From the IMG/VR virus record IMGVR_UViG_2703718843_000010: a stretch of 22,143 nt of DNA; one strand, given 5' to 3'. The stretch is from a virus. Lineage: Duplodnaviria; Heunggongvirae; Uroviricota; Caudoviricetes. How positions within the stretch are numbered: the first letter of the stretch is position 1; each line of letters begins with the position of its first letter. The notes under the pieces were generated by a model that was not told the DNA's origin, ran no database searches, and saw nothing but the letters and a program-made list of their open reading frames with translations. Positions 1 to 22,143 of this stretch are shown here, in pieces. The position numbers were made by a program, and so were the translations under genes.

Positions 1-981
1 TCACACCGCCAGCCCGCCGCCGAGAGGGTTTAACGTTACTGCGTGTTGCAGATAATCGGGGGCAAGGTGAGCATAAACCATCGTCTGTTGTATGCTGGCG
101 TGCCCCAGAATTTGCTGTAACGCAACAATGTTCCCTCCATTCATCATGAACCAGCTTGCGAAAGTATGCCGAAGCACGTGTGTGGCCTGCCCACGTGGTA
201 AATCGGGCTTAACCTGTTTGAGTCGTTCGCAGAAGTTTTCATAGTCAACTTTGAACAGTGGCCCGGTGTCGCTGGTCTTGATCTCTTTCTCCAGTTCTTC
301 CGATATCGGAACGGTGCGCTTTTTTCCGTTTTTGGTCTTAAGGAACGTCACGCGCCCGTGATTAACCTGCTCACCTCGCAGCGTGCTGCCTTCGCCCCAG
401 CGTGCGCCGGTGCTGAGGCATAGCAGTGCTACACGTCGATCGTCGCCGGTCAGAGTATCCAGCAATCTGCTGATCTCTGATTTTGCTAGATAGGTCATAG
501 CTGGCGGCGCTTCTTTCAGTGGTTCCAGACCCTTGCAGGGGTTTTCCTTCCTGAACTCTTCCAGTTTTATCAACGTGCTGAACATCCCGGATAAGCGGTA
601 AATATCCCGGTTGATCGTTGCTGCGCTGATACCGTCTTCCAGCCGTTGGCCTCGGTGCTGAGCAATCATTCGCTTGTTCAGTCGGTTAACGGCTGGATCG
701 CCCAGTGCCCTGATTGTTTTATTCAGGTGCCGCTTTTCAATCTCGCCATTTTCCTGAGTCTGTCCATACAGCAGCCACCAGGTATCTAACAACTCGCTTA
801 AGGTGCGGCGGTCAACGCTCGCGCCCAGCCATTCTTTTTTGTCGGCGTTGGCTAATACATAACGCTCAAAAAGAACCGCCTCTTGTTTTTTCTCAAATCG
901 CCTGCGGATACGTTTTCCGTTACGTCCGCGCGGCCATACGTCTACTTCATATTGACCACCTTCGAGCTTCTTAATCGACAT
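1..981 (-). CDS. int: Tyrosine site-specific integrase, P2 Int family (complete; its stop codon is the first triplet of the window)
   Basis: 326-aa ORF. N-terminus MSIKKLEGGQYEVDVWPRGRNGKRIRRRF and C-terminal catalytic region HVLRHTFASWFMMNGGNIVALQQILGHASIQQTMVYAHLAP closely match phage P2 integrase as I remember it. Sits at the prophage end next to the repressor gene. Confidence 0.95.
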   Translation of the reverse strand: MSIKKLEGGQYEVDVWPRGRNGKRIRRRFEKKQEAVLFERYVLANADKKEWLGASVDRRTLSELLDTWWLLYGQTQENGEIEKRHLNKTIRALGDPAVNRLNKRMIAQHRGQRLEDGISAATINRDIYRLSGMFSTLIKLEEFRKENPCKGLEPLKEAPPAMTYLAKSEISRLLDTLTGDDRRVALLCLSTGARWGEGSTLRGEQVNHGRVTFLKTKNGKKRTVPISEELEKEIKTSDTGPLFKVDYENFCERLKQVKPDLPRGQATHVLRHTFASWFMMNGGNIVALQQILGHASIQQTMVYAHLAPDYLQHAVTLNPLGGGLAV

Positions 982-1050
982 AAGAAAGCCCTCCGGCGTT
1001 TATTTCCCCATCTTGGTAACAGATAGTGAAAATGTAATGTTTATAGATGG

Positions 1051-1371
1051 TTAACCAGTTTGTGTCTCTGAGCGGTCTGATCCAGTTGACTCTGGCCCAA
1101 TGTGTGCGAGGGCCGGTGCGATTTGACCAGCTTGAGGGGCGGTCTTATCAGTCATTAGCCAGAGCGTATATTTTGCAAAACGGGGGTGTTGTGTGATCTT
1201 CAACAAAATTTCACTACCAACGCCTTCTCTTCTCCCCATCTCGTAATGCTTTTGAGTACCTGCCGGAATACCTGTCAATTCAAAGAATTGAGTTCTGGAT
1301 AGCCCTTCAGCATCCCTAATTGCTCGAATTTTTTCCCCAATCCCGCTTGACTGGGTCTCATTTGATACCAT
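1051..1371 (-). CDS. C: Immunity repressor, P2 C-like
   Basis: 106 aa from ATG at 1369-1371 with SD GGAGAAGGA upstream on the minus strand. C-terminal part FAKYTLWLMTDKTAPQAGQIAPALAHIGPE resembles remembered P2 C (FTKYTLWFMT...GQIAPALAHFG). The track ORF extends upstream only via a TTG at 1428, which I do not accept as the start. Confidence 0.85.
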   Translation of the reverse strand: MVSNETQSSGIGEKIRAIRDAEGLSRTQFFELTGIPAGTQKHYEMGRREGVGSEILLKITQHPRFAKYTLWLMTDKTAPQAGQIAPALAHIGPESTGSDRSETQTG

Positions 1372-1405
1372 ATCCTTCTCCTTAGTGGGTCTCAATTGAT
1401 ACCAT
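1353..1405. repeat. Imperfect 19-bp direct repeat GGGTCTCA(T/A)TTGATACCAT at 1353-1371 and 1387-1405, flanking the repressor RBS
   Basis: Read directly: 18 of 19 positions identical, 34 bp apart. Copy 1 contains the repressor start codon and first six codons; copy 2 lies just upstream. Confidence 0.8.
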
Positions 1406-1587
1406 TGCAACGAAAAGGCAACCGCCAATATAAGCAGTTACAAGCCGAAATAAGCGCCTAGCGCTAATGCGGAGATTAGCACAAATGAGTGGAAGACTTG
1501 AGCAGGGCAACAGAAGTGACGGAATCCATGTTGCTGAATTCCGCCGTAGTTATTTCCCAAATGGACGTTATGCGGGGACGGTTAAAA

Positions 1588-1824
1588 CTAGTGGCTCCGC
1601 TTCGGGGACAGTGAGGCGGCAAGTTCAGCTTTAGCAATGTATTGCTGAAGGAAGGTTACGGTGTCTTTTGCTTGCTCAACGGTTAAACCAGTAAACAGCT
1701 CACCAGCTTCTGGCAGTTTTGTCGGTGTAGCTAAGTGGTAGTGGAAGCGTAAGCAAGCCAGATCATTAGCAACGAGGTACTCAAGTTCAGCAGGAATGTA
1801 GATAGGTACTTCTTTCTGAGACAT
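1588..1824 (-). CDS. Hypothetical protein (78 aa) between repressor C and cox, same strand as C
   Basis: ATG at 1822-1824 preceded on the minus strand by AGGAG at 8-nt spacing; protein MSQKEVPIYIPAELEYLVANDLACLRFHYHLATPTKLPEAGELF... has no motif I recognise. P2 itself has no gene at this position. Confidence 0.5.
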   Translation of the reverse strand: MSQKEVPIYIPAELEYLVANDLACLRFHYHLATPTKLPEAGELFTGLTVEQAKDTVTFLQQYIAKAELAASLSPKRSH

Positions 1825-1862
1825 AAAAATCTCCTTTCTGGTTGTGTGGAAACACCAGAATA

Positions 1863-1879
1863 CCACGCGCCGGGCGTGG
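1863..1879. promoter_or_regulatory. GC-rich palindrome CCACGC-GCCGG-GCGTGG in the divergent region between the 78-aa ORF and cox; candidate operator
   Basis: Perfect 6-bp inverted arms read directly, about 40 bp upstream of both flanking start codons. Confidence 0.3.
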
Positions 1880-1919
1880 CTAAAAATCCCGGCCTATCTT
1901 CAATGAGAGGTGAAACACT

Positions 1920-2201
1920 ATGACAGACAAAGAGTTAGAGGGGTTCATTGAAGTGCGTCACGCTGTTGACGCGGTTCCATACCCAAAATTTGCCGAATTG
2001 ATCGGTAAGAAGCCCGCCACAGTTAAGAGCATGATTGAAGACGGTAAGTTGCCGATCATCCCGTGGAAGAACCCGGAAAGCCTGGGCGCCCGCGCTGAGA
2101 ACTGGATCTATATTCCTGAGTTCAACCGCGCAATGCGAGACGCCTACTACAACCGTCCGAAAGAACAGCGCGATGCTTGGTTGCTGTGGATCGGTCTTTG
2201 A
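1920..2201 (+). CDS. cox: Cox-like excisionase / early-operon regulator
   Basis: 93 aa; PYPKFAELIGKKPATVKSMIEDGKLPII...NWIYIPEFN...RPKEQRDAWLLWIGL resembles remembered P2 Cox (IPYQEFAKLIGKSTGAVRRMIDKGKLPVI...RPKEIRDGWLMWLGL). First rightward gene, facing the repressor side. Confidence 0.85.
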   Translation: MTDKELEGFIEVRHAVDAVPYPKFAELIGKKPATVKSMIEDGKLPIIPWKNPESLGARAENWIYIPEFNRAMRDAYYNRPKEQRDAWLLWIGL

Positions 2202-2211
2202 GGTTAACGCG

Positions 2212-2415
2212 ATGAGCCAGAAAACAGCCAACCACGAAAACCGGGTGCGTGAATGCAACGACATTCTGGACACCCATTTAAAAGATATGCAAACGGGCTT
2301 CATGATTCGCACCAATCGAGGCGAGTTTATGATCAGGGATAAAAAGCTGATTAAGAAAATCACCAAAGACGTGGCCCGCCATGTTGATGGTGAATTACTT
2401 AAATTGGGAATGTGA
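2212..2415 (+). CDS. Hypothetical small protein (67 aa)
   Basis: ATG at 2212 with GAGG at 8-nt spacing, directly after the cox stop. The longer track ORF from 2035 overlaps cox in another frame and is rejected. Confidence 0.5.
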   Translation: MSQKTANHENRVRECNDILDTHLKDMQTGFMIRTNRGEFMIRDKKLIKKITKDVARHVDGELLKLGM

Positions 2416-2425
2416 GGGGGCTTTT

Positions 2426-2632
2426 GTGGCTGTGCAATTAATACAGTTAAGTCGTCACTCGTATTTATATCGTGGCTTCACTATTCAGAAATGCCCGCGT
2501 AATCCTTTTACGTTTAAACACTCTTATCGTATTTCCAGTAATGGCGATTATTACGGGCGTGATTTTGCTTTAGCGGAAGCCATGCACACGGTTGATCAGA
2601 TGTATAAGCAAGGGGGCAGTAATGCACGATGA
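2426..2632 (+). CDS. Hypothetical small protein (68 aa, GTG start)
   Basis: GTG at 2426 preceded by GAGGGGG at 2414-2420. No recognisable motif; start is uncertain. Confidence 0.3.
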   Translation: MAVQLIQLSRHSYLYRGFTIQKCPRNPFTFKHSYRISSNGDYYGRDFALAEAMHTVDQMYKQGGSNAR

Positions 2633-2852
2633 AGGCCCATCACTGGCAAGCCTGCTTAAGCATGGGTGCCAGGTCACACACTTCAAGAACTCACGCGGCT
2701 GGCTGGAAACGCCGGACGGAAGATTTTTTAAGCCCGAACCGGCGAAGGTTCAATTTATCAAAGGTAAAAATAAACCTTTTATTTATACCCAAAGAATAAA
2801 TAAAGGCTTCCTGCTTACTCTGGCTGAGTTATTTAAAAAGCTAATTAAGTAA
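2622..2852 (+). CDS. Hypothetical small protein (76 aa)
   Basis: ATG at 2622 preceded by AGGGGG; the 3' part lies in a visibly AT-rich stretch. Confidence 0.5.
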   Translation: MHDEGPSLASLLKHGCQVTHFKNSRGWLETPDGRFFKPEPAKVQFIKGKNKPFIYTQRINKGFLLTLAELFKKLIK

Positions 2853-2938
2853 TTCGGTTTTAAAAAATCAACTCTGTTTTCTCCGCCCCTTTATTAAGTG
2901 GCGGCGGTTCAACTCATTCTTTTTTGGAGGAAGAGATT

Positions 2939-3151
2939 ATGACCAGACGTGAACAATATAGTTTCATTTTGCATGTTCTTTTACCTGCTATCGAAAATGA
3001 AGGGTTAACCATTAAAACCCGCCGTGATGGTGAGTTAACCCTTTCTGCCAGTGGGTCTGTAGCAACCAATTTTATAAGCAATCTGCGCCAGCACTGCATT
3101 GAAGAATTGCAGCGCCCTTCTATTCCAGCTTCCCATTACGGAGTCCTATAA
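2939..3151 (+). CDS. Hypothetical small protein (70 aa) immediately upstream of dam
   Basis: ATG at 2939 with GGAGG at 8-nt spacing; its stop (3149-3151) is one base before the dam ATG. Confidence 0.5.
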   Translation: MTRREQYSFILHVLLPAIENEGLTIKTRRDGELTLSASGSVATNFISNLRQHCIEELQRPSIPASHYGVL

Positions 3152-3152
3152 A

Positions 3153-4124
3153 ATGATCCGCCCGTTCATCAAATGGGCAGGGGGTAAAACCCGTGTCCTC
3201 CCTGACCTGCTGCCGCATCTTCCTAAAGTCGACTGCCTGATCGAACCATTCGTAGGCGGTGCATCGGTATTTCTGGCGACTGAATACCGCCGCTATGTGC
3301 TGGCTGATATCAACCCAGATCTTATTAACCTGTATCGGGAAGTCACCCGTTACCCGGACTTAGTGATCGATGCGGCCCGCGAACTGTTCAACAGTAAGAA
3401 CAACCCGCAGGGATACAACGAAGTCCGCGCCGCGTTCAATAAGCAGGTGGGTACGGTAAAAAGCGGTGGGTTGCGTTATGGCGCTGAAATGGCGTGCATT
3501 ATGCGCGCTGCTCAATTCCTGTATCTGAATCGCCACGGTTATAACGGCTTATGCCGATACAGCCGGAAGACCGGCTTTAACGTGCCGTTTGGCAAGTATA
3601 AGAGCGTCTACTTTCCTGAAAATGAAATCCGCCTGTTTGCCGAAAAGGCCAACGATACAAAGGCAATATTTCTTTGCGCGCCGTTCCAGCGTTCTCTACA
3701 AGTCGTCACGGGTGGCGATGTTCTTGTTTACTGCGATCCGCCTTACCTGCCTGAAAGCAAAACAGCCGATTTTACCCAATACCACACCGAACCATTCACG
3801 GAAGACAACCACCGCCAGTTAGTCCAGGCACTGCTGGAAGTTAACCGTAAGCATGGCGTGAAGGTCGTCATTTCCAACAGCGACACCGAAGCCACCCGCG
3901 TGATTTATCAGCCCTTCAAGATGCACGAAATCAGCGTGCAACGTTCCGTCAGCACTGACAAAGACAACCGCCAGAAGGCCAAAGAAGTGATCGGCGTGCT
4001 GCCTGTCTGCGACTGCTGCGGGCGTTACGGCGGCGGTTGCCCTGATTGTGGCGCCGTGATGGGTGATGCGACTTACAACGCGATGGTTGCGGCGGGCACG
4101 TTTGACGATCTGGAGGCTTTTTAA
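3153..4124 (+). CDS. dam: DNA adenine methyltransferase, Dam family (D12 class, likely GATC), with a C-terminal cysteine-cluster extension
   Basis: N-terminal FIKWAGGK, SAM-binding EPFVGGASVFL and catalytic DPPY, with overall collinearity to E. coli Dam as remembered. Extra tail VCDCCGRYGGGCPDCG. ATG at 3153 with GGAG upstream. Confidence 0.9.
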   Translation: MIRPFIKWAGGKTRVLPDLLPHLPKVDCLIEPFVGGASVFLATEYRRYVLADINPDLINLYREVTRYPDLVIDAARELFNSKNNPQGYNEVRAAFNKQVGTVKSGGLRYGAEMACIMRAAQFLYLNRHGYNGLCRYSRKTGFNVPFGKYKSVYFPENEIRLFAEKANDTKAIFLCAPFQRSLQVVTGGDVLVYCDPPYLPESKTADFTQYHTEPFTEDNHRQLVQALLEVNRKHGVKVVISNSDTEATRVIYQPFKMHEISVQRSVSTDKDNRQKAKEVIGVLPVCDCCGRYGGGCPDCGAVMGDATYNAMVAAGTFDDLEAF

Positions 4125-4444
4125 TGGCAAAAATCTATATCGCTGGCCCGATGAGCGGTTTGCCTGGATTCAATCGGCAGGCTTTTAACCGTGCAGCCGG
4201 GCACGTAGTGCGACGCGGAAACGTTGCCCTTAATCCGGCGATTTTGCCGGATGGATTAGAGCAGGCGGAATACATGGATATTTGCTTCGCCATGTTGCGT
4301 TGTGCTGACGGGATCTTCTTGCTGGATGGCTGGCAGCAGTCTGCCGGAGCTAAGGCAGAGCACGCGCTTGCTGAAAAGCTGGGTTTAGAAATTCAGTACC
4401 AAGTAATCGATCGGTGTAGCCGAAAGGCGGAGGGGCAGCAGTGA
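4124..4444 (+). CDS. DUF4406-like protein (nucleoside 2-deoxyribosyltransferase-like fold)
   Basis: 106 aa beginning MAKIYIAGPMSG...NPAILP, the hallmark N-terminus of the DUF4406 family. ATG overlaps the dam stop (TAATG). Confidence 0.75.
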   Translation: MAKIYIAGPMSGLPGFNRQAFNRAAGHVVRRGNVALNPAILPDGLEQAEYMDICFAMLRCADGIFLLDGWQQSAGAKAEHALAEKLGLEIQYQVIDRCSRKAEGQQ

Positions 4445-5355
4445 CCGCCTACTACAACGAAATCGACCCCTTCGCCGCGCAATACCTGCGCAACCTCATT
4501 GATGCCGGGCTTATCGCTTCCGGTGTTGTCGATACTCGTTCCGTTGAGGATGTAACCCCAAATGACCTTAAAGGATTCTCACAAGTCCACCTGTTTGCAG
4601 GTTTTGGAGGCTGGCCCCGTGCTTTGCGCGTCGCAGGATGGCCGGACGACCGCCCAGTATGGACAGCAAGTTGCCCATGCCAACCTTTCAGCCAGGCAGG
4701 CGAAGGAAAACAATTTGATGATGAGCGGCACCTATGGCCCGCCGTTCATTGGCTTGCAGGCCAGCAACGCCCTGTCGTTATATTTGGCGAACAGTCTTCA
4801 AGCAAAGATGCAGAAGTCTGGATCGACCTTGTACAAACTGACATGGAAAGTTTGGGCTATGCCTTCGGGGCGTCGGCGTTTCCGTCTGCGGGCGTCGGTG
4901 CGCCGCACATCCGGGAGCGTACTTACTGGCTGGCCGACTCCAACCGCGAGCAATACGAAGAACGCTTATCAGGATGCCGAGAAGGTGATCGCCAGGAAGC
5001 TGGCTGGTCGGCAGTCGAACTTACAGGGCTTTGCTTGTCTTGCGGGTTGGCCCACCCCTGCGGCGAGGGATGGAAAGGGCGGGTATCAGGGAGGAAGGAT
5101 GCGGCACGGGAAGCTGTCAACGGATACGCTGGATGTGACAGCGCAGATAGCAGGCCCGGCCCGGTTAACGGATTCTGGGGATCTGCTGACTGGCTCCTTT
5201 GCAGAGATGGAAAGTGGAGGCCAGTTAAACCCGGCCTTAAGCCTCTGGTTGATGGGGTTCCCTCCAGAGTGGGAAAACTACGCGCCAGCGGAAACGCCGT
5301 AAATATCTATGCAGCCGCAACTTTCTTAAAAGCCTACATGGAGATCGCGCAATGA
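4441..5355 (+). CDS. DNA cytosine-5 methyltransferase (phage-type); a second long overlapping frame is described in findings
   Basis: GTG start overlapping the upstream stop (GTGA). Motif I FAGFGG, motif IV PCQPFSQAG, GEQ-type motif VI region, motif VIII GAPHIRERTYWLA, motif X GNAVN...FLKAY. Stop overlaps the gene A ATG. Confidence 0.8.
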   Translation: MTAYYNEIDPFAAQYLRNLIDAGLIASGVVDTRSVEDVTPNDLKGFSQVHLFAGFGGWPRALRVAGWPDDRPVWTASCPCQPFSQAGEGKQFDDERHLWPAVHWLAGQQRPVVIFGEQSSSKDAEVWIDLVQTDMESLGYAFGASAFPSAGVGAPHIRERTYWLADSNREQYEERLSGCREGDRQEAGWSAVELTGLCLSCGLAHPCGEGWKGRVSGRKDAAREAVNGYAGCDSADSRPGPVNGFWGSADWLLCRDGKWRPVKPGLKPLVDGVPSRVGKLRASGNAVNIYAAATFLKAYMEIAQ

Positions 5356-7757
5356 CCACGGCAACCCGTGGCCGTCGCGCCCCTTCTCCACCTCCACCGT
5401 ATCCGGGTAGCACTGACAATGCTATCCCTTACGCTTATGGCGGGAACAAACCATACCAGCCTATTGGCGTTGATGTAGCGCCGGGGCTGGATGGTTTCGA
5501 CTATCTCACGCCGGACGGCACGCGTAAGCATATTGCGTTCAGTGAACTGGTAGCGGAAGACGAAAAGCCGGAGCGCAGCAAGCTGCTGCGTCGCCGCCTG
5601 GCTTCTCTTCCGCAGTATATCCGCCGCCACTTTGCCGCGAAGCTGGATGCACTGGACGCGAAAGACCGCAAAGCGGCAGATCACTGGCTGGTTAATACAT
5701 TTGAGCGCCACGTATTAACGCGTATTGATAGCGTGAACAGTGTTTACCAGCCTGACACTGTGATGCCCGGCATTCTGCTGCCAATCCGCGATCAGCTTTT
5801 CCGTATGCTCTGGGCAGGGAAGAAAGAGTTAAAAAGACTGGCTTATACGCTTGCCGATATCTTTACGAGCGAGTTTATACGCGAGTCCGATCACCAGTTG
5901 GCACGCACCGGAGATCCTGAGTTCGCGGCGCTTTCTGGCTATGGCCGTATTGCGTCGCTGGCGGTGCATCTGAAAACGCCGATCCCTGGCTGGACGGCGT
6001 ATTGCAATGAAGAACTGGAAGCGGAGGACGCGTTACGCGCGGTTCTTCGCCTTGAGTCACCGCAGTGGTGGTTAAACCGCCTGCGCCGTATCCATGCCCG
6101 GTGGCGTGAGCATTTGATGATCGCAGCGGGATACGTCCAGAAAAAATCTTCCCCATACAGTAGCGCCCCGTGCCTTACGGAGTGGTTGGCCCAGAAAAAG
6201 GCTAACCGTGAATACCTTAAGGCTATGGAACTGGAAGACCAGGACACGGGCGAACGCATTTCACTGATCGATAAAGTCGCCGGTAGTGTTGCCAATCCGG
6301 CCAACCGTCGCCGCGAACTCATGACGAGAATGCGCGGATTTGAAGATCTGGCGAAGCTGGAAGGGCTGGCCGGTGACTTCTACACGCTAACAGCACCTTC
6401 CCGTTACCACTCCATGCAGCATAACGGGCGCCGCAATAATAAATACTGTGGCGCGTCGCCGCGCGAGACGCAGCAATATCTTTGCAAAGTCTGGGCGAGA
6501 ACCCGCGCAGCGTGGAAGAGAAAAGGGATCCGCGTCTTTGGTTTCCGCGTGGTCGAACCGCACCACGATGCAACGCCACACTGGCATTTACTTCTTTTTA
6601 TGCGCCCGGAATGCGTCGAGCAGGCGCGCGAAATCTTCCGTAAATATGCCCTGAAAGAAGACGGCAACGAACCGGGAGCGCAGGAAAACCGCTTTCAGGT
6701 TGTGCCGATCGACGATGCCCACGGCAGCGCAACCGGCTACATAGCGAAATACATTTCGAAGAATATCGACGGCTTCGCGCTGGATGGTGAGAAGGACGAC
6801 GAAACCGGGGAAGACCTGAAAGAAATGTCACTCCGCGTTAGCGCGTGGGCATCGCGCTGGGCTATTCGTCAGTTTCAGCAGATCGGCGGTGCGCCGGTCA
6901 CGGTATATCGCGAACTTCGCCGCCTGGGCGATCGCGAACTGGTGTTACACCCTGAACTGGAAACCGCCCGGCAGGCCGCTAACGGTGGCGAATGGGATAA
7001 CTACGTATTAGCCCAGGGTGGACCGTTGGTTGAGCGCGATAAGCTGCGCATCCGTCTGAATTATGAAACCACTGAAAACGGCAACGCCTACGGCGATAAC
7101 GTCCAGCGAATCACTGGTATTTACTGCCCGATTACGGGCAATGACTCTTTGATCTTCACCCGCACCACTCAATACAAAATCGTGCCGAAGCGCCAGAGCG
7201 CTGACGGTGTGGCCGTTGACGTTGGTTTTTCAGGCGGCAACGCCGCCCCTCGGAGTTCTGTCAATAACTGTACGCGGGATCCCGCGGCAGGTGCTGACGG
7301 TGTAGAACATGCCGCCAGCGAAGCTACAGGGCAGTCAGAAATGACTGAGCCAGCTGAGGGCGTGACGGTGAATTTTGATGCGCTTTCACGGCAGGAAAAG
7401 CGAGAATTGGCGCAGCGGCTCAGTGCCGATGTGCGAAGTAAGCGTAAAAAACGGCCACCGGATAGGGAAGACAGGGCCGGGCTGTCCGTGAAAGAGCAGC
7501 AGATCAGTGAACTGCTGGCGCTGCGTGGGATTGATGCCAGCGCCGGAATGGTCAGATCGATGATGGCCGGTGCGTCAGTGGCGTGCGGCGATCTTGTTAT
7601 GACCGTGCAGGACGGGCGGCTGGTGTCGCGCAATCGCGCCGCGTCGGGGATAGGTAAATTAGCAACTGAAAAAATGGCAGTTAAGAAAAAATCTGATGAA
7701 CTTCTCAATCGCTGGAAAGTGGCTGTAAAAATTAACAGGGGTAAGTTGACAAATTGA
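5352..7757 (+). CDS. A: Replication initiation protein A (rolling-circle HUH endonuclease), P2 gpA-like
   Basis: 801 aa with HUH-type motif EPHHDATPHWHLLLF and active-site tyrosine motif GYIAKYISKNIDG; collinear with remembered P2 A. Confidence 0.95.
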   Translation: MTTATRGRRAPSPPPPYPGSTDNAIPYAYGGNKPYQPIGVDVAPGLDGFDYLTPDGTRKHIAFSELVAEDEKPERSKLLRRRLASLPQYIRRHFAAKLDALDAKDRKAADHWLVNTFERHVLTRIDSVNSVYQPDTVMPGILLPIRDQLFRMLWAGKKELKRLAYTLADIFTSEFIRESDHQLARTGDPEFAALSGYGRIASLAVHLKTPIPGWTAYCNEELEAEDALRAVLRLESPQWWLNRLRRIHARWREHLMIAAGYVQKKSSPYSSAPCLTEWLAQKKANREYLKAMELEDQDTGERISLIDKVAGSVANPANRRRELMTRMRGFEDLAKLEGLAGDFYTLTAPSRYHSMQHNGRRNNKYCGASPRETQQYLCKVWARTRAAWKRKGIRVFGFRVVEPHHDATPHWHLLLFMRPECVEQAREIFRKYALKEDGNEPGAQENRFQVVPIDDAHGSATGYIAKYISKNIDGFALDGEKDDETGEDLKEMSLRVSAWASRWAIRQFQQIGGAPVTVYRELRRLGDRELVLHPELETARQAANGGEWDNYVLAQGGPLVERDKLRIRLNYETTENGNAYGDNVQRITGIYCPITGNDSLIFTRTTQYKIVPKRQSADGVAVDVGFSGGNAAPRSSVNNCTRDPAAGADGVEHAASEATGQSEMTEPAEGVTVNFDALSRQEKRELAQRLSADVRSKRKKRPPDREDRAGLSVKEQQISELLALRGIDASAGMVRSMMAGASVACGDLVMTVQDGRLVSRNRAASGIGKLATEKMAVKKKSDELLNRWKVAVKINRGKLTN
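7233..7287. other. Candidate replication origin (nick-site region) inside gene A
   Basis: Hairpin GGCGG-CAACG-CCGCC, then CCTCGGAGTTCTGTCAATAACTG, then perfect palindrome CGCGGGATCCCGCG. Encodes the AAPRSSVNNC linker that I remember as the ori-containing part of P2 A. Confidence 0.35.
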
Positions 7758-7774
7758 AAAATCTGCACCATCAT
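7746..7774 (+). promoter_or_regulatory. Candidate promoter for the cargo cassette (TTGACA, 17-nt spacer, CATCAT)
   Basis: Perfect -35 hexamer at 7746-7751 and a weak -10 at 7769-7774; a second TTGACA...TGCAC module follows 34 bp downstream. Confidence 0.3.
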
Positions 7775-7820
7775 TCTGGTTGACAAAGTTTGATATTTGC
7801 ACTCATGGAGATTTGGATTG

Positions 7821-8414
7821 ATGTCTAAGCAGCCTTTACCTTGGGACTTTCACCCACAATTAACTGAAGAGCGTTTAACAATTATTGCTAAAGAATTGTT
7901 AAGGGTCTTAAATGACACATATGCTCAACTTTCGACCACCTTGGATAACAACTATACACGTTCTACTTGTACTTTTGGTCGTCAATGGCAGTTACTTATT
8001 GATTTATGTTTGAGTGGACAGTACGACTGGCTTCATCTCACCAACGCTGGTTTAGACATCACTTTTACGATCGATACAATTCCTGTTCGTTTCTTCACTG
8101 ATGATCCGGCCAATCCTAAAAAGGATGGTTTTTATCGTCGAAATCCTGCTGATCAGCTTTTTGCTCCTGAGGTGGACATTCCCGTTTTACATCGCTTTGT
8201 TGTTGAGAAACCCGAATTTGAGGGTGAAGGCGCTAAAGTTCATTTCATTGGTTATAACGCTTTGGACGAAGAAGTATCTAAGTGGACGTACAACGATGAA
8301 CCAACAACAGCATTGTTGCACTCTACGGATGATACACCGCCAGAGTCTGTTAGAATTGAACTTGATGACATTCGCCCTTCTCGTCCCGAAAAGGAAGAAA
8401 AAGAGAGCGATTGA
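7821..8414 (+). CDS. Hypothetical protein (197 aa), first gene of the hotspot cassette; candidate effector or toxin
   Basis: ATG at 7821 with GGAG upstream. No motif I recognise; acidic, low-complexity C-terminal tail (PSRPEKEEKESD). AT-richer than the flanking phage genes. Confidence 0.6.
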   Translation: MSKQPLPWDFHPQLTEERLTIIAKELLRVLNDTYAQLSTTLDNNYTRSTCTFGRQWQLLIDLCLSGQYDWLHLTNAGLDITFTIDTIPVRFFTDDPANPKKDGFYRRNPADQLFAPEVDIPVLHRFVVEKPEFEGEGAKVHFIGYNALDEEVSKWTYNDEPTTALLHSTDDTPPESVRIELDDIRPSRPEKEEKESD

Positions 8415-8437
8415 GATTAATGAGTAGAAGGTGAAAA

Positions 8438-9550
8438 GTGTTTAACGGTTCTAATTTAAGATTGGCTCGTCTGTATCACGAGCTATCACTGGAGCAAGTA
8501 GCTGAGCGGGTCGATAAGACCCGCCAGTATATTCAGCGGCTGGAATCCGGCACGGCTGTTCCAACACCCGAGCTTGCGAATAAATTAGCTGCCGTCTTGC
8601 TGGTGATGCCTCATTTTTTTGAAGAGCAATGGCAGTCTCCTGTAAATGAAGAGATCGTTCACTTCCGCAAGCGTAGTTCTACGAGAGTCGCCACAAAAAT
8701 GGCGACTCTCGCCAAAGCTGAGCTGTATCGACGACTTATTGAAATTTTTGAAGAGTATCTGGAGTTACCGCAAGTAAGATTTCCTGAACTGAAGGTGGAT
8801 ACTCAAGAGGATATCGAAAAAGCAGCGGAGAAGTGCCGGACTGATTGGGGGCTAGGTTTTGGGCCGATCGATAACATGACTCGTCTTGCTGAAAAGCTGG
8901 GAGCGTTTGTCACTTCTTTTGATTCTGTTTCTGACGATGTTGATGCTCTTTCTGTTCCTTTGAGCCGCCCATTTATCGTAAGGAATACAGCTAAAAAGTC
9001 ACCCTGCCGTCAGCGGTTTGATATCGCTCACGAGGTTGCACATTTAATTTTACATGAGGGTGTCTCTACTGGAGACAGGGCTACTGAGTCGCAGGCTAAC
9101 CGCTTCGCGTCTGCATTGCTTTTGCCAAGAACAGCTATGGCGAAATATTTTCCACGTCCGATTGGTGGTCGAATCGACTGGCAAGGTCTTAGCCAGTTTA
9201 AATTAACGTGGAAAGTGAGTAAGGCCGCGATCATTTATAGAGCACATCAACTTGGGCTTTTAACTGACGCTCAATACAAAACCGCCTTTTTTGGTCTCAA
9301 GCGAAAGGGGGAGGCTATTGATGAGAAAGAAGATTATTTGATCCCTTGTGAGAAGCCAGAACTATTCAGTAAAGCAATGAAATGCCTGTTAAATGATTTG
9401 TCCGTGGATATTGAAACATTAGCCCAGCGTTTGAGCATAACCCCTACGATGCTCGCAGAACTTGCTAATGATGACACTTTGGTTTCTGCGTCATGTGTGA
9501 ACTCTGAGAATGTAATTTCAATGTTTGCGTATCGGATGAAAACTGCTTAA
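8438..9550 (+). CDS. XRE-family HTH fused to ImmA/IrrE-type (M78, COG2856) zinc metallopeptidase, with an extra C-terminal region
   Basis: GTG start with AAGGTG at 5-nt spacing. N-terminal HTH LRLARLYHELSLEQVAERVDKTRQYIQRLESG; HExxH motif HEVAH encoded at 9029-9043 within the ImmA-like core; about 150 further residues after the core. Confidence 0.85.
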   Translation: MFNGSNLRLARLYHELSLEQVAERVDKTRQYIQRLESGTAVPTPELANKLAAVLLVMPHFFEEQWQSPVNEEIVHFRKRSSTRVATKMATLAKAELYRRLIEIFEEYLELPQVRFPELKVDTQEDIEKAAEKCRTDWGLGFGPIDNMTRLAEKLGAFVTSFDSVSDDVDALSVPLSRPFIVRNTAKKSPCRQRFDIAHEVAHLILHEGVSTGDRATESQANRFASALLLPRTAMAKYFPRPIGGRIDWQGLSQFKLTWKVSKAAIIYRAHQLGLLTDAQYKTAFFGLKRKGEAIDEKEDYLIPCEKPELFSKAMKCLLNDLSVDIETLAQRLSITPTMLAELANDDTLVSASCVNSENVISMFAYRMKTA

Positions 9551-9564
9551 AAATCGCTGTGATG

Positions 9565-9593
9565 AAAAATCCCGCTTCGGCGGGATTTTTTTT
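9565..9593. terminator. Rho-independent terminator, potentially bidirectional
   Basis: Stem AATCCCGC / GCGGGATT with TTCG loop followed by eight T; a five-A run precedes the stem. Confidence 0.8.
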
Positions 9594-9996
9594 AGAAGAT
9601 GTCTGCACAATAGTGCACAAATTTGCACAATTTTTTTGATGCTGTTTATGCCCTTTCCGCCCTGTGGCGGCGCGGTCTGCCCCCGGATCGGCAAGTGCAC
9701 AAAAAACGAAGCAAATGTCGCGCGCAGGTGACGGGGGAACAGCCCACGCGACAGGGGTCAGGGAGGGGGTGCCATTAAATGCCATTCTTCGGCCTTTTCC
9801 GCCTTCTTAGCGCGCTTTCTCGCTTCTGGATATGTGCGGGGTCGATTGCAGTTTGCACCTGCCAGAATGGTGCTCATTCGCTCTGAGTGAGGGGGGTAAA
9901 TGCTGCGCTGAGTGGTGTTCAGGTGGTGGCCGGTCATGCGGGGATTGAAAATTACTGAAGGAGAGCCGCCGCAGGATGTGCGGCGGGTGGGTCGGG
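9594..9996. other. cos / packaging region (inferred from synteny; exact cohesive-end position not determined)
   Basis: About 400-bp non-coding interval between the cargo terminator and the 3' end of portal gene Q, where P2 has cos. Contains G-rich tracts and the TGCACAA repeats. Confidence 0.4.
9604..9630. repeat. Three TGCACAA direct repeats at exact 10-bp spacing (9604, 9614, 9624); fourth copy at 9696-9702
   Basis: Read directly from the sequence. Confidence 0.8.
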
Positions 9997-11055
9997 TCAC
10001 TCGTCTTTGAGCAGAGCGTACGGATTAAAGCGGATCACTTCCTGGCCGAGCCAGTCATTGACGCCCTTCATGGCTTCCATCACAGGCAACATTTCGTTGA
10101 TAGCGAAGACACGCGCGGCCTTCTCAACATCACCGAGCGAGCCGTTGCCTTCCGGCATTGCGCCCATTAGCTGTGGCGGGATGCGGTGAGCGTCGCGCAG
10201 ATCGTTGCGCGTGGCTGCTTTGATGTTAAGAAACTCATCCTTTGCCGATATCTGGCTGAACGGCAACAGTTGCACGCCGTCTTTGCCGCCGCCCGGCGCG
10301 TGGATCAGCACGTTTTTGAAGGAGCCTTTCCCTCTGGCCTGTGACAGCGTCTTTTGCACCACCTTGATGCTTTCCTGATCCACCTTCTCCGAACCGACAT
10401 AGAGAATACATCCGGCGTGAGAGCCGTTGTCATAGTAGAGTTTGCGGAACCTGTCGGCAGAATGGGACAGGCTGGCGGACAACAGCGCCCCCATGTACTC
10501 CGGCATACCGTAGATTTCCTGATGAATGTCAGGGTTCATGATGTGGCAGACCTCGCCCGCCCTGAACTCGTATTCATCTTTCCACTGCCGGATAAACCAG
10601 TAGGTATCAAGATCGCTTCCCCGTCGCGTGTTCAGCGCCGGAACATGCTTAAGTTTTAGCGGCTCTCCCAGGCGATTAGACCGACGCTCAAGATAGGCAT
10701 TGCCGAAGACAAACCAGTCCAGCGCAAACGCAGAGAACGCCTGCCGCGAGAGTAACGGATGAGGGATATAGCACCCGGTCAGCACATTGCGTTTGAAGTA
10801 AAGCGCCGACTGATGCAGCGGGGACTGTGCGAACGCACGGGTTAACCCCTTCCAGTCTATTGGCGTTTCGTAGTACCGGCCGTTATCGACACAGCACATG
10901 CTGTCCAGCAGATCATAGCCGTCCGTTACCGAATATGGTCCGTCAAACGTGAAGGCGCTAAGCGCCGGATCGCTTCTGAGCGCGTCAGAGATATCAGGCT
11001 GACCGGCACTGCCGCTGCTGGCAGTGTGTTTGTTTTTGTATGTGCGCTTCTTCAT
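9997..11055 (-). CDS. Q: Portal protein, P2 gpQ-like
   Basis: 352-aa ORF adjacent to and co-oriented with the large terminase; start ATG overlaps the P stop (ATGA). Confidence 0.9.
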   Translation of the reverse strand: MKKRTYKNKHTASSGSAGQPDISDALRSDPALSAFTFDGPYSVTDGYDLLDSMCCVDNGRYYETPIDWKGLTRAFAQSPLHQSALYFKRNVLTGCYIPHPLLSRQAFSAFALDWFVFGNAYLERRSNRLGEPLKLKHVPALNTRRGSDLDTYWFIRQWKDEYEFRAGEVCHIMNPDIHQEIYGMPEYMGALLSASLSHSADRFRKLYYDNGSHAGCILYVGSEKVDQESIKVVQKTLSQARGKGSFKNVLIHAPGGGKDGVQLLPFSQISAKDEFLNIKAATRNDLRDAHRIPPQLMGAMPEGNGSLGDVEKAARVFAINEMLPVMEAMKGVNDWLGQEVIRFNPYALLKDE

Positions 11056-12785
11056 CAGAACTCCATAGCAAACCCGCCGCTGCCACTCTCCTGGCCCAGC
11101 GGTTCGTTAATAATGGCGAGCATATTCGCCCAGGCTAAATCCCCGTGGCTGACGCCGCGCGAGCGGTCAGTGTCATAGGTGATGAATCCGCCCGGCGTCT
11201 TTACCTTGCGAACAGAGTTAAAGGCGTTGATCAGGGCGCGCTCGCTGCGGTCATATTCCCATCGCCCGGCGCGGATCAGCTGTAGCATTTTCAGCACCAG
11301 GGCGCGCTTTGACGTCATTGACATGGTGTAGGGCATCGCCATCGGGAAAAACTTCTTCACTATCTGGTAAACGGCTTCACCATTACCGCCCGTCACGTCG
11401 ATGCCGACATGCTGAACGTTGTATTTGAAGGTGAAGTTTTCGATAACTTTCGCCTGCTCTTCAAATTCAAGGCCGCGCACCTGTTCCGTTTCCACCGTGC
11501 GGAATTTACCGCCTGGCACCAGTGGCGGAACCACGACGCAAATCGCGCCGCTGTCGCCGTTGCCGCTGCTGCCGTTGGCGTCATAACCTATCCACACCGG
11601 GCGGTTACCCATCGGCCTGGACGCAAAAGGTTTCCAGTCCGGCCATTCGTCGTAACCATCTGCCCCGCAGCCAATCAGGGCGTTAAGGTTGAAGGCTGAC
11701 TCGCCATCGCGCACGAACTCGCACATGTACAGGTTGCGGAATTCATCCTCACTGTTTTCATCCTGAATTTCTTCAAGGTCGGTATATTCCCAGCCGTGGT
11801 CTATCACGTCCTTCAGAGTGACAATCTGACGCCAGGTTTTATCCGGGCATAGCAGGCCGCTGTTCAGCGTTTTCCAGCCCACATCAAACGCTTTGCGCTG
11901 TGCCTTCGGGCGTTTCTCATTCCAGCGATCGCCTGTCCAGAAAGGGTAAGCCTCATGGGTTTCACCTGACGGCGTGGAAAAGTAGGTACGCGTCAGCCCT
12001 TTCAGCGTTGCCATTGCACCTGCAACCTTTCGCAGGTTGGTGAAGTTGCTGACCCAGAAGAATTCATCGAACTTCAGGTTGCCCGTATATGACTGTGCCG
12101 TCGCTGCGGACGTGCCGAGGAAATGAAGCTCTGCGCCGTTACTCAGTACGATTTTGTCGCCCCCCTTAAGCTCAACATCCACTTCTTCGGCCATCCTCTG
12201 AATGAATCCCCTGAACTGGTGCGCCTGACGGCGGGATGCTGACAGAAATATCTGGTTGCGTTGGTACGGGTATTTCACATCATCGCGCAGCGCATCCAAC
12301 AACGCCTCGCGTGCAAAGTACCAGGTTGCGCCAATCTGGCGGGACTTCAGTATCATGCGGTTTCGGTGGTGGCGTTGCTCATACCAGCCGCGTTGATGCC
12401 ACGAAAGCGAATCAAGTATTTTCTCCCGCAGCGCGACGATCTGTTCTTCGGTGAAGTGGTTTTTCAGCTTGCGCTTGCGTGGCTTTTTGCCCGCCCCAGC
12501 CCCTGCCGGTTGTCCGTCAGACAGTTTTTTCAGTTGCCGGGTCAGCAGATCAATCTCCTTAAAGTCTCCCCCGGTCTTGTCTTTCTTGTCCGTAAGCTGG
12601 ATGAGGCGGGCATCCATAGACTGGCTGACGCGCTGTACGGGCGGCGTTTCATCCCATTCATCGCGTTTCTTCCAGGCATAAATTGTGTTCTGATTAATCC
12701 CCATCAGGCGCGCGATCTCCGCTGGCGGGTAGCCCTGCCAGTAAAGTTGTTTTGCCCTCTGACGTACAAAAGCGTCCTGTATCAT
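11055..12785 (-). CDS. P: Terminase large (ATPase) subunit, P2 gpP-like
   Basis: 576 aa with Walker-A-like SRQIGATW and an N-terminal HTH-like segment; divergent from O as in P2. Confidence 0.9.
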   Translation of the reverse strand: MIQDAFVRQRAKQLYWQGYPPAEIARLMGINQNTIYAWKKRDEWDETPPVQRVSQSMDARLIQLTDKKDKTGGDFKEIDLLTRQLKKLSDGQPAGAGAGKKPRKRKLKNHFTEEQIVALREKILDSLSWHQRGWYEQRHHRNRMILKSRQIGATWYFAREALLDALRDDVKYPYQRNQIFLSASRRQAHQFRGFIQRMAEEVDVELKGGDKIVLSNGAELHFLGTSAATAQSYTGNLKFDEFFWVSNFTNLRKVAGAMATLKGLTRTYFSTPSGETHEAYPFWTGDRWNEKRPKAQRKAFDVGWKTLNSGLLCPDKTWRQIVTLKDVIDHGWEYTDLEEIQDENSEDEFRNLYMCEFVRDGESAFNLNALIGCGADGYDEWPDWKPFASRPMGNRPVWIGYDANGSSGNGDSGAICVVVPPLVPGGKFRTVETEQVRGLEFEEQAKVIENFTFKYNVQHVGIDVTGGNGEAVYQIVKKFFPMAMPYTMSMTSKRALVLKMLQLIRAGRWEYDRSERALINAFNSVRKVKTPGGFITYDTDRSRGVSHGDLAWANMLAIINEPLGQESGSGGFAMEF

Positions 12786-12944
12786 CTGCCCTCCACCGTT
12801 TATGGAGTGAAGATTACCCCGCGCGCGATCCCGCTATCGCCCCCTTTATGGTCTGGCCTTCCTCCGACAACAAAACCTCGTTGAGACAGCAAGTTACGCT
12901 CTGCCATCATGGCCGTACAGAAACCACTCAACAGGATTATCGAC

Positions 12945-13781
12945 ATGGCCAGCGCAGCTAAACCAGCCCGTAAGAAATTCCGCGTTGCTGTCTCCGGTGC
13001 CACCGTTGACGGGCGTGAAATTCGCCCTGAGCACCTTCGTGATGCAGCAGCAAACTACAGCCCGGACGTGTACGGCGCACGCGTCAACGTGGAGCACTAT
13101 ATTTCGCCTTTCCCCGGCAGTGATTTCGGTGCGATGGGGGATGTTACGGCGCTGAGTGCTGAAGATATCAGCGAAGGCCCGCTCGCCGGACGCACCGCGC
13201 TTTACGCTGAGATTGAACCTTCTGAACGCATGAAGAAGCTGACGGATGAAGGTAAGAAAATTTACTCCAGCATTGAGCTGCACCCGCAGTTTGCGCTTAA
13301 CGGCAAGGCGTATGTCATGGGGCTGGCAATGACTGATACCCCGGCGAGCCTCGGCACCGAGCGCCTGAAGTTTGCCGCGCAGCAGCGTCAGCAGGTTATG
13401 TCCTTCAACAATCAACAGGGTGAAGCCCCGCTGTTCACCGATGCCATAGAGGCTGAAATCATCGAACTGGCTGAGCAGCGCAGCGATGAGGGTAAACAGT
13501 GGTTCGCGCGCGTCATGGGGATTATCGGGAAAGGCCGTAAATCTGACGGTGAGCAATTCAGCCAGGTGCGTGACGCCGTGGAGAACGTCGCCCAGTCCCA
13601 TGCCGAACTGCTGGACAGCTTCAACGACCTGAGCCGCGCCCGGGAGCAGGACAGCCAGGCCATTCAAAAGCTGACCTCCGACCTTGCCGCGCTGACCAGC
13701 AAGCTGGGAAGCGCAGACGGCAATTTCAGCCAGCGGGCACCCGCGAGCGGTGGCGCTAACGCGCAACTGGCTGATTACTGA
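12945..13781 (+). CDS. O: Capsid scaffolding protein, P2 gpO-like
   Basis: KFRVAVSGATVDGREI...YGARVNVEHY...YSSIELHPQF...GLAMTDTPASLGTE matches remembered P2 O. ATG at 12945 is preferred over 12909 because an AGGA precedes it. Confidence 0.9.
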   Translation: MASAAKPARKKFRVAVSGATVDGREIRPEHLRDAAANYSPDVYGARVNVEHYISPFPGSDFGAMGDVTALSAEDISEGPLAGRTALYAEIEPSERMKKLTDEGKKIYSSIELHPQFALNGKAYVMGLAMTDTPASLGTERLKFAAQQRQQVMSFNNQQGEAPLFTDAIEAEIIELAEQRSDEGKQWFARVMGIIGKGRKSDGEQFSQVRDAVENVAQSHAELLDSFNDLSRAREQDSQAIQKLTSDLAALTSKLGSADGNFSQRAPASGGANAQLADY

Positions 13782-13804
13782 TATTCACAAAGAGAGCAGA
13801 GAGC

Positions 13805-14854
13805 ATGGATAACAATACCCGCCAGTTATTTGATCAGTACATCGCCCGGCAGGCACAGCTCAACGGCGTATCAACCGCCGCCGTTGCTGCAAAATTTGCC
13901 GTAGATCCGACGCGTCAGCAGCGCCTTGAGCAGGCCGCACAGCAGGATGATTCTTTCCTGAGCAAAATTAACGTGTTTGGCGTCAACCAGCAGATCGGTC
14001 AGAAAGTCCTGATCGGCAGCAAAGGCCCGATGGCTGGAGTAAACAACAGTGTAACCAGTCGTCGCAACCCTGGCTCTAATCATTCCATGGAGCCGTTCGA
14101 TTACATGTGCCGCAAGGTCAACTATGACTACGGCATCAGCTATGAACAGCTTGATGCGTGGGCGCACATGCCGGAGTTCCAGCCGCTGATCAGTAAGGCG
14201 ATGGCCCGCCAGATGTCGCTTGACCGCATCATGATTGGCTTTAACGGCGTGAAGTACAGCGACCCGTCTGACCGTGCCGCTAACCCGCTGTTGCAGGACT
14301 GTGGCATTGGCTGGCTGGAAAAAATCCGCCAGGAAGCGCCGCACCGCGTCATTTCCAATGTGACGATTACCTCGCGCGATGAAGATAACAAGATTGTCGC
14401 AAAAGGCACCTACGGCAACATTGGCGCTGCGGTGTACGACGCCAAAAACAGCCTGATGGATGAATGGCACAAGCGTAACCCGGATAATGTGGTGATTCTG
14501 GCTGGCGACCTGCTGACGAGCAGCAATTTCTCGGCCATCAACGCGTTAAGCCAGACCAACCCGAATACCGAAATGCTGGCCGGTCAGTTGATTGTCGCGC
14601 AGGAGCGCGTAGGCAACATGCCGACCTTTATCGCGCCTTACTTCCCGGTGAATGGCGTGCTGATCACACCATTCAAAAACCTGTCGGTGTACTACCAGCG
14701 CGGCGGTCTGCGCCGGACGATCAAAGAAGAGCCGGAATACAACCGTGTCGCAACATATCAGTCTTCAAACGATGACTTCGTCATTGAAGACTACGGCAAT
14801 GTTGCGTTCATTGACGGCATTCAGTTCGCCCAGGCCGAAGCGGCAGGCGAGTGA
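13805..14854 (+). CDS. N: Major capsid protein, P2 gpN-like
   Basis: 349 aa with GFNGVKYSDPSDRAANPLLQDCGIGWLEKIRQEAP and LSVYYQRGG, matching remembered P2 N. Confidence 0.95.
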   Translation: MDNNTRQLFDQYIARQAQLNGVSTAAVAAKFAVDPTRQQRLEQAAQQDDSFLSKINVFGVNQQIGQKVLIGSKGPMAGVNNSVTSRRNPGSNHSMEPFDYMCRKVNYDYGISYEQLDAWAHMPEFQPLISKAMARQMSLDRIMIGFNGVKYSDPSDRAANPLLQDCGIGWLEKIRQEAPHRVISNVTITSRDEDNKIVAKGTYGNIGAAVYDAKNSLMDEWHKRNPDNVVILAGDLLTSSNFSAINALSQTNPNTEMLAGQLIVAQERVGNMPTFIAPYFPVNGVLITPFKNLSVYYQRGGLRRTIKEEPEYNRVATYQSSNDDFVIEDYGNVAFIDGIQFAQAEAAGE

Positions 14855-14899
14855 CAGAAGCGGTGGGGCATTGCCCCGCCATGACGGGGAGAAGTGACG

Positions 14900-15709
14900 A
14901 TGTTAACACCGGCACAACGACATTTTCAGAAGGTCATGGCAGAACGCCGGGGCCAGGCGGATGAAGAATCCGATATCCAGCGTACCGCGCATGAGCAAAT
15001 TCTGCATCGCCTGCGTATGGACTTGTCCCGCCTCAGCGGCGTGCAGTCCGAAGAAACCAAAGCCGAAATGAAGAAATCCATGCTGCCTGAATACGAGGGA
15101 TGGATTGAAGGCACGCTCGACGGCGACAGCGGGCGGCAGGATGAAGTCATTACCAGGCTGATGGTCTGGGCGATTGACTGTCGTGACTATGCGCTTGCGT
15201 TGAGGCTGGGGCGCTACGTGGTACGCCACGGGCTGACACTGCCGGATAACTTCAACCGCACGGCAGCGACCTTCCTGACTGAAGAAATGAGCAAGCCACT
15301 GTTGACGCTCGCGGCTGCTGATGCCGACGCTGATTTGTCGTCCGGTATCGCAGTGCTTGACGAAGTCGCGGGAATTGTCGCCGACAGTGATATGCCGGAT
15401 GTGGTGCGCGCCAAGTTGTGCAAAGCCCGCGCGCTTGCCCGCCGTGGCGCGACTGATATCACGACCAAAGCTGAGGCGCTGGCGCTGTTCCGTGAGGCGC
15501 TGACGCGAAACCCTAATGCCGGGGTAAAAAAAGAGATCGCAACGCTTGCCCGTGAAGTTAAGAAGCTGTCTGCGGATAGCGGCACGGGTGAAGGTGACTC
15601 GGCCAGCACCGACAAAACTGACGGTACTGCTGATCCCGCCCCTGAAAAAAGCGCCAGCGCGGCAGGCAAAGCTACAAAGCGCAAGCCTGCCAGCCAGAAA
15701 AAGAATTAA
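14900..15709 (+). CDS. M: Terminase small subunit, P2 gpM-like
   Basis: MLTPAQRHFQKV...DMPDVVRAKLCKA...AGVKKEIATLAREVKKL resembles P2 M. ATG at 14900 with GGGGAGAAG upstream; an in-frame GTG at 14894 is also possible. Confidence 0.9.
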   Translation: MLTPAQRHFQKVMAERRGQADEESDIQRTAHEQILHRLRMDLSRLSGVQSEETKAEMKKSMLPEYEGWIEGTLDGDSGRQDEVITRLMVWAIDCRDYALALRLGRYVVRHGLTLPDNFNRTAATFLTEEMSKPLLTLAAADADADLSSGIAVLDEVAGIVADSDMPDVVRAKLCKARALARRGATDITTKAEALALFREALTRNPNAGVKKEIATLAREVKKLSADSGTGEGDSASTDKTDGTADPAPEKSASAAGKATKRKPASQKKN

Positions 15710-15807
15710 CGACTTCGGCCCCGTCCGACAGGCGGCGCGGGTGGATATCTGCCCGTTTACGGTCTTTTAACCACCCGCCCACCGCCTGATTTATGGGAGA
15801 TAAGTGC

Positions 15808-16332
15808 ATGAGCAGCCTTGTGGCTAATAAGCGCGTGTTGCCTGCCGGCAGCGATACCCCCGATGTTGATGATGGTGATACCACCGTCAGTGCCGGGGAC
15901 TTCTGGCCGGTGATTAAACTGGCCGATCTTCGTCTGGCCGCGCGCATCACTGGCGGCATCACCACGTCCAGGCTGATGCACGTCACCACGGAAGCGGTAG
16001 CCCATGTCACTGCGCAGTTGCTGGACTGGCGTGCCGGTCAGGTCAAGGCAGGTTTTCAGACGCTGGAAGATGTGCCTTCAACCCTGCCATCAGGTGAGAT
16101 GGAAAAGCTGGTTATCAACGGTGAAAACGTGAAGGTGTACCGCTTCCGCCGCGCAGTCTATTCGATTGCCAGGGCGCTGGTACTTGAAGGCTATCGCGAC
16201 GTTGATACCACGGCGAAAGGCGATAAAGACGCCGCCGCGCTTGACCTGCAACGGGATGATCTCTGGCGGGATGCCCGCTGGAGTATCGCTGACATTCGCG
16301 ACACCCCGCGCCTCTATGCGGAGCTTTGCTGA
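15808..16332 (+). CDS. L: Capsid completion protein, P2 gpL-like
   Basis: GFQTLEDVP...KVYRFRRAVYSIARALVLEGYRDVDTTAKGDKDAAALD...DDLWRDARWSIADIR matches remembered P2 L. ATG at 15808 with GGGAGA upstream. Confidence 0.9.
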   Translation: MSSLVANKRVLPAGSDTPDVDDGDTTVSAGDFWPVIKLADLRLAARITGGITTSRLMHVTTEAVAHVTAQLLDWRAGQVKAGFQTLEDVPSTLPSGEMEKLVINGENVKVYRFRRAVYSIARALVLEGYRDVDTTAKGDKDAAALDLQRDDLWRDARWSIADIRDTPRLYAELC

Positions 16333-16532
16333 TGAAAGTGAAGGCATTGCAGGGGGATACGGTGGATTTGCTTTGCTGGCGTCACTACGGCACCACGCAG
16401 GGCGTGACCGAAAAAGTGTTATCTGCCAATCCCGGACTGAGCCAGCAGGTTTTTCTTGATGCCGGTCAGGAGATTGAACTGCCGGAAATCGCGCACAAAG
16501 CGACACAGGAGATGGTGCAGCTATGGGATTAA
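16332..16532 (+). CDS. X: Tail protein X, P2 gpX-like
   Basis: MKVKALQGDTVDLLCWRHYGTTQGVTEKVLSANPGL resembles P2 X (ALQGDTLDAICVRYYGRTEGVVETVLAANPGL). ATG overlaps the L stop. Confidence 0.85.
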   Translation: MKVKALQGDTVDLLCWRHYGTTQGVTEKVLSANPGLSQQVFLDAGQEIELPEIAHKATQEMVQLWD

Positions 16533-16825
16533 GTTTCTTTCAGCGCCTGAATGACTGGCTGACATTCACGATGTCAGCGATGGTCACGAGTATCGGCGTT
16601 ATGACACTGAGCGAAAAGATTGCGCTGGCCGGTCTTTTTGTCGGGATGGTTTTTGGTGCCCGTGGATGGCTCTATCGCGCTCGCATCGAACGAGGGCAGA
16701 AGCGTCGAAACGAACTGATTAACCAGATTCTCGAGCAGGCAGAACACAGGCAGATGAGTGAGTCAGAGCGCCGGGCGCTTGACCTTCTGCAACAGAATGA
16801 GCCGGAAGATGAAACAGCTTATTAA
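16523..16825 (+). CDS. Putative holin (two transmembrane segments, charged C-terminus)
   Basis: 100 aa with hydrophobic segments FTMSAMVTSIGVMTL and IALAGLFVGMVFGA followed by a highly charged tail; positioned directly upstream of the endolysin. Confidence 0.6.
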   Translation: MGLSFFQRLNDWLTFTMSAMVTSIGVMTLSEKIALAGLFVGMVFGARGWLYRARIERGQKRRNELINQILEQAEHRQMSESERRALDLLQQNEPEDETAY

Positions 16826-17354
16826 AAAATGCTCCATTGCGGCCATTGTTGCGCTGGGTATCACGCTCAGTCCTGGCGCGTTGCGCACCACGCCTGAAGG
16901 CCAACAAAAGATTGCTGGCTGGGAAGACTGCCGGAATACGCCCTACTACTGCACGGCTGGTGTGCTCACGGTCGGAATTGGTTCGACGGGGCGCGTTGAG
17001 AAGCGGGAGTACAGTGACAGCGAGATCGCCGGTCGATGGATTAACGATATGCGGCACGCTGAAAACTGTATTAACCAGAATTTTGAAGGCGGGCATATGC
17101 CACAGTCCGCCTTTGAGGCCATGACGGATGCCAGTCTTAATGTGGGGTGTACTGGCCTGATGTGGTTCACGGACGGCCAGAAGCGAAAGCAGCGCACGAC
17201 CATCTGGAAGAAGGCGCAGGCGCATGAATGGCAGGCGATGTGTAACCGGCTGACGGACTTTGTGAACAGCGGCGGTAAACGTAGCCAGGGACTGGTTAAC
17301 CGTAGAACTGATTTTAAGGCGTGGTGCCTGCGTGACGTGGAGGCTGGAAAGTGA
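16809..17354 (+). CDS. Endolysin, lysozyme-like, with N-terminal signal-anchor-release-like segment
   Basis: 181 aa; N-terminus MKQLIKKCSIAAIVALGITLSPGAL is weakly hydrophobic, and the remainder has a phage-lysozyme-like fold signature (called by eye). Sits between the holin and the spanins. Confidence 0.8.
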   Translation: MKQLIKKCSIAAIVALGITLSPGALRTTPEGQQKIAGWEDCRNTPYYCTAGVLTVGIGSTGRVEKREYSDSEIAGRWINDMRHAENCINQNFEGGHMPQSAFEAMTDASLNVGCTGLMWFTDGQKRKQRTTIWKKAQAHEWQAMCNRLTDFVNSGGKRSQGLVNRRTDFKAWCLRDVEAGK

Positions 17355-17788
17355 AGATTACAGCCATTTTATGCGCGCTGCTGGCGCTGGCCTCTGGTGG
17401 CTTGCTCTGGCAGACACATCAGCGCGGTAAAGACTCCGTCCGCAATGAAGTGCTTTCCCGCGAGGTGAAGAGTAATGGTGAGGTGGTTGGAGAGTTGCGG
17501 GCAATGACTGCTGACGCCCGCGAAGTCCTTGCACAGTTGCGGGCAACCGAACAGCAAAGAAACGCCCAGGGAGAAAAGCGACGTGAAAACATGCGCGATG
17601 CCATCAAAGACAATACGTGTGCCAACACTGTTGTGCCTGCTTCTGTCAGTAACAGCCTGCAACACCGTACCGCCGCAGCCGCAAATGAAAATCGTGCACG
17701 AGCCGGTGCCGGAAAGCCTGACGGCAGCAACGCCAGCGCCGGAACTGACCGCCCCGGTAACATGGGGGGCGATAGCCATCTGGAGTGA
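17351..17788 (+). CDS. lysB: i-spanin (Rz-like), P2 LysB analogue
   Basis: GTG start overlapping the endolysin stop; N-terminal transmembrane segment ITAILCALLALASGGLLW followed by a charged, coiled-coil-like region. Confidence 0.7.
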   Translation: MKITAILCALLALASGGLLWQTHQRGKDSVRNEVLSREVKSNGEVVGELRAMTADAREVLAQLRATEQQRNAQGEKRRENMRDAIKDNTCANTVVPASVSNSLQHRTAAAANENRARAGAGKPDGSNASAGTDRPGNMGGDSHLE

Positions 17789-17897
17789 TCGCCTGCGCGA
17801 TGCGCTGGATACCTGCAATGCCGATAAGGCGGCGATAGCCGATCTCGATCTGCGCCGCCTGAAAAGACTGACTGACCACGCGAGGGCAAAACCATGA
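17598..17897 (+). CDS. lysC: o-spanin lipoprotein (Rz1-like), P2 LysC analogue, overlapping the i-spanin in the +1 frame
   Basis: MPSKTIRVPTLLCLLLSVTAC has a lipobox (VTAC) and a proline-rich mature N-terminus. It starts inside the i-spanin gene and extends beyond its end. Confidence 0.65.
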   Translation: MPSKTIRVPTLLCLLLSVTACNTVPPQPQMKIVHEPVPESLTAATPAPELTAPVTWGAIAIWSDRLRDALDTCNADKAAIADLDLRRLKRLTDHARAKP

Positions 17898-17986
17898 CTT
17901 TATTCGACTACCTGAGCGCTCACCCTTACTGGACGCTTATTTATCTGCTGATCATTGCGGGCGCGATTGAACGTTTCGGGCGTTAA
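17894..17986 (+). CDS. Small hydrophobic peptide (30 aa, MTLFDYLSAHPYWTLIYLLIIAGAIERFGR); not on the ORF track
   Basis: ATG overlaps the o-spanin stop (ATGA) and is preceded by GAGGG at 7-nt spacing; a single predicted transmembrane helix fills the gap before R. Confidence 0.35.
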   Translation: MTLFDYLSAHPYWTLIYLLIIAGAIERFGR

Positions 17987-17998
17987 GAAGGTATCACC

Positions 17999-18469
17999 AT
18001 GCTGAAAGCTGACTCACTACGCGAGACCCTGACCCGCGCTAACAAATGGTGCAGGGCCAATCCTGAAGCCTTCACCGTATTTGTGGAAGAAGGGAATATC
18101 GAGACGACCGGCGAAACACCATCGTTTATGTACCGCTATACCCTGGTGCTGTTTGTGATGAATTTTGCCGGTGATATTGATGATTTCACGTTGCCGTTAA
18201 TGGCATGGCTCTGGCACAACCAGCCCGATCTGCTGCTGAACCCGGAGAAGAACAGGAACATTAAATTTACGACCCTTATCAACAACGACGATACCGCCGA
18301 CATTCTGTTTGAAATGCCGCTGCGCGAGCGTGTGAGGGTCACTCTGGATGAAAACGGTATTCCCCGGGCGGAGCATTTGCCGGAACCTAAACCACGTATC
18401 CCGTCAGCGGACGGAGACTGGAGCGCCATCTTTGAGGATGTGACGTGGGAGGGTGACGCGCATGAGTAA
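17999..18469 (+). CDS. R: Tail completion protein, P2 gpR-like
   Basis: MLKADSLRETLTRANKW...MYRYTLVLFVMNFAGDIDDFTLPLMAWLWHNQPDLL resembles P2 R; RBS AAGAAGG. Confidence 0.85.
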   Translation: MLKADSLRETLTRANKWCRANPEAFTVFVEEGNIETTGETPSFMYRYTLVLFVMNFAGDIDDFTLPLMAWLWHNQPDLLLNPEKNRNIKFTTLINNDDTADILFEMPLRERVRVTLDENGIPRAEHLPEPKPRIPSADGDWSAIFEDVTWEGDAHE

Positions 18470-19100
18470 CGATCTCTTCCGTGAGCTGGATCAGGTATTC
18501 AGCGACATACTCGCGGGCACCTCGCAGGCCGGACGTGTTCGCACTGCCCGCGCTATTGGCCAGGCACTGCGAAAGAGCCAGCAACAGCGCATCAAAGCAC
18601 AGCAAAACCCTGAAGGCTCGCCATATCCTGCCCGCCGTCGCCGGGTGTTGCGCTCTCAACAAGGTATTGTTTTTGTCTGGCAGGGGGAGATCCGCCGCCT
18701 GAAAAACTGGCACGGTGGCCGGGGAAAATACGGGCGAACCATTACCGGCTTTGACGAAGAGCGCAACGATATTCGCACGTTTTACCGCAGCGATATTGAG
18801 CGTTACATCGAGATCAATACGCGCTCAGTGCGCCGCAGCACTGCGAAGAAAGTGCCGATGTTTCAGCGGTTGCGCAGTTATCGCTTTCTCAAAATGCGCG
18901 CTGATGCTGGCGGTACTTCCGTTGGTTATGACGGCGTGGCGGCACGCATTGCGCGTGTGCACCAGTACGGCCAGCGCGATCAGGTTGGGCCGGGTGCCTT
19001 TGCTAAATATCCGGTGCGTGAGCTACTGGGCTTTACCGCTGGCGATGAGCAGATGATTACGGAACAGGTGATTAATAGCCTGGGGAGAGCCGCACGATGA
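18462..19100 (+). CDS. S: Tail completion / virion morphogenesis protein, P2 gpS-like
   Basis: ATG overlaps the R stop (ATGAGTAA) with GGGAGGG upstream; called from position between R and V and general similarity to virion-morphogenesis family proteins. Confidence 0.75.
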   Translation: MSNDLFRELDQVFSDILAGTSQAGRVRTARAIGQALRKSQQQRIKAQQNPEGSPYPARRRRVLRSQQGIVFVWQGEIRRLKNWHGGRGKYGRTITGFDEERNDIRTFYRSDIERYIEINTRSVRRSTAKKVPMFQRLRSYRFLKMRADAGGTSVGYDGVAARIARVHQYGQRDQVGPGAFAKYPVRELLGFTAGDEQMITEQVINSLGRAAR

Positions 19101-19672
19101 GCGCTGAACTGATCCGCCTGCTGGAAAATATCCTCCGCGTCGGCGTCGTTATTGCCGTTGATGAAGAGAGCTGGCGCGTGCGCGTGCAAAGCGGCGAGCT
19201 TCAGACCGACTGGCTGCGCTGGAACACCACGCGCGCCGGGGCATTCAGTATCTGGGTGCCGCCTTCCGTGGGTGAGCAGGTCTGGCTGGGCTGTATCGGT
19301 GGCAATCCTGAAACGGCGGTCATTATCGGCAGTCTCTACAGCAGTGACAACCCTGCGCCGGGCAGCAGCCTGAAAGAGATTGTGCTTACAGCGCCAGACG
19401 GAGCCTCTTTCCGCTATGACGCAGAAGCCAGCGCGCTGGAAGCGCAGGGCATGAAAACAGCCCACATCAAAGCCTCTGCCAGCGTCACGCTTGAAACACC
19501 GATTGTAGAATGCACCAACCATCTGAAAACGCGGACGTTCGAACTGACGGAAGGCGGCACGATGAAGGGTGATGTGACTCATTCTGGCGGATCGCTTTCG
19601 TCAAACGGCAAAGTCCTGCACACGCACAAACACCCTGGCGACAGCGGCGGCACTACAGGGGAACCGCTATGA
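19097..19672 (+). CDS. V: Baseplate spike / assembly protein, P2 gpV-like
   Basis: ATG overlaps the S stop; the tail HTHKHPGDSGGTTGEPL and overall layout match the gpV family. Confidence 0.9.
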   Translation: MSAELIRLLENILRVGVVIAVDEESWRVRVQSGELQTDWLRWNTTRAGAFSIWVPPSVGEQVWLGCIGGNPETAVIIGSLYSSDNPAPGSSLKEIVLTAPDGASFRYDAEASALEAQGMKTAHIKASASVTLETPIVECTNHLKTRTFELTEGGTMKGDVTHSGGSLSSNGKVLHTHKHPGDSGGTTGEPL

Positions 19673-20037
19673 CTGTTCGTTATACCGGAATGAACCCGGA
19701 CGGCACGGGCCAGCTTACCGATACCGATCAGCTGTGGAATTCAGTACGCGACATACTGACCACACCTCTGGCAAGCCGGGTGATGCGCCGGGATTACGGC
19801 AGCATGATCCCCGATCTGCTGGATGAGCCACAGAACGAAGTGACGCGCCTTCAATGCATGAGTGCGGCAGTGATCGCCCTGACGATGTGGGAGCCGCGTA
19901 TTGCCCTGAACGGCATCAATATCAGTTATTCAAAGGATGGCGCTGTTACCGCTGAACTGGTCGGCATTATCACCGAAACCATGCAGACGGCAGGCACTGC
20001 ACTGACGCTCAGGAGTGGCAGCAATGGCAACAGTTGA
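19669..20037 (+). CDS. W: Baseplate wedge protein, P2 gpW-like (gp25 family)
   Basis: MTVRYTGMNPDG...RVMRRDYGSMIPDLLDEPQN closely resembles P2 W (MTARYLGMN...RVMRRDYGSLL); start overlaps the V stop. Confidence 0.9.
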   Translation: MTVRYTGMNPDGTGQLTDTDQLWNSVRDILTTPLASRVMRRDYGSMIPDLLDEPQNEVTRLQCMSAAVIALTMWEPRIALNGINISYSKDGAVTAELVGIITETMQTAGTALTLRSGSNGNS

Positions 20038-20920
20038 TTTATCGCAGCTACCACAGCCGCAAATTATCGAAGTCCTGGACTTTGAAGTCATTCTCAGCGA
20101 GGTCAAAGCTGTCATGCTGGCGGCATTCCCACAGGAACAGCAGGCATCCGTTGCAGCCGCACTGGAGCTGGAGTCCGAACCGCTGAATGTGATCGCCCAG
20201 GTGGTTGCCTACCGTGAAATGATGCTCAGGCAGCGGATTAATGACGGTGCGGCGGCGTGCATGTTGAGCCATGCCGTATCGTCCGATCTTGATAATCTCG
20301 CGGGCAACCTGAACACCGAACGCCTGATCATCACCCCGGAGACGGCAACTACTGACGCGGTAACGGAAAGCGATACCGCATTGCGTTTACGCTCGCAGGC
20401 TGCGTTTGAAGGGCTAAGCGTGGCGGGGCCAACTGGCGCATATGAATATTTTGCCAAAAGTGCCAGCGGCAAAGTGGCGGACGCCAAAGCGATCAGCCCG
20501 TCGCCTGCCGTTGTGGTGGTCTCTGTGCTGTCCACCGAAGGCGACGGCACTGCCAGTGCGGAATTGCTGGCGACGGTGGATAAAGCGCTGTCTGCTGACG
20601 ATAAGCGCCCGGTTGCCGATCGTCTGACCGTTCAGGCAGCGGAGATAGTGAATTATCAGATCAATGCGTTGCTGTATTTCTATCCCGGCCCGGAGTCTGA
20701 ACCAATCCATACCGCCGCGCAGGACGCGCTTCAGTCCTGGCTGAATCAACAGGGCAAGATTGGGCGTGACGTTGCCCGCTCAGCCATTATGGCTGCGCTG
20801 CATGTTCAGGGCGTGCAGAGGGTGGAACTGCTGGAGCCTGCCAGCGATATTGTGATCGCCGATACGCAGGCGGCACGGTGTGAGTCCTTTACGATCGAGA
20901 CAGGGGGCACCGATGAATAA
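20024..20920 (+). CDS. J: Baseplate assembly protein J, P2 gpJ-like
   Basis: DLSQLPQPQIIEVLDFEVIL...AFEGLSVAGPTGAYEYF...GVQRVELLEPASDIV matches remembered P2 J; ATG at 20024 with AGGAG at 9-nt spacing. Confidence 0.95.
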   Translation: MATVDLSQLPQPQIIEVLDFEVILSEVKAVMLAAFPQEQQASVAAALELESEPLNVIAQVVAYREMMLRQRINDGAAACMLSHAVSSDLDNLAGNLNTERLIITPETATTDAVTESDTALRLRSQAAFEGLSVAGPTGAYEYFAKSASGKVADAKAISPSPAVVVVSVLSTEGDGTASAELLATVDKALSADDKRPVADRLTVQAAEIVNYQINALLYFYPGPESEPIHTAAQDALQSWLNQQGKIGRDVARSAIMAALHVQGVQRVELLEPASDIVIADTQAARCESFTIETGGTDE

Positions 20921-21527
20921 CAACATGCTGCCGCCTTCGGCCAGCGGTTTTATGCGCAGTACTGAGAAGGTGACGGAACGGCTTACCGATATTCCTGTTG
21001 ACCTGCGCAAGCTGTGGAACCCGGACGAATGTCCGGCTGAACTTCTGCCTTATCTCGCCTGGGCGTTGTCAGTTGACCGCTGGGATAAGAACTGGTCAGA
21101 ACAGACCAAACGACAGGTAATTAAAGCTTCCTGGCTGGTTCATCGTCAGAAGGGCACCATTTCCGCTTTGCGTCGCGTCGTTGAACCGTTCGGCTTTCTG
21201 CTGCGCGTAATCGAATGGTGGCAGAGCGGCGAAGAGCCGGGAACTTTCAAGCTTGAAATCGGCATTCAGGAGCAGGGGATTACGGAAGAAACCTATCTTG
21301 AGCTTGAACGCCTTATTGACGATGCCAAGCCGAGAAGCCGCCATCTTACAGGCCTGTCTCTTTCGCTTCAGTCGCAGGGCTATATCGAAGCCGGGGCGGG
21401 ATGTTATATCGGCGATACGCTGACCGTATACCCGTATTTTCCTGAAACCATATCCGTGGGCGGTGGTGACTACACCGGCGCGGCAGTCCATTTAATTGAT
21501 ACTGTGGAGATCGCAAGTGGCGACTAA
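20913..21527 (+). CDS. I: Baseplate protein I, P2 gpI-like
   Basis: RKLWNPDECPAELLPYLAWALSVDRWDKNW...KGTISALRRVVEPFGFLLRVIEWW...DDAKPRSRHL matches remembered P2 I; ATG at 20913 with AGGGGG upstream, overlapping the J stop. Confidence 0.9.
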   Translation: MNNNMLPPSASGFMRSTEKVTERLTDIPVDLRKLWNPDECPAELLPYLAWALSVDRWDKNWSEQTKRQVIKASWLVHRQKGTISALRRVVEPFGFLLRVIEWWQSGEEPGTFKLEIGIQEQGITEETYLELERLIDDAKPRSRHLTGLSLSLQSQGYIEAGAGCYIGDTLTVYPYFPETISVGGGDYTGAAVHLIDTVEIASGD

Positions 21528-22143
21528 ATATTTTGCCCTGTTAACCAATATCGGGGCGGCAAAACTGGCAAACGCCACGGCATTGGGTGCGCAGGTTGAG
21601 ATCACCCAGATGGCCGTAGGCGATGGCAATGGCGCACTGCCGACACCGAACCCGGCACAGACCGCGCTGACGCATGAATTGCGCCGCGCGCAACTGAACA
21701 TGCTGACTATTGACCCGGTAAACACCAACCAGATTATTGCAGAACAGGTTATACCGGAGGATGTGGGCGGATGGTGGATCCGTGAGATCGGCCTGTTTGA
21801 TAAAGACGGCGATATGATTGCGGTTGCCAATTGCGCAGAGACCTATAAACCTCAATTGCAGGAAGGCAGCGGACGCGTGCAGGTTATTCGCGTGATCCTG
21901 ATTGTCAGCAGTACCGAAGCTGTAACGTTAAAAATCGATCCGTCAGTGGTGCTGGCAACCCGTAAATATGTTGATGATGCCGTTATTGAAGTTAAGGCAT
22001 ACGCCGATGATGTGATGAAAAAGCACGTAGCTGCTGCAAATCCGCACAAGCAATACCCACTGATAGCCAATGCATTAAAAGAAATGGTTGATGATGGACT
22101 GGTCAATCAAGTTCTCCAAAACCTTGGTTTGAAAGAAGCGGCT
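21517..22143 (+). CDS. H: Tail fibre protein H, N-terminal part (truncated by the window end)
   Basis: My own translation from GTG 21517 (GGAG 7 nt upstream) gives VATKYFALLTNIGAAKLANATALGAQVEITQMAVGDGNGALPTPNPAQTAL...GGWWIREIGLFDKDGDMIAVAN, matching the remembered P2 H N-terminus. The frame stays open to position 22143. Confidence 0.9.
   Translation, partial: MATKYFALLTNIGAAKLANATALGAQVEITQMAVGDGNGALPTPNPAQTALTHELRRAQLNMLTIDPVNTNQIIAEQVIPEDVGGWWIREIGLFDKDGDMIAVANCAETYKPQLQEGSGRVQVIRVILIVSSTEAVTLKIDPSVVLATRKYVDDAVIEVKAYADDVMKKHVAAANPHKQYPLIANALKEMVDDGLVNQVLQNLGLKEAA

Follow-up and report, generated by a model that had tools for sequence, protein, structure and literature searches.

The DNA analysed here (the window) is a single stretch of 22,143 bp. 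It opens with an integrase gene, followed on the same strand by the gene for a 106-aa immunity repressor of the P2 C family and, on the opposite strand, by a Cox-family gene. Two copies of a direct repeat, labelled O1 and O2, lie at the start of the repressor gene together with predicted promoter elements and a short ORF, and a cassette is found between this block and cox (Table 1). Based on the gene order, the homology to P2 C and the match to phiT5282H (an Enterobacter phage of the Peduoviridae, 95% identical over 82% of the window), the region is identified as the int-C/cox switch of a P2-like prophage.

Table 1. Features of the predicted switch region. Arrows give the direction of reading on the minus strand.
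Feature	Position (nt)	Strand	Details and evidence
Integrase gene	1–981	minus	Start of window
Immunity repressor gene, 106 aa, P2 C family	1051–1371	minus	phmmer, PHROGs, ORF, strong Shine-Dalgarno
Putative immunity module	1170–1417		Repressor HTH half, O1, -10 and O2; divergence from phiT5282H
Predicted Pe -35, TTGACT	1347–1352	plus	Promoter consensus scan; inside repressor codons 7–9
O1 (candidate operator unit)	1354–1369		16-bp imperfect dyad, halves GGTCTCAT and TTGATACC, 6/8 symmetric pairs; full copy 1352–1371
Predicted Pe -10, TATCCT	1371–1376	plus	Between repressor ATG and its Shine-Dalgarno (opposite strand)
Repressor Shine-Dalgarno, AAGGAG	1383→1378	minus	Read from sequence; between O1 and O2
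Mini-ORF MVSIETH, seven codons and stop	1382–1405 (1405→1382)	minus	ATG inside O2
O2 (candidate operator unit)	1388–1403		16-bp imperfect dyad, halves GGTCTCAA and TTGATACC, 7/8 symmetric pairs; full copy 1386–1405
13-nt insert	1406–1418		TGCAACGAAAAGG; between O2 and the conserved upstream block
Tentative repressor promoter Pc	1427–1454	minus	CTTATT (1454→1449)-16-TATATT (1432→1427); manual reading
Cassette, 456 bp	1464–1919		Between the operator/Pc block and cox
Small ORF, 49 aa	1485–1634	plus	Pe direction; GGAGA Shine-Dalgarno at 1471–1475
orf78, 78 aa	1588–1824	minus	Same direction as repressor
Hairpin-rich sequence	1862–1893		ACCACGCGCCGGGCGTGGCTAAAAATCCCGGC; just upstream of cox
Cox-family gene	1920–2201	plus	Pfam Phage_Cox, E = 1e-23

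The 106-aa protein matched the crystallised P2 C repressor (2XCJ/2L49) with a phmmer E-value of 3.5e-25, residues 8–106 aligning with P2 C residues 2–99 (full length), and it matched phrog_147 in PHROGs (E = 2.4e-36). Its identity to WPhi C is 58.5%. Traits of the P2 C type are present throughout, namely an N-terminal HTH, a C-terminal dimerisation part and the GQIAPALA motif (GQIAPALAH). The recognition helix, helix 3, spans approximately residues 37–45 (AGTQKHYEM). In P2 C, alanine scanning indicated that the helix with Tyr36 and Gly32 mediates operator binding, Tyr36 being essential (PMC2995052); the equivalent positions in the window repressor are 42 and 38, respectively. The Shine-Dalgarno sequence of the gene is strong, lies 6 nt upstream of the ATG and is conserved throughout the clade of close relatives defined below.

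The repeat itself consists of two 19-bp copies on the plus strand, GGGTCTCATTTGATACCAT (1353–1371) and GGGTCTCAATTGATACCAT (1387–1405), and can be lengthened by one base to 20 nt (1352–1371 and 1386–1405), in which form it reads TGGGTCTCA[T/A]TTGATACCAT with 19 of 20 positions identical and a start-to-start distance (period) of 34. On the minus strand, the proximal copy comprises the repressor ATG (1371–1369) and the first six codons, such that repressor residues 1–7 (MVSNETQ) are encoded by O1, and the distal copy opens a seven-codon ORF. The initial annotation had described a 19-bp direct repeat with copies 34 bp apart, the repressor RBS between them, and an upstream copy forming the mini-ORF MVSIETH without an RBS. 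The coordinates and the shuffles described below bear this out, the repeat being one base longer than first noted; AAGGAG does lie between the copies, and the mini-ORF reads ATG GTA TCA ATT GAG ACC CAC TAA with no Shine-Dalgarno sequence.

Only two matches to the repeat occur in the 22,143-bp window at ≤3 mismatches. Shuffled windows contained a mean of 0.01 matches and none of 100 shuffles contained two, hence the two copies are well above chance. Similarity between the copies is limited to 20 bp, and the 14–15 bp after each copy are unrelated. A search of the whole window for further distal copies, as might permit looping, found none besides the two units at ≤3 mismatches to either the 19-mer or the 16-mer; the exact 8-mer half-sites had three extra occurrences, all isolated and unpaired.

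The sole plus-strand sigma-70-like site found by the promoter scan in the repressor-to-cox spacer is TTGACT-18-TATCCT (9/12 consensus matches). This predicted early promoter, Pe, points away from the repressor gene and towards cox, and its -10 is flanked by the repeat copies: O1 occupies the 18-nt spacer and overlaps nt 3–18 of the repressor ORF, and O2 begins ~5 nt past the predicted start (near 1383), at about +5 to +20. The TTGAC of the -35 is invariant in all 36 loci of the clade. In relatives the -10 is TAACAT or TATATT at the same spacing, and the TAnnnT positions are kept in 35 of the 36 loci. The distance to the conserved Glu codon of helix 1 is 11 nt for the -35 of the window and 12 nt for the mapped -35 of WPhi Pe (both counted from the sequences), hence the predicted Pe is positionally homologous to that of WPhi. 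Predicted Pe and cox are ~540 bp apart in the window, with the cassette and its opposite-strand gene between them, and ~85 bp apart in cassette-less relatives. One locus carrying type B repeats (L042) has TAACAC rather than TAACAT as its -10, thereby losing the conserved final T; its early promoter is possibly crippled and the prophage may be decaying.

In the P2-type switch the repressor promoter, Pc, faces Pe and the two transcripts overlap. A consensus scan for a convincing minus-strand promoter upstream of O2 detected none. The tentative Pc given in Table 1, from which transcription would start near 1420, has 8/12 consensus matches, below the scan threshold, and lies inside a block without differences between operator types A and B, but it is preserved neither in type C, where the -10 is lost, nor in L058. 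The only minus-strand scan match, TTGAGA-17-TATGGT (1395→1367), was rejected as Pc, as it lies inside O2/O1 and transcription from it would begin only past the repressor ATG. The match is probably fortuitous, owing to the TTGA that the half-site contains. Type C carries TTGACA-16-TATGGT at this place.

Comparison with related immunity regions had been proposed as a check in the initial annotation. Our sample comprised 104 loci with a gene for a relative of the repressor, to which P2, WPhi, SEN5 and phiT5282H were added, and the surroundings of every start codon were searched, unsupervised, for their best direct repeat. As a positive control, the repeat finder ranked the established half-sites of both P2 (ATCTAAAC, period 22) and WPhi (GTCACCAATA, period 34) as top direct repeats. 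With a cut-off of ≥80% repressor identity to the window, a clade of 36 loci was defined, and in these 36 loci repeats were present at one and the same position in three sequence types, with both copies altered in concert. Type A (GGTCTCA[T/A]TTGATACC, period 34) was found in nine loci including the window, type B (GGTAGGGATCTCTACC and GGTGGTAATCTCTACC, period 33) in 25 loci including SEN5 and phiT5282H, and type C (GGATTCATATGACACC and GGTGTCAA[A/T]TGACACC, period 33) in two. The helix-3 variant paired with the repeat type in 36 of 36 loci, being AGTQKHYEM with type A, AGTQKYYET with type B and ASTQKQYET with type C; repressor residue 42 is accordingly H, Y or Q.

These patterns bear on the relic of a short duplication suggested in the initial annotation, here read as a tandem duplication without function at the start of the repressor gene. 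A tandem duplication would leave such a pair of copies at a 34-bp distance, and the arrangement could have begun in this way. However, a duplication would have copied the spacer, and only 20 bp are similar; furthermore, a relic would not be expected to exist as three repeat sequences at one position, in which the two copies change in concert and correspond to the recognition helix. O2 is also invariant in non-coding DNA, being identical in all nine type-A loci, even where its flanks are unrelated. Thus in L057 and L058 the DNA beyond O2 is unrelated to that of the window and the repressor carries 21 substitutions relative to the window's, almost all of them C-terminal (in L058, all outside helix 3), yet both O1 and O2 are unchanged. 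The conservation of O1 is confounded with its coding role. The comparison lends no support to a duplication relic, to which we assign next to no probability.

Aligned with phiT5282H, the window has 27–30 of every 30 positions identical (93–100%) up to ~1170, 18–24 of 30 across 1170–1439 (60–80% across 1170–1417), and 100% identity from 1418. The diverged stretch corresponds to the HTH half of the repressor gene and both repeat units, and we interpret it as a swapped immunity module. It was also considered that the copies are sites for a protein other than the repressor, such as Cox, integrase or a host factor, since direct repeats also serve as targets of Cox and Int in P2-like phages (PMC3448106, PMC7498355). 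A Cox box, however, should follow Cox among relatives, and identical Cox proteins are shared by loci of repeat types A, B and C, while type-A repeats are also found with a Cox that is only 64.5% identical; the repeats therefore track C, not Cox. Similarly, the integrase end is 93–100% identical between the window and phiT5282H, yet the repeats differ. The repeats co-vary only with the repressor HTH, and recognition by another protein is scarcely credible.

The second reading put forward in the initial annotation was a translational leader, in which the mini-ORF would be translated and would tune repressor translation by coupling or occlusion. The TAA of the mini-ORF overlaps the repressor AAGGAG, and a stop codon overlapping the next Shine-Dalgarno sequence is a layout typical of coupled ORFs. 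The upstream ATG would, moreover, lie within the mRNA if Pc sits at its tentative place. Yet the mini-ORF, whose ATG (1405–1403) falls outside the 16-bp dyad apart from its G, is devoid of a Shine-Dalgarno sequence of its own, and its frame, length and ATG are not kept in relatives: the period of 33 in types B and C (27 loci) puts the upstream ATG, where present, in frame with C, the mini-ORF stop is lost in L030–L032 (CAACAAGG) and the ORF runs on, and the ATG is absent in L034, which has CGT on the plus strand. The conserved entity is a DNA 16-mer, not a reading frame or peptide. We therefore judge the mini-ORF to be a by-product and not a functional leader peptide, and a leader to be very unlikely. 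The duplicated start codon and the mini-ORF would instead follow solely from the overlap of O1 with the start of the repressor gene. Hence the likeness of MVSIETH to MVSNETQ, initially described as mimicry, is genuine but carries no independent meaning, reflecting an operator copy over the gene start in a mini-ORF that is not conserved.

Every unit is, in addition, a 16-bp imperfect palindrome, in one register throughout types A, B and C. Symmetric pairs number 6/8 in O1 and 7/8 in O2 for type A, and 7/8 and 5/8, respectively, for type B; in type C, O1 scores 6/8 and O2 scores 7/8 in L034 and 8/8 in L053 (GGTGTCAATTGACACC). The outer GGT...ACC of the dyad is constant across types, and between A and B two symmetric pairs are changed on both sides (T-A to G-C; A-T to G-C). 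A lone 7/8 palindrome is unremarkable in 22 kb, with six such 16-mers observed in the window versus 8.5 in shuffles, hence the case for a dyad rests on register and co-variation in three related types. The premise of the initial annotation that P2-type repressors bind direct and not inverted repeats consequently applies here in one respect only, as the relation between the copies is that of direct repeats, whereas the sequence within each copy forms an imperfect inverted repeat.

Dyads of this kind could also act at the RNA level by folding into hairpins, within either the repressor leader or the Pe transcript, that control translation or stability. Each dyad is able to form a small hairpin, and a 96-nt fold of the window leader gave z = -2.4, with the Shine-Dalgarno sequence paired with CCUUUUC at 1408–1414. 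Over -52..+30, however, the window leader gave z = 0.01, and other subtypes gave different structures with z from +0.06 to -1.9; folding across subtypes detected no shared or significant leader RNA structure. The anti-Shine-Dalgarno sequence lies in the 13-nt insert, which is restricted to type-A loci with the upstream block (the window, L029–L033 and L005) and occurs neither in L057/L058 nor in types B and C. The pairing of CCUUUUC with the Shine-Dalgarno sequence is weaker in L030–L032 and absent in types B and C. Positions that break the dyad symmetry show no G-U pattern, and neither the fixed position relative to the -35 and -10 nor the co-variation with helix 3 is explained by RNA folding. 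An RNA-level element thus appears extremely unlikely.

We consider it very probable that the copies are O1 and O2 of the operator of the P2 C-type immunity repressor, and that this operator shuts off the early lytic promoter Pe. The proposal of an autoregulatory operator in the initial annotation is strongly supported in its operator part by the predicted Pe geometry and the helix co-variation; autoregulation would be at most secondary, with Pe as the main target. In the proposed arrangement the repressor gene is read leftward, and Pe, built into the start of that gene, would be read rightward to cox. Its -35 would fall in codons 7–9, O1 would fill the 18-bp spacer over codons 1–6, the -10 would sit between the start codon and the RBS, and O2 would follow just past the transcription start. 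One repressor dimer would occupy each 16-bp unit, and two dimers 34 bp (about 3.2 turns) apart would jointly occlude the -10 and start region of Pe. Occlusion of Pe would keep the lytic operon off, maintaining lysogeny and providing superinfection immunity. With both units placed between the tentative Pc and the repressor ORF, bound repressor might in addition reduce transcription of its own gene; autoregulation has been reported for P2 C (PMC3448106, PMC1904263).

Each copy probably binds one symmetric dimer, unlike the non-palindromic half-sites of P2, since each unit is dyad-symmetric. This fits the structure of P2 C, a symmetric dimer reaching two consecutive major grooves with one dimer per half-site, whose authors were puzzled by the pairing of a symmetric dimer with non-palindromic 8-bp repeats (PMC2995052). 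A rough family-wide test found significant dyads downstream of the Pe -35 in 13 of 51 immunity types versus 2.5 expected, a count that is indicative only, given that the test used mononucleotide shuffles and phylogenetically related types; P2 and WPhi had none. The test anchored the window, L032 and L058 wrongly on a TTGATA inside O1, the correct pairing for the window being 6/8 and 7/8. Clearly palindromic repeat units, 22–34 bp apart at Pe, were seen in the switch regions upstream of the repressor start in L090, L064, L071 (8/9), L026 and L070. Examples of palindromic units elsewhere in the C family are GGAACCTATATAGGTTCC (9/9, L090), GCCTATATAGGC (6/6), TGGAGGCAATTGCCGCCA (8/9) and ATCCTATATAGGAT (7/7). 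The units of L016/L069 are not palindromic, like those of P2 and WPhi.

A tentative generalisation, on which we are divided and lean slightly towards doubt, is that in this clade each copy is a complete dyad operator read symmetrically by one C dimer, and that possibly about a quarter of C-family immunity types are alike. If this is true, the reading of non-palindromic direct repeats by P2 C would be a degenerate special case and not the family rule, and the natural palindromic variants would be a tractable system for studying how the C dimer docks on DNA. O1 encodes the N-terminal tail of the repressor (MVSNETQ, MVEIPTP or MVSYESL across types), hence operator and arm are forced to co-evolve, and the arm might touch the operator.

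The region between the operator and cox is variable. The 456-bp cassette of the window is absent from phiT5282H, in which only 100 bp separate C from cox, and in SEN5 the position is occupied by another insert, of ~800 bp and with two genes. The cassette also occurs (95–99% identity) at the same spot beside type-B operators and beside an unrelated immunity type (L062), and a version at 75% identity is found in L088 and L010. Within the early leader, this position appears to be a hot spot of mobile insertions. One of the two ORFs in the cassette, orf78 (MSQKEVPIYIPAELEY...), stays a 78-aa ORF in the copy at 75% nucleotide identity and is therefore taken to be a real gene, which may be a lysogen-expressed moron. 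The other, of 49 aa and possibly a first early gene, overlaps the 3′ end of orf78; part of its core FRRSYFPNGRYAGTVKTSG is retained in the diverged cassette (FRRRYFRNGSYAGSIKTSGG). Searches of Pfam, PHROGs, NCBIfam and PADLOC gave no match for either ORF. At the junction, GCGGAGATTAGCACAAATG is similar to the ribosome-binding region of cox in phages that lack the cassette. The hairpin-rich sequence upstream of cox is common to the unrelated insert of SEN5 and several other loci, and may represent a cassette boundary, or a Cox or terminator element.

The switch described here would define the immunity determinant of a group of P2-like (Novemvirus/Senquatrovirus-type) prophages of Enterobacter, Kosakonia, Salmonella and Erwinia; our own literature search on the switch of this clade, including SEN4/SEN5 and phiT5282H, found no description of it. 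Three heteroimmune classes are predicted, a few recognition-helix residues apart (H/Y/Q at 42; M/T at 45) and each with a matching 16-bp site, which together form a compact natural experiment in shifting repressor/operator specificity. The dyad symmetry of the sites is also relevant to the recognition of asymmetric half-sites by a symmetric C dimer. In terms of annotation, the call for the same repressor gene is 117 aa in SEN5 (L001, 1602–1955), where the in-frame ATG within O2, further upstream, was taken as the start, and 106 aa in phiT5282H (L002, 1602–1922), where the ATG with the Shine-Dalgarno sequence was taken. The operator repeat accounts for these conflicting start-codon calls.

Among known systems, WPhi is the closest in geometry. 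Its half-sites, their 34-bp distance and their flanking of the Pe -10 were established experimentally (PMC1904268, PMC1904263), and its sequence has CAT directly abutting TTGACA-17-TATATT; TATTGGTGAC occurs within the spacer and a second time 34 bp further on. The window and WPhi thus share the repressor family, two direct repeats 34 bp apart centre to centre that flank the Pe -10, one in the Pe spacer and one just downstream, and a -35 similarly placed relative to repressor helix 1. They differ in sequence specificity and in the units themselves, as the WPhi half-sites are 10 bp long and not significantly palindromic, whereas those of the window are 16–20 bp and dyad-symmetric. Furthermore, the WPhi C start codon abuts the -35 and both half-sites are non-coding, whereas the window ORF is ~8 codons longer, running through the -35 and O1 with its ATG abutting the -10. 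In vivo, both units were required in WPhi, as they were in P2.

P2 likewise has a homologous repressor, direct repeats flanking the Pe -10, a Pe -35 that overlaps the start of C, and C and cox operons that are face to face (PMC2995052). In the annotation of the P2 record, O1 and O2 stand on either side of the Pe -10, and the -35 lies inside the first C codons. P2 spacing, however, is 22 bp and not 34 bp, and its half-sites are 8 bp, non-palindromic and both upstream of the ATG; a lone half-site is not bound by P2 C (PMC1904263). P2 Hy dis has the same repressor family and two direct repeats at Pe (PMC1904268), but its half-sites are 8 bp, 26 bp apart and flank the -35 instead of the -10. Outside the family, C.Esp1396I and the lambdoid OR sites (P22 c2) resemble the window in having a dyad unit that is repeated directly, with one symmetric dimer per unit, and P2 C is structurally similar to both the C.Esp1396I controller protein and P22 c2 (PMC2995052). 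These belong to other protein families and have different spacing (15 bp in C.Esp1396I, about two turns in lambdoid OR), hence the likeness is one of mechanism and not of membership.

All P2 C-family traits that could be tested in the window were found, namely a C homologue, direct repeats within 22–34 bp, flanking of the predicted Pe and helix-matched heteroimmune repeats, with the exception of the non-palindromic half-sites shared by P2, P2 Hy dis and WPhi, a trait we view as descriptive and not as defining membership. The operator pair is ordinary for this phage family, its minor twists being that the copies are palindromic and that one lies inside the first codons of the repressor. From its sequence, the switch is best described as a further immunity specificity of the known P2 C/Pe-operator system, with a geometry closest to that of WPhi.

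Follow-up and report, generated by a model that had tools for sequence, protein, structure and literature searches.

Between the immunity repressor gene C and cox of a P2-like prophage lies a 78-codon gene, here termed ORF78, which has been inserted together with the sequences that flank it. The favoured interpretation, considered moderately probable, is that ORF78 is a moron expressed in the lysogen, carried on a portable cassette and silenced during lytic growth by the convergent early promoter Pe. The window (the whole stretch of viral DNA analysed, IMGVR_UViG_2703718843_000010, 22,143 nucleotides) has at its left end the immunity region of a P2-like (Peduoviridae) prophage, the features of which are listed in Table 1. 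The original prediction of a 78-aa minus-strand ORF between C and cox was correct in its coordinates (start codon ATG, 1824–1822; stop codon TAG, 1590–1588; read from the sequence). The AGGAG that it placed upstream of the ATG is present, and its identification of C and cox agrees with the family matches.

Table 1. Features of the immunity region at the left end of the window, numbered from its first nucleotide
Feature	Position	Strand	Description
Integrase	1–981	minus	Phage tyrosine integrase, PF24624/PF00589
Immunity repressor C	1051–1371	minus	phrog_147, E 2.4e-36; weak HTH_31 match
Conserved switch	1347–1405	plus	Pe-like promoter and two direct repeats TGGGTCTCAWTTGATACCAT
Palindrome AGCGCCTAGCGCT	1453–1465	both strands	Part of conserved switch, not of insert
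Left insert junction	1485–1517	plus	Degenerate duplicate of first 33 nt of cox
orfX, 49 codons	1485–1634	plus	GGAG at 1471–1474; convergent with ORF78, 47-nt 3' overlap
Terminator-like hairpin GGCGGAATTCAGCAACATGGATTCCGTC	1508–1545	minus	43 nt after ORF78 stop; weak T tail
ORF78, cargo gene of cassette	1588–1824	minus	78 aa; protein starts MSQKEVPIYIPAELEYLVANDLACLRFHYHL...
Shine-Dalgarno AGGAG of ORF78	1831–1835	minus	6 nt before ATG
Stem 2, inverted repeat TTCTGGT-N11-ACCAGAA	1836–1860	strand-neutral	Between core and Shine-Dalgarno; overlaps -10
Candidate extended -10 promoter TGGTATTCT	1857–1865	minus	TG at 1865–1864; hexamer TATTCT at 1862–1857
Cassette core GCCGGGATTTTTAGCCACGCCCGGCGCGTGG	1863–1893	minus	Two mutually exclusive GC hairpins
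cox	1920–2201	plus	PF10743, E 1e-23; phrog_272, E 4e-39; first conserved early gene

Among isolated phages, Enterobacter phage phiT5282H and Salmonella phage SEN5 come nearest to the window. In phiT5282H, the gap between C and cox is 100 bp, the ORF78 insert is absent and the layout is that of classical P2; in SEN5, the gap is 884 bp and holds a different insert, in which three other ORFs are annotated. In the window, 548 bp separate the C start (1371) from the cox start (1920), in agreement with the 550 bp first estimated, and the ORF78 insert amounts to ~435 bp relative to phiT5282H. A three-way alignment of the window with these two phages reveals that the sequence from C to ~1484 is common to all three, and that the inserts of both the window and SEN5 begin inside the first ~33 nt of cox. 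The true 5' end of cox, equipped with a new ribosome-binding site, is found beyond the insert at 1920–1954. The alignment thus shows that ORF78 is an extra gene that has been inserted, as had been proposed. At the same junctions SEN5 and Escherichia coli SZQ1 carry different cargo, and ORF78 has the presence and absence at one position among closely related phages by which a moron is recognized. The GC content is 48.4% in the insert, 53.9% in the window, 47.4% in C and 45.1% in the switch. Downstream of cox are small early genes, one of them encoding a DUF4761 protein, and the predicted start of Pe is now about 535 nt from cox.

The segment shared with the other two phages at 1347–1484 contains the switch and sits between C and the insert. 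A promoter scan identified a Pe-like promoter (TTGACT, 1347–1352; TATCCT, 1371–1376), and the 20-nt direct repeats, at 1352–1371 and 1386–1405, occur nowhere else in the window. These repeats are presumed to be C operators, by analogy with the P2-type switch, in which the repressor C binds direct repeats at Pe (PMC1904263). The transcripts from Pe and Pc overlap by only 35 nt in P2 and 82 nt in WPhi (PMC1904263), and Pc should therefore start left of ~1465. Since the switch lies between C and the insert, ORF78 is probably upstream of Pc, outside the C-int transcript, and would require a promoter of its own; we infer this from homology and geometry. Genes of the Pc operon would follow Pc, beginning with C, and ORF78 does not have this position. 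The assignment of ORF78 to the lysogenic transcription unit in the original prediction is accordingly not supported. The 216-bp gap between ORF78 and C (1372–1587) and the palindrome within it do have the coordinates first given, but the gap is not the empty untranslated spacer that was described: it holds the conserved switch, the palindrome (present also in SEN5 and in the insert-free phiT5282H), the terminator-like hairpin of ORF78 and the start of orfX.

A search of 5.8 billion proteins recovered homologues of ORF78 in 18 protein clusters (54–97% identity, 74–87 aa), all of which are from Enterobacterales, namely Rahnella, Yersinia, Enterobacter, Escherichia, Serratia, Photorhabdus and Salmonella. 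A profile search of 1.84 billion cluster representatives gave 11 matches, consisting of the family itself or of repetitive proteins; three of the 11 were long repetitive proteins aligned to the helix only. The family appears from these searches to be narrow. Isolated phages encode no ORF78 by tblastn, and matches in Clostridia metagenome-assembled genomes (MAGs; loci L012–L015), with 34–53% identity over 36–52 residues, were treated as spurious. Forty ORF78 loci were taken from genome and viral collections, among which there are 24 distinct intact alleles. E. coli 81009 and 0H26 are examples of lysogens with this prophage type. Median dN/dS for these alleles is 0.047 (pairs with unsaturated pS), with values of 0.03–0.19 against the window allele, and variable sites at codon positions 1, 2 and 3 number 54, 46 and 77, an excess at the third position. 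These values indicate strong purifying selection on the protein. Invariant residues are concentrated in PAELEY, ACLRFHY and FTxLTxEQAxD, a Shine-Dalgarno sequence (AGGA or GGAG) is kept in position in all homologous loci, and disrupted copies were found in only two lineages, Erwinia tracheiphila and Photorhabdus. A 78-codon ORF is by itself within chance expectation, and it is because the frame is conserved that ORF78 is regarded as real. Loss of the frame in related prophages would have counted against the gene in the original prediction; it is instead conserved in the 24 intact alleles, and ORF78 is a genuine gene of P2-like prophages in Enterobacterales.

The Int, C, Cox and DUF4761 proteins of the window served as markers for mapping the ORF78 loci. 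In every one, ORF78 lies within a P2-like early region and has the same orientation as C and int, the orientation first reported for the window. The junction it occupies varies: it lies between C and cox, between cox and the DUF4761 gene, after cox or after the DUF4761 gene. Near-identical ORF78 alleles are linked to three C alleles (100%, 86% and 65% identity). The same 5' element also precedes unrelated minus-strand ORFs, of 60 aa in SEN5, 64 aa in E. coli 2013C-3033 and 79 aa in SZQ1. An exact scan found its 22-nt core, TTTAGCCAYGCCCGGCGCRTGG, in 81 IMG/VR contigs, where the first ORF downstream of the core falls into 27 clusters, ~20 of which look like real, unrelated proteins of 55–190 aa. 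Recognizable cargo comprises SieB (locus L089; PF14163, E 5e-26), a GhoS-like protein (22.7 bits, cut-off 21) and zinc ribbons. The element is present, and never annotated, in 82 of 5426 complete E. coli genomes and in only eight isolated-phage records.

Across 93 element loci the cargo gene is, with no exception, antisense to the early operon and situated between C and gpA. Int (59/59) and C (45/45) are encoded downstream of the cargo and on its strand, and Cox (28/28), DUF4761 (46/46), Dam (30/30) and gpA (52/52) are on the opposite strand. As a rule there is one element per locus; in Trabulsiella guamensis (L009), cox and C are separated by a tandem array of three elements, of which the final one precedes an ORF78 homologue. 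The same cassettes are also found downstream of cox. Two points had been missed in the earlier reading: ORF78 runs antisense to the transcript from Pe to cox, and it belongs to a large family of cassettes sharing a 5' element.

The ~75 nt upstream of the ORF78 start are conserved at every junction, in the order GCCGGGATTTTTAGCCAYGCCCGGCGCRTGG-TATTCT-GGTGTTTCCACACAACCAGAAAGGAG-N6-ATG. Within them, TGGTATTCT is a candidate extended -10 promoter for ORF78, situated 22 nt upstream of the Shine-Dalgarno sequence; the predicted start site would be near 1850, giving a 5'UTR of ~26 nt. In 64 of 82 unique elements the motif TGnTAnnnT stands at fixed offsets, although its n positions vary (21 motif/offset variants); it is missing from the usual place in the other 18. 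It persists where the hairpins have decayed, for example in L029, with TGATAATCT. In longer variants of the element a 5'UTR hairpin begins at the predicted +1. A simple -35/-10 consensus scan did not call the ORF78 promoter, and no -35 is present.

The core upstream of this motif, a single copy in the window with none expected by chance, can form either of two hairpins, GCCGGG/CCCGGC (hairpin i) and CCACGC/GCGTGG (hairpin ii; in general CCAYGC/GCRTGG). Hairpin ii covaries (55 T-A, 27 C-G and no mixed pairs), and compensated variants of hairpin i are GCCGGA/TCCGGC and GCCGAG/CTCGGC. Stem 2 arises from pairing between the T-rich tract that follows the core and the purine tract that precedes the Shine-Dalgarno sequence; compensated variants elsewhere are TTCTGTT/AACAGAA, TTGTGGT/ACCACAA, CCTTATC/GATAAGG and TTTCTCG/CGAGAAA. 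Because hairpins i and ii and stem 2 either precede the -10 or span it, the mRNA of that promoter would not contain them, and a simple promoter model therefore leaves the most conserved part of the cassette unexplained. The hairpins and stem 2 may be a terminator or insulator upstream on the cargo strand, at which, in an array, the transcript of the preceding cassette would end. They may form a structure in the early transcript before the ribosome-binding site of the next early gene, or may have a role at the level of DNA or single-stranded DNA. Internal wobble pairs gave no strand preference (21 G.U vs 26 A.C), folding z-scores were modest on both strands (-1.7 and -2.0) and the comparison of minimum free energy (MFE) between strands was ambiguous. 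The upstream hairpin of one longer-variant locus was not called as a terminator by the scan. Rfam 15 gave no match up to E = 10 in 1300–2000, no family reached its gathering score anywhere in the window, and the core sequence occurs in no paper of the literature searched.

Other readings of the 5' element were judged by eye against consensus sequences. The half-sites of a putative LexA box are spaced by 13, not 8; sigma-54 (-24/-12), sigma-32 and sigma-E promoters do not fit; and an Ogr-type TGT-N12-ACA is absent. Of the Cox box, TTAAA(G/C)NC(A/C) (PMC3936717), at least four copies would be required, and there is a single poor one. A sigma-70 promoter situated before the core and built on the semi-conserved TTGAAT would lack a correctly spaced -10, the loop connecting hairpins i and ii is too short for an H-type pseudoknot, and there is no real match to a REP element.

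At the other end of the cassette, scanning and folding place the window hairpin at 1545–1518 (GGCGGAATTC...GGATTCCGTC), with the T tail ACTTCTGTTG. This T tract is poor, and read-through towards C is therefore possible; most homologous loci have a clearer hairpin terminator, such as ACGGCGAAAT...ATTTCGCCGTTTTCTTT. Every ORF78 locus also has a short plus-strand ORF of the orfX type, with a Shine-Dalgarno sequence, an ATG and the motif FRRxY(S/F)xxG, which starts just beyond the ORF78 terminator, crosses it and overlaps the 3' end of ORF78. In the window, the first 11 codons of orfX reproduce the cox 5' end in degenerate form. orfX has no family match, and its close relatives differ at only six variable sites, too few for dN/dS. 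Weak similarity links its motif with the N-terminal part of a long protein of the DUF4761 family (BLASTP E 0.001), so orfX may be a 5' gene fragment of DUF4761 type that travels with the cassette. Part of the conserved sequence of orfX is the complement of the terminator stem, and the chances that this candidate is translated are about even. In most other cassettes, too, an early-strand ORF converges on the 3' end of the cargo and is often cargo-specific; in some slots this 'partner' is merely the preceding early gene.

These observations can be combined in a model in which the cassette consists of the double-hairpin element, the extended -10 TGGTATTCT, the Shine-Dalgarno sequence, the ORF and the hairpin terminator, and is sited in the early-operon leader between the Pe/Pc switch and cox, facing early transcription. 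A repeat search of the window found no C operator near the ORF78 promoter, and constitutive transcription in the lysogen is therefore expected. In the lysogen, C would keep Pe silent and the ORF78 promoter would fire. Once Pe is active, head-on RNA polymerase traffic and antisense RNA would shut ORF78 down. The outcome would be expression restricted to lysogeny without a dedicated regulator. The strict antisense rule is predicted by such silencing from Pe and is hard to explain otherwise.

The protein itself has no family match in Pfam, PHROG or PADLOC. It is similar in size to BssS (PF13991), but the Pfam score, over residues 19–68, is 12.6 bits (E 0.15) against a gathering cut-off of 27, and a BssS identity was not recovered by fold or profile searches. 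An AlphaFold (AF2) model of moderate confidence (pLDDT 68) has a beta-hairpin at residues 13–28 and a long helix at 49–71. Foldseek comparison of this model with PDB and BFVD gave no significant match (best E 3.0 and 0.26, respectively), and the best match of a profile search against PDB sequences had E = 1. The homology and structure searches suggested in the original prediction thus gave the 18 homologue clusters and no family or fold relatives of known function. No DNA-binding or membrane features were found (DNA-binding motif/family search: Pfam, PHROG). When ORF78 was compared with other cargo proteins using hhalign, the only match was a weak one, to the 68-aa cargo of L074 (E 5.5e-4, probability 30%); two further comparisons were not significant. 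The product is a small, soluble, non-membrane protein that most likely binds another protein.

Our best guess is that it serves the prophage as a factor in exclusion, defence or modulation of the host. This is suggested by the occurrence of SieB and a GhoS-like protein at the same locus type and by the integrase–gpA interval being a minor recognized defence hotspot, which holds 8% of P2-like prophage defence systems (PMC13586616). The classical P2 hotspots are elsewhere, between gpA and the portal gene and in the tail region (literature survey). A role in defence or exclusion is an argument from association, because only two of the ~20 cargo families have a recognizable function. ORF78 matches no known anti-phage defence or exclusion protein in PADLOC, Pfam or PHROG, SieB being the cargo of another locus. 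The idea that this is a locus for exclusion or lysogenic conversion is therefore borne out for the locus type, with SieB among its cargo, but not by any defence or exclusion family match of ORF78 itself; ORF78 may plausibly be a lysogenic-conversion gene.

Several other explanations have to be weighed against expression from a separate cassette promoter. ORF78 could be part of a lysogenic operon, either co-transcribed with C and int from Pc or with its own transcript reading into C. It has the same orientation as these genes, and the weak T tail makes some read-through plausible; the conserved switch, however, places ORF78 upstream of Pc, the terminators in homologues are strong, a further terminator-like hairpin (1441–1418, from the scan) lies before C, and ORF78 also occupies junctions far from C, beyond cox or DUF4761. 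Membership of such an operon is thus unlikely, as is its read-through version, in which ORF78 transcription would provide a second, C-independent source of repressor and integrase. It is also rather unlikely that ORF78 and orfX form a two-gene module, ORF78 being an inhibitor or exclusion factor expressed in the lysogen, and orfX, as the first ORF translated from the Pe transcript, freeing the resident phage of that inhibition on induction. Self-immunity of the SieB/Esc type is a known precedent, every ORF78 locus has the orfX signals and motif, and convergent, often cargo-specific ORFs accompany most other cassettes. Against this, orfX may be a fragment of a DUF4761-type gene, its conservation is in part that of the terminator-stem complement, it lacks family matches, and in some slots the partner is the preceding early gene.

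The cassette might instead act mainly in cis, its promoter and the 435 bp leader damping leaky transcription from Pe to cox and so stabilizing lysogeny, with the protein secondary. The cassette is exactly between Pe and cox and faces Pe, the antisense orientation is found in 93 of 93 loci, and interference between convergent promoters is established for P2/186-type switches (PMC1904263, PMC5001618). Such a role would not account for the strong purifying selection on the protein, nor for diverse cargo that includes real effector families, and cassettes downstream of cox cannot gate cox; as the main function it is distinctly unlikely. Both an effect in cis on cox and a partnership with orfX are plausible, as additions to the main model or as rivals of it. 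That ORF78 regulates the lysis–lysogeny switch, for example as an anti-Cox protein or a modulator of C, is suggested by its position in the immunity region and by a small size typical of such modulators. This is nevertheless very unlikely, given near-identical ORF78 alleles alongside three different C alleles, the occurrence of ORF78 at other junctions, the failure to find a DNA-binding motif or family in Pfam and PHROG, and a slot that is interchangeable with unrelated cargo. ORF78 is short and without a database family, as would be expected of a chance ORF, but this reading is refuted by the selection test and has next to no probability: the frame is kept in 24 alleles, with dN/dS of ~0.05, an excess of third-position changes and a conserved Shine-Dalgarno sequence, and only two lineages have a disrupted copy.

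As described for HK97, HK022 and lambda, a moron is an extra gene with its own promoter and terminator that is expressed from the prophage, and lysogenic-conversion genes of P2 include old, tin and Z/fun. In kind, ORF78 is probably a moron: it is present or absent between close relatives, has candidate signals of its own, and shares its locus type with an exclusion protein. It differs from described morons in lying inside the early operon, strictly antisense in 93/93 loci, and from ordinary morons in having a structured 5' element common to ~20 unrelated cargo genes. Unlike the P2 hotspot genes, it is at neither the gpA–portal interval nor the tail region. The early-operon location, the invariant antisense orientation and the shared structured 5' element are new with respect to described morons and P2 hotspots, and no earlier description of such cassettes was found in the literature searched, the coverage of which was incomplete. 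Like lambda rexAB, 434 hex and sieB of lambda and P22, ORF78 is small, adjoins the repressor gene and is co-oriented with it, and a SieB homologue is an alternative cargo; searches of Pfam, PHROG and PADLOC revealed no sequence similarity to rexAB, hex or sieB. rexAB and hex belong to the repressor's own PRM transcript (PMC3564112, PMC11077077), whereas ORF78 is probably upstream of Pc, with the switch between it and C. The predicted mutual exclusion of strands, face-to-face with the early promoter, resembles the Pe/Pc and pR/pL interference of P2/186-type switches; unlike in those, the second promoter would drive an accessory gene ~470 bp away, not the repressor, and interference would follow from the arrangement.

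The integron gene cassette is a promoterless ORF with a structured attC at its 3' end, recombined by IntI at attI. The cassettes described here resemble it in combining unrelated small ORFs with one imperfect-palindrome element that has covarying stems, in their uniform orientation and in forming tandem arrays. They differ in that the element is 5' of the ORF and fused to a promoter-like motif, in that several junctions are used, and in that the neighbouring recombinase is a phage tyrosine integrase, with no integron integrase. Lacking a 3' attC, a promoterless ORF and an adjacent IntI, they are not integron gene cassettes. Homologous recombination in the conserved flanks can, to judge from the sequences, explain cassette exchange.

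A further possibility, which is conceivable but less likely than not, is that the element is a dedicated RNA or single-stranded DNA device of an undescribed, integron-like portable cassette system for temperate phages. The 31-nt element, with its two covarying hairpins fused to the extended -10, its ~20 cargo families and its occasional arrays, would then serve as an insulator or switch, as a processing site in the early transcript, or as a site of capture or recombination. The system would provide both lysogeny-only expression and a means of shuffling cargo between phages.

P2 is a textbook temperate phage, the immunity switch of which is regarded as compact and fixed. The present comparison reveals that a gene running backwards is tolerated in the leader from Pe to cox, as well as at further early-operon junctions, and that these sites provide a shared docking place for accessory genes. 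Rfam has no family for the covarying double hairpin, a conserved nucleic-acid structure. The ~20 cargo families, mostly orphans of 55–160 aa, are candidate exclusion, defence or host-modulating proteins, and the 22-nt tag can be searched for in any genome. If the favoured model is correct, head-on transcription would be a simple means, requiring no regulator, of tying accessory genes to the dormant state, and the strict orientation rule makes lysogeny-only expression directly testable. ORF78 is itself an orphan, yet it has led to a family of cassettes with a testable logic of expression.

In Trabulsiella guamensis ATCC 49490 (L009:1400-3250), the cassette core, a conserved GC-rich double hairpin with a candidate extended -10 promoter, is present three times in tandem in the cox-to-C interval. 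The genes behind these cores are a 68-aa gene, a pair of 160 and 58 aa, and a homologue of ORF78, the 78-aa minus-strand gene at 1588-1824 in the window; cassettes of the ORF78 type therefore exist as arrays. Cargo behind the same 5' element on the IMG/VR contigs L089 and L079 includes a 186-aa homologue of the superinfection-exclusion protein SieB (PF14163, E 5e-26), as well as a 93-aa GhoS-like protein, which scores 22.7 bits where the cut-off is 21. In a further IMG/VR contig, L074, the cargo is a 68-aa protein with the motif LQITLEQAKELHSIL. In a profile comparison this protein aligns weakly with ORF78 (hhalign E 5.5e-4, probability 30%), and it could be a highly diverged relative in the same kind of cassette.

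The 5' element also lies under existing annotations. SEN5_35 of Salmonella phage SEN5 (L001:2656-2772), annotated as a 38-aa CDS, coincides with the cassette core and its promoter region and has probably been called as a gene in error. A feature annotated 'replication protein' covers the element in Yersinia phage vB_YenM_42.18. The element is still recognisable beside ORF78 homologues broken by a frameshift or premature stop in Photorhabdus (L011, L044 and L045) and Erwinia tracheiphila (L010, L042 and L043), disruptions that look like decay in prophage remnants.

Three loci (L003, L019 and L021) have nearly identical int/ORF78/cox backbones and three different C alleles, with 86, 100 and 65% identity to the C of the window. 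Together with the similarity in E. coli matches, which begins at window position 1418, these alleles are suggestive of an immunity-swap breakpoint within the conserved switch between C and the insert, at approximately 1418. A second terminator-like hairpin lies within the switch, directly before C, and its sequence is the same in the window, SEN5 and phiT5282H, the closest isolated phage, which lacks the insert. It overlaps a -10-like TATATT, a possible element of the repressor promoter Pc. The two arms of a 10-nt inverted repeat enclose the core, the ORF78 ribosome-binding site and the gene's first nine codons. Where ORF78 sits at another junction, the repeat is not conserved, and it is therefore probably a chance or lineage-specific feature.

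Coordinates of features in the window and in T. guamensis (L009)
Feature	Position	Strand	Sequence or remark
Second terminator-like hairpin	1418-1441	minus	GTAACTGCTTATATTGGCGGTTGC then CTTTTCGTTG
10-nt inverted repeat	1797-1806 and 1893-1902		TGTAGATAGG / CCTATCTTCA; 90% complementary
Cassette cores in L009	1440, 1994, 2947		between cox and C
Dam-type adenine methylase	3099-4124		name from annotation of near-identical E. coli 81009 prophage
DUF4406 protein	4124-4444		name from annotation of near-identical E. coli 81009 prophage
304-aa ORF	4441-5355		PCQPFS motif, typical of cytosine-5 methyltransferases

The downstream early genes (window 3099-5355) include candidate methyltransferases. If the 304-aa ORF does encode a cytosine-5 methyltransferase, as its motif would predict, a single early operon would hold two methyltransferases.

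Follow-up and report, generated by a model that had tools for sequence, protein, structure and literature searches.

The window, a stretch of 22,143 nucleotides from a virus of the Caudoviricetes (IMG/VR record IMGVR_UViG_2703718843_000010), carries directly ahead of replication gene A a chain of genes: a small ORF, a Dam-family adenine methyltransferase gene, a DUF4406 gene and a C5-cytosine methyltransferase gene, here called F1 (Table 1). Stops and starts abut or overlap throughout. One base separates the TAA of the small ORF (3149-3151) from the ATG of Dam; the Dam stop (TAA, 4122-4124) overlaps the DUF4406 start as TAATG, the DUF4406 stop (TGA, 4442-4444) overlaps the GTG of F1 as GTGA, and the F1 stop (TGA, 5353-5355) overlaps the ATG of gene A as ATGA. 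These ORFs and junctions are as the original prediction had drawn them, and the identities that it gave to Dam, DUF4406, the C5 methyltransferase and gene A agree with Pfam, NCBIfam and PHROG matches. Its count of four chained genes, however, was incomplete: a fifth ORF of 246 codons, here called F2, lies in the +1 frame wholly within F1.

Table 1. Genes, motifs and regions of constraint in the block ahead of replication gene A (window positions).
Feature	Position	Strand	Basis
Small ORF, 70 aa, function unknown, first in chain	2939..3151	+	phrog_21140, 3e-41, unknown function
Dam-family N6-adenine DNA methyltransferase, 323 aa	3153..4124	+	PF02086 1e-62; TIGR00571 272.6 bits
Dam Cys-rich C-terminal tail, 41 aa (aa 283-323)	3999..4121		match to RecE/exonuclease segment
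DUF4406 protein, 106 aa, nucleoside 2-deoxyribosyltransferase-like superfamily	4124..4444	+	PF14359 3e-31; phrog_355 5e-41
F1, C5-cytosine methyltransferase catalytic ("alpha-like") chain, 304 aa	4441..5355	+	PF00145; phrog_363 full length
F2 start: Shine-Dalgarno-like GAGGA (4546-4550) and ATG (4562-4564), in F1 codons 36-42	4546..4564	+	sequence
F2, nested +1-frame gene, 246 aa, pI 9.8, proposed "beta-like" DNA-recognition subunit	4562..5302	+	conservation and selection tests
F1 motif I (FAGFGG)	4594..4611
F1 motif IV (PCQPFS)	4675..4692
F1 motif VI (GEQ)	4786..4794
F1 motif VIII (HIRER)	4906..4920
F1 GNAV	5290..5301
F2 GWPTP module, first	4928..4942
F2 GWPTP module, second	5045..5059
F2 motif-IX-like end (QLNP..WLMGFP..W)	5222..5272
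Region B, ~90 codons, both frames constrained	4681..4950	+	F2 z = 7.0 (F1 kept); F1 z = 10.0 (F2 kept)
Region C, F2-only constraint, module region of variable length	4951..5160	+	F2 z = 5.9, F1 z = 0.5
Region D, second doubly constrained stretch	5161..5299	+	z = 6.3 (F2), 6.8 (F1)
Replication gene A, downstream end of chain	5352..7757	+	PF05840 2e-105

Most phage operons chain their stops and starts tightly, so this is unremarkable by itself. A scan for promoters and terminators within the block found nothing above background, which fits a single early operon. We picture the block as the distal portion of a P2-like (Peduoviridae) prophage's early operon, in which accessory cassettes would have been inserted ahead of gene A; phage P2 itself presumably lacks these genes at this position. 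The small ORF, for which Pfam, NCBIfam and PADLOC gave no match, also stands upstream of Dam in related P2-like loci.

Dam passes its family cut-off (TIGR00571, 114.85 bits), its translation carries the DPPY catalytic motif (VYCDPPYLP), and its core (aa 3-282) matches E. coli Dam, a GATC N6-adenine methylase (PDB 2g1p, 3e-70). It differs from that enzyme in scoring below the E. coli Dam equivalog cut-off (NF008152, 278.6 bits against 441) and in its added Cys-rich tail. From this likeness, Dam would methylate adenine, presumably at GATC. Its best PADLOC match is an "orphan methyltransferase" model. In fact, both methylases look orphan, as had been predicted, because no restriction-endonuclease gene is seen among the window ORFs scanned. 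The block may plausibly have an anti-restriction role.

The C5-methylase gene is dual-coding, which the original prediction had missed. F2 is open (230-362 codons) and similar by tblastn in 86 of 86 viral/phage loci found via F1; in the other direction, all 80 genome loci found via F2 patterns have an overlapping F1 in which F2 is nested at +1. The nested +1 arrangement is thus present in 166 of 166 homologous loci, from distant phages and bacteria, and these are not near-identical copies (F1 identity is 44-60% for most). Over the F2 span, 76 non-redundant loci have no stop in frames +0 and +1, 14.8 stops per locus in frame +2 and 5-11 in the reverse frames. Candidates for stand-alone or single-frame relatives of F2, in SLP-22, phiKX1, RcBigEagle, the "Dunaliella viridis virus SI2" record and two long metagenome proteins, all turned out to be dual-frame on inspection. 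A frameshifted pseudogene, with methylase motifs at both ends in frame 1 and a methylase-like stretch between them in frame 2, is out, since every relative keeps the two frames open and conserved.

Selection acts on both proteins. We shuffled synonymous codons in 22 loci, 100 times per locus, without altering codon usage or the encoded F1. In every locus, F2 similarity was higher in the real sequence than in any of the 100 shuffles, by roughly 6-13 shuffle standard deviations, and the shuffles brought 1.5-8.6 stops into F2; reciprocal shuffles that kept F2 had the same outcome for F1. Resolved by region, constraint falls on F1 alone in region A and on both frames in region B, which holds motifs IV-VIII of F1 and the F2 sequence LSARQA...GSTLYKLTWK...RAS.RRTS..GWPTP. 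It falls on F2 alone in region C, and again on both frames in region D (NGFW.ADWL.CRDGKWRPV.PG..PL.DG in F1, RLT.SG..LTG..A.ME.GGQLNP..S.WLMG.P.EW in F2). F1 nevertheless stays open across region C, where the shuffles predict 2.99 F1 stops per locus and 71 loci have none. Among pairs of at most 60% identity, the identity at four-fold sites of F1 is 0.35 in the F1-only parts and 0.69-0.76 in B, C and D (0.70 in B, 0.76 in D). Codon-position periodicity likewise passes from the F1 signature in A to the F2 signature in C, where the least conserved base is the third codon position of F2. These results show that both frames are protein-coding, under purifying selection and always together.

F1 has the hallmarks of a C5-methylase, with motifs I, IV (including the catalytic Cys), VI and VIII in one chain. 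Its PF00145 match (8e-11) covers aa 74-172 only, M.HhaI matches aa 69-168 at 7e-17, and hhalign aligns F1 with M.HhaI at 97.8% probability over motifs I and IV-VIII only; the PF00145 and M.HhaI alignments both end at motif VIII. Foldseek with the AF2 model of F1 also finds C5-methylases. Motifs II and III are not located between motifs I and IV, where hhalign skips M.HhaI residues 33-70. Instead, the sequence N-terminal to motif I (YYNEID..A..L.N ... VD..S..DV) may be motif II/III-like, and the AF2 model places strands in this region, at residues 3-6 and 28-31. No conserved target-recognition domain and no motif IX were found in F1: its linker, at about 4951-5160, shows no constraint (z = 0.5) and is predicted to be disordered (aa 176-255 in the AF2 model). 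This linker spans 70-200 codons across loci, its sequence free to vary, yet it is never closed by a stop. Beyond it, the C-terminal GNAV (aa 284-287), resembling the GNxV of motif X, is conserved in the family and aligned by neither the HMM nor hhalign.

Nearly all of the 76 non-redundant loci have, at window-equivalent 4550 or 4562, an ATG in the F2 frame with a Shine-Dalgarno-like motif; the first ~40 codons of F2 are unconstrained, so that 4562 is a putative start. The 76 counted loci have 1-5 GWPTP modules in F2 (one longer locus has more, judged by eye), and in sequences read by eye they are spaced roughly 25-45 aa apart. Relatives of F2 occur in 219 phage records by tblastn, with protein similarity persisting to ~30% identity, and form at least 16,685 clusters at 50% identity. 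F2 matches phrog_31772 and phrog_1008; nothing in Pfam, NCBIfam, PADLOC or the PDB resembles it significantly. AF2 on F2 alone, from a shallow alignment, gives no confident fold (pLDDT 35). We also considered F2 as a homologue of the classical target-recognition domain plus motif IX and did not adopt this: a Pfam scan of F2 brought no gain, its profile found no solved structure in the PDB by sequence, and hhalign against M.HhaI, run with the sequences alone and with profiles, gave as its only alignment F2 221-240 with M.HhaI 273-292 (motif IX), which was not significant (E = 0.28 and 0.23).

How might the two chains work together? F1 would be an acidic catalytic chain, with AdoMet/catalysis motifs I and IV-VIII, an unconstrained linker where the target-recognition domain normally sits and a conserved C-terminus with GNAV. 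F2, presumably translated from its own Shine-Dalgarno motif and ATG inside F1 (4562), would be a basic chain, with a conserved N-terminal segment, variable GWPTP modules and a motif-IX-like C-terminus. Their charges are complementary (median pI over 167 loci of 5.8 for F1 and 10.2 for F2). We envision that F1 and F2 associate into an active enzyme, as alpha and beta of M.EcoHK31I do, that F2 supplies DNA recognition and motif IX, and that the enzyme methylates phage/prophage DNA, which could then escape restriction. To this reading, P2-like accessory cassettes with a two-subunit F1/F2 methylase in which F2 is the recognition subunit, we assign a probability of roughly 0.65. By analogy, F2 is probably a separate DNA-recognition subunit of the C5-methylase.

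The closest precedent is M.EcoHK31I (Lee, Kam and Shaw 1995). [quoted passage not shown] There, the target-recognition domain is assigned to alpha; the small chain can do without some of its N-terminal part, and its translation can begin at internal Met codons. Held against these published descriptions, F2 is alike in lying wholly inside the F1 gene in another frame, with both frames coding, and we propose that F1/F2 is a variant of this nested two-polypeptide type. The two also differ. The large chain has the target-recognition domain in M.EcoHK31I, a counterpoint to our model, whereas the linker of F1 is unconstrained and the conserved modular region is in F2. Beta is the shorter chain, against F2 of 209-446 codons stop-to-stop in genome loci and ~500 aa in two metagenome loci; beta carries motif IX, whereas the motif IX match of F2 is not significant; and M.EcoHK31I belongs to a restriction-modification system, whereas F1 and F2 belong to phages or prophages, and no endonuclease is seen. 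M.AquI, described in PMC3404938 as a natural C5-methylase split into two chains that need to associate, resembles the proposed F1/F2 in having two chains.

The modules of F2 suggest a bolder idea. Bacillus phages SPR, phi3T and rho11s encode orphan multispecific C5-methylases with several short tandem recognition modules in a variable region. Compared by description, F2 with its 1-5 GWPTP modules is alike, although those enzymes are single chains in one frame and here there are two frames. It is possible, and we offer it only tentatively, that phages have a very large class of two-chain C5-methylases, essentially missing from annotation, in which F2 confers specificity, each GWPTP module is a separate recognition unit and the enzymes are multispecific. 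If so, targets would be gained or lost with F2 modules while the F1 frame would need only to stay open, and the overlap would be among the longest and most widespread dual-coding regions of dsDNA phages (250 to ~500 codons; the cluster count is given above).

F2 might also be a genuine gene unrelated to methylation, such as an anti-defence factor that binds DNA or a regulator or inhibitor of the methylase, which arose by overprinting on the methylase gene and is simply inherited along with it. A basic protein without significant database matches or a confident AF2 fold would suit this reading, but we find it unlikely: nesting is obligate in every locus, in phages and bacteria that are distant from one another, the stretch where F2 is constrained is just the one in which F1 has no conserved recognition domain, the sole M.HhaI alignment of F2 falls, albeit not significantly, on motif IX, and M.EcoHK31I offers a precedent (PMC2836561).

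The module itself is ordinary, because the RefSeq annotation of E. coli gives the same four-gene block and because the stretch from Dam to gene A is a mosaic of swappable cassettes. This slot holds a 59-aa ORF in phiT5282H, DUF4406 and a 73-aa ORF in E. coli 730V1, the C5-methylase alone in SEN5, a 75-aa ORF and the C5-methylase in SI7, and DUF4406 and the C5-methylase in a further variant; Dam lies upstream of gene A in many other Peduoviridae, with or without the C5-methylase. The original prediction had instead suggested that the small ORF, Dam, DUF4406 and the C5-methylase could be one DNA-modification/anti-restriction package; in such a package, DUF4406 would work on the substrates or products of the methylases. 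The genes are indeed tightly chained in one operon, an F1/F2-type methylase directly follows DUF4406 in 15 of 80 loci with close DUF4406 relatives (non-P2-like phages included), and 7 of 86 methylase loci have DUF4406 no more than 1.6 kb upstream. Against a package, every element is found without the others, an identical DUF4406 adjoins methylase alleles that share only 48% identity, DUF4406 has many other, heterogeneous downstream neighbours and is absent from most F1/F2 loci, and the analysis of its neighbourhoods found no tie to methylases. An integrated package with DUF4406 acting between two methylases was therefore not borne out by the varying contents of the slot, and we hold it to be rather improbable.

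DUF4406 is itself well recognized, with a full-length Pfam match (PF14359, 108.1 bits against a gathering score of 22), an annotation of phrog_355 as "nucleoside 2-deoxyribosyltransferase", and an N-terminal IYIAGP-type motif and a later acidic motif visible in its sequence. By its Pfam and PHROG annotation it resembles the nucleoside 2-deoxyribosyltransferase/DNPH1-like superfamily, from which it differs in being only 106 aa long and in having no solved structural relative found by sequence search; the literature searched mentions it only in passing. Judging from these motifs and matches, DUF4406 is most likely a nucleotide or nucleoside N-glycosidase-type enzyme in a separate cassette.

Could F1 and F2 instead be pieces of one chain, made by two programmed frameshifts, from F1 to F2 (+1) near 4930 and from F2 back to F1 (-1) near 5280? 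Read in this way, F1, F2, F1, the conserved pieces fall in the classical order (I-VIII, target-recognition domain, IX, X), and the joins ...RERTYWL|PTPTA... and ...PEWENY|RASGNAV... look methylase-like by eye. We consider this very improbable, since F1 is open across its 70-200-codon linker despite ~3 stops per locus expected, F2 is open for ~120 codons upstream of the putative shift site and has a conserved ATG with Shine-Dalgarno motif, and both frames are under constraint in regions B and D. In addition, an F1-F2-F1 chimera did not raise the PF00145 score, and no obvious slippery run is seen by eye in the window sequence. That F2 is no gene at all, its frame kept open by chance, G+C-rich codon usage or RNA-level constraints, has next to no probability: the genes are 54-67% G+C, which makes stops rarer, and RefSeq leaves F2 unannotated, but shuffles keeping codon usage and F1 bring in stops and give much lower similarity, frame +2 is full of stops, the periodicity of region C follows the F2 frame, and F2 is similar at the protein level far across phages.

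The two-subunit F1/F2 methylase, if F1 does need F2, would mean that "DNA cytosine methyltransferase" annotations in phages and prophages cover, in thousands of cases, one half of an enzyme whose second half is missing from RefSeq or labelled hypothetical and has no Pfam family. This bears on the interpretation of methylomes, on the prediction of restriction evasion and host range, and on heterologous expression, as cloning F1 with recoded codons would destroy F2. The loci also form a large natural data set on two proteins evolving on one DNA, with ~140 codons doubly constrained and one variable-length stretch constrained in F2 alone while F1 has to remain open there. They may offer naturally split methylases for targeted-methylation designs, like those built from M.EcoHK31I (PMC2836561). 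The literature searched does not describe an ORF nested within phage methylase genes; the annotations of phages K1G and PhiXhv-5 already name each of the two ORFs a methyltransferase.

The C5-cytosine methylase gene at the end of the block (F1, frame 1) holds a nested +1-frame ORF of 246 codons (F2), and both frames code for protein. Each of 86 loci found through F1 (44-99% F1 identity) had the +1 ORF open, over 230-362 codons, with similarity to F2. F2 patterns led to 80 bacterial genome loci, from Gamma-, Beta- and Alphaproteobacteria, Desulfovibrionaceae and others, and in all 80 an overlapping F1 carries F2 nested at +1. Within the F2 span, 76 non-redundant loci have no stop in frames +0 and +1, against 14.8 per locus in +2 and 5-11 in the reverse frames. 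When F1 was shuffled by synonymous codons with its protein and codon usage held constant (22 loci, 100 shuffles each), no shuffle at any locus reached the real F2 similarity and 1.5-8.6 stops were gained; the reciprocal test, on F1, had the same outcome. Across 1,651 pairs with F1 identity of at most 60%, identity at four-fold degenerate F1 sites is 35% in 4562-4680 and in the N- and C-termini that code for F1 alone, and 69-76% across 4681-5290. Nucleotide identity by F2 codon position carries the signature of F1 coding in 4562-4680 (0.85/0.47/0.85) and of F2 coding in 4951-5160 (0.45/0.49/0.34), and stays high at all three positions across 4681-4950 and 5161-5290. At window-equivalent 4550 or 4562 the F2 frame has a conserved ATG with an SD-like motif; the window has GAGGA, 11 nt, then ATG.

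Positions of the features discussed (window coordinates unless another sequence is named)
Feature	Position	Strand	Description
Gap between fil and small ORF	2853-2938 (86 nt)		G+C-rich inverted repeat CCGCC...GGCGG at ~2883-2907
Small ORF	2939-3151
Dam	3153-4124
Dam extra C-terminal tail	3999-4121 (aa 283-323)		VLPVCDCCGRYGGGCPDCG..., at least four Cys
DUF4406	4124-4444
F1	4441-5355	+
F1 N-terminus	4441-4620 (aa 1-60)		motif II/III-like YYNEIDPFAAQYLRNL ... VVDTRSVEDV, 5' of motif I FAGFGG
F2	4562-5302		nested in F1, +1 frame
F2 span, region A	4562-4680		constraint in F1 only, F2 nonetheless open
F2 span, region B	4681-4950		both frames constrained
F2 span, region C	4951-5160		constraint in F2 only; F1 stops never observed vs 2.99 per locus expected
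F2 span, region D	5161-5299		both frames constrained
Block junctions	3149-3155; 4122-4126; 4441-4444; 5352-5355		TAA-A-ATG; TAATG; GTGA; ATGA
RmrT/RmrA pair	7815-8414 and 8438-9550	+	directly 3' of gene A, P2 accessory position
Komagataeibacter phage phiKX1 (L091)	1885-2403		HNH-endonuclease ORF directly after F2 stop, F2 frame
Metagenome contig (L092)	4465-4941		HNH-endonuclease ORF directly after F2 stop, F2 frame
Dunaliella viridis virus SI2, so named (L089; Caudoviricetes sequence)	1401-1817		deletion derivative of methylase gene
IMG/VR P2-like contigs (L100, L102)	4318-5424 and 3992-5098		methylase allele only 48% identical, ~200 nt longer

Gene callers evidently take either the F1 or the F2 frame. 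Both overlapping ORFs are already annotated in the phages K1G and PhiXhv-5, and in Salmonella phage SLP-22 the F2 frame is the annotator's choice; in SI7 and SEN5 the F2 frame is likewise open and similar. Among public proteins, the F2 of the window's prophage occurs full length at 99% identity as 'hypothetical' (Citrobacter, Salmonella, Enterobacter); the best full-length F1 entry among the matches listed reaches only 83% identity, the closer ones being fragments. F2 matches two PHROG families labelled DNA methyltransferase and no Pfam, NCBIfam or PADLOC model. By tblastn it is found in 219 phage records, at identities as low as ~30%, and its profile matches 16,685 clusters (50% identity) at E <=1e-3 and 5,102 at <=1e-30. 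The best of 5,880 clusters (90% identity) from a separate search bear hypothetical or uncharacterised names without a Pfam domain; F1 relatives go under the name 'DNA cytosine methyltransferase'. Our literature search found no link between a nested ORF and phage methylases.

Aligned to M.HhaI, F1 shows motif I and motifs IV-VIII. Motifs II and III are absent between I and IV, where hhalign passes over M.HhaI residues 33-70. The N-terminus of F1 has instead a motif II/III-like segment of the pattern YYNEID...VD..S..DV, and AF2 predicts strands with high confidence at aa 3-6, 28-31 and 48-51; the position of this segment suggests that the motif order may be permuted at this end. Motif VIII is followed by an unconstrained linker (aa 176-255), predicted by AF2 to be disordered, and by a conserved C-terminus, NGFW.ADWL.CRDGKWRPV...RVG.LR..GNAV; in Foldseek the F1 model falls among C5-methylases. 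F2 has a conserved N-terminal part (LSARQA..GL.TSG...GSTLYKLTWK...RAS.RRTS), a middle of L-x-G-W-P-T-P-x-A-x-D modules, which number one to five among the 76 loci counted and two in the window (one further locus, L093, has more by eye), and a strongly conserved end, RLT.SG..LTG..A.ME.GGQLNP..S.WLMG.P.EW. Over 167 loci the median pI is 5.8 (acidic) for F1 and 10.2 (basic) for F2. Modelled by itself, F2 gave no fold in AF2 (pLDDT 35).

This conserved dual-coding methylase gene, the finding of value here, resembles the arrangement of M.EcoHK31I, a two-chain C5-methylase whose beta chain is encoded wholly within the alpha gene, in another frame, and in which alpha carries motifs I-VIII, X and the TRD, beta carries motif IX, both chains are required and the beta N-terminus mediates association (PMC2836561; PMC3404938). 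M.AquI is a serially split methylase (PMC3404938). Read as F1-F2-F1, the conserved pieces stand in the order classical for C5-methylases (I-VIII, recognition region, IX, X); even so, both ORFs stay whole, and F2 has a start of its own. Given the M.EcoHK31I precedent, this order and the whole ORFs, we propose, with a probability of roughly 0.65, that F1 and F2 would associate as a two-chain methylase, in which F2 would supply DNA recognition and motif IX. As described, M.EcoHK31I has its TRD in the large chain, whereas here a conserved recognition domain is missing from the large chain, F1, and the small chain, F2, holds the modular region. Sequence comparison lends F2 weak support in this role: the sole hhalign alignment of F2 with M.HhaI, which falls on motif IX (KLHPRECARVMGYPDSY against QLNPALSLWLMGFPPEW), has E = 0.28 (0.23 when the profiles are larger), and an F1-F2-F1 chimera scores no better against PF00145. 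A function of F2 unrelated to methylation is less likely: it agrees less well with the obligate nesting and with the lack of a recognition domain in F1 exactly at the F2-constrained stretch. A double programmed frameshift, yielding one chain, is unlikely, since both frames are open far past the putative junctions, F2 carries signals for its own initiation, and constraint acts on both frames over two long stretches. A chance open frame is excluded by the shuffles, the control-frame stops and the codon periodicity.

In phiKX1 and the unrelated metagenome contig, F1 (548 and 768 aa) is open across an HNH ORF and then resumes ...GYGNA...; the phiKX1 HNH ORF terminates in a duplicated F2 tail, WDDCAVTAMPSSRK. 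Both look like mobile insertions tolerated by the dual-coding gene. In the SI2 derivative, the N-terminal 33 aa of F1 are fused to its C-terminal region without the catalytic core (138 aa), F2 retains one GWPTP module and the conserved end (104 aa), and both frames are still open.

The original prediction described four chained genes that could form one DNA-modification or anti-restriction module upstream of gene A. ORF calls and sequence bear out each of the four ORFs and each of the four junctions exactly, and the gene identities stand in Pfam, PHROG, NCBIfam and PDB comparisons; the interpretation is only partly supported. The 70-aa product of the first gene falls in phrog_21140, of unknown function, and no other family was detected for it. 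Dam matches PF02086 (1e-62), TIGR00571 over its cut-off and E. coli Dam (3e-70 across aa 3-282); DUF4406 matches PF14359 (3e-31) and phrog_355, 'nucleoside 2-deoxyribosyltransferase'; F1 matches phrog_363 over its full length and PF00145 in aa 74-172 only. The extra Dam tail resembles a short RecE/exonuclease VIII segment (NF007259, 3e-5) and exonuclease PHROGs. In relatives a 3'-5' exonuclease gene lies 3' of Dam, and in E. coli 81009 PGAP marks Dam as partial, with a pseudo-fragment called at the tail. The tail could be a scar of recombination or a small added zinc-binding element.

As a module the block is ordinary and already annotated: two complete E. coli genomes hold it at 98.5% identity, labelled by PGAP as hypothetical, DNA adenine methylase, DUF4406 protein, DNA cytosine methyltransferase and replication endonuclease. 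Nor are the four genes an obligate unit. Related Peduoviridae hold small ORF and Dam with a 59-aa ORF (phiT5282H); small ORF, Dam and C5-methylase (SEN5); Dam, a 75-aa ORF and C5-methylase (SI7); or Dam, DUF4406 and a 73-aa ORF (E. coli 730V1). Of 80 viral contigs that hold close DUF4406 relatives, 23 are P2-like and have Dam upstream, an F1-type methylase lies directly 3' in 15 (some from phages outside the P2-like group), and the remaining downstream neighbours are heterogeneous. Dam and gene A thus enclose a cassette slot with swappable contents. In the two P2-like contigs with a divergent methylase allele, the flanks closely match the window (DUF4406 99-100%, gene A 95-97% identical). The F1/F2 cassette there is swapped precisely at the overlapping stop/start junctions.

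Family matches place DUF4406 in the nucleoside 2-deoxyribosyltransferase-like superfamily; sequence search found no solved relative and literature search no functional work. That it recurs just 5' of an F1/F2 methylase on two phage backgrounds is suggestive only, and our best guess is an independent cassette with nucleotide or nucleoside N-glycosidase-type activity.

From ORF calls and Pfam/PADLOC scans, the window is a P2-like (Peduoviridae) prophage, in the order integrase, repressor, Cox, DUF4761 and Fil, the block, gene A, RmrT/RmrA, then portal, terminase and capsid. A promoter/terminator scan found nothing exceeding background in the block interior and made no call at the inverted repeat behind fil. 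Between this repeat and ATG 2939 lie a T-rich run and then a strong GGAGG. The pair after gene A was matched by PADLOC (RmrT 8e-92, RmrA 3e-204), and RmrA has HTH and Peptidase_M78/IrrE domains; RmrT/RmrA, already known as a candidate anti-phage defence system, is here borne by the prophage.

Follow-up and report, generated by a model that had tools for sequence, protein, structure and literature searches.

A putative Cys4 knuckle module in the tail of the Dam methyltransferase of P2-like prophages is shared with RecE and other early phage proteins

The closest described relatives of the enzyme considered here are the Dam methyltransferases of Escherichia coli and phage T4, together with DpnM. 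These resemble it in catalytic core, motifs and fold, but they end 0 to 11 residues past the core and lack a cysteine cluster, whereas the phage enzyme continues for a further 40 residues. The last residues of this tail (TFDDLEAF-COOH) recall the C-terminal tip of the single-stranded-DNA-binding protein SSB, DFDDDIPF-COOH, with which they share the F-D-D-x-x-x-F spacing, the acidic run and a free C-terminal Phe; the tip of SSB is carried by a protein that binds single-stranded DNA, whereas the one considered here is carried by an enzyme. The remainder of the tail has its counterpart in RecE (exodeoxyribonuclease VIII) of Rac-like prophages, which bears the same Cys4 plus GAVMGDATYxE(T/M)F module at model positions ~527-560. 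RecE is otherwise without similarity to Dam; its module is internal, N-terminal to the PD-(D/E)XK nuclease and surrounded by acidic linkers, and is not directly followed by a Phe-terminated tip, whereas the module of Dam is C-terminal. Minimal Cys4 ribbons in which two CxxC(G) knuckles lie 6 to 8 residues apart, as they do in the phage module, are also found in MtrI, a small Methanosarcina protein that docks onto an enzyme complex and whose 15-residue N-terminal ribbon CEACGRESDTKYCNDCGKVM binds zinc by ICP-MS (PMC12774963), and in the haloarchaeal Brz-type proteins, whose CPxCG motif has been described as a zinc finger (PMC2253796). Neither of these ribbons has the GDATYxxM helix, which only the phage module possesses, and the similarity of the phage module to such ribbons is not significant.

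We analyzed a 22,143-nucleotide stretch of viral DNA (the window), which is a P2-like (Peduoviridae) prophage. Its genes are arranged in the following order.

Minus strand: integrase and repressor genes, first in the gene order.
After these: Cox and then small early genes, ahead of dam.
3153-4124, plus strand: dam, 323 codons and a TAA stop, encoding a Dam-family N6-adenine DNA methyltransferase.
4121..4127, plus strand: TAATG stop/start overlap (TAA 4122-4124 / ATG), coupling dam to the DUF4406 gene.
4124-4444, plus strand: DUF4406 gene (PF14359 match), directly 3' of dam.
4441-5355: C5-cytosine methylase-like gene, after the DUF4406 gene.
5352-7757: gene for the gpA replication endonuclease, after the C5-methylase gene.
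Between gpA and portal: defence hotspot, followed by the portal, terminase, capsid and tail genes.

The open reading frame of dam spans 3099..4124 on the plus strand without interruption, and translation likely starts at the ATG at 3153, giving a protein of 323 amino acids. The gene is 97% identical at the nucleotide level to dam of Enterobacter phage phiT5282H, in which the tail is identical, and copies at 95-99% identity are present in ~31 complete E. coli genomes. At all 28 tested genomic loci with a member of this clade, as well as in five phage records, a gpA homologue is found 0-2.5 kb downstream of dam. The hotspot between gpA and portal is filled in the window by RmrT/RmrA defence genes. 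In some E. coli RefSeq genomes, PGAP splits an intact tailed dam into two pseudogene pieces; the open reading frame of such a "pseudogene" copy is in fact continuous.

A separate observation concerns the C5-methylase-like gene, which contains all the usual motifs in its own frame (frame A, 4441-5355) and, in the +1 frame, an open reading frame of 246 codons (4562-5302). Across seven very different phages and prophages (enterobacterial P2-likes and Pseudomonas, Vibrio, Rhodobacter, Klebsiella and Edwardsiella phages), the +1 frame runs without a stop for 248-355 codons, against only 44-85 for the +2 frame. When the codons were shuffled synonymously, the observed +1 length was seldom or never reached (0/5000, 67/5000, 43/5000, 1/5000, 158/2000, 0/2000 and 6/2000 shuffles). 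The +1 products have the motifs GSTLYKLTWK, GWPTPxAxD and QLNPxHSRWLMGLPPEW in common, the +1 frame is better conserved exactly where frame A varies, and thousands of database proteins match it, all without a Pfam domain. The +1 frame resembles a long, conserved overlap on the same strand, or else a product whose synthesis would require frameshifting, and it may deserve more attention than the Dam tail itself.

The window Dam can be divided into four parts.

3153..4001, plus strand: catalytic core, amino acids 1-283, with the FxGxG AdoMet motif, DPPY at 195-198 and conserved GATC-contact residues.
4008..4049, plus strand: putative Cys4 knuckle, C286-x2-C289-x6-C296-P-D-C299, with an extra, non-conserved Cys288.
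4050..4094, plus strand: conserved segment GAVMGDATYNAMVAA, amino acids 300-314, predicted to form a short helix; knuckle and segment make up the module that Dam has in common with RecE.
4095..4121, plus strand: acidic C-terminal tip GTFDDLEAF-COOH, amino acids 315-323, specific to Dam tails.

By its sequence, the window gene encodes an ordinary GATC-type Dam core. The protein matches PF02086 over amino acids 8-265 with 212.6 bits (cutoff 22) and TIGR00571 with 272.6 bits (cutoff 114.85), and its amino acids 3-282 align with residues 5-267 of E. coli Dam (278 amino acids) at ~43% identity. D195-P-P-Y198 and P32-F-V-G35 are invariant in an alignment of 118 sequences, and both align to E. coli Dam. 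The residues K9, Y119, N120, L122, R124, P134 and Y138 (E. coli numbering), which read GATC in the published E. coli Dam-DNA structures, are all identical in the window protein in a phmmer alignment to 2G1P. The AlphaFold2 (AF2) model of the window Dam has a mean pLDDT of 84.5, with most of the core above 90, and a TM score of 0.92 to E. coli Dam (PDB 4RTN/2G1P). The protein scores 278.6 bits against the host-Dam equivalog NF008152 (PRK10904), below the cutoff of 441 bits, which indicates a Dam of the phage clade rather than an orthologue of the chromosomal enzyme.

Beyond the core, which ends near amino acid 283, the window protein continues with the 40-residue tail PVCDCCGRYGGGCPDCGAVMGDATYNAMVAAGTFDDLEAF. 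An earlier note made from the window sequence alone held that canonical Dam ends soon after the core and that the tail is an addition, and alignment with E. coli Dam bears this out: 11 residues lie past the last aligned core position in E. coli Dam and 41 in the window Dam, so that ~30 residues of the tail are a true addition. The peptide quoted in that note (VLPVCDCC...LEAF) is exact, although it begins at nucleotide 3996 (amino acid 282) and not at 4003. The tail contains five cysteines, as many as the whole 283-residue core, at amino acids 286, 288, 289, 296 and 299 (nucleotides 4008-4049). The pattern CxCC-x6-CxxC had thus been read correctly; the number of invariant cysteines is four and not five, since position 288, a Cys in the window, is a Gly in most homologues. 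Six residues of the tail are acidic and one is basic, giving a net charge of -5.

To place the tail among related enzymes, we used the 116 best full-length Dam homologues, most of which are 305-335 amino acids long. An in-frame tail with the pattern C-x2-C-x(5-9)-C-x2-C is present in 85 of the 116, with a spacer that is nearly always 7 residues (6 in the window), and most of the other homologues bear different Cys-rich tails. The 85 tails have a mean net charge of -3.2, and 89% of them are net negative. C286, C289 and C296-P-D-C299 are invariant in an alignment of 30 Dam tails, most of which have an Arg after the first CxxCG, and the same positions are likewise invariant in 36 modules from mixed contexts. 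In segment GAVMGDATYNAMVAA, G, G, T and Y are conserved in at least 90%, and one Tyr is the only conserved aromatic residue of the module. Dam ends at the core in the host-type genes of many Gammaproteobacteria and in jumbo Erwinia phages. The tail therefore marks the Dam enzymes that P2-like prophages of Enterobacterales carry and is no peculiarity of the window: among its true relatives it is the default state and nothing unusual. An extension of this kind is common within the P2-like clade, but the Dam proteins of the host and T4, and DpnM, do not have it.

Codon usage was compared in ten DNA sequences from different genera. In the module, pS is 0.69 and pN 0.165, giving a pN/pS of 0.24, as against 0.61 for the preceding 60 core codons, and both TGC and TGT are used across homologues for each of the Cys codons. 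Considering that the codons of the cysteines and of the module vary synonymously while the amino acids are kept, conservation acts at the level of the protein, which excludes a conserved element in the DNA as well as an artefact of frameshifting. The frameshift that the earlier note had considered near 3990 is accordingly not there: the frame is continuous, and the tail is in frame in the 85 homologues. The tail is at the same time exchangeable. A few lineages, notably insect-symbiont genomes, have decayed or truncated tails, and in some the tail has been lost or an unrelated Cys-rich or "WxGFDP" tail is found instead, indicating that catalysis, and perhaps the phage, can do without the tail. 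The Dam of phage SEN5 has a different tail with 10 cysteines; the nucleotide match between its dam gene and that of the window stops at nucleotide 884 of 971, inside the knuckle, while the downstream gpA remains 94% identical. The tail is exchanged as a unit, which speaks for a separable module.

We searched 1.84 billion representative proteins exhaustively with a tail-only HMMER profile (E < 1e-3) and obtained 36 matches, which include Dam, RecE-type and small proteins. P0123, the top match of the profile, and P0146 were unrelated Cys-rich repeat proteins and were discarded. The unit in common is CxxCGxxGGGxCPDCG[PA]VMGDATYx[EA][MT]F. Matches of the RecE/exonuclease VIII type have a Pfam Exonuc_VIII N-terminus and, at the C-terminus, a DUF3799 PD-(D/E)XK nuclease, an Rv2179c-like 3'-5' exonuclease or no nuclease. 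The small carriers (79-192 amino acids) have the module at their C-terminus and are encoded in the early recombination regions of lambdoid phages, where their neighbors are RecT, RdgC, Kil or Mu Gam, and fusions with a DnaQ-like exonuclease also carry it. Amino acids 285-310 of the window Dam match positions 527-553 of the NCBIfam RecE model NF007259 (E = 3e-5); this is a local match of 26 residues, with 22 bits against a cutoff of 1269 for membership of the family. As judged from these profiles, the window Dam shares a module with RecE but belongs to the Dam family and is no RecE. The Dam tail also matches two PHROG exonuclease families, and a tblastn search of phages with the RecE-type module retrieved P2-like dam genes as well as recE of Rac-like phages. 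In RecE of phage Rac-SA53, the module begins at residue 541; it lies N-terminal to the nuclease domain and has a long acidic linker of low complexity on either side. RecE modules have a Gln where Dam tails have the Arg. The modules of Dam and RecE are the same peptide, yet most of their third codon positions differ, which indicates that the sharing is old and has been kept by selection. Pfam contains no family that covers the module, when only the 46-residue tail was used as query, a word-index protein search returned no more than two gene-call fragments, and six-frame HMM scans for a second copy of the module or a co-encoded partner in the window gave one copy per locus.

The four invariant cysteines and the invariant Pro-Asp, under purifying selection, form the sequence pattern of a small Cys4 knuckle. 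The earlier note's proposal of a metal-binding knuckle therefore holds for the Cys4 pattern but not for a five-Cys site, and zinc binding is a prediction from sequence. Because of the invariant CxxCG...CPDCG signature, we infer that the four cysteines bind one zinc ion, which would give the ~30-residue module its shape. Members of the module score below threshold against curated zinc-ribbon families, the best being the TFIIB ribbon (E = 6.5e-4), matched by 17 of 36 members, and the sub-threshold Pfam matches are to TFIIB-type and rubredoxin-like ribbons. A PDB sequence search with the tail returned nothing below E 0.03; the match to MtrI (PDB 9QTR, chain i) at E ~0.1 is a look-alike in pattern, a precedent and not a homology. 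AF2 predicts for the tail a hairpin bridge at the first CxxC and a helix from the second CxxC (pLDDT 55-66), with a helix at 305-313. The tail is modeled with moderate to low confidence, at pLDDT 66, 54 and 62 as part of Dam and at 62 when the module is taken by itself, and the last four residues of Dam fall below 50, so that the end of the tip is predicted to be disordered.

The Dam-specific part that follows the module consists of G-x-F-D, then acidic residues and a C-terminal aromatic residue. Among the 116 homologues, 53 tails end in Phe and 76 in F, L or W, across tail types that are otherwise divergent, and the last 8 residues contain on average 1.9 acidic and 0.16 basic residues. Besides SSB, the acidic Phe-terminated tails of T7 gp2.5 and gp4 are like the Dam tip. 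The likeness to SSB is incomplete: the Ile-Pro-Phe ending of SSB is missing in the window Dam, which ends in E-A-F without a penultimate Pro, although some of its relatives end in EPF or NPIPL. The versions of the module in RecE and in the small proteins lack an SSB-like tip. Speculatively, the pockets that normally bind the SSB C-terminus may be one candidate target of the Dam tip. A beta-clamp-binding motif was also considered and rejected, as by inspection the tail contains no QL[SD]LF-like pattern. The gpA protein was also considered as a partner and rejected, since tail type does not covary with gpA: SEN5 has its different tail next to a gpA that is 94% identical.

We propose that the tail is a zinc-stabilized handle through which Dam attaches, where phage DNA is being replicated or recombined, to a partner that is shared and probably encoded by the host, and we give this reading a probability of roughly 0.45. 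The tail consists of a compact putative Cys4 knuckle, a short predicted helix (GxVMGDATYxxM) and an acidic, Phe-ended tip. The knuckle and helix together form a portable mini-domain, selected at the protein level, which the zinc ion would hold in shape and which temperate phages of Enterobacterales have put on several early-expressed DNA-metabolism proteins: on Dam in P2-like phages, and on RecE, DnaQ-like fusions and small proteins in lambdoid recombination regions. With the acidic Phe tip, the module would act as a docking handle through which the enzyme may be tethered to its protein partner at sites of phage replication or recombination; new phage DNA would thereby be methylated promptly, and the sequence that is methylated would not change. 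A more specific version, in which Cys4 plus GDATYxxM is a portable docking domain bringing Dam, RecE, the DnaQ-like exonuclease and orphan proteins to a single hub of the host, located at the replication fork or at the site of recombination, with an SSB-mimicking tip reinforcing the contact in Dam, is one that we offer tentatively and regard as somewhat unlikely.

The setting of the module bears on how it should be read. Acidic linkers on both sides are typically seen around a docking mini-domain, not around a basic finger that binds DNA, and the acidic tail of Dam together with the acidic linkers around the RecE module favors a protein-docking mini-domain over a finger that reads DNA. We therefore consider it improbable that the tail acts as a zinc finger on DNA or ssDNA, raising processivity or biasing the enzyme toward replication or recombination intermediates and, in RecE and the exonuclease fusions, helping to engage DNA ends. 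Such a role would suit the fact that all carriers of known function are DNA enzymes, that many zinc ribbons touch nucleic acids, with TFIIB-type and rubredoxin-like families among the weak Pfam matches, and that most Dam tails have an Arg after the first CxxCG. Yet that Arg is replaced by Gln in RecE, where acidic linkers flank the module; the window tail has a single basic residue and a net charge of -5, as most of the 85 tails are net negative; the one Tyr leaves no other conserved aromatic residue; and the GATC-contact residues of the core are unchanged. The charge, the RecE linkers and the unchanged contact residues likewise disfavor the earlier suggestion that the tail alters DNA targeting; the other role put forward in that note, protein interaction, would be the better fit. 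The acidity and the disordered end of the tail could instead point to an intramolecular regulator, in which the acidic Phe end would occupy the DNA cleft of Dam as a DNA mimic and keep the methylase off until displaced, with the knuckle as a hinge. The acidic tails of SSB, T7 gp2.5 and T4 gp32 fold back as DNA mimics and provide a precedent for such autoinhibition. We hold out little prospect for it here, because AF2 does not confidently dock the tail on the core, the module is also found internally in RecE and on small, unrelated proteins that share no such cleft, and tail variants differ widely in length and sequence.

The knuckle signature CxxCG / CPxCG is the same as that in rubredoxins, and the weak matches to a rubredoxin chain and to families of rubredoxin-like ribbons would agree with a Cys4 site for iron, or with one that senses metals or redox state and thereby switches stability or activity. 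We think this very unlikely: the spacer of 6-7 residues is Gly-rich and lacks the aromatic core of rubredoxin, all of the matches are far under the family thresholds, and MtrI, the nearest look-alike to have been tested experimentally, binds zinc. Scarcely credible is a tail without a function of its own, whether a sequencing or frameshift artefact, a remnant of a mosaic joint or a translated DNA or RNA element. The mosaic boundary with SEN5 inside the knuckle, the lineages with decayed tails and the pseudogene calls by PGAP could be cited in its favor, but neither the window nor the E. coli copy labeled as a pseudogene has a break in the open reading frame, the amino acids are kept although synonymous changes approach saturation, RecE and Dam encode the same peptide with mostly different third codon positions, and the module is conserved in unrelated protein contexts. 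The codon analysis largely refutes this explanation.

Tailed sequences of this kind are already public and annotated plainly as Dam, in keeping with the usual treatment of prophage Dam as a copy of the host enzyme. Our literature search on Dam tails, RecE and zinc found no description of the tail or the module, and the module and its spread over Dam, RecE and other early phage proteins appear to be undescribed. The tail also misleads automated annotation, as intact genes are flagged as pseudogenes in RefSeq genomes of E. coli. A tail that is under selection, exchangeable and present clade-wide suggests that phages control the place or the partners of their methylase and not only its target. 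RecE is widely used in recombineering, and the module gives a testable handle on the part of it that has been labeled as of unknown function; a host factor common to several phage DNA enzymes may also come to light. If docking to a host hub is true, it would account for what the N-terminal region of RecE, long an enigma, does, and would amount to a new motif for phage-host interaction.

The stretch upstream of the replication endonuclease gene gpA, and the hotspot that separates gpA from the portal gene, contain the following features in the window:

4124-4444, + strand, DUF4406/nucleoside 2-deoxyribosyltransferase-like gene (PF14359, phrog_355)
4441-5355, + strand, C5-cytosine methylase-like gene (frame A)
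4562-5302, + strand, 246-codon ORF inside the methylase-like gene, in the +1 frame
7821-8411, + strand, RmrT, variable hotspot
8438-9550, + strand, RmrA, variable hotspot

The DUF4406 gene is translationally coupled to dam via TAATG and is followed by the C5 methylase, so that three consecutive DNA- or nucleotide-modification genes lie immediately upstream of gpA. The closest phage, phiT5282H, and locus L007 lack this cargo. The RmrT and RmrA genes were matched by PADLOC models (E values of 7.5e-92 and 2.8e-204, respectively), and RmrA contains an HTH and an M78/IrrE-like peptidase domain.

The +1 ORF is conserved in 215 phage records at 30-73% amino acid identity, with corresponding methylase/ORF loci at L002 5000-5989, L090 1368-2303, L091 1368-2294, L092 1056-2216, L093 1074-2096, and L094 1038-2030. 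Its offset from the annotated methylase CDS was +1 in all seven cases checked, and the +1 frame is open for 248-355 codons, compared with 44-85 codons for the +2 frame. Synonymous-codon shuffles seldom or never reached the observed openness (0 of 5,000 for the window). Between methylase motifs VIII and X, conservation is higher in the +1 frame than in frame A, and the +1 frame encodes WLMGFPPEW, which resembles methylase motif IX. We found no description of this ORF in the literature. Candidate explanations are a long gene overlap, a product that requires frameshifting, or a methylase made of two subunits.

Dam genes carrying the Cys-rich C-terminal tail can be intact yet labeled as broken. 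In Escherichia coli NZ_LT883142.1 (L089 2501-3472; also hits H111 and H112), the tailed dam is a continuous 323-codon gene, but RefSeq/PGAP splits it into two pseudogene fragments, one "missing C-terminus" and one partial. The tail is what misleads the annotation here: core and tail are apparently aligned as separate pieces by the annotation evidence, so the split is an artefact.

Tail variants within this Dam clade occur in homologues P0073, P0088, P0102, P0103, P0111, P0117, P0086, and P0015, at loci L017 and L019, and in phage Cartapus (L004 2489-3346). In some of these proteins, unrelated tails replace the Cys4 tail. The replacement tails share the motif aromatic-x-G-[FVL]-D-[PLM]-A-x-G (for example, LFMGFDPAASGADYSVV), which in L019 occurs together with the Cys4 module. 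Other variants have 8-10 Cys residues (SEN4/5 type) or end in ...WESEENPIPL. The C-terminus of this Dam clade is a diversification zone. Decayed tails are present as well (L021 4827-4925, L020 4001-4840, L023, L013, and L010 2940-3794), chiefly in degraded prophages and in the genomes of insect or plant symbionts. Either remnants of the module lie out of frame beyond an early stop codon, an internal deletion has removed the knuckle, or the tail breaks off after the first CxxC.

The module is also carried by RecE-like proteins without the nuclease domain (P0135 and P0137) and by fusions of a RecE N-terminus to a DnaQ-like exonuclease (P0129, P0130, and P0136). These non-Dam carriers have acidic, Phe-terminated tips (...DDEHMPDF-COOH and ...NQADF-COOH), pointing to C-termini that resemble the SSB tip as a possibly common trait of these early phage proteins.

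Follow-up and report, generated by a model that had tools for sequence, protein, structure and literature searches.

Whether the 246-codon reading frame that lies inside a cytosine methyltransferase gene of a P2-like prophage is itself a gene, and what its product might do, is the question raised by this locus. The window, i.e., the whole 22,143-nt stretch of DNA that was analyzed (IMG/VR record IMGVR_UViG_2703718843_000010), carries both frames on the plus strand, as do all the features given below. The outer frame, alpha (frame 1, positions 4441 to 5355, 304 amino acids), starts with GTG and encodes the large domain of a C5 methyltransferase, a spacer, and motif X. Its start codon shares bases with the stop codon of the upstream DUF4406 gene (GTGA), and its stop codon shares bases with the start of gpA (ATGA). 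The inner frame, beta (frame 2, +1 relative to alpha, positions 4562 to 5302, 246 amino acids), starts with ATG and is located entirely within alpha, giving a same-strand overlap of 741 nt. The beta stop codon is at 5300 to 5302, and downstream of it coding is by alpha only. The initial annotation had listed these two ORFs, which were confirmed here, and had left three readings of frame 2 side by side: a true gene overlapping alpha, a methyltransferase with a frameshift or recoding, and a coincidence favored by GC-rich sequence.

Under the last of these readings, frame 2 would be a chance open frame resulting from GC-rich sequence and the constraints on frame 1; a related view would make it a decayed or mis-sequenced pseudogene. 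The methyltransferase gene has a GC content of 57%, part of the likeness seen in frame 2 before position 4800 simply follows from conserved alpha motifs (PCQPFS, for example, reads HANLSA), and synonymous-codon shuffles of frame 1 left frame 2 fairly stop-poor, with 5 to 10 stops. Against this, frame 2 stayed open at its observed length in 1 of 2,000 shuffles. The +1 frame was open over 204 to 337 codons in all 88 related phage loci (IMG/VR and phage), while the +2 frame, taken for comparison, did not exceed 99 codons in any of them. Frequent interruption of frame 2 in homologues had been named beforehand as the sign of a chance frame, and the opposite was observed, with no interruption in the 88 loci. 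In bacterial genomes from Enterobacterales to Phycisphaeraceae, the nesting was intact at 34 of 37 loci, the other 3 carrying lesions (two 1-nt indels and one stop). It was also present in cyanophage and in phages of Acidobacteria, Rhodobacter, Paenibacillus, Bacillus, Lactobacillus, and Bacteroides. The last four of these groups include phages of low GC content (43 to 45%), and a GC coincidence is excluded because the nesting persists there. The copies in the window, E. coli 81009, and Kosakonia were all intact and 98 to 99% identical. A decayed or mis-sequenced gene is likewise excluded, since in different phyla both frames are found open and under constraint. With the shuffling test, the relatives of low GC content, and the omega values all speaking against it, the view of frame 2 as an accident or a broken gene is hardly credible. 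On comparative sequence evidence, frame 2 is a real gene nested in a prophage DNA cytosine methyltransferase gene.

Selection was analyzed on 50 sequences by a codon-position diversity profile and by an OLGenie-style analysis with bootstrap, and the two agreed. Pairwise omega estimates, which are saturated at some site classes and come from phylogenetically related sequences, divided the overlap into segments. Alpha was constrained over 4441 to 4800. Within this stretch, in R1 (4562 to 4800), the constraint on alpha was strong (omega, 0.14) and the leader of beta was weakly constrained (0.69; 0.52 to 0.90), but no beta stop occurred in 49 sequences, compared with 1.19 expected per sequence. 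In R2 (4801 to 4930), where alpha encodes motifs VI to VIII and beta the peptide GSTLYKLTWK..RLRASVRRTS, both frames were constrained (alpha, 0.44; beta, 0.67). Divergence at alpha-synonymous, beta-nonsynonymous sites was 0.56 in R2, compared with 2.5 to 2.6 outside beta. The +1 frames of actinophages also resemble beta in R2; this likeness is a by-product of conserved alpha motifs and was not counted as evidence. In R3 (4931 to 5150), beta alone was constrained (0.43; 0.35 to 0.52) and alpha was neutral (0.93; 0.80 to 1.08), which is not expected of a chance frame 2. Alpha nevertheless had no stop there in 43 sequences, compared with 2.16 expected per sequence. In R4 (5151 to 5299), both frames were again constrained (alpha, 0.46; beta, 0.48), with low diversity at all three codon positions. 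Past the beta stop, in R5, the omega of alpha was 0.21 and that of the beta frame 0.76, which was not significant; control regions outside beta gave beta-frame values of 0.92 and 0.76, neither significant. Each frame is thus kept open where its own protein sequence is weakly or not constrained. As to which frame is conserved, a check that the initial annotation had proposed, frame 2 is under purifying selection, and in R3 it is frame 2 and not frame 1.

A start signal for beta was located at 4546 to 4564, consisting of GAGGA (4546 to 4550), 11 nt, and the ATG at 4562; a frame 2 stop codon, TAA, lies just upstream of this ATG at 4553 to 4555. An ATG was present at the equivalent of 4550 or 4562 in 50 of 50 nonredundant relatives, either as GGAG-N8-ATG at the 4550 equivalent (n = 31) or as GAGGA-N11-ATG at the 4562 equivalent (n = 19). 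The candidate Shine-Dalgarno sequence is formed by an AGG codon that is otherwise rare in alpha: at the alpha Arg column upstream of the beta start, AGG was used in 19 of the 50 relatives, compared with 4 times elsewhere in the first 110 codons. The spacing of 11 nt in the window is long and counts against initiation of beta. Taken over the relatives, beta has its own conserved predicted Shine-Dalgarno sequence and ATG, which do not fit a chance frame, and it is probably translated from its own start. The reading of frame 2 as a genuine overlapping gene is therefore supported by its conservation, by purifying selection, and by a ribosome-binding site and ATG of its own.

A programmed +1 frameshift, perhaps with a return shift, could instead fuse the catalytic domain of alpha to the recognition domain of beta in a single-chain enzyme, and frame 2 would then not be an independent gene. 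A fusion at about 4925 to 4930 yields the order motif VIII, WPTP, motif IX that is found in the monomeric gp69 of Mycobacterium phage Starcevich; a natural 1-nt indel in Klebsiella michiganensis makes just such a fusion ORF, and in Gordonia phage GordTnk2 the catalytic ORF ends exactly where the +1 ORF goes on. However, in R1 and R2, over some 370 nt ahead of any useful junction, beta is under selection and remains open, and a conserved Shine-Dalgarno sequence and ATG are found at its 5' end. Two different polypeptides must be read in R2 because beta is selected there and alpha motifs VI to VIII are needed. Ribosomes must also stay in frame 1, because alpha stays open across R3 and is under constraint in R4 and R5. 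At the junction (4900 to 4960), no frame 1 stop, slippery run, or recognizable shift motif was found, and both frames are selected on either side of it, which is not the pattern of a prfB-like shift. A fusion stopping at the beta stop would be without motif X, and the beta chain of M.EcoHK31I, the precedent described below, arises by independent initiation. A double frameshift restoring the canonical single chain was also considered and rejected as the sole explanation, since both frames are under constraint in R2 and in R4. Recoding, which the initial annotation had put forward, is thus unneeded and fits the selection pattern poorly, and we regard it as very unlikely.

With two translated frames as the favored reading, the question becomes what each chain contributes. 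Five alpha motifs were mapped individually: motif I (FAGFGG) at 4594 to 4611, motif IV (PCQPFS) at 4675 to 4692, motif VI (GEQ) at 4786 to 4794, motif VIII (PHIRERTYW) at 4903 to 4929, and motif X (GNAV) at 5290 to 5301, the last with a C-terminal helix in an element spanning 5290 to 5352. The initial annotation had placed motifs I, IV, VIII, and X in frame 1; all four were located, and motif VI was added to them, in line with the motif content of an M.EcoHK31I-type alpha. Pfam PF00145 matched alpha only, at residues 74 to 172 (E = 7.9e-11; 42.4 bits against a cutoff of 22), and alpha aligned to residues 71 to 172 of M.HhaI (E = 1e-8). In the AF2 model of alpha, residues 1 to 168 had a pLDDT of 80 to 93 and the C-terminal helix 62 to 86, with residues 170 to 283 disordered (22 to 42). 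The top Foldseek matches of this model were C5 methyltransferases (M.HhaI, M.HaeIII, and DNMTs), over about 170 columns. Alpha is without a constrained or structured small domain.

The motifs of a small domain were found in frame 2. Beta contains the predicted WPTP-type target-recognition repeats GWPTPTASN (4928 to 4954) and AGWPTPAARDGKGG (5042 to 5083), followed in R4 by the peptide RLT.SG..LTG and a putative motif IX, LNPALSLWLMGFPPEW (5225 to 5272). The starts of both repeats, 4928 and 5042, were as given before, and motif IX begins at 5225, 3 nt ahead of the 5228 of the initial annotation. The coordinates also bear out that YWLA of alpha (4924 to 4935) and GWPTPT of beta (4928 to 4945) are encoded by common nucleotides. 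Beta matched PHROG 31772 (5e-38) and PHROG 1008 (1.4e-27), and 10,661 clusters at 50% identity matched it. The window beta was similar to a Bacteroides phage beta (E = 6e-8), which in turn aligned by BLASTP to residues 210 to 329 of Starcevich gp69 (E = 5e-4). These residues carry LLPTPSA.., LLSTPQARDYKG, and LHPAFPEWMMGWPAGW and are located directly N-terminal to the GNGV motif X. Alignment of the beta profile to gp69 with hhalign recovered the same in-frame motif IX (E = 1.5e-3). The earlier assignment of the frame 2 motifs to target-recognition and motif IX elements is borne out by these alignments to gp69. We have moderate confidence that beta carries these recognition repeats and motif IX, because the alignments are short and the pairwise E values modest.

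Both frames might be translated without beta being a methyltransferase subunit, in which case alpha would be complete through a minimal recognition domain in R4 and beta would serve, for example, in regulation, DNA binding, or anti-defense. Alpha has two elements in R4, VNGFWGSADWLLCRDGKWRP (5164 to 5223) and PLVDGVP (5242 to 5262), and this constrained stretch (VNGFW..CRDGKWRP..PLVDGVP) shows a motif-IX-like spacing (R-x-V-x-P..PLVDGVP), because of which alpha might work alone. No profile library identified beta as part of a methyltransferase: Pfam, NCBIfam, PADLOC, and PDB sequence and profile searches gave no meaningful match, and AF2 of beta alone, on a shallow alignment, gave no confident fold (mean pLDDT, 34). 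However, alpha would be without a normal recognition domain, its segment from motif VIII to R4 being neutral and disordered. Beta has the better motif IX, with the pattern L-x-P-x5-L-M-G-F-P-x-x-W, as well as repeats aligning with the recognition domain of a monomeric enzyme. Beta never occurred without alpha among about 140 loci examined, and M.EcoHK31I, the precedent, needs its beta chain to methylate. A role for beta outside the enzyme is accordingly unlikely.

We favor, with a probability of about 0.75, a two-chain C5 methyltransferase made from nested genes, in which beta is the predicted DNA recognition chain. Alpha and beta would be two nested genes on one mRNA. Alpha would provide the large domain for AdoMet binding and catalysis (motifs I, IV, VI, and VIII) and the motif X helix, linked by a spacer of about 70 to 115 residues whose amino acid sequence would be irrelevant but which must be open. 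Beta, initiated from its own Shine-Dalgarno sequence and ATG in the +1 frame, would provide the small domain with the WPTP-type repeats and motif IX, and its N-terminal leader probably docks it on alpha. By analogy with M.EcoHK31I, the two chains probably associate into the active enzyme, and both would be needed for activity. Its target may be phage or prophage DNA, which it would modify as an orphan with an anti-restriction role in the P2-like prophage. The gene neighbors in the window are Dam, the DUF4406 gene, gpA, and RmrT/RmrA; no cognate restriction endonuclease gene was found among them, as a Type II restriction-modification system would have. The E. coli copies sit in prophage nin or replication regions, and a search for a restriction-modification-linked E. 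coli member of the alpha/beta family returned prophage copies only.

The closest known layout, compared by published description, is that of M.EcoHK31I from E. coli (YGGCCR; Lee, Kam & Shaw 1995), the enzyme in which such nesting was first shown. According to PMC2836561 and PMC3404938, its beta ORF lies wholly within the alpha gene in another frame, alpha has motifs I to VIII and X, and beta has motif IX; silent removal of the beta start codons abolishes methylation, which beta in trans restores; deletions at the beta N terminus weaken association; and the target-recognition domain is predicted in alpha, with motif IX alone in beta. The window locus is like it in the same-strand nesting in another frame, in an alpha of about 300 amino acids with motifs I to VIII and X, in motif IX on beta, and in the start codons of beta's own, which are predicted in the window. 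The weakly constrained leader of the window beta also matches an N-terminal part used for association and not for catalysis. The two differ in that M.EcoHK31I is part of a restriction-modification pair, whereas the window gene is an orphan between the DUF4406 gene and gpA, and in that the inter-motif segment of the window alpha is neutral and the recognition-like repeats are in beta. The M.EcoHK31I chains are reportedly 309 and 176 amino acids long, and its beta would thus be shorter than the 246 amino acids in the window. The best reading by this analogy is that the window locus is a prophage-borne addition to a known, under-annotated M.EcoHK31I-like layout.

M.AquI likewise occurs naturally as a C5 methyltransferase of two chains, divided within the variable region, but its alpha has motifs I to VIII, its beta has the distal target-recognition domain and motifs IX and X, and there is no nesting (PMC3404938). 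The closest analogue of M.AquI seen here is not the window gene, whose motif X stays on alpha, but the related split in GordTnk2, where the catalytic ORF stops after motif VIII and the +1 ORF carries LLPTP, motif IX, and motif X. Single-chain Starcevich gp69 and its PCQPFS..DERHLWP clade have the same motif order along the DNA, sharing PCQPFSxAGxxxGxxDERHxWP, GAPHxRxR, LPTP/WPTP repeats, a motif IX of the form L-x-P-x-F-x-E-W-M-M-G-x-P-x-G-W, and motif X. In gp69, however, everything is in one frame, whereas in the window the +1 frame holds the target-recognition domain and motif IX, and frame 1 passes through them as a spacer. The long same-strand overlap with dual-constraint segments resembles the overprinted genes of small viruses. 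In contrast to these, neither window frame looks de novo, the nested frame appearing to be the ancestral coding frame there, and the genome that carries them belongs to a large dsDNA prophage without obvious size pressure.

In the literature on overlapping methyltransferase genes in phages, no description of the window alpha/beta family was found. RefSeq annotates alpha only, some phage records annotate beta only or list it as "Mte8-like" or "internal gene," and PGAP breaks intact alpha into two partial pseudogenes. Cloning of the annotated ORF alone with recoding that disrupts beta, such as codon optimization, would probably lose activity, which concerns methylome and anti-restriction studies. 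To our knowledge, dsDNA phages and bacteria rarely have long nested genes on one strand for which dual selection can be demonstrated. The pair in the window is a clean, very widespread, and experimentally tractable case. It lends itself to studying, in a natural setting, how 280 nt can serve two proteins under double constraint, and R3 of alpha shows how a spacer can be selected just for being open. The odds are slightly in favor of the nested layout, with the whole target-recognition domain in the +1 frame, being normal across a very large clade of C5 methyltransferases from phages and prophages. At 50% identity, this candidate clade comprises over 10,000 clusters, found in phages of Proteobacteria, Firmicutes, Bacteroidota, Cyanobacteria, Acidobacteriota, and others. 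If so, the +1 frame would encode a variable number of WPTP/LPTP modules and motif IX where the annotated protein has a neutrally drifting spacer. Single-chain annotations and the structure and specificity predictions for this clade would then be systematically wrong, and specificity would evolve as modules are gained and lost in a frame absent from the databases.

The window comes from a P2-like prophage, in which an integrase gene (1-981, minus strand) is followed by genes for a Dam methylase (3099-4124), a DUF4406 protein (4124-4444), a C5 cytosine methyltransferase (alpha; 4441-5355, plus strand, 304 aa) and the gpA replication endonuclease (5352-7757), with portal and terminase genes beyond gpA. 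Within the methyltransferase gene, two long plus-strand ORFs overlap in frames 1 and 2, the second of which (beta; 4562-5302, plus strand, 246 aa) is in the +1 frame relative to alpha. The DUF4406 stop is shared with the alpha start (GTGA, 4441-4444) and the gpA start with the alpha stop (ATGA, 5352-5355); these overlaps suggest translational coupling in an operon of Dam, DUF4406, methyltransferase and gpA. The Dam methylase gene is intact here, unlike in the annotation of a 98.4% identical prophage of E. coli 81009 (L136 213-1136), where it is called an incomplete pseudogene. The stretch between gpA and portal, where P2-like prophages usually carry variable cargo, contains two plus-strand genes, one matching PADLOC RmrT (7797-8414; 8.7e-92) and one matching PADLOC RmrA and encoding an HTH plus an M78 peptidase (8438-9550; 2.8e-204). 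These two genes, which we take to be a Rosmer system, resemble cargo for anti-phage defence.

The initial annotation named a genuine overlapping gene first among its explanations of frame 2, and this reading holds: frame 2 is real. All of the peptide motifs that it listed were found in the window, although a single coordinate was wrong by 3 nt. Interruptions of frame 2 in homologues, which it had given as the contrary evidence, did not appear: among 88 sequences (80 IMG/VR loci at 47-99% alpha identity, plus annotated phages) the +1 frame was open in every one, for 204-337 codons, whereas the +2 frame reached at most 99 codons in any of them. The observed open length of frame 2 in the window was reached in 1 of 2,000 synonymous shuffles of the alpha codons. 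Frame 2 is also open in Salmonella phage SI7, whose DNA is 76.5% identical to the window without gaps; judged by eye, the frame-2 peptide of the two is about 90% identical in the middle of the gene, versus about 50% for frame 1. A coincidence favored by GC-rich sequence had been another option, but phages of Paenibacillus, Bacillus, Lactobacillus and Bacteroides with 43-45% GC are nested too (+1 ORF of 161-379 codons), indicating that GC content does not explain the open frame. Both a chance open frame and a pseudogene are contradicted.

Conservation at synonymous sites, raised earlier as a way to tell the frames apart, showed both frames constrained in parts and beta alone in segment R3 of the overlap. 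When 50 sequences (<92% nucleotide identity) were aligned by their frame-1 codons, alpha position 3 varied most up to about 4780, as in ordinary single coding. Diversity was low and alike at all codon positions in 4810-4930 and 5170-5260, and highest at alpha position 1, which is beta position 3, in 4930-5150. Downstream of the beta stop the pattern was alpha-only again. Omega was estimated in the OLGenie style: each difference was sorted according to what it changes in the two frames, and codons were bootstrapped. Alpha and beta omega were 0.06 and 0.92 (0.64-1.30) in the upstream control (4450-4561), 0.14 and 0.69 (0.52-0.90) in R1 (4562-4800), 0.44 and 0.67 (0.46-0.97) in R2 (4801-4930), 0.93 (0.80-1.08) and 0.43 (0.35-0.52) in R3 (4931-5150), 0.46 and 0.48 in R4 (5151-5299), and 0.21 and 0.76 (the latter not significant) in the downstream control (5303-5352). 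These values indicate double constraint on about 280 nt and beta-only coding on about 220 nt. Divergence at alpha-synonymous sites was 0.56 in R2, compared with about 2.6 in the controls. No alpha stop occurred in R3 in 43 sequences (2.2 per sequence expected when beta codons were shuffled synonymously), and no beta stop in R1 in 49 sequences (1.2 per sequence expected). Evidently, both frames are read through.

A putative start of its own, an ATG, marks the 5' edge of beta in all 50 sequences. This ATG corresponds to position 4550 in 31 of them, where 8 nt separate it from an upstream GGAG, and to 4562 in the remaining 19, the window among them, where 11 nt separate it from an upstream GAGGA. 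The GGAG arises from the alpha codons Arg-Ser, written AGG/CGG plus AGY, and AGG was used 19 times at this Arg column but just 4 times over the rest of the first 110 codons. Similar SD-ATG pairs are located upstream of beta in K1ind2, Cy-LDV1, Tunturi_1, Diva and GordTnk2. Programmed +1 frameshifting may give a minor product, but it leaves unexplained why beta is under selection ahead of the junction, why these start signals exist and why alpha is maintained through R3-R5.

Matches of alpha to PF00145 and M.HhaI extend from motif IV to motif VIII only. AlphaFold, given 43 homologues, modeled residues 1-168 as a confident domain (pLDDT 80-93) and was also confident of the C-terminal helix with GNAV, while residues 170-283 had very low confidence (pLDDT 22-42). 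Foldseek matched alpha to M.HhaI, M.HaeIII, DNMT2 and DNMT1 over about 170 columns. The modeled regions and these matches indicate that alpha is a large domain plus motif X without a structured small domain. At 4450-4611, motif I (FAGFGG) is preceded by an NE-x-D element (YYNEID...VEDV) that resembles motifs II/III, and the gap from motif I to PCQ is just about 20 residues. The N-terminus looks permuted; motif I comes first in the Firmicute, Bacteroides and actinophage relatives.

For beta, searches of Pfam, NCBIfam and PDB sequences gave no match, and AlphaFold on beta by itself was uninformative. Beta falls in two PHROG families labeled DNA methyltransferase and is matched by 10,661 clusters at 50% identity, and its close database entries are nearly all named hypothetical. 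Its C-terminal element, L-N-P-x5-L-M-G-F-P-P-E-W, has the spacing of motif IX; the corresponding motif of M.HhaI is RKLHPRECARVMGYP. A Bacteroides phage beta resembles the window beta (E=6e-8) and aligns over 127 residues (E=5e-4) with residues 210-329 of gp69 of Mycobacterium phage Starcevich, an ordinary single-chain enzyme. That region contains LLPTPSA, LLSTPQARDYKG and LHPAFPEWMMGWPAGW, with motif X directly after, and motif IX of gp69 was also picked out by profile comparison with beta. Judged by the motif IX spacing and the gp69 alignments, beta corresponds to the variable target-recognition region together with motif IX. Beta may instead have a separate role outside the methyltransferase, but its motif content and the absence of a recognition domain from alpha make this less likely.

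A scan that took a single genome for each bacterial species yielded 37 loci, from Enterobacterales, Desulfovibrio, Bdellovibrionales and alpha- and beta-proteobacteria to Phycisphaeraceae, and 34 carried intact nested pairs. The three exceptions each have a single lesion, always within the spacer/recognition segment: in Klebsiella michiganensis DSM 25444 and in Brenneria alni a 1-nt indel swaps the frames, and in Consotaella salsifontis the alpha spacer is interrupted by one in-frame stop. The K. michiganensis indel fuses the alpha catalytic part to the beta recognition domain, without motif X. Sequencing error, decay or functional variation may account for these lesions. Nesting is also seen in one cyanophage, one phage of Acidobacteria and phages of Rhodobacter. 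In Edwardsiella phage eiAU (L005 1115-2536), the beta frame has no stop after motif IX and continues into the downstream N6-adenine methyltransferase gene as a 474-codon open frame. Dunaliella viridis virus SI2 (L089 1341-1814) has a remnant with an internal deletion, in which just the first ~25 residues and the C-terminal element of alpha are left; the beta frame, which retains one WPTP repeat as well as motif IX, is still open for 105 codons.

The relatives show three layouts. All parts are in one frame in Starcevich; in GordTnk2, the catalytic ORF ends after motif VIII and the recognition domain, IX and X are in the +1 frame, an M.AquI-like arrangement; in the window and most relatives, the recognition domain and IX are in the +1 frame and motif X is again in frame 1. 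In the simplest history, a canonical gene would have acquired two frame-changing indels, one on either side of the small-domain segment, which would then have been rescued via internal initiation. Frame 1 would have stayed open because motif X, which would pack with the large domain, must remain attached to it.

Two natural two-chain C5 enzymes are known, M.AquI and M.EcoHK31I. In the two-domain fold of C5 methyltransferases in general, most of the conserved motifs are in the large domain, and the small domain, comprising a variable region and motif IX, makes all specific DNA contacts (PMC3404938). Silent removal of the M.EcoHK31I beta start codons abolished methylation, which was restored by beta in trans, and N-terminal truncation of beta progressively weakened alpha binding (PMC2836561). 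The window locus resembles M.EcoHK31I in geometry and in the split of motifs between chains. By this likeness, it is predicted to work in the same way and probably belongs with that enzyme. Its beta leader, weakly constrained yet always open, would fit the association role of the M.EcoHK31I N-terminus. However, M.EcoHK31I is a member of a restriction-modification pair, whereas the methyltransferase gene of the window is a prophage-borne orphan. The predicted recognition domain of M.EcoHK31I was placed in alpha by the literature, whereas here the conserved recognition-like repeats are in beta and the corresponding alpha segment is neutral in the selection data.

For one enzyme, the nested-chain principle was already known in 1995. 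In the searchable literature, no description was found of the breadth of the arrangement, or of a neutral spacer in the annotated protein with the true recognition domain in the other frame. Annotation of the nested pair is inconsistent among databases. RefSeq annotates alpha alone; the GenBank records of cyanophage Cy-LDV1 and Tunturiibacter phage Tunturi_1 name the beta frame the methyltransferase, with no alpha ORF; and other phage records carry beta under ad hoc names. In E. coli EC20 (NZ_CP084900.1, L137 789-1958), PGAP turns alpha into two "incomplete, partial" pseudogenes, but the locus is intact, with open frames of 389 codons (frame 1) and 343 codons (beta). This pseudogene call is probably an annotation artefact due to the unalignable neutral spacer.

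Follow-up and report, generated by a model that had tools for sequence, protein, structure and literature searches.

The analysed window, the whole 22,143-nucleotide stretch of IMG/VR record IMGVR_UViG_2703718843_000010, belongs to a P2-like prophage whose own integrase, repressor and Cox region lie at positions 1-2201. Between its replication gene A and its portal gene Q, the interval that carries tin and old in P2, a compact cargo island is found, and its features and those of its flanks are as follows:

5352..7757, + strand: P2-type replication gene A (801 aa), the left flank (PF05840 Phage_GPA, E 1.8e-105)
7745..9601, + strand: the whole cargo island, comprising promoter/operators, rmrT, rmrA and terminator (from composition and backbone homology)
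7746..7774, + strand: operator/promoter unit 1, TTGACAAA-N10-TGCAC (7746-7768) plus a -10 element (promoter scan, repeat D1)
7780..7802, + strand: operator unit 2, TTGACAAA-N10-TGCAC, 34 bp past unit 1 (repeat family D1)
7821..8414, + strand: rmrT, toxin gene, 197 aa (PADLOC RmrT PDLC03929, PHROG 5786)
8438..9550, + strand: rmrA, antitoxin/regulator gene, 370 aa (PADLOC RmrA PDLC03943; Pfam HTH_3 and Peptidase_M78)
9564..9593, + strand: intrinsic terminator closing the cassette, with a 12-bp stem, UUCG loop and U-run (fold energy)
9997..11055, - strand: portal gene Q, the right flank (PF04860; RefSeq annotation of a near-identical prophage)
11055-12785: terminase P, downstream of Q (RefSeq annotation of the near-identical prophage)

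The island is approximately 1.86 kb long and has a GC content of 0.435, compared with 0.563 in gene A and 0.557 in Q, which agrees with the first-pass annotation that had described it as AT-richer than both flanks. The counterpart of gene A in the near-identical prophage is annotated by RefSeq as 'replication endonuclease', and the last codons of this gene overlap operator/promoter unit 1. On the other side, the edge of the island lies at about 9601, and from 9603 onwards the sequence corresponds to the cos-proximal backbone of P2-like prophages with other cargo; closely related P2-like prophages were found to have quite different cargo at the A-Q position. Moreover, a block from about 7152 to 9551, the island included, is 100% identical to E. 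coli XYEH3783, whereas the flanks are 92-97% identical, and this pattern of an identical block within more divergent flanks points to swapping of the cassette between backbones. Two co-oriented genes, served by a promoter region of their own and closed by a strong terminator, with gene A upstream and Q downstream, were present as initially described, and the locus has the organisation of autonomous cargo in the P2 A-Q (tin/old) hotspot.

The TTGACA elements previously noted upstream of the genes were located at 7746 and 7780/7781, and both are parts of a conserved double operator/promoter. In unit 1, the -35 element TTGACA is followed by a 17-nt spacer and the -10 element CATCAT (7769-7774), with a promoter scan score of 10/12, while unit 2 overlaps the likely transcription start region. 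The 23-nt direct repeat TTGACAAA-N10-TGCAC occurs twice in the window, compared with 0.05 copies expected by chance. The arrangement of two GTTGACAAA-N10-TGCAC units is kept across 34 non-redundant divergent loci, in which toxin identity falls to as low as 28%, and the 34-bp spacing between the units is retained in 29 of them. On the basis of these sequence patterns, unit 2 is probably a binding site of the RmrA HTH domain. At the other end of the cassette, the hairpin at 9564-9591 has a predicted folding energy of -18.3 kcal/mol (z = -3.45), and none of 200 shuffled sequences was equally stable; this terminator was missed by a simple consensus scanner.

The upstream gene, rmrT, was assigned the ATG at 7821 as its start rather than the TTG at 7797, based on an alignment of 37 homologues, and a GGAG motif lies 10 nt upstream of this ATG. 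Its product is acidic (pI 4.6) and soluble, with no transmembrane segment, and has no sequence relative in the PDB. The earlier statement that this protein contains no recognisable domain was borne out for Pfam and NCBIfam; PADLOC RmrT and PHROG 5786 do match. An AlphaFold2 model (pLDDT 77.5) shows two long helices and then a beta-sheet, with the C-terminal tail disordered from residue 161 onwards. The fold gives a weak hint of a restriction-endonuclease-like (PD-(D/E)xK) protein, an assignment that calls for an alpha-beta-beta-beta-alpha-beta core and conserved acidic and lysine catalytic residues; conservation of D79, E129 and K130 does not extend beyond close relatives, and no catalytic signature was found in the PDLC03929 RmrT family. 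Among 81 diverse members, only P7, L19, D42 and P99 reach 90% conservation. Other conserved features of the family are arginines and an NYTR loop, which carries the T46 suppressor site discussed below; T46 is present in the RmrT of the window.

The downstream gene, rmrA, starts at the GTG at 8438, preceded by AAGGTGA, and the same start is annotated by RefSeq. Its product had been described as an XRE HTH fused to an HExxH ImmA/IrrE-type peptidase, which was borne out by Pfam matches to HTH_3 (residues 7-54, E 4e-12) and Peptidase_M78, the ImmA/IrrE Zn-peptidase domain (residues 151-269, E 3e-18), and by an intact HExxH motif (HEVAH, residues 198-202, nucleotides 9029-9043). H198, E199, H202, H206, E217 and an ANRF motif are invariant in 40 homologues, the linker contains an invariant HFR motif at 75-77, and the C-terminal domain is helical. 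In the AlphaFold2 model (pLDDT 88), the top PDB fold matches are CapP (7t5t, E 3e-4) and IrrE (3dti), and the HTH fold is nearest to the domains of CapH, DdrO and SinR. The protein also matches the NCBIfam 'spr1629 family repressor/antitoxin' model at E 5e-49, below the cut-off of that model.

Comparison with PADLOC profiles identified both genes as a RosmerTA pair. Gene 1 matches RmrT PDLC03929 (E 7.5e-92, residues 1-197 onto 1-196 of 198), and gene 2 matches RmrA PDLC03943 (E 2.8e-204, residues 1-369 of 370); each of 81 diverse toxin-family members matches PDLC03929 and essentially no other model. The cassette is therefore assigned, on these profile matches, to the PDLC03929/PDLC03943 subtype. 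Gene 2 combines the XRE HTH and the M78 Zn-peptidase with intact HExxH in a single protein, and its co-oriented small neighbour, separated by a 23-nt gap and sharing a promoter and terminator, matches an RmrT model, as expected of RosmerTA. The statement in the first-pass annotation that RmrA of RosmerTA has an HTH-M78 architecture was correct. Proteins identical to those of the window were found on approximately 589 (gene 1) and 421 (gene 2) public contigs, and the table of P2-hotspot arrangements of Rousset 2022 lists WP_061357490, the exact gene 1 protein, with a Peptidase_M78/HTH partner. Very probably, therefore, this P2-like prophage carries a type II toxin-antitoxin module of the RosmerTA family as exchangeable cargo in its A-Q (tin/old) hotspot. 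The proposal that gene 1 is an effector not described before, coupled to a protease-type switch, was to be abandoned if both genes matched an established system; it falls because they do so by these PADLOC matches and because gene 1 is already in the Rousset 2022 table. As both genes constitute a catalogued RosmerTA pair, their occurrence between a replication gene and a portal gene is real but ordinary.

An orthologous pair that has been studied experimentally further contradicts novelty. The E. coli E101 module E101_02645/E101_02644 (WP_001179380.1 / WP_000481765.1; Rousset et al. 2021) consists of the same toxin and antitoxin families; its antidote WP_000481765.1 is 75% identical to the RmrA of the window, and WP_001179382.1, a toxin variant found next to WP_000481765.1, is 56% identical to the RmrT. 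The double operator is common to both cassettes, while the location differs: rather than in the P2 A-Q hotspot, the E101 module is found in a lambdoid prophage, with replication genes on one side and the DUF968/RusA/Q region on the other. It has been reported that the E101 module is toxic and makes clpP essential, and that the toxin substitution T46S suppresses this effect (bioRxiv 10.1101/2020.05.25.114553). A more distant relative, according to Rousset 2021, is Vmi480/Vmi470 from the Vibrio mimicus island MGIVmi1 (Luo et al. 2015), for which 33%/42% identity to the E101 pair was stated in that study. It likewise has an upstream domain-less toxin and a downstream HTH plus Zn-peptidase antidote, but resides on a mobilisable genomic island and not in a phage. 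In E. coli, Vmi480 is lethal by itself, and Vmi470 rescues the cells; vmi470 could not be deleted alone (PMC4671572), and pLP11 and pLP12 use vmi480 for counter-selection.

RosmerTA systems are defined by diverse toxins, each paired with RmrA. Those described by Millman et al. (2022) share with the window the toxin-first two-gene operon, the XRE HTH plus M78 antitoxin and the prophage-borne location; however, the verified system of E. coli OLC-716 represents another subtype (RmrT PDLC03935, RmrA PDLC03949). Its RmrA is only 31% identical to that of the window, and no similarity between the two RmrT proteins was detected by BLASTP, with an hhalign probability of 2%, so that membership of the window in the OLC-716 subtype was ruled out by the unrelated toxin and the different PADLOC models. 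The OLC-716 system defends against phages, and its rmrA deletion could not be transformed. Phage defence is also provided by the RosmerTA (RmrTA) of Gordonia phage Kita, whose toxin has transmembrane helices, depolarises the membrane and is unrelated to the soluble RmrT of the window. In S. pneumoniae RipAB (Spr1630/Spr1629), the antitoxin is again of the HTH-M78 type and RipB depends on ClpX, while the RipA toxin targets the DnaN sliding clamp and is unrelated to the RmrT of the window. In addition, in Pectobacteriaceae clpX was reported to be essential only in strains with RosmerTA, in which rmrA is also essential.

Several other systems resemble the cassette in part. CapH/CapP (CBASS), ImmR/ImmA (ICEBs1) and DdrO/IrrE (Deinococcus) likewise bring together an M78 metallopeptidase and an HTH repressor of the XRE type, and RmrA matches the PADLOC models capP (E 2e-18) and capH (E 3e-6). 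In those systems, however, a separate repressor and protease control a downstream operon, whereas RmrA is one chain with a toxin partner. A CapH/CapP-type operon regulator was rejected, since the HTH and peptidase are fused, rmrT is the sole partner and there is no CBASS, ICE or repair regulon; the likeness is one of fold only. PD-lambda-2 (Vassallo et al. 2022) resembles the cassette in having an Xre-peptidase fusion, but comprises three genes (HigB-like, HigA-peptidase fusion and P4 antitoxin-like), and it was set aside because gene 1 has no HigB/RelE match and no third gene precedes the terminator. As its peptidase fusion is itself the toxic part, roles can differ between Xre-peptidase modules. 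With tin and old of P2, the pair has only its genomic position in common: neither protein showed an OLD ATPase/TOPRIM or Tin-like match in Pfam, PADLOC, PHROG or NCBIfam.

The pair is widely distributed, and in all the contexts analysed the HTH-M78 gene came after the toxin gene. Among viral loci in IMG/VR, this order was seen in 36 of 39, two of the three exceptions being contig ends. The pair was found in E. coli lambdoid prophages, in the A-Q hotspots of Serratia P2-like prophages, within a Tn7-like element of Acinetobacter, where it adjoins a DUF499 anti-phage gene, and on a Cupriavidus plasmid.

On the basis of these comparisons, a mechanism may be proposed. The conserved double operator suggests that rmrT and rmrA would be co-transcribed from one promoter, with its -35 element in the first GTTGACAAA-N10-TGCAC repeat, and its conservation suggests that the XRE HTH of RmrA most likely binds both repeats and autoregulates the operon. 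By extension from the homologues in which this has been shown, RmrT would be a soluble growth-arresting toxin neutralised by RmrA. Neutralisation may also need host ClpX/ClpP, as shown for the E101 pair and as correlated in other RosmerTA systems. A cue derived from an infecting phage could then break neutralisation, by analogy with CapH/CapP, ImmR/ImmA, DdrO/IrrE and those RosmerTA systems that have been validated; it might do so through the CapP/IrrE-like peptidase domain, as a switch or sensor, or because ClpX(P) capacity is lost. The freed RmrT might stop the cell before the phage cycle is completed, and such abortive infection might protect the lysogen population and hence the prophage. 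A more specific version, in which PDLC03929 RmrT is a mechanistically new soluble toxin kept neutral by RmrA and host ClpX(P) together, and in which the module guards ClpX/ClpP, releasing the toxin when a phage inhibits or saturates the protease, appears rather unlikely.

Less probable still is a main role in addiction or stabilisation, in which the pair would kill cells that lose the prophage and would have no real anti-phage function. The antitoxin is essential wherever the toxin is present (OLC-716, Vmi470 and Pectobacteriaceae), the module is carried on prophages, plasmids and Tn7-like elements, and neither a phage assay nor a report of phage protection for the PDLC03929/PDLC03943 subtype was found in the literature. 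Approximately one quarter of P2 hotspots carry plasmid-partition genes, and the hotspot is therefore not for defence alone. On the other hand, two other RosmerTA systems protect against phages, the Acinetobacter module has an anti-phage gene as its neighbour, and defence systems are strongly over-represented in the P2 A-Q interval; moreover, stabilisation and defence are not mutually exclusive.

Very improbable is a role of gene 2 as an ImmA/IrrE-type anti-repressor in the lysis-lysogeny or induction circuit of the prophage, with gene 1 as an accessory phage protein. Proteins of the M78 family together with XRE repressors do control ICEBs1, the Deinococcus damage response and CBASS expression, and the fold of gene 2 is nearest to CapP and IrrE, but the prophage already has the integrase, repressor and Cox region mentioned above, closely related P2-like prophages have cargo of quite another kind here, the same pair and operators are also found on plasmids, in a Tn7-like element and in lambdoid prophages, all of them unrelated backbones, and the upstream gene has homologues that act as lethal toxins. 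The least probable reading is a new defence system, for which the missing Pfam, NCBIfam and PDB relatives of gene 1 and its lack of relationship to the validated OLC-716 RmrT might speak, whereas its membership in an existing PADLOC RmrT family, its many identical copies and published P2-hotspot entry, its orthologues already studied as toxins and the breadth of toxins embraced by RosmerTA all speak against it.

A RosmerTA module thus remains the preferred interpretation. A defence-system classifier would return RosmerTA for the cassette, and public tables of P2-hotspot cargo already include these proteins. The locus confirms that whole toxin-antitoxin defence cassettes with their own regulation are exchanged between phage backbones at the P2 A-Q hotspot, and the conserved double operator offers a concrete handle for studies of regulation. 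If the guarding of ClpX/ClpP were true, it would explain the recurrent essentiality of clpX/clpP in E. coli, S. pneumoniae and Pectobacteriaceae with RosmerTA.

The cargo island at about 7745-9601 is a real feature that was correctly described in the first-pass annotation, and it is an already catalogued cassette of RosmerTA, a defence toxin-antitoxin family, in a known hotspot, the P2 tin/old interval between replication gene A and portal gene Q. The window is a P2-like prophage in which the integrase comes first, followed by repressor/Cox, Dam methylase, gene A, portal gene, terminase, and structural genes. Two co-oriented genes had been placed between gene A and cos/Q, and both were confirmed on the plus strand between gene A and the portal gene. 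The main features are as follows.

1-981, minus strand: integrase, at the window's start
3099-4124: Dam methylase, between the repressor/Cox region and gene A
4124-4444: DUF4406 protein, extra gene before gene A
4441-5355: C-5 cytosine methylase-like protein (partial PF00145 match, E 8e-11)
5352-7757: replication gene A (PF05840, E 1.8e-105)
7821-8414, plus strand: rmrT (gene 1), toxin RmrT
8438-9550, plus strand: rmrA (gene 2), antitoxin RmrA
9564-9593: intrinsic terminator, 12-bp hairpin and U-run (-18.3 kcal/mol, z = -3.45 by folding)
9997-11055, minus strand: portal gene (PF04860)

As had been claimed, the island is AT-richer than the flanking phage genes (GC 0.435; gene A 0.563, portal gene 0.557) and ends in a strong terminator, which was missed by a consensus terminator scanner and confirmed by folding. 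On the right, sequence matching the cos-proximal backbone of P2-like prophages with different cargo (ParM partition genes or DUF4760, for instance) begins at 9603. Just past the terminator, three TGCACAA repeats (9606-9634) look like the right half of the operator described below. They were rejected as extra operator half-sites and are probably a backbone feature outside the cassette, because they are located in backbone (approximately 78% conserved) that is common to prophages with other cargo. Further upstream, the two extra genes between the Dam methylase and gene A occupy a segment (4124-5355) that may represent a second variable cargo site, since the prophage of E. coli XYEH3783, otherwise a close relative, lacks an equivalent.

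Gene 1 had been described as lacking any recognisable domain. This holds for Pfam and NCBIfam, in which RmrT has no match, but not for PADLOC, whose RmrT model PDLC03929 is matched at E 7.5e-92 (residues 1-197 against 1-196 of 198), nor for PHROGs, in which the protein belongs to phrog_5786 (unknown function). Gene 2 matches the PADLOC RmrA model PDLC03943 at E 2.8e-204 (1-369 of 370) and belongs to phrog_2439. Because of these two PADLOC matches, the proposal of a previously undescribed effector is refuted; by likening gene 2 to RmrA of RosmerTA, the first-pass annotation had half-recognised the system correctly, although an undescribed effector was taken as plausible.

The start of rmrT is ATG 7821 rather than TTG 7797: the same methionine begins 37 of 37 aligned homologues, GGAG lies 10 nt upstream, and the 197-aa product is also found in the RefSeq annotation. 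Among 1.84 billion representatives, a profile search returned 438 clusters of the toxin family, nearly all of them stand-alone proteins of around 200 aa, and all 81 diverse members tested match PDLC03929. RmrT is predicted to be soluble (pI 4.6, no transmembrane segment), and its predicted structure (pLDDT 77.5) comprises two long helices, a beta-sheet, and a disordered tail. A search of PDB chains with the RmrT profile gave no match at E up to 10. Weak matches to restriction-enzyme folds raised a PD-(D/E)xK nuclease as a candidate, which was dropped for want of family-wide conservation of the candidate catalytic residues; only P7, L19, D42, and P99 reach at least 90% conservation, and therefore no nuclease function is assigned to RmrT.

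The rmrA gene starts at GTG 8438, preceded by AAGGTGA, and encodes 370 aa. Its description as a fusion of an XRE HTH with an HExxH ImmA/IrrE-type peptidase proved accurate: HTH_3 covers residues 7-54, Peptidase_M78 covers 151-269, and HEVAH lies at 198-202. No PDB chain was matched by the sequence at E up to 0.01. The structure model is confident (pLDDT 88, pTM 0.85), with CapP (7t5t, E 3e-4) and IrrE (3dti) as the closest solved structures to the peptidase and CapH, DdrO, and SinR as the closest to the HTH. Both the metal site and the linker motif HFR (residues 75-77) are invariant among homologues. RmrA is naturally split or truncated in E. coli ET650 and in one lambdoid prophage locus (L006:6605-7725, CP122620.1), where one of the variants has 283 aa and the other 245 + 118 aa, and the toxin gene is called full length beside both variants. 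In the homologous pairs, antitoxin identity consistently exceeds toxin identity (75% versus 56% and 88% versus 63%, for example); for type II toxin-antitoxin pairs, the opposite is commonly expected.

The TTGACA elements noticed upstream of gene 1 are present as part of two copies of TTGACAAA-N10-TGCAC, at 7746-7768 and 7780-7802, whereas 0.05 would be expected by chance in the window. The double arrangement, 2x GTTGACAAA-N10-TGCAC, is found upstream of the toxin gene in the window and in the homologous loci compared (L002-L057). Both copies are kept in 34 non-redundant loci, with a start-to-start spacing of 34 bp in 29 of them. These loci range over Enterobacterales prophages, an Acinetobacter Tn7-like element, and a Cupriavidus plasmid, and both copies persist even where toxin identity is only 28-35%. 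Unit 1 has a conserved CAnnAT 17 nt after its TTGACA, which makes a promoter with CAnnAT as the -10 element plausible, and unit 2 overlies the likely start region. By phylogenetic footprinting only, we infer that 7746-7802 contains the promoter and two putative operators for the RmrA HTH.

The subtype is widespread. Across Enterobacter, E. coli, Salmonella, Citrobacter, and Klebsiella, 589 contigs encode the identical 197-aa protein and 421 the identical 370-aa protein. Four complete E. coli genomes match the cassette DNA at 99.6-100% identity, and Rousset 2022 lists the RefSeq accession of gene 1, WP_061357490, in a supplementary table on P2-hotspot arrangements. Against the phage GenBank set, a DNA search with the cassette gave no match and a protein search one weak match only. 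A toxin gene followed by an HTH-M78 gene was also found in E. coli lambdoid prophages between replication genes and DUF968/RusA/Q, in Serratia P2-like A-Q hotspots, in the Acinetobacter Tn7-like element (adjoining an anti-phage DUF499 gene), on the Cupriavidus plasmid, and in 36 of 39 IMG/VR viral loci; the remaining three gave no antitoxin match, two of them being cut by the contig end. In lambdoid prophages (L002-L006, L011-L014), the module lies directly after hokD (a type I toxin) and before DUF968/RusA/Q, a further hotspot for cargo in which toxin-antitoxin modules are clustered.

The XYEH3783 prophage matches the window at 100% identity over 7152-9551, a block covering the cassette and the terminal ~600 nt of gene A, and at 92-97% in the flanks to either side. 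This contrast indicates that the cargo was swapped recently by recombination and that the left crossover fell within the 3' end of gene A. The final ~25 nt of that gene (GCTGTAAAAATTAACAGGGG) travel with the cassette even where the gpA match is only ~50% identical, as in locus L033.

According to Millman et al. [quoted passage not shown] The OLC-716 pair matches other PADLOC models (RmrT PDLC03935, RmrA PDLC03949), and its RmrA is 31% identical to that of the window. Distant homology between the two RmrT proteins was rejected (no BLASTP similarity, hhalign probability 2%); by these comparisons, the OLC-716 system is a different subtype.

A prophage pair of E. coli E101 is much closer. Rousset et al. 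2021 (bioRxiv 10.1101/2020.05.25.114553) reported that E101_02645 (WP_001179380.1) and E101_02644 (WP_000481765.1) make clpP essential and carry this phenotype into K-12, and that it is suppressed by T46S in the upstream protein. In E. coli genomes, WP_000481765.1 is found directly downstream of a toxin variant, WP_001179382.1; the window RmrA is 75% identical to the former and RmrT 56% identical to the latter, and T46 lies in a conserved NYTR motif shared by the window RmrT. The E101 pair is stated by Rousset 2021, on which this homology is based, to be 33%/42% identical to Vmi480/Vmi470 of Vibrio mimicus; no Vibrio entry was present among the named distant toxin-family cluster representatives. 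Vmi480 alone is lethal in E. coli and is neutralised by Vmi470 (HTH + Zn-peptidase), and vmi470 could not be deleted alone (PMC4671572). The RosmerTA toxin of phage Kita, a membrane depolariser, and pneumococcal RipA, which targets DnaN and whose antitoxin requires ClpX, are unrelated to the window RmrT. In a 2025 preprint, clpX was essential only in those Pectobacteriaceae strains that carry RosmerTA. No phage-defence assay for the window's subtype was found in the literature.

Most likely, the cassette is a type II toxin-antitoxin module that regulates itself and acts by abortive infection. Bound to the double operator by its HTH, RmrA would repress the operon and, as in the homologous pairs, would neutralise RmrT. 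Neutralisation would also require ClpX/ClpP, as with the E101 orthologues and in line with correlations elsewhere. In E. coli, clpP and clpX are co-transcribed, and the roles of ClpP and ClpX are not yet separable because clpP-directed CRISPRi should also be polar on clpX. By analogy, a phage-derived cue might break neutralisation, either via the CapP/IrrE-like peptidase domain or through lost ClpX(P) capacity, and the freed RmrT might then arrest the cell.

A pure addiction module is possible, and an addiction role does not exclude a defence role. That the cassette belongs to the prophage's own switch is unlikely, as the two genes move together among unrelated backbones and a separate repressor/Cox region is present in the prophage. 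The full-length matches to established models refute a novel system. For this catalogued RosmerTA subtype, the remaining interest lies in the mechanism of the toxin, the ClpX/ClpP dependence, and the conserved operator.

Follow-up and report, generated by a model that had tools for sequence, protein, structure and literature searches.

The mechanism described for phage P2 consists of a nick, the covalent attachment of the 5' end and the extension of the 3'-OH; more generally, the origins of HUH nucleases and the nic sites of relaxase oriT carry an inverted repeat beside the cleavage site, where an HUH/tyrosine enzyme cleaves. An origin located within gene A is a known and expected feature of P2-like phages; in particular, the ori within A is conserved among Peduovirinae and the P2 origin was experimentally determined at 29,892 (PMC3986222; PMC8537503). 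In the P2 record (AF063097) the "nick site at ori" is position 29892, the first G, within CTCG↓GAGTCCTGTCAATAACTG (the arrow marks the nick), and in the record of phage 186 (U32222) the rep_origin is position 28576, the second G, the ori lying within CTCGGAGTTCTGTCAATAACTG and being annotated as [quoted passage not shown]; the two nick annotations are one base apart. In the searched literature, whose reach did not include the original P2 papers, no description was found of a hairpin within the P2-family origin or of a role for a Dam site there; P2 is absent from a review on rolling-circle replication (PMC5714925), and nothing relevant to a P2 ori hairpin or to Dam is contained in PMC11126057, PMC5694545, and PMC3931495.

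The window, i.e., the whole stretch of 22,143 nucleotides that was analysed, encodes on the + strand (5352..7757) a homologue of gene A, the rolling-circle initiator nuclease that harbors its own origin, as an ORF of 801 aa. Its product is 92% identical to the protein of Salmonella phage SEN5, 45% to 186 A, and 37% to P2 A, and the only Pfam matches are Phage_GPA (PF05840, E=1.8e-105, residues 159-474) and REP_ORF2-G2P, with no relaxase domain. The HUH-type metal-binding motif HWH (H410-W411-H412; 6579..6587, + strand) and the catalytic tyrosine pair Y463/Y467 in YIAKYISK (6738..6752, + strand) are invariant in a four-way alignment with P2, 186, and SEN5; in P2 the YxxxY motif begins at residue 450. 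Homology to mapped origins, constraint at the DNA level, covariation of a hairpin, and an intact enzyme together indicate that a P2-like (Peduoviridae) phage very probably has its rolling-circle origin and nick site in the segment 7233-7274, inside its own initiator gene A.

The ori core, CTCGGAGTTCTGTCAATAACTGTACG, is located at 7249..7274 on the + strand; its part 7249-7270 is CTCGGAGTTCTGTCAATAACTG, which agrees in 22/22 positions with the ori annotated in phage 186 and in all but one (21/22) with the P2 nick site mapped by experiment. The original prediction had recognised a resemblance to the P2 ori core, the sequence CCTCGGAGTTCTGTCAATAACTG spanning 7248-7270, and was to be abandoned if no similarity emerged when the segment was aligned with the mapped P2 ori; the alignment gave the opposite result. 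It had also placed the origin inside the coding sequence of gene A, in the segment encoding an AAPRSSVNNC linker, and all the proposed elements are found at the coordinates given: the segment encodes AAPRSSVNNCT, residues 631-641 of the 801-aa ORF, and the site, at codons 633-641, occupies the position equivalent to that of P2 and 186, approximately 79–81% along the gpA gene. The core is unique in the window at up to 3 mismatches, and none of 100 shuffled sequences matched it. With at most two mismatches it is found in 79 of 80 gpA loci picked by protein similarity alone (39–96% aa identity), and more than 120 viral contigs carry it, always as a single copy per contig; variants also occur in phages of Mannheimia, Pasteurella, Burkholderia, and Pseudoalteromonas and in one inovirus. 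Separately, 11-nt direct repeats (GCTGACGGTGT) flank the predicted nick; both copies are present in SEN5, L004, and L007, the downstream copy has one mismatch in L005, L006, and L008, and the repeat is missing from more distant loci such as L009.

Immediately 5' of the core, a G+C hairpin is encoded at 7233..7247 (+ strand), whose 3' arm stops 1 nt before the core. It had been proposed as GGCGG-CAACG-CCGCC; the position holds, but the stem is longer than the 5 bp originally drawn since C7238 and G7242 also pair, so that the element is more accurately drawn with a stem of 6 bp, GGCGGC (7233-7238)/GCCGCC (7242-7247), closed by the 3-nt loop AAC. The suggestion that it is part of the origin element is confirmed by comparison among lineages. 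Of 75 distinct upstream contexts, 44 form all six Watson-Crick pairs, as against 0.11% of control positions (positions in the same genes, fixed register, loop of 3–4 nt), and 15 more form five of six, as against 1.1% of control positions; a minority of the contexts (13/75, three pairs or fewer) do not have the hairpin in this register, and several of them show a shifted one. Eight different stem sequences occur, double changes are present at four of the six stem pairs, and pairing across lineages reaches 94.9% versus 77.7% in shuffles, none of 500 shuffles being as high, although the loop of 3 or 4 nt was chosen for each sequence, which slightly inflates pairing. Since MAFFT was unable to place the gap between 3-nt and 4-nt loops, one base was trimmed from the 4-nt loops before pairs were counted. 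Because the hairpin co-varies across lineages, it can be assigned to the origin, and the data support the view that P2-family origins include it as a structural component. A reading of the hairpins as an intrinsic terminator or an RNA motif was also considered and rejected: no terminator-like site lies within 7233-7287, the sole one in 6900-7800 (7202-7218) is no better than in shuffles, and the only Rfam match is at chance level (E=0.22) and outside 7233-7287.

The position of the nick can be transferred from the P2 and 186 annotations to TCG↓GAG, between G7252 and G7253 (7252..7253, + strand); for the exact phosphodiester and for the strand, this placement depends on inference and on GenBank features of a single base, which give a coordinate and no strand. 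In a single-strand DNA fold of the region (-14.7 kcal/mol, z=-1.87), the predicted nick falls in an unpaired segment of 20 nt between two hairpins. The gpA homologue, through HWH and Y463/Y467, would cut one strand at this point and join the 5' end covalently, leaving a 3'-OH to be extended by host replication proteins. The invariant core of 22–26 nt would be the element of sequence-specific recognition and cleavage, while the hairpin would most likely form where unwinding or displacement has made the DNA single-stranded and could hold the enzyme in place to cleave and to carry out the closing strand transfer, with a geometry like that of relaxase nic sites. The origin would be accommodated in a protein linker whose peptide sequence does not matter, so that the DNA can be frozen there.

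That the block is instead conserved because the protein requires the peptide motif APRSSVNNC, and that the DNA identity is a mere by-product, could be argued from the four-way protein alignment, in which RS.VNNC is invariant in variable surroundings, but codon usage makes it extremely improbable. Among 45 non-redundant genes, not one of the seven core codons varies, even those that are 6-fold or 4-fold degenerate, whereas none of the 142 other conserved degenerate columns is fixed in this way (mean codon entropy 1.36 bits; core versus other conserved columns, Mann-Whitney p=4e-6). Moreover, in nine loci (L027-L035) the core DNA is read in another frame as PPLGVLSITVRG (LGVLSITV) rather than AAPRSSVNNCT, with protein flanks that are homologous on both sides, and the lone variable base of the core switches Arg to Trp (CGG/TGG/AGG). 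The frozen codons and the frame-shifted clade refute the peptide-motif interpretation and indicate that the conservation of the core acts on the DNA and not on the encoded peptide. It is likewise very unlikely, if slightly less so, that the site is a relic, belonging to a defective prophage or to an element whose replication starts elsewhere. Relics of such elements do exist, since gene A of the relative L062 is disrupted within the ori core; in the window, however, gene A has its full length and all its catalytic motifs, the core and the hairpin are perfect, and the core is single-copy; the window also carries a complete P2-like gene set and is 95% identical to the isolated phage phiT5282H.

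A functional origin could also be nicked on the non-coding (bottom) strand, in which case the hairpin would lie 3' of the nick. The GenBank features, being without strand, are compatible with this arrangement, and in electron-microscopy studies the replication forks of P2 and 186 reportedly travel leftwards, from which it would follow that the leftward-running strand is nicked. Against this arrangement, in the inovirus VFJ all the annotated genes share one strand with the homologous core motif, which is located at the 3' end of a gpA-like rep gene; in inoviruses generally, the coding strand is the plus strand, which is nicked in rolling-circle replication. Since the VFJ motif is on the gene-bearing strand, taken as the nicked plus strand, the analogy suggests that the coding strand is the one nicked in the origin of the window, and bottom-strand nicking is considered unlikely.

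The 3' flank of the core contains a perfect 14-bp palindrome, CGCGGGATCCCGCG (7273..7286), which in hairpin form has a 5-bp stem and the loop GATC and corresponds to the second hairpin of the single-strand fold. Its presence, with the GATC, agrees with the original prediction, but the palindrome is neither an unusual nor a family feature: perfect palindromes of at least 14 bp number 3 in the window versus 1.76 ± 1.4 expected, and the perfect form is confined to the closest relatives (SEN5, phiT5282H, L004, L007, and L008, with 13/14 in L005 and L006). CGCGG-gag-CCGCG or a one-base variant is kept in L009-L012 and L014-L015, the 3' arm is lost in L013 and L016, and the palindrome is absent from P2 and 186. 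The Dam site itself (GATC, 7278..7281) is 26 nt 3' of the predicted nick and is one of 17 in the gene and of 108 in the window (81 ± 9 expected); it is the only one within 7233-7287, the nearest others being at 7151 and 7502, so a cluster of several GATC of the oriC type, controlled by Dam/SeqA, was not found at the origin. The window also encodes, as context, a D12-class adenine methyltransferase (Dam; 3099..4124, + strand; PF02086, E=1.2e-62), and the GATC had been regarded as notable for this reason. This part of the prediction found no comparative support, as a GATC alone is not unusual and the link between phage Dam and origin GATC was rejected: an origin GATC is present in 12 of 24 contexts with a Dam gene and in 18 of 41 without (65 contexts; Fisher odds ratio 1.28, p=0.80).

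The palindrome and its GATC might nevertheless be functional alongside the core, as a second hairpin and a Dam/SeqA element that times re-nicking, methylation by host or phage Dam gating initiation. In the interval +22..+50, counted from the start of the core, GATC shows a 5.6-fold enrichment (41 versus 7.3 expected in 96–97 clusters that are phylogenetically non-independent); the sites, usually single ones, are spread over 36 distinct contexts and fall into each of the three codon phases (22/15/5), and they are often inside local inverted repeats; the folding of the window palindrome and the retention of the CGCGG/CCGCG stem with a different loop in L009-L012 point in the same direction. On the other hand, GATC is missing there from the experimentally studied P2 origin and from more than half of the lineages, no association with Dam genes is seen, about 1.8 palindromes of this length per window are expected by chance, and the sequence downstream folds just slightly more favorably than the rest of the gene (median percentile 0.31). 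Such a function for the flank is therefore regarded as doubtful, although somewhat less so than nicking of the bottom strand, and the 14-bp palindrome is best viewed as a lineage-specific 3' flank.

A broader model, still tentative and improbable on balance, can be proposed in which the P2-family origin is a structured element made of three parts: a co-varying 6-bp hairpin, an invariant core, and a fast-evolving 3' flank repeatedly selected for GATC, often in a small hairpin. The hairpin would act as a handle for gpA on single-stranded DNA and, through the Dam site, use of the origin would respond to the methylation state; if this were true, the hairpin could serve in recognition by gpA, e.g., at the terminating strand transfer, and the Dam site could block re-nicking of freshly replicated hemimethylated DNA. 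The comparative data suggest both that the co-varying hairpin belongs to the P2-family origin and that Dam sites accumulate beside it. The closest database record has no rep_origin feature, and the present analysis places the predicted replication origin of a phiT5282H/SEN5-type phage at single-base resolution. The locus also illustrates clearly how a cis-acting DNA site can take precedence over the genetic code, with frozen synonymous sites and an interchangeable reading frame.

With respect to known systems, the P2 ori (rep_origin 29892) is, like the site in the window, located in a PF05840 initiator gene at the same relative position, with a G+C hairpin just 5' of the core and an enzyme bearing the same HWH and YxxxY catalytic motifs. 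It differs in the core, where P2 has a C in place of T7258, in the hairpin, which has 5 pairs versus 6, and in the 3' flank, which is the unrelated CACCGGTG without GATC in place of the palindrome of the window; furthermore, the two proteins share 37% identity, and the P2 origin has been mapped experimentally, whereas that of the window is predicted from homology. The ori of 186 (rep_origin 28576) is closer, being identical over the 26 nt of CTCGGAGTTCTGTCAATAACTGTACG and having its hairpin in the same register relative to the core. Its stem, GGGCGC/GCGCCC with a 4-nt loop, differs from GGCGGC/GCCGCC with a 3-nt loop by compensatory changes, and its 3' flank is GCGAAAGC followed by GATCC, with no 14-bp palindrome. 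With the 30-nt phiX174-type gpA origin, presumably only AATAAC 3' of the nick would be shared. The relaxase oriT nic sites are similar in geometry only, as an inverted repeat lies directly 5' of a conserved single-stranded cleavage sequence; the enzyme of the window is no relaxase, no relaxase-family domain being found in the gene A homologue, and its site is intragenic and serves replication rather than transfer. Finally, the filamentous Vibrio phages of the fs2/VFJ type (NC_021562) encode a homologous Rep (34.7% identity, residues 240-620) whose gene contains, at its 3' end and oriented as in the window, the core variant CTTGGACTCGTGTCACTAACTG; in contrast to the phage of the window, VFJ is a single-stranded DNA inovirus in which 5 of 22 core positions are different and 17 nt instead of 1 nt separate the upstream inverted repeat from the core.

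The site at 7233-7287 reads, on the + strand, GGCGGCAACGCCGCC-C-CTCGGAGTTCTGTCAATAACTG-TA-CGCGGGATCCCGCG-G and is enclosed by the 801-codon gene A ORF (5352-7757, + strand), in which it encodes the peptide AAPRSSVNNCT (residues 631-641). The hairpin (7233-7247), the core (7249-7270), the palindrome (7273-7286), and its GATC (7278-7281) all lie where the original prediction had placed them; the hairpin had been described as a 5-bp stem with a 5-nt loop but has six stem pairs, GGCGGC/GCCGCC, around a 3-nt AAC loop, since C7238 and G7242 pair too. The core is single-copy in the window even when up to three mismatches are allowed, and shuffled sequences contain no match. An exact 11-nt direct repeat, GCTGACGGTGT, limited to the closest relatives, is found at 7200-7210 and 7293-7303, both copies encoding ADGV, with a third partial copy at 7363-7370; the exact copies bracket the predicted nick near-symmetrically, at distances of about 42 and 40 nt.

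The product of gene A is an initiator of the gpA family (Pfam Phage_GPA, E=1.8e-105, with a weaker match to REP_ORF2-G2P) and, in a four-way alignment, is 37%, 45%, and 92% identical to the A proteins of P2, 186, and the Salmonella phage SEN5, respectively. It keeps the motifs EPHHD, HWH (410-412), and YIAKYISK (Y463, Y467); the P2 A counterpart of the last begins at residue 450, and both tyrosines of this type of motif are included in the P2 A active site (PMC3986222). The window is a P2-like genome segment in which integrase, repressor/cox, dam, and A are followed by portal, terminase, capsid, lysis, and baseplate genes, and it is 95% identical across 82% of its length to the Enterobacter phage phiT5282H (Peduoviridae, Novemvirus), whose record annotates the A product as 'nicking at origin of replication' and contains no rep_origin feature. 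The next two genes downstream of gene A (7797-8414 and 8438-9550) are PADLOC hits to the members of a defence pair, RmrT (E=8.7e-92) and RmrA (E=2.8e-204), the RmrA match being an HTH plus M78 peptidase protein; because in the near-identical phiT5282H the same slot is occupied by genes for an AAA ATPase and for an S8 peptidase, this position behaves like a hotspot for exchangeable cargo. Between dam and gene A (4124-5355), a DUF4406 gene and a C5-cytosine-methylase-like gene are both extra with respect to phiT5282H; the latter shares 53% identity along its entire length with the SEN5 'DNA-cytosine methyltransferase' and is overlapped in another frame by a 246-codon ORF (4562-5302) with no family match.

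In the P2 record (AF063097) the annotation 'rep_origin 29892, nick site at ori' falls within gene A, the DNA around the nick being aGCGGCatcGCCGCgc CTCG|GAGTCCTGTCAATAACTG, and 29,892 bp is the experimentally determined P2 origin (PMC8537503). The 186 record (U32222) sets the ori at 28576, 'located by similarity with P2; consistent with electron microscopy mapping', in the context GGGCGCttctGCGCCCt CTCGGAGTTCTGTCAATAACTGTACG. The resemblance to the P2 ori core, proposed earlier with alignment as its check, is borne out: the window core equals that of P2 at 21 of 22 positions, with one mismatch, and is identical to 186 across 26 of 26 nt (7249-7274). The annotated base is the first G of the GG in P2 and the second G in 186, so that the nick is placed between the two, at G7252/G7253 in the window. 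The nick sequence is conserved across Peduovirinae (PMC8537503), and a nearly identical ori is present in the A gene of a Vibrio phage (PMC3986222).

The core, CT[C/T/A]GGAGTTCTGTCAATAACTG, is present with at most two mismatches in 79 of 80 IMG/VR loci gathered by protein similarity alone (39-96% identity), and a pattern scan found it in more than 120 viral contigs, in one copy per contig. In 45 main-frame genes, non-redundant at 90% amino-acid identity, all seven core codons (Ser, Ser, Val, Asn, Asn, Cys, Thr) are represented by a single codon, whereas this holds for 0 of the 142 remaining columns in which a degenerate amino acid is 90% conserved; codon entropy in those columns averages 1.36 bits (Mann-Whitney p=4e-6). 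A clade of nine loci (L027-L035) reads the core DNA in another frame, with PPLGVLSITVRG replacing AAPRSSVNNCT between homologous flanks (YKIVP..AVD upstream, F-x-x-[ML]-x-x-x-E-[KR]-R downstream), as at 3403-3424 in L028 and 3364-3385 in L030; in L028 the frame shift is explained by a 5-nt deletion upstream of the hairpin. The sole variable core base, 7251 (C/T/A), swaps Arg for Trp. Codon fixation, the frame switch, and the Arg/Trp exchange thus indicate, on comparative grounds, that the core is conserved as a DNA site in a linker that requires no particular peptide sequence. Conservation of the core at the peptide level is ruled out by the single-codon use and by the alternative frame.

Among distant relatives, the variant core CTTGGACTyGTGTCAnTAACTG is found in Mannheimia, Pasteurella, and Burkholderia phages, and a Pseudoalteromonas phage carries a more divergent version of it. 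The filamentous ssDNA Vibrio phage VFJ (L209, NC_021562) has a P2-type core variant, CTTGGACTCGTGTCACTAACTG, at 2079-2100; the variant is oriented as in P2-like phages and overlaps the gpA-like rep gene at its 3' end. In another locus (L062) the gpA homologue is broken within the core (3232-3241), CTTGGAGTTC being followed by unrelated DNA from 6 nt past the predicted nick, and the upstream hairpin is absent; the break may mark a junction created by rearrangement close to the nick site, or no more than prophage decay.

The upstream hairpin has a fixed register, its 3' arm stopping 1 nt short of the core and its loop measuring 3 or 4 nt. All six Watson-Crick pairs are formed in 33 of the 40 distinct upstream segments from the first 83 related sequences; over 183 loci (75 distinct contexts), six pairs are formed in 44 contexts and five in 15, compared with 0.11% and 1.1% at control positions of the same genes, and in many of the remaining contexts the hairpin is offset by 1-2 bases. 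Eight stem sequences occur, among them GGCGGC, GGGCGC, GGCCGC, GGACGC, and GGCGCC, while P2-type phages have the 5-bp stems GCGGC or GCGCC. In an alignment of 39 distinct, mutually related sequences, with 4-nt loops trimmed by one base to align the arms and loop length chosen per sequence, which slightly biases the count towards pairing, 94.9% of the cells are paired versus 77.7% in shuffles (0 of 500 equally high). Both sides change at four of the six pairs, the covariation score is 0.347 versus 0.082, and pairing in slid controls is 34-73%; despite the bias, the covariation read from this alignment is large and comprises several independent compensatory changes. Since the encoded peptides differ (GGNAAP, GRAAAP, GASAPS, DAPASS), the conserved entity is the hairpin structure and not the protein; covariation and the fixed register next to the core support its predicted role as an origin component. 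The single-stranded fold of 7225-7295 (-14.7 kcal/mol, z=-1.87) consists of this hairpin, 20 unpaired nt holding the nick and core, and a second hairpin derived from the palindrome.

The 14-bp palindrome with its GATC is present as predicted, but does not hold up as an element that defines the origin. Perfect copies of CGCGGGATCCCGCG are confined to the closest relatives, namely SEN5, phiT5282H, and three further gpA loci (L004, L007, L008), with 13 of 14 positions in L005 and L006; L009-L012 and L014-L015 retain CGCGG-gag-CCGCG, exactly or with one base changed, the 3' arm has disappeared from L013 and L016, and the 3' flanks of P2 and 186 are unrelated. Perfect palindromes 14 bp or longer occur three times in the window, versus 1.76 +/- 1.4 expected, and the 36-nt segment that follows the core, taken from 49 non-redundant genes, folds only slightly better than the gene does elsewhere (median percentile 0.31; best decile 24%). 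This narrow distribution, unremarkable count, and near-ordinary folding point to a lineage-specific flank.

The GATC is one of 17 in gene A (about 7 per kb); window-wide, GATC is over-represented (108 versus 81 +/- 9 in first-order Markov simulations). Its proposed tie to the phage Dam (D12 gene, 3099-4124) failed a comparative test, since in 65 distinct contexts an ori-adjacent GATC showed no association with an upstream Dam gene (12 of 24 with the gene, 18 of 41 without, p=0.80). The 40-nt bin from the core start has the highest GATC count among bins within +/-400 nt, though 25 of its 40 nt are invariant, and at +22..+50 there are 41 sites versus 7.3 expected (about 5.6-fold, over 96-97 clusters), GATC being the third most enriched 4-mer after TACG, inside the semi-conserved core extension TACG, and CGGG, which overlaps the last base of the core. 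The 3' sites occupy 36 distinct contexts in all three codon phases, often within small inverted repeats. These counts, which ignore phylogeny, suggest, irrespective of the phage Dam, a local excess of GATC directly 3' of the core; P2 has none there. In 186 (L002), GCGAAAGC, which we take to be an extra-stable DNA mini-hairpin motif, lies at 4601-4608, just 3' of the ori core and directly before a GATC.

Following reports on P2 (PMC8537503, PMC3986222) and general knowledge of HUH nucleases, gpA would cut TCG|GAG and become joined to the 5' end, the 3'-OH priming rolling-circle synthesis, while the hairpin would form on single-stranded DNA and help to place the enzyme, possibly in the closing cleavage-joining step. 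The P2 and 186 database features give a coordinate without the nicked strand. In VFJ all annotated genes lie on one strand, presumably the viral plus strand and the nicked one, and relative to the rep gene the motif points the same way as here; a nick on the coding strand is therefore favoured and quite probable, with fork-direction studies possibly leaving room for the other strand.

Judged from its sequence, the site is a homologue of the mapped P2 nick site, constrained as DNA and accompanied by a co-varying hairpin, within a gene that encodes an intact HUH/two-tyrosine enzyme. The predicted rolling-circle origin in gene A is thereby supported as a putative P2-type origin, minus the palindrome and Dam additions. 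That the origin lies within gene A is established knowledge; the quantified hairpin covariation, the frame-independence of the core, and the GATC enrichment beside it are possibly new, no earlier account of them having been found in the available literature outside the original P2 papers. The putative origin works like those other HUH-nuclease origins in which an inverted repeat adjoins the cleavage site, but is not of the relaxase oriT class.

Follow-up and report, generated by a model that had tools for sequence, protein, structure and literature searches.

Tandem modules upstream of a RosmerTA cassette in a P2-like phage: a predicted sigma-70 promoter with two candidate operators

In the window, by which we mean the whole 22,143-nucleotide stretch of viral DNA that was analysed, gene A is followed by a two-gene cargo and a terminator:

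5352-7757, plus strand: gene A ORF (Phage_GPA), ending in TGA at 7755-7757
7650-7757, plus strand: divergent AT-rich 3′ tail of gene A, which arrived with the cassette; left mosaic junction at about 7649/7650
7821-8414, plus strand: rmrT, predicted toxin gene of RosmerTA, 197 aa (PADLOC RmrT, 7.5e-92, full length)
8438-9550, plus strand: rmrA, predicted antitoxin gene (PADLOC RmrA, 2.8e-204; weaker capP and capH matches)
9569-9593, plus strand: rho-independent terminator closing the cassette, ATCCCGC-TTCG-GCGGGAT and then a T run, as read from the sequence

By these profile matches the cargo is the RosmerTA pair rmrT and rmrA, in which an antitoxin with a zinc-peptidase domain (M78, HExxH) lies beside an adjacent toxin gene. 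RmrA begins with an Xre-type HTH domain at residues of about 4-56 (Pfam HTH_3, 4.2e-12 at residues 7-54), whose recognition-helix motif TRQY is kept in every clade examined (TRQF in locus L103). An M78/ImmA-IrrE peptidase domain follows at residues 151-269 (Pfam Peptidase_M78, 2.9e-18), with HExxH at 198-202 and H198, E199 and H202 invariant; the PADLOC models for capP and capH match RmrA at 2e-18 and 3.2e-6, respectively. A search of solved structures gave no sequence match for RmrA. No Pfam domain was found in RmrT, and a Foldseek search of its AlphaFold model (pLDDT 72.7) against the PDB returned no structural match, the best hit having E = 0.5. In other RosmerTA members, RmrT toxicity is neutralised by RmrA and the pair protects against phage (bioRxiv 10.1101/2022.05.11.491447; PMC10440598), and the toxin/antitoxin and anti-phage roles of the present pair are predicted from those members. 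The terminator is kept together with the cassette in loci L011, L012 and L015.

The DNA between the 3′ end of gene A and rmrT holds the following elements:

7723-7738, no strand assigned: palindrome CTGTAAAAATTAACAG (CTGT-N8-ACAG), 7 bp upstream of the -35 hexamer
7745-7768, plus strand: module 1 (putative operator O1), overlapping the -35 hexamer and spacer of the predicted promoter and found in 57 distinct versions; it also codes for the final gene A codons and stop
7746-7751, plus strand: predicted -35 hexamer TTGACA, matching the consensus at 6/6 positions and invariant or nearly so in all loci
7769-7774, plus strand: predicted -10 hexamer CATCAT, 17 nt past the -35, matching at 4/6 positions with C at position 1
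7779-7802, plus strand: module 2 (putative operator O2), covering the predicted start and the initial ~20 nt transcribed
7807-7810, plus strand: Shine-Dalgarno GGAG of rmrT, as read from the sequence, ahead of the ATG at 7821

Reading of the sequence and a repeat finder both yielded two 24-nt copies, GTTGACAAATTGAAAAATCTGCAC (7745-7768) and GTTGACAAAGTTTGATATTTGCAC (7779-7802), which start 34 bp apart, are 75% identical and each contain TTGACA, 12 nt and TGCAC. A previous sequence-only reading had described tandem 34-bp modules of this form straddling the end of gene A, and its description was borne out on both counts, the gene A stop codon (TGA, 7755-7757) falling within copy 1. With at most one mismatch allowed, TTGACAAA-N10-TGCA matched exactly twice in the 22-kb window, compared to 0.13 matches expected, and none of 100 shuffles of the window contained two or more. 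Each module holds a 23-bp unit made of an invariant 5′ half (TTGACAAA), a free centre of 8-9 bp and a clade-dependent 3′ half, (T)TGCAC in this phage. Its only dyad is CAAA-N8-TTTG, flanked by asymmetric outer parts without a clean inverted repeat, and so imperfect a dyad would be unusual for the site of a dimeric Xre-type HTH protein.

Comparison with related loci revealed that the tandem unit, made of two copies of TTGACAAA-N9-(T)TGCA(C) at a distance of 34 or 33 bp, lies ahead of rmrT in 105 of 108 loci; these carry 57 distinct versions, compared to a chance expectation of 0.44 in all DNA searched. All 19 related genome loci, which come from Gamma- and Betaproteobacteria and share 38-73% identity in RmrT, have the unit ahead of rmrT, as do more distant viral-contig relatives with RmrT identity down to about 30%. 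Bacteria carrying it include Enterobacterales, Pseudomonas, Burkholderiales, Gallionella and Methylobacter, and its settings include P2-like prophages, a lambdoid prophage that has O/P replication genes, chromosomal sites, a cpxP-adjacent site and a Yersinia island; most loci have neither gpA nor gpQ nearby. When IMG/VR was scanned with the DNA pattern and no gene information, 36 contigs were returned, in 34 of which the pattern lay directly upstream of rmrT, with rmrT starting 72-96 nt downstream of module 1 and rmrA following it. The sequence-only reading had named a module conserved within gene A beside unrelated cargo as the finding that would speak against it; this is not what we found, L002, with a gpA 96% identical to that of the window and other cargo, being devoid of the tandem unit. 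We also looked among the relatives for loci pairing the modules or an RmrA relative with a different toxin and found none. L023 and L049, which represent one phage, count against a cassette-linked model, as an intact module pair is present there with no rmrTA behind it. Two decayed copies fit a promoter-operator model: L068 is missing exactly one 34-bp unit along with the -10, and its rmrT is frameshifted, while L036 has a -10 reading CATCAA (T6 lost), has lost rmrA and has an apparently interrupted rmrT frame, with a longest ORF of 136 aa though tblastn aligns residues 1-189. On these sequence comparisons, the modules are a putative regulatory element that travels with the cassette and forms an internal part of it.

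The duplication had also led the sequence-only reading to propose a recombination scar at the insertion boundary. The repeat straddles the gene A stop codon, DNA homology of L001, L004, L006 and L008 to the window begins exactly at module 1, and a repeat containing TGCAC is present on the other flank too (9603-9630), all of which would suit a scar or site marking cargo insertion beside gene A. However, the breakpoints of DNA homology in the window lie at about 7649 and about 9602, away from the repeats, and the pair stays with rmrTA in unrelated contexts, including outside P2-like phages. No recombinase is associated with it, and selection on a functional unit would itself make homology set in at the promoter. 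The right-flank TGCACA repeats are P2 backbone next to cos: the block CTGCACAATAGTGCACAAATTTGCAC (9603-9630), considered as a scar partner, is also found in L002 with other cargo and is absent from the non-P2 rmrTA loci L012 and L015, and the shared TGCAC pentamer is coincidental. We thus hold a scar to be exceedingly improbable, and this part of the sequence-only reading was abandoned.

On the left side, DNA homology to other gene A alleles ends at 7649-7657, where GC content falls. The gene A tail at 7650-7757 is still homologous to other gpA tails as protein, which rules out that it is random cassette DNA. In the lambdoid-prophage locus L015, the copy of this tail is a frameshifted fossil of gene A.

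A promoter scan of the region identified TTGACA-17-CATCAT at 7746-7774, matching at 10 of 12 positions, and no promoter for copy 2, in agreement with the earlier proposal that only the first copy has a plausible -10. The elements are those of a sigma-70 promoter, with a -35 near TTGACA and a -10 having A2 and T6 at a 17-nt spacer (range 16-18). Both of these -10 positions are conserved after module 1 in each of the first 20 loci (20/20 for A2 and for T6), and in the information profile of the 57 versions the positions matching a -10 after module 2 show no constraint. The L021-type loci (10 contigs) have a rho-independent terminator whose end lies 5 nt ahead of module 1, so that transcription would have to start at the module. 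For the window, we infer a transcription start at about 7781-7783. A sigma-54 promoter was considered and rejected, since the -12-like TTGCA has no TGGCAC 11 nt upstream and the spacing is wrong.

The perfect TTGACA of both copies could also be explained by two tandem sigma-70 promoters, each hexamer serving as a -35 and being kept for RNA polymerase alone with no repressor, and strong promoters do select consensus -35 boxes. Yet copy 2 has no conserved -10, and distant loci have the rmrT start codon 10-12 nt past module 2, which leaves no space for a -10, a leader and a Shine-Dalgarno sequence. Conservation moreover extends over TTGACAAA and a co-varying block 9 nt away, neither of which sigma-70 needs. 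Tandem promoters therefore appear very unlikely to us.

The co-varying block is the 3′ half of the unit, which takes forms such as TTGCAC, TTGCCA, CAGCAA, TAGCAA, TAGTCC and xxGAAC. The 7-nt 3′ halves of the two copies agree at 6.0 of 7 positions within a locus, compared to 4.98 of 7 between loci, a value that none of 10,000 permutations reached in a test that does not take the relatedness of the loci into account. In contrast, the central 8 nt are no more alike within a locus than between loci (2.77 and 2.84, respectively). Since the centres are unrelated, the likeness of the 3′ halves reflects selection rather than recent duplication or gene conversion.

The constraint might instead act on RNA, for example through a 5′-UTR hairpin UUGACAAA...UUUGCA controlling translation or stability, as module 2 is predicted to be transcribed and the weak dyad CAAA-N8-TTTG could give a short stem. 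Against this, the leader (7781-7840) folds no better than its shuffles (-8.2 kcal/mol, z = 0.45) and has no Rfam match, and the stem arms never vary, so that no compensatory change supports pairing. Module 1, which is equally constrained, lies upstream of the predicted start, right after the terminator in the L021-type loci. We give an RNA-level role next to no credence. A 9-nt complementarity between 7759-7767 and the Shine-Dalgarno region (7806-7814) was discarded, being absent from the sequences of relatives.

Taken together, we favour, with a probability of roughly 0.7, the reading in which the modules form the cis-regulatory region of the rmrT-rmrA operon, a sigma-70 promoter with two operators through which RmrA would repress its own operon. 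The sequence-only reading had likewise suggested a promoter plus operator, and this suggestion gained ground: the pair stands ahead of every intact rmrTA operon examined, copy 1 alone is followed by a conserved -10, and the copies co-vary in their 3′ halves. According to our model, module 1 would supply the sigma-70 promoter (-35 at 7746-7751, 17-nt spacer, -10 at 7769-7774), and each module would be a 23-bp protein-binding unit. Since O1 would cover the -35 and spacer and O2 the start (about -1 to +22), a repressor bound to both would block RNA polymerase binding as well as promoter escape. The spacing of 34 or 33 bp corresponds to 3.1-3.2 helical turns, and the two sites would thus not be on exactly the same face of the DNA. 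The repeated sites lie over the operon's own promoter and the antitoxin has a DNA-binding domain, as for an autoregulatory operator. The binder would most likely be the Xre-type HTH of RmrA, so that the antitoxin would repress the operon that encodes it (negative autoregulation), in the manner of classical type II toxin-antitoxin systems. The HTH domain probably binds the two candidate operators, its conserved TRQY recognition helix being a plausible match for the invariant TTGACAAA half, and such binding would presumably repress rmrTA. On the model of CapH/CapP and ImmR/ImmA, a trigger could then cause the fused M78 peptidase domain to lift the repression.

A host-encoded regulator or RmrT itself could occupy the same operators in place of RmrA. 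Differences in the 3′ half between clades go along with differences in host taxon, and a host factor is therefore compatible with the data; rmrT and rmrA are never found apart, and because the two families always co-occur, comparison does not tell RmrA from RmrT as the binder. RmrT, however, has no recognisable DNA-binding domain or fold, whereas an HTH whose recognition helix is conserved is present in RmrA. Type II antitoxins as a rule regulate their own operons, and no orphan host factor is known to us that would read this 8-mer in hosts ranging from Enterobacterales to Gallionella. A binder other than RmrA thus seems improbable, if less so than tandem promoters.

The palindrome upstream of the -35 tentatively belongs to the same regulatory system. 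CTGT-N8-ACAG has a single match in the window, compared to 0.19 expected; it recurs at equal distance in 10 distinct loci exactly and in L015 with one mismatch, and in 10 distinct relatives substitutions fall only within the N8 and spare the core. It is possibly a weak LexA box or an UP-like element. Against a LexA position weight matrix made from 19 uncurated E. coli sites, it scores 11.8 bits, compared to 13-16 bits in relatives and 15.4-28 bits for the training sites. At about -58 to -43 it overlaps neither the hexamers nor the start, and so does not occupy a promoter-occluding position.

A more far-reaching possibility, which we regard as doubtful, is that RosmerTA is primarily armed at the level of transcription. 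RmrA would then be a fused, self-inactivating repressor of the CapH-CapP type that silences rmrT via the two operators until phage infection or DNA damage causes the peptidase to remove the HTH, releasing a burst of toxin transcription; the CTGT-N8-ACAG box may reinforce this in one enterobacterial subclade. If this were true, the "antitoxin" activity would largely be repression, and the clade-differing 23-bp units would provide ready-made orthogonal repressor/operator pairs.

In the papers covered by our search, we found no account of an RmrA operator or of the regulation of RosmerTA, an experimentally validated anti-phage system whose mechanism is obscure; a compact candidate regulatory unit, conserved across proteobacterial classes, is now defined for it with exact sites. 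In P2-like phages, gpA and gpQ enclose a defence hotspot (Rousset et al. 2022, PMC9122126; PMC13586616), and it is exactly there that the RosmerTA cassette lies, next to cos and with breakpoints in conserved flanks. Those papers address gene content and its swapping, whereas our analysis concerns the regulatory DNA of individual cassettes, and the left junction here differs in lying within the 3′ end of gene A. For the hotspot, this would mean that cargo cassettes carry their own promoter; it also shows that the left exchange junction can fall inside gene A, whose frame then stops within the predicted cassette promoter.

The predicted arrangement shares with the autoregulated promoters of type II systems such as HigBA, MqsRA and HipBA a two-gene operon, an antitoxin with an Xre-type HTH and repeated conserved sites over the -35/spacer and the start site. 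It differs in that the toxin gene comes first, the antitoxin has an added M78 metallopeptidase domain and the sites, at which binding is predicted, form a direct repeat of an asymmetric 23-bp unit instead of clean palindromes. With CapH/CapP, which regulates CBASS and other defence operons, RosmerTA would share an HTH repressor that works with an M78/ImmA-type peptidase in the control of a defence operon. Tetrameric CapH binds a conserved promoter element of ~22 bp, the M78 peptidase cleaves CapH, and CapH-CapP fusions exist (Lau et al., bioRxiv 10.1101/2022.04.27.489752). CapH and CapP are, however, usually separate genes, divergent and upstream of the operon that they control, an arrangement that RmrA does not share, and the CapH site lies upstream of the -35; in RosmerTA the fused HTH-peptidase is the second gene of the operon that it would regulate and is also the predicted antitoxin. 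In ImmR/ImmA of ICEBs1 and DdrO/IrrE of Deinococcus, an Xre-type repressor is inactivated by a COG2856/M78 metalloprotease upon DNA damage or a related signal (PMC6868357; PMC10440598), but repressor and protease are separate proteins and there is no toxin. Cleavage of RmrA is something that we purely infer from these analogies. The comparison suggests that the HTH-peptidase antitoxin could be sensor and repressor in one, a self-contained unit akin to CapH/CapP or ImmR/ImmA.

Two copies of a repeat unit, spaced by 34 bp, straddle the end of gene A and precede a two-gene cassette coding for the RosmerTA toxin (rmrT) and antitoxin (rmrA). The features of this region of the window are:

5352-7757: gene A, an 801-codon ORF for a P2-type replication protein (Phage_GPA, 1.8e-105)
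7723-7738: palindrome CTGTAAAAATTAACAG (CTGT-N8-ACAG), resembling a LexA box, 7 bp upstream of the -35 of copy 1
7745-7768: copy 1, GTTGACAAATTGAAAAATCTGCAC, read from the sequence
7779-7802: copy 2, GTTGACAAAGTTTGATATTTGCAC, read from the sequence
7821-8414: rmrT, matched over its full length by the PADLOC RmrT model (7.5e-92)
8438-9550: rmrA (PADLOC RmrA, 2.8e-204; weaker capP and capH matches)
9569-9593: hairpin terminator downstream of rmrA

A repeat finder grouped both copies as a single family (75% identity, spacing of 34 bp), and they are the sole matches in 22 kb to TTGACAAA-N10-TGCA with at most one mismatch (0.13 expected); none of 100 shuffles of the window contained two such matches. 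A consensus promoter scan returned TTGACA-17-CATCAT at 7746-7774 (10/12) and no promoter-like match at copy 2. The sequence-only reading, which had proposed a promoter plus operator or a recombination scar, was accurate in its description of the tandem modules, including coordinates, 34-bp spacing and a promoter match for copy 1 only.

The genes rmrT and rmrA share the same orientation downstream of the modules. RmrA combines HTH_3 and Peptidase_M78/ImmA-IrrE domains, while no Pfam domain was found in RmrT. In the AlphaFold2 model of RmrT (mean pLDDT 72.7) two long helices lead into a region with a six-stranded sheet, and Foldseek found no significant match to it in the PDB (best E = 0.5). Judged by sequence criteria, the pair is a RosmerTA toxin-antitoxin defence system (bioRxiv 10.1101/2022.05.11.491447; PMC10440598). 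Since the cassette lies between gene A and the cos-proximal backbone, which follows the terminator and is itself followed by portal and terminase genes on the reverse strand, it sits in the gpA-gpQ interval, a defence hotspot of P2-like phages (PMC9122126; PMC13586616). The GC content drops from ~0.57 to ~0.40 near 7650 and rises again near 9600; DNA homology of gene A to other alleles ends at 7649-7657 (Salmonella phages SEN4/5; E. coli prophages) and resumes at 9602-9603 (E. coli prophages). The entire region is present in 5 of 5,426 complete E. coli genomes. Between the window and the enterobacterial loci L003-L015, identity is far higher for the antitoxin (RmrA, 73-89%) than for the toxin (RmrT, 60-71%), suggesting that the toxin evolves faster or is exchanged.

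The distribution of the unit across other loci indicates that it belongs to rmrTA and not to gene A. Another P2-like prophage with a diverged rmrTA (L001; RmrT identity 64%), in which an additional ORF separates gene A from rmrT, carries TTGACAAATCTAAATATTTGCAC and TTGACAAAACCCAACATTTGCAC at a spacing of 34 bp immediately upstream of rmrT. An RmrT profile search of species-representative genomes yielded 18 further loci (Pseudescherichia, Photorhabdus, Pectobacterium, Pantoea, Enterobacter, Yersinia, Klebsiella, Pseudoxanthomonas, a Burkholderiaceae bacterium, Pseudomonas, Polaromonas, Azomonas, Gallionella and Methylobacter; RmrT identity 38-71%), and all 18 have the tandem unit upstream of rmrT. 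Among these and L001, gpA is nearby in L001 only, with a 28-residue gpA fragment in L015; neighbours elsewhere include lambda-type O and P replication genes in L015, cpxA/cpxR/cpxP in L003 and L012, and a DUF4942 gene and a glycosyltransferase gene in L011. The sequence-only reading had raised the case of a module conserved as part of gene A next to unrelated cargo; in L002, whose gpA is 96% identical and whose cargo is an ImmA/IrrE gene and a hypothetical gene, the tandem unit is absent, which speaks against that case.

We also scanned IMG/VR blind to gene content, with the bare DNA pattern only (two units, 23 specified bases). Thirty-six contigs matched, and in 34 an rmrT homologue starts 72-96 nt past module 1 and is followed by rmrA, with gpA fused as in the window, 300-1,200 bp away or absent. 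The remaining two contigs represent a single phage (L023/L049), with an intact pair and no rmrTA behind it. A further 51 viral loci came from an RmrA profile search, with identities as low as 47% for RmrA and ~30% for RmrT; every one carries an rmrT-family gene, and all those with usable upstream DNA show the pair or a recognisable variant. In total, the pair occurs in 105 of 108 loci, in 57 distinct versions (chance expectation 0.44 in 0.82 Mb), the others being L002 with its other cargo, L085, truncated at the contig end, and L068, with one unit only.

Gene A ends in 36 AT-rich codons (7650-7757) that cannot be aligned as DNA with other alleles. The tail they encode is homologous as protein, ending in GIGKLATEKMAVKKKSDELLNRWKVAVKINRGKLTN versus GLERLPSQVMAAKQKTSDLVNRMKAAFSRN before the stop, and the left junction (~7649/7650) is therefore a crossover within gene A between diverged alleles, the cassette having come with a gene A tail of its own. 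The frame of gene A reads the -35 as L-T and ends in the unconstrained centre of module 1 (TGA, 7755-7757). A recombination site at the insertion boundary, a reading invited by this position at the end of gene A, is contradicted by the homology breakpoints, which fall at ~7649 and 9602 and not at the repeats. Upstream of the modules in L015, a Klebsiella lambdoid prophage with O/P genes, and also in L053, lies the frameshifted fossil of a gene A tail (L015 2833-2925), which implies transfer out of a P2-like phage and suggests that the cassette left with a piece of gene A attached.

Comparison across loci showed that the 5' half of the unit, TTGACAAA, is essentially invariant in both copies, the following 8-9 nt are A/T-rich and otherwise free, and the 3' half, (T)TGCA(C), is conserved within clades. 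Of the 57 versions, 40 have a spacing of 34 bp and 17 one of 33 bp. Copy 1 is followed, after a 17-nt spacer, by CAACAT, CATCAT, CAATAT, CATTAT, GATTAT, TAAAAT and similar hexamers, in which A2 and T6 are conserved in 20/20 of the first set of loci and are the most informative -10 positions across all 57 versions, the signature expected of a sigma-70 -10. The promoter thus delineated joins a consensus -35 to a moderate -10 across a 17-bp spacer. In the most frequent E. coli type (L021 and nine further contigs), a rho-independent terminator lies upstream of copy 1, its end 5 nt away, so that transcription must begin at the module. Copy 1 would accordingly be the promoter in the window as well, with a predicted start site at ~7781-7783, the first bases of copy 2, and copy 2 occupying about -1 to +22. 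In distant loci the start codon lies just 10-12 nt past copy 2, with the SD abutting it. An RNA element was considered and is contradicted, copy 1 lying upstream of the predicted start, and the predicted leader folding no better than shuffles and having no Rfam match. Tandem promoters, each copy supplying its own -35, were also considered. The positions after copy 2 equivalent to the -10 carry zero information across the 57 versions, and RNA polymerase does not account for a second perfect TTGACAAA that lacks a -10 yet has been retained across such divergence.

The preferred reading, a promoter with two operators, draws on the 3' half, which varies by clade (TTGCAC, TTGCCA, CTGCAA, CAGCAA, TAGCAA, TAGTCC and xxGAAC among others) yet agrees between both copies of a locus. 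Its identity is 6.0/7 within loci versus 4.98/7 between loci; the within-locus value was reached in 0 of 10,000 permutations, which ignore relatedness and thus give the direction of the effect and not a probability. The central 8 nt are no closer within a locus (2.77 versus 2.84 between), and therefore the copies are not being homogenised; both are constrained to one shared recognition sequence, which fits a factor evolving with the cassette. A binder from the host, or RmrT itself, was considered; the only recognisable DNA-binding domain in the cassette is the RmrA HTH. Its recognition-helix motif TRQY is conserved in all clades examined (TRQF in L103), matching the invariant 5' half-site and making RmrA the candidate binder.

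Two decayed cassettes fit the promoter/operator model. L068 (~1855-1900) has a frameshifted rmrT and is down to a single module: recombination between the repeats removed precisely 34 bp, the -10 among them. L036 (reverse strand; module 1, in motif orientation, at 7500) has CATCAA as its -10 and lacks rmrA beyond residue 28; the frame of its rmrT seems to be broken (longest ORF 136 aa, tblastn alignment covering residues 1-189). The phage with the orphan pair, TTGACAAAATACATTATTTGCAC and TTGACAAAAATTCATTTTTGCAC (L023 5312-5366; L049, reverse strand, 381-435), is P2-like and AT-rich. The pair is directed towards the 3' end of gene A, its -10 is poor (TCAAAG), and a strong LexA-like box, CACTGTATGAATAAACAGTA, lies nearby; it may be left over from a lost cassette or may serve in trans.

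The palindrome at 7723-7738 is the single CTGT-N8-ACAG match in the window. Within one enterobacterial subclade, 10 distinct loci have it at an equal distance from the -35, as does L015 with one mismatch; substitutions in relatives are confined to N8, and homology to the window's subclade begins 0-5 nt from it in L011, L012/L043/L003, L025 and L047. On a PWM built from an uncurated set of 19 LexA sites it scores 11.8 bits versus at least 15.4 for real sites; an UP-like element and a relic of the gene A tail are alternative readings. A strong LexA-like box in L001 (2975-3000, TACTGTTTATACAAACAGTG, 23 bits on the same PWM) precedes a 64-codon ORF (3046-3240) between gene A and rmrTA, an arrangement reminiscent of the SOS-controlled tum region of phage 186. 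Three close TGCACA repeats (CTGCACAATAGTGCACAAATTTGCACAA) and more TGCAC copies flank the putative cos region (window 9603-9630, 9694-9699, 9855-9859) and may have a role in terminase or cos recognition; they are kept in P2-like backbones irrespective of cargo (L002, L005, L007), and we rejected a kinship with the rmrTA modules on this ground despite the shared pentamer. In the same hotspot, the L002 cargo, an ImmA/IrrE-family gene and then a hypothetical gene, is preceded by an element of another kind, a perfect 10-bp inverted repeat (5293-5302 and 5340-5349; TAGTTATGAC and GTCATAACTA, 37 bp apart).

Conserved 23-bp units thus cover the -35 and spacer on the one hand and the predicted start site on the other. 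The RmrA HTH would bind both, possibly as a dimer of dimers, and repress rmrTA, negative autoregulation being usual for type II TA operons; CapH must tetramerise to bind its 22-bp site (bioRxiv 10.1101/2022.04.27.489752). The dyad symmetry of the unit is weak (CAAA-N8-TTTG, with asymmetric outer parts). By analogy with CapH/CapP, ImmR/ImmA and DdrO/IrrE, the fused M78 peptidase may, upon a trigger, inactivate the repressor function and raise toxin expression. We found no description of a RosmerTA promoter or operator in the literature searched, and the specific element appears undescribed while its kind is familiar. The rmrTA upstream region has the same architecture as autoregulated TA promoters, and RmrA resembles a fusion of CapH and CapP, but the gene organisation of rmrTA sets it apart from CapH/CapP systems.

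What the first reader, a model, noticed from the sequence alone, without database searches (positions are those of the whole stretch)
7821..8414. 197-aa orphan protein with acidic C-terminal tail: candidate effector of the cassette
I find no catalytic or binding motif in this protein. It is the promoter-proximal gene, AT-rich, and ends in a Glu/Lys/Asp-rich tail (PSRPEKEEKESD). By position upstream of the protease-type regulator it would be the toxin or effector if the pair is a toxin-antitoxin or abortive-infection module. Alternatively it could be a divergent P2 Tin analogue, which I cannot judge from memory.
Basis: inference. Interest (0 to 1): 0.6.

Follow-up and report, generated by a model that had tools for sequence, protein, structure and literature searches.

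The report
RosmerTA toxin gene in P2-like prophage
The 197-residue protein is not an orphan: it is the toxin half (RmrT) of an already catalogued two-gene RosmerTA toxin-antitoxin / anti-phage module that a P2-like prophage carries in its usual defence-gene slot, and only the way this toxin poisons the cell is still unknown (a conserved loop motif hints at the DNA-replication sliding clamp).

Summary
The ORF is real: ATG 7821 to TGA 8414, 197 aa, 41.5% GC against 56% in the flanking genes. It is not an orphan. The identical protein is on 589 public contigs, and a profile search finds 436 clusters (at 50% identity) of ~200-aa relatives in Gamma- and Betaproteobacteria. PADLOC matches it full-length to RmrT (E 7.5e-92) and the downstream HTH + M78 peptidase gene to RmrA (E 2.8e-204), so the pair is RosmerTA. 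In 65 of 70 related loci an RmrA homologue follows the toxin gene directly, preceded by two conserved operator-like repeats. A 56%-identical E. coli relative is, by accession, the prophage toxin that makes clpP essential in strain E101. The P2 Tin alternative is rejected: there is no homology, only the same hotspot between gene A and the portal gene. A confident AlphaFold model (pLDDT 91.9) matches no solved or viral fold, and there is no Pfam or NCBIfam hit. Distant family members carry textbook beta-clamp-binding motifs (QLSLF, QLDLF, QLSLPL) in one loop, where the window protein reads DQLF. With the published DnaN-targeting Rosmer toxin RipA, this suggests but does not prove a replication-clamp target. 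Verdict: a known system; low interest.

The parts
7745..7768 (+). Operator-like repeat 1 (GTTGACAAA-N10-CTGCAC). It overlaps a sigma-70-type promoter: -35 TTGACA at 7746-7751, a 17-nt spacer, and -10 CATCAT at 7769-7774.
   Evidence: The direct repeat was found and the promoter match. The element TTGAC[AG]A-N9-13-[AT]TGCA recurs just upstream of rmrT in nearly all related loci, including ones whose proteins are only 31-36% identical. Binding by the RmrA HTH domain is inferred, not shown.
7779..7802 (+). Operator-like repeat 2 (GTTGACAAA-N10-TTGCAC), 34 nt after repeat 1. It lies downstream of the predicted transcription start and has no good -10 of its own.
   Evidence: The two copies are 33-34 nt apart in most loci.
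7821..8414 (+). rmrT: the 197-aa toxin of the RosmerTA module (the finding itself).
   Evidence: PADLOC RmrT PDLC03929, E 7.5e-92, residues 1-197. phrog_5786. Homologues. dN/dS 0.034. AlphaFold model with pLDDT 91.9.
7956..7958 (+). Codon for Thr46, inside the conserved D42-N-N-Y-T46-R47 patch at the start of helix 2. It corresponds to the T46S suppressor site of the E. coli E101 toxin.
   Evidence: Alignment. The Rousset 2021 preprint was read.
8145..8168 (+). Loop residues 109-116 (ADQLFAPE). Distant family members carry beta-clamp-binding-type motifs (QLSLF, QLDLF, QLSLPL and similar) at this position. L113 and F114 are the conserved core.
   Evidence: The loop lies between strands 3 and 4 of the model and has lower pLDDT (82-87). 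Its function is inferred.
8376..8411 (+). Variable mixed-charge C-terminal tail (PSRPEKEEKESD).
   Evidence: Its sequence is not conserved among homologues. The last block of the model has pLDDT 74.
8438..9550 (+). rmrA: the 370-aa antitoxin/regulator, starting at GTG. It has an XRE-type HTH (residues 4-56) and an M78 ImmA/IrrE Zn-peptidase domain (residues 151-269), with HEVAH at residues 198-202 (nt 9029-9043).
   Evidence: Pfam HTH_3 4.2e-12 and Peptidase_M78 2.9e-18. PADLOC RmrA PDLC03943 2.8e-204. 75% identical to WP_000481765.1, the E101 antitoxin. HEVAH position.
9564..9593 (+). Intrinsic terminator closing the two-gene unit: a 12-bp stem AAAAAUCCCGCU/GGCGGGAUUUUU followed by a U-run.
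   Evidence: dG -18.3 kcal/mol, z -3.45, and 0 of 200 shuffles fold as well.

Best explanation
The ORF encodes RmrT, the toxin of a RosmerTA toxin-antitoxin / anti-phage module. A P2-like prophage carries the module as low-GC cargo in the variable slot between replication gene A and the cos/portal end, where P2 itself has tin and old.

Shown here:
- The two genes form one unit: promoter with two operator-like repeats, rmrT, a 23-nt gap, rmrA, then a terminator.
- The unit is conserved as a pair across Gamma- and Betaproteobacteria.
- It moves between unrelated mobile contexts: the P2-like hotspot and the lambdoid nin region.

Inferred from experiments on homologues: RmrT is toxic when it is not controlled. 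RmrA, an XRE HTH fused to an M78 Zn-peptidase, neutralises it and probably represses the operon through the two operators. ClpXP/ClpP is also needed to keep the toxin harmless. Loss of that control during infection would then arrest or kill the cell, which is abortive infection or exclusion of competing phages.

Most speculative step (about 0.3): the toxin is not an enzyme. Instead it is an acidic protein-binding poison that docks into the hydrophobic cleft of the DnaN sliding clamp through the conserved loop at residues 109-116 and blocks replication, as published for the Rosmer toxin RipA and for SocB.
For: - Family assignment. PADLOC RmrT 7.5e-92 and RmrA 2.8e-204, both full-length. All 101 sampled relatives hit the same RmrT model.
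- Pairing. In 65 of 70 loci from one-genome-per-species contigs, an RmrA homologue starts about 10-140 nt downstream on the same strand. The exceptions are cut by contig ends or degraded.
- Regulation. The operator pair is conserved even where the proteins are about 31-36% identical. A promoter and a terminator bound the unit.
- Cargo status. GC is 0.415/0.456 against 0.56 in the flanks. Gene A is 37% identical to P2 gpA. P2 has tin/old at the same position. A P2 hotspot next to cos is published (PMC9122126). A relative sits in lambdoid prophages.
- Toxin role. E. coli 99-3165 carries antitoxin WP_000481765.1, the exact accession of E101_02644, next to toxin WP_001179382.1; the E101 toxin is WP_001179380.1. 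The window proteins are 75% and 56% identical to that pair. In E101 the module makes clpP essential, and T46S in the toxin suppresses this; T46 is conserved here. The authors report the E101 pair as 33%/42% identical to Vmi480/Vmi470. Vmi480 (198 aa) is lethal alone and is neutralised by the HTH + Zn-peptidase Vmi470. Deletion of rmrA could not be obtained for the verified RosmerTA.
- Clamp idea. QL[SD]LF occurs in 4 members against 0.1 in shuffles, QLxLx[LF] in 19 against 1.2, and the relaxed motif in 56 of 187 against 4.9. About 35 of the relaxed matches lie in the same loop. L113 and F114 are conserved across the family. The protein is acidic and soluble with no TM segment. RipA, a Rosmer toxin, binds DnaN, and its antitoxin needs ClpX (PMC12795458).
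Against: - No experiment exists on this exact protein.
- Anti-phage activity has been shown only for RosmerTA systems with other toxin families. The verified E. coli OLC-716 RmrT is not detectably homologous (hhalign probability 0.5% and 1.7%).
- The identity of E101_02645 with this family rests on an exact antitoxin accession plus an adjacent toxin accession, not on the toxin sequence itself.
- Vmi480 membership is taken from the authors' reported 33% identity. I did not see its sequence.
- For the clamp idea, the window protein and its enterobacterial relatives have only D-x-L-F, with no Q at the canonical distance.
- The relaxed motif also matches inside helix 2 (QLLIDL), so it is prone to false positives.
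- Family members are related, so motif counts are not independent events.
- RipA's sequence could not be obtained, so neither homology nor a shared motif could be checked.
Confidence: 0.85

Rival explanations
1. The pair is a plain addiction or stabilisation module of the prophage, or a selfish toxin-antitoxin pair, with no role in defence against other phages.
For: For this toxin family only toxin-antitoxin behaviour has been shown: clpP essentiality in E101, and Vmi480/Vmi470 on a mobilisable genomic island. No phage assay exists for it. In three Pectobacteriaceae the rmrA genes of RosmerTA systems are essential.
Against: It sits in the slot where P2-like phages keep anti-phage cargo, and in lambdoid prophage accessory regions beside hokD. 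Two RosmerTA systems with other toxins do defend. Defence and addiction do not exclude each other.
Confidence: 0.25
2. RmrT is a divergent PD-(D/E)XK (restriction-endonuclease-fold) nuclease that degrades DNA.
Confidence: 0.08
3. RmrT depolarises the membrane, like the RmrT(D5) toxin of Gordonia phage Kita.
For: One published RosmerTA toxin forms pores and depolarises cells.
Against: There is no hydrophobic segment: the maximum 19-residue Kyte-Doolittle mean is 0.8 and GRAVY is -0.63. The confident model is a globular alpha+beta domain. RosmerTA toxins are known to belong to unrelated families.
Confidence: 0.04
4. It is a divergent analogue of P2 Tin, which blocks T-even phages by poisoning their ssDNA-binding protein gp32 (this description of Tin is from my own knowledge).
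For: It occupies the same position in the prophage as tin, between gene A and the cos/portal end.
Against: There is no sequence relationship: profile against Tin gives probability 0.13%, and BLASTP gives E 2.1. Size differs (197 against 253 aa), orientation is opposite, and this gene has an obligate RmrA partner that Tin lacks.
Confidence: 0.02
5. The roles are reversed or purely regulatory. Either the M78 protease is the effector, or the pair is an ImmR/ImmA-like switch for the prophage, and the 197-aa protein is a sensor or accessory.
For: M78 + HTH proteins act as regulatory switches in ICEBs1 (ImmA/ImmR). RmrA also resembles the CBASS regulators CapP and CapH (E 2e-18 and 3.2e-6).
Against: Genetics on homologues points to the small protein as the lethal part: the suppressor maps in the toxin, Vmi480 is lethal alone while Vmi470 is harmless, and deletions of rmrA or vmi470 are not obtainable. 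The cassette travels between unrelated phages and non-phage islands, so it is not part of one phage's lysis-lysogeny circuit.
Confidence: 0.05

Closest known systems
RosmerTA (RmrT/RmrA), Millman et al. 2022 (bioRxiv 10.1101/2022.05.11.491447)
   Same: It is a two-gene operon with a toxin of unknown function followed by an HTH + Zn-peptidase (M78) antitoxin. Both window proteins match PADLOC's RosmerTA models full-length.
   Different: The experimentally verified system (E. coli OLC-716) has a 239-aa RmrT with no significant similarity to this one. Defence by this toxin subtype is untested.
E. coli E101 prophage module E101_02645/E101_02644 (Rousset et al. 2021, bioRxiv 10.1101/2020.05.25.114553)
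   Same: It belongs to the same toxin family and the same antitoxin family: 56% and 75% identity to the pair that carries the E101 antitoxin accession. The toxin is also 197 aa, and T46 is conserved.
   Different: The E101-type module sits in lambdoid prophages beside hokD, not in a P2-like hotspot. Dependence on clpP has not been tested for the window variant.
Vmi480/Vmi470 of Vibrio mimicus MGIVmi1 (Luo et al. 2015, PMC4671572)
   Same: A 198-aa toxin comes first, then a 362-aa HTH + Zn-peptidase antitoxin. The toxin is lethal alone and is neutralised in cis. The authors report it as 33%/42% identical to the E101 pair.
   Different: It sits on a mobilisable genomic island, not a prophage. 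I could not retrieve its sequence to confirm membership directly.
RipA/RipB (Spr1630/Spr1629) of Streptococcus pneumoniae (Maziero et al. 2025, PMC12795458)
   Same: It is a Rosmer-type pair in which the antitoxin's action depends on ClpX, paralleling the clpP essentiality in E101. RmrA hits the NCBIfam spr1629-family model at E 5.1e-49. RipA targets the DnaN cleft, and this family carries clamp-binding-like motifs.
   Different: RmrA scores 167 bits against a cut-off of 335, so it is a homologue and not an equivalog. No homology between RipA and this toxin was found or could be tested. The host is Gram-positive and the locus is chromosomal.
SocAB of Caulobacter crescentus (type VI toxin-antitoxin; as cited in PMC12795458 and from my own knowledge)
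   Same: The logic of control is the same: a clamp-binding toxin is kept harmless by ClpXP-dependent removal, which makes the protease essential.
   Different: SocA is a small proteolytic adaptor, not an HTH-metallopeptidase. There is no sequence relation.
P2 tin/old cargo and the P2 defence hotspot (Rousset et al. 2022, PMC9122126)
   Same: It occupies the same slot next to cos, between gene A and the portal gene, and is low-GC accessory cargo.
   Different: The proteins are unrelated. The cassette is on the same strand as gene A, whereas tin and old are on the opposite strand.

Membership tests
RosmerTA | An antitoxin gene encoding an N-terminal XRE-type HTH fused to an M78 (ImmA/IrrE) Zn-peptidase with an HExxH motif | tested here: met
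   HTH_3 4.2e-12 and Peptidase_M78 2.9e-18. RmrA PDLC03943 2.8e-204 over residues 1-369. HEVAH at residues 198-202.
RosmerTA | An adjacent, co-oriented toxin gene that matches an RmrT family model | tested here: met
   RmrT PDLC03929 7.5e-92 over residues 1-197. The gap to rmrA is 23 nt. The pairing holds in 65 of 70 loci.
RosmerTA | The toxin is lethal or growth-arresting and is neutralised by RmrA | not testable with these tools
   Supported only through homologues: E101, Vmi480/470, and unobtainable rmrA deletions.
RosmerTA | It protects against phage infection | not testable with these tools
   Shown only for systems with other RmrT families. Here it is inferred from the hotspot location.
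P2 Tin | Sequence homology to Tin (AAD03308) | tested here: not met
   hhalign probability 0.13%. BLASTP E 2.1.
P2 Tin | Location in the accessory slot between gene A and cos | tested here: met
PD-(D/E)XK nucleases | A conserved acidic D ... (D/E)xK catalytic set on the central sheet, plus a clear fold match | tested here: not met
Beta-clamp-binding proteins (clamp-binding motif QL[SD]LF or QLxLxL) | A consensus clamp-binding peptide in an exposed, flexible segment | tested here: inconclusive
   Distant members have QLSLF, QLDLF, QLTLF or QLSLPL in the loop between strands 3 and 4. The window protein has only ADQLFAPE, with LF conserved but Q misplaced. Loop pLDDT is 82-87. Binding is untested.
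ClpXP-controlled (type VI-like) toxin-antitoxin modules | The toxin is held in check only when ClpX/ClpP is present | not testable with these tools
   Shown for the E101 relative and for RipAB. Not known for this variant.
Membrane-depolarising RmrT (phage Kita D5 type) | A predicted transmembrane or membrane-anchoring segment | tested here: not met
   Maximum 19-residue hydropathy 0.8 and GRAVY -0.63. The model is globular.

The most novel reading that the evidence does not exclude
This RmrT family (PADLOC PDLC03929 type, including the E. coli E101 toxin and probably Vmi480) is a replication poison. It plugs the hydrophobic cleft of the DnaN sliding clamp with a conserved loop motif: QLxLF or QLxLxL in Pseudomonas, Vibrio and betaproteobacterial members, reduced to DxLF in Enterobacterales. 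RmrA together with ClpXP removes it.

A second RmrT family, the one experimentally verified by Millman et al., is not detectably related in sequence. It also keeps a QLxLDL/NLDLF motif in a loop. Clamp targeting could therefore be a common theme of Rosmer toxins rather than a peculiarity of pneumococcal RipA. I found no report of such a motif in the searchable literature.
Probability: 0.3. Interest if true: 0.6.

Novelty: already known. Interest (0 to 1): 0.3.

Why it matters
As an annotation it only replaces 'hypothetical protein' with 'RosmerTA toxin RmrT' and marks the gene A-to-portal slot of this prophage as a defence or toxin-antitoxin cargo site. That is useful but not new.

The open part is the mechanism. 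This toxin family has a confident predicted fold with no known relative and no assigned activity. If the loop motif really is a clamp-binding peptide, three observations would be linked: clpP essentiality in E. coli E101, DnaN targeting by pneumococcal RipA, and the SocAB paradigm. It would also give a testable explanation of how a widespread prophage-borne module stops replication-dependent phages.

Tried and rejected
- Sequence libraries. Pfam and NCBIfam gave nothing for the toxin. Pfam on 101 relatives gave only two chance hits. A profile search of all PDB sequences at E<=10 gave nothing. Rfam found no RNA family in the window.
- Phage records. A DNA search found nothing similar. A protein search found one weak hit at 26.5% identity in a Salmonella contig.
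- Tin homology was rejected.
- Homology to the verified 239-aa RmrT was not significant with a single sequence (probability 0.5%) or profile against profile (E 0.029, probability 1.7%). The order of motifs along the two families does look parallel.
- The search for related loci with the wide alignment failed for lack of a conserved stretch, so I used the narrower alignment.
- RipA (Spr1630). I tried to obtain it or to detect it as a family member. A profile search with names returned only Proteobacteria plus one Microbacterium-labelled fragment, and the RipA paper gives no sequence or motif.
- I looked for the phage spectrum of the verified RosmerTA in the preprint supplements and did not find it.
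- Vmi480 was not identified among the named cluster members.

Full report
**1. The observation**

The window is a P2-like prophage. A replication endonuclease gene lies at 5352-7757 on the + strand and is 37% identical to P2 gpA. Portal and terminase genes follow on the - strand from 9997. Between them is a low-GC island: 0.42-0.47 against about 0.56 in the flanks, with rmrT at 0.415, rmrA at 0.456 and gene A at 0.562.

The ORF of the finding runs from ATG 7821 to the stop at 8412-8414 and encodes 197 aa, with GGAG 10 nt upstream. NCBI's PGAP annotation pipeline calls the same start in a 99.9%-identical E. coli locus. The N-terminus M-x5-PW is conserved in 34 homologues. Compared with an 80%-identical locus, dN/dS is 0.034, so it is a real, constrained gene. 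The described tail, PSRPEKEEKESD, is there.

The word 'orphan' does not hold.
- The identical protein occurs on 589 contigs in Escherichia, Enterobacter, Salmonella, Citrobacter, Klebsiella and Serratia.
- There are 76 clusters of relatives at 90% identity.
- A profile search of 1.84 billion representatives finds 436 clusters with E<=1e-3, almost all single-domain proteins of about 200 aa.

**2. What it is**

PADLOC's models match the protein end to end as RmrT (PDLC03929, E 7.5e-92) and the next gene as RmrA (PDLC03943, E 2.8e-204). These are the two components of RosmerTA. Millman et al. describe RosmerTA as a Zn-peptidase antitoxin with a toxin of unknown function, and they could not obtain an rmrA deletion.

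RmrA has an XRE-type HTH (residues 4-56) and an M78 ImmA/IrrE peptidase domain (residues 151-269), with HEVAH at 198-202. All 101 sampled distant relatives of the toxin hit the same RmrT model and no Pfam family.

I fetched seventy loci from one-genome-per-species contigs, covering Enterobacterales, Xanthomonadales, Burkholderiales, Nitrosomonadales and Methylomonas. In 65 of them an RmrA homologue begins about 10-140 nt downstream on the same strand. The other five are cut by contig ends or are degraded copies.

The unit has its own control region. Two 24-nt direct repeats, GTTGACAAA-N10-(C/T)TGCAC, lie at 7745-7768 and 7779-7802. The first overlaps a TTGACA-17-CATCAT promoter. The element TTGAC[AG]A-N9-13-[AT]TGCA recurs directly upstream of rmrT, usually twice and 33-34 nt apart. 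This holds even in loci whose proteins are only 31-36% identical, and the element is almost absent elsewhere in those loci. Each element is an imperfect inverted repeat (TGaCAAA ... TTTGCA), as expected for a dimeric HTH operator. Binding by RmrA is an inference. A strong terminator closes the unit at 9564-9593.

**3. Link to experiments**

A 56%-identical E. coli relative (P0058, on 597 contigs) sits with a 373-aa RmrA in lambdoid prophages, between the replication genes and the Q antiterminator gene and next to hokD.

In E. coli 99-3165 the antitoxin of this variant is WP_000481765.1 and the toxin is WP_001179382.1. In strain 504239 they are WP_000481764.1 and WP_001179381.1. Rousset et al. 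report that in E. coli E101 the prophage proteins E101_02645 (WP_001179380.1, 'no predicted domain') and E101_02644 (WP_000481765.1) form a toxin-antitoxin module. That module makes clpP essential, can be transferred to K-12, and is suppressed by T46S in the toxin.

The antitoxin accession is an exact match and the toxin accession is adjacent. The E101 module therefore belongs to this family. That last step is an inference, because I did not see the E101 toxin sequence itself.

The window proteins are 75% (RmrA) and 56% (RmrT) identical to that pair. T46 lies in the conserved patch D42-N-N-Y-T-R.

The same authors give 33%/42% identity between the E101 pair and Vmi480/Vmi470 of Vibrio mimicus. 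Vmi480 is a 198-aa toxin that is lethal alone, and Vmi470 is a 362-aa HTH + Zn-peptidase antidote.

The Tin alternative fails as homology. It survives only as a positional analogy, since P2 has orf91, tin and old between gene A and cos, and that slot is a published defence hotspot.

**4. What the toxin might do**

With the 101-sequence alignment, AlphaFold gives a confident model (pLDDT 91.9, pTM 0.79). Its elements are:
- two long helices (residues 16-36 and 44-65);
- a six-stranded sheet;
- a long loop (residues 93-122);
- an extended C-terminal segment.

Conservation across the family is mainly structural (P7, L19, W70, P99, G144, W155), plus D42, R54, R90 and R125. No D...(D/E)xK set is conserved. 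The protein is acidic (pI 4.6), hydrophilic and has no TM segment. On this evidence I reject the nuclease and membrane-toxin readings.

One feature stands out. In the loop between strands 3 and 4, most distant members carry peptides that read like bacterial beta-clamp-binding motifs:
- QLSLF in Pseudomonas (P0183);
- QLTLF in Vibrio (P0167);
- QLDLF, QLSLPL, QLNLAF and QLSLAF in others.

The counts against shuffled sequences are as follows.

| Motif | Members matching (of 187) | Mean in shuffles |
|---|---|---|
| QL[SD]LF | 4 | 0.1 |
| QLxLx[LF] | 19 | 1.2 |
| Relaxed form | 56 | 4.9 |

About 35 of the relaxed matches fall at residues 100-125. These counts are not independent events, because the sequences are related. 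The relaxed pattern also hits helix 2.

In the window protein and its enterobacterial relatives only D-x-L-F remains (ADQLFAPE). L113 and F114 are the family-wide core.

The Rosmer toxin RipA of S. pneumoniae was recently shown to act on DnaN through its hydrophobic pocket, and its antitoxin RipB depends on ClpX. This parallels clpP essentiality in E101 and the ClpXP-controlled, clamp-binding SocB. I therefore propose, at about 0.3, that this toxin is a clamp-binding replication poison kept in check by RmrA plus ClpXP. I could not obtain RipA's sequence, so neither homology nor a shared motif could be checked.

**5. A second family**

The verified RmrT of E. coli OLC-716 (239 aa) is not significantly similar. 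Even so, its family conserves QLxLDL/NLDLF in a loop and ends in PQFTPDIDLDIL, which resembles PPESVRIELDDI here. This is suggestive of a common design, but it is not evidence of homology.

**6. Verdict**

This is an already catalogued system in a known kind of place. The finding is correct in its main inference and wrong on 'orphan' and on Tin. The remaining unknown is the toxin's biochemical mechanism. The module is rare in E. coli complete genomes: the window variant is in 5 of 5426 and the E101 variant in 23 of 5426.

Noticed in passing
window 9604-9633 (and 9696-9707): Just after the cassette terminator, TGCACAA occurs three times at a 10-nt period (TGCACAATAG TGCACAAATT TGCACAATTT), and GTGCACAAAAAA occurs again about 70 nt further on. 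The core TGCAC(A) is also the right half of the operator-like repeats upstream of rmrT. These could be extra RmrA sites or part of the phage cos/packaging region.
   Followed up: no
window 7745-7802; loci L002-L045, about 20-100 nt upstream of the toxin gene: A pair of TTGAC[AG]A-N9-13-[AT]TGCA elements, 33-34 nt apart, is conserved upstream of rmrT from Enterobacterales to Burkholderiales, although the proteins have diverged to about 31-36% identity. This is probably a promoter plus two HTH operators.
   Followed up: yes
window 8145-8168 (residues 109-116); alignment A2: The loop carries textbook beta-clamp-binding motifs (QLSLF, QLDLF, QLSLPL) in distant family members and a reduced DQLF in the window protein.
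   Followed up: partly
alignment A3 (relatives of the verified E. coli OLC-716 RmrT): This RmrT family shows no significant sequence similarity to the window's, yet it also conserves a QLxLDL / NLDLF loop motif and a C-terminal P-x-F-T-P-D-I-D-L-D-I-L stretch that resembles PPESVRIELDDI of the window protein. The order of motifs along the two families looks parallel (hhalign E 0.029, probability 1.7%).
   Followed up: partly
L004-L007 6001-7726; L078; L080: A 56%/75%-identical version of the same module sits in lambdoid prophages between the replication genes and the Q antiterminator gene, right after a hokD type I toxin gene. The cassette therefore moves between unrelated phage families.
   Followed up: yes
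L025, L003, L008, L016 compared with window 7821-9550: Toxin and antitoxin do not diverge in step. L003 is 90% (T) and 87% (A) identical; L025 is 63% (T) and 89% (A); L008 is 71% (T) and 86% (A). This suggests either recombination between the two genes or faster toxin evolution.
   Followed up: partly
L003 2660-3939: In another E. coli P2-like prophage the same slot holds ParM and a plasmid-partition protein gene just before the RosmerTA pair. That is unusual cargo for an integrated P2-like phage.
   Followed up: no
window 4441-5355: The ORF just upstream of gene A, overlapping its start, carries FAGFGGW and SCPCQPFS. From my own knowledge these look like motifs I and IV of DNA cytosine-5 methyltransferases. 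The closely related E. coli XYEH3783 prophage instead has a disrupted adenine methylase gene here.
   Followed up: no
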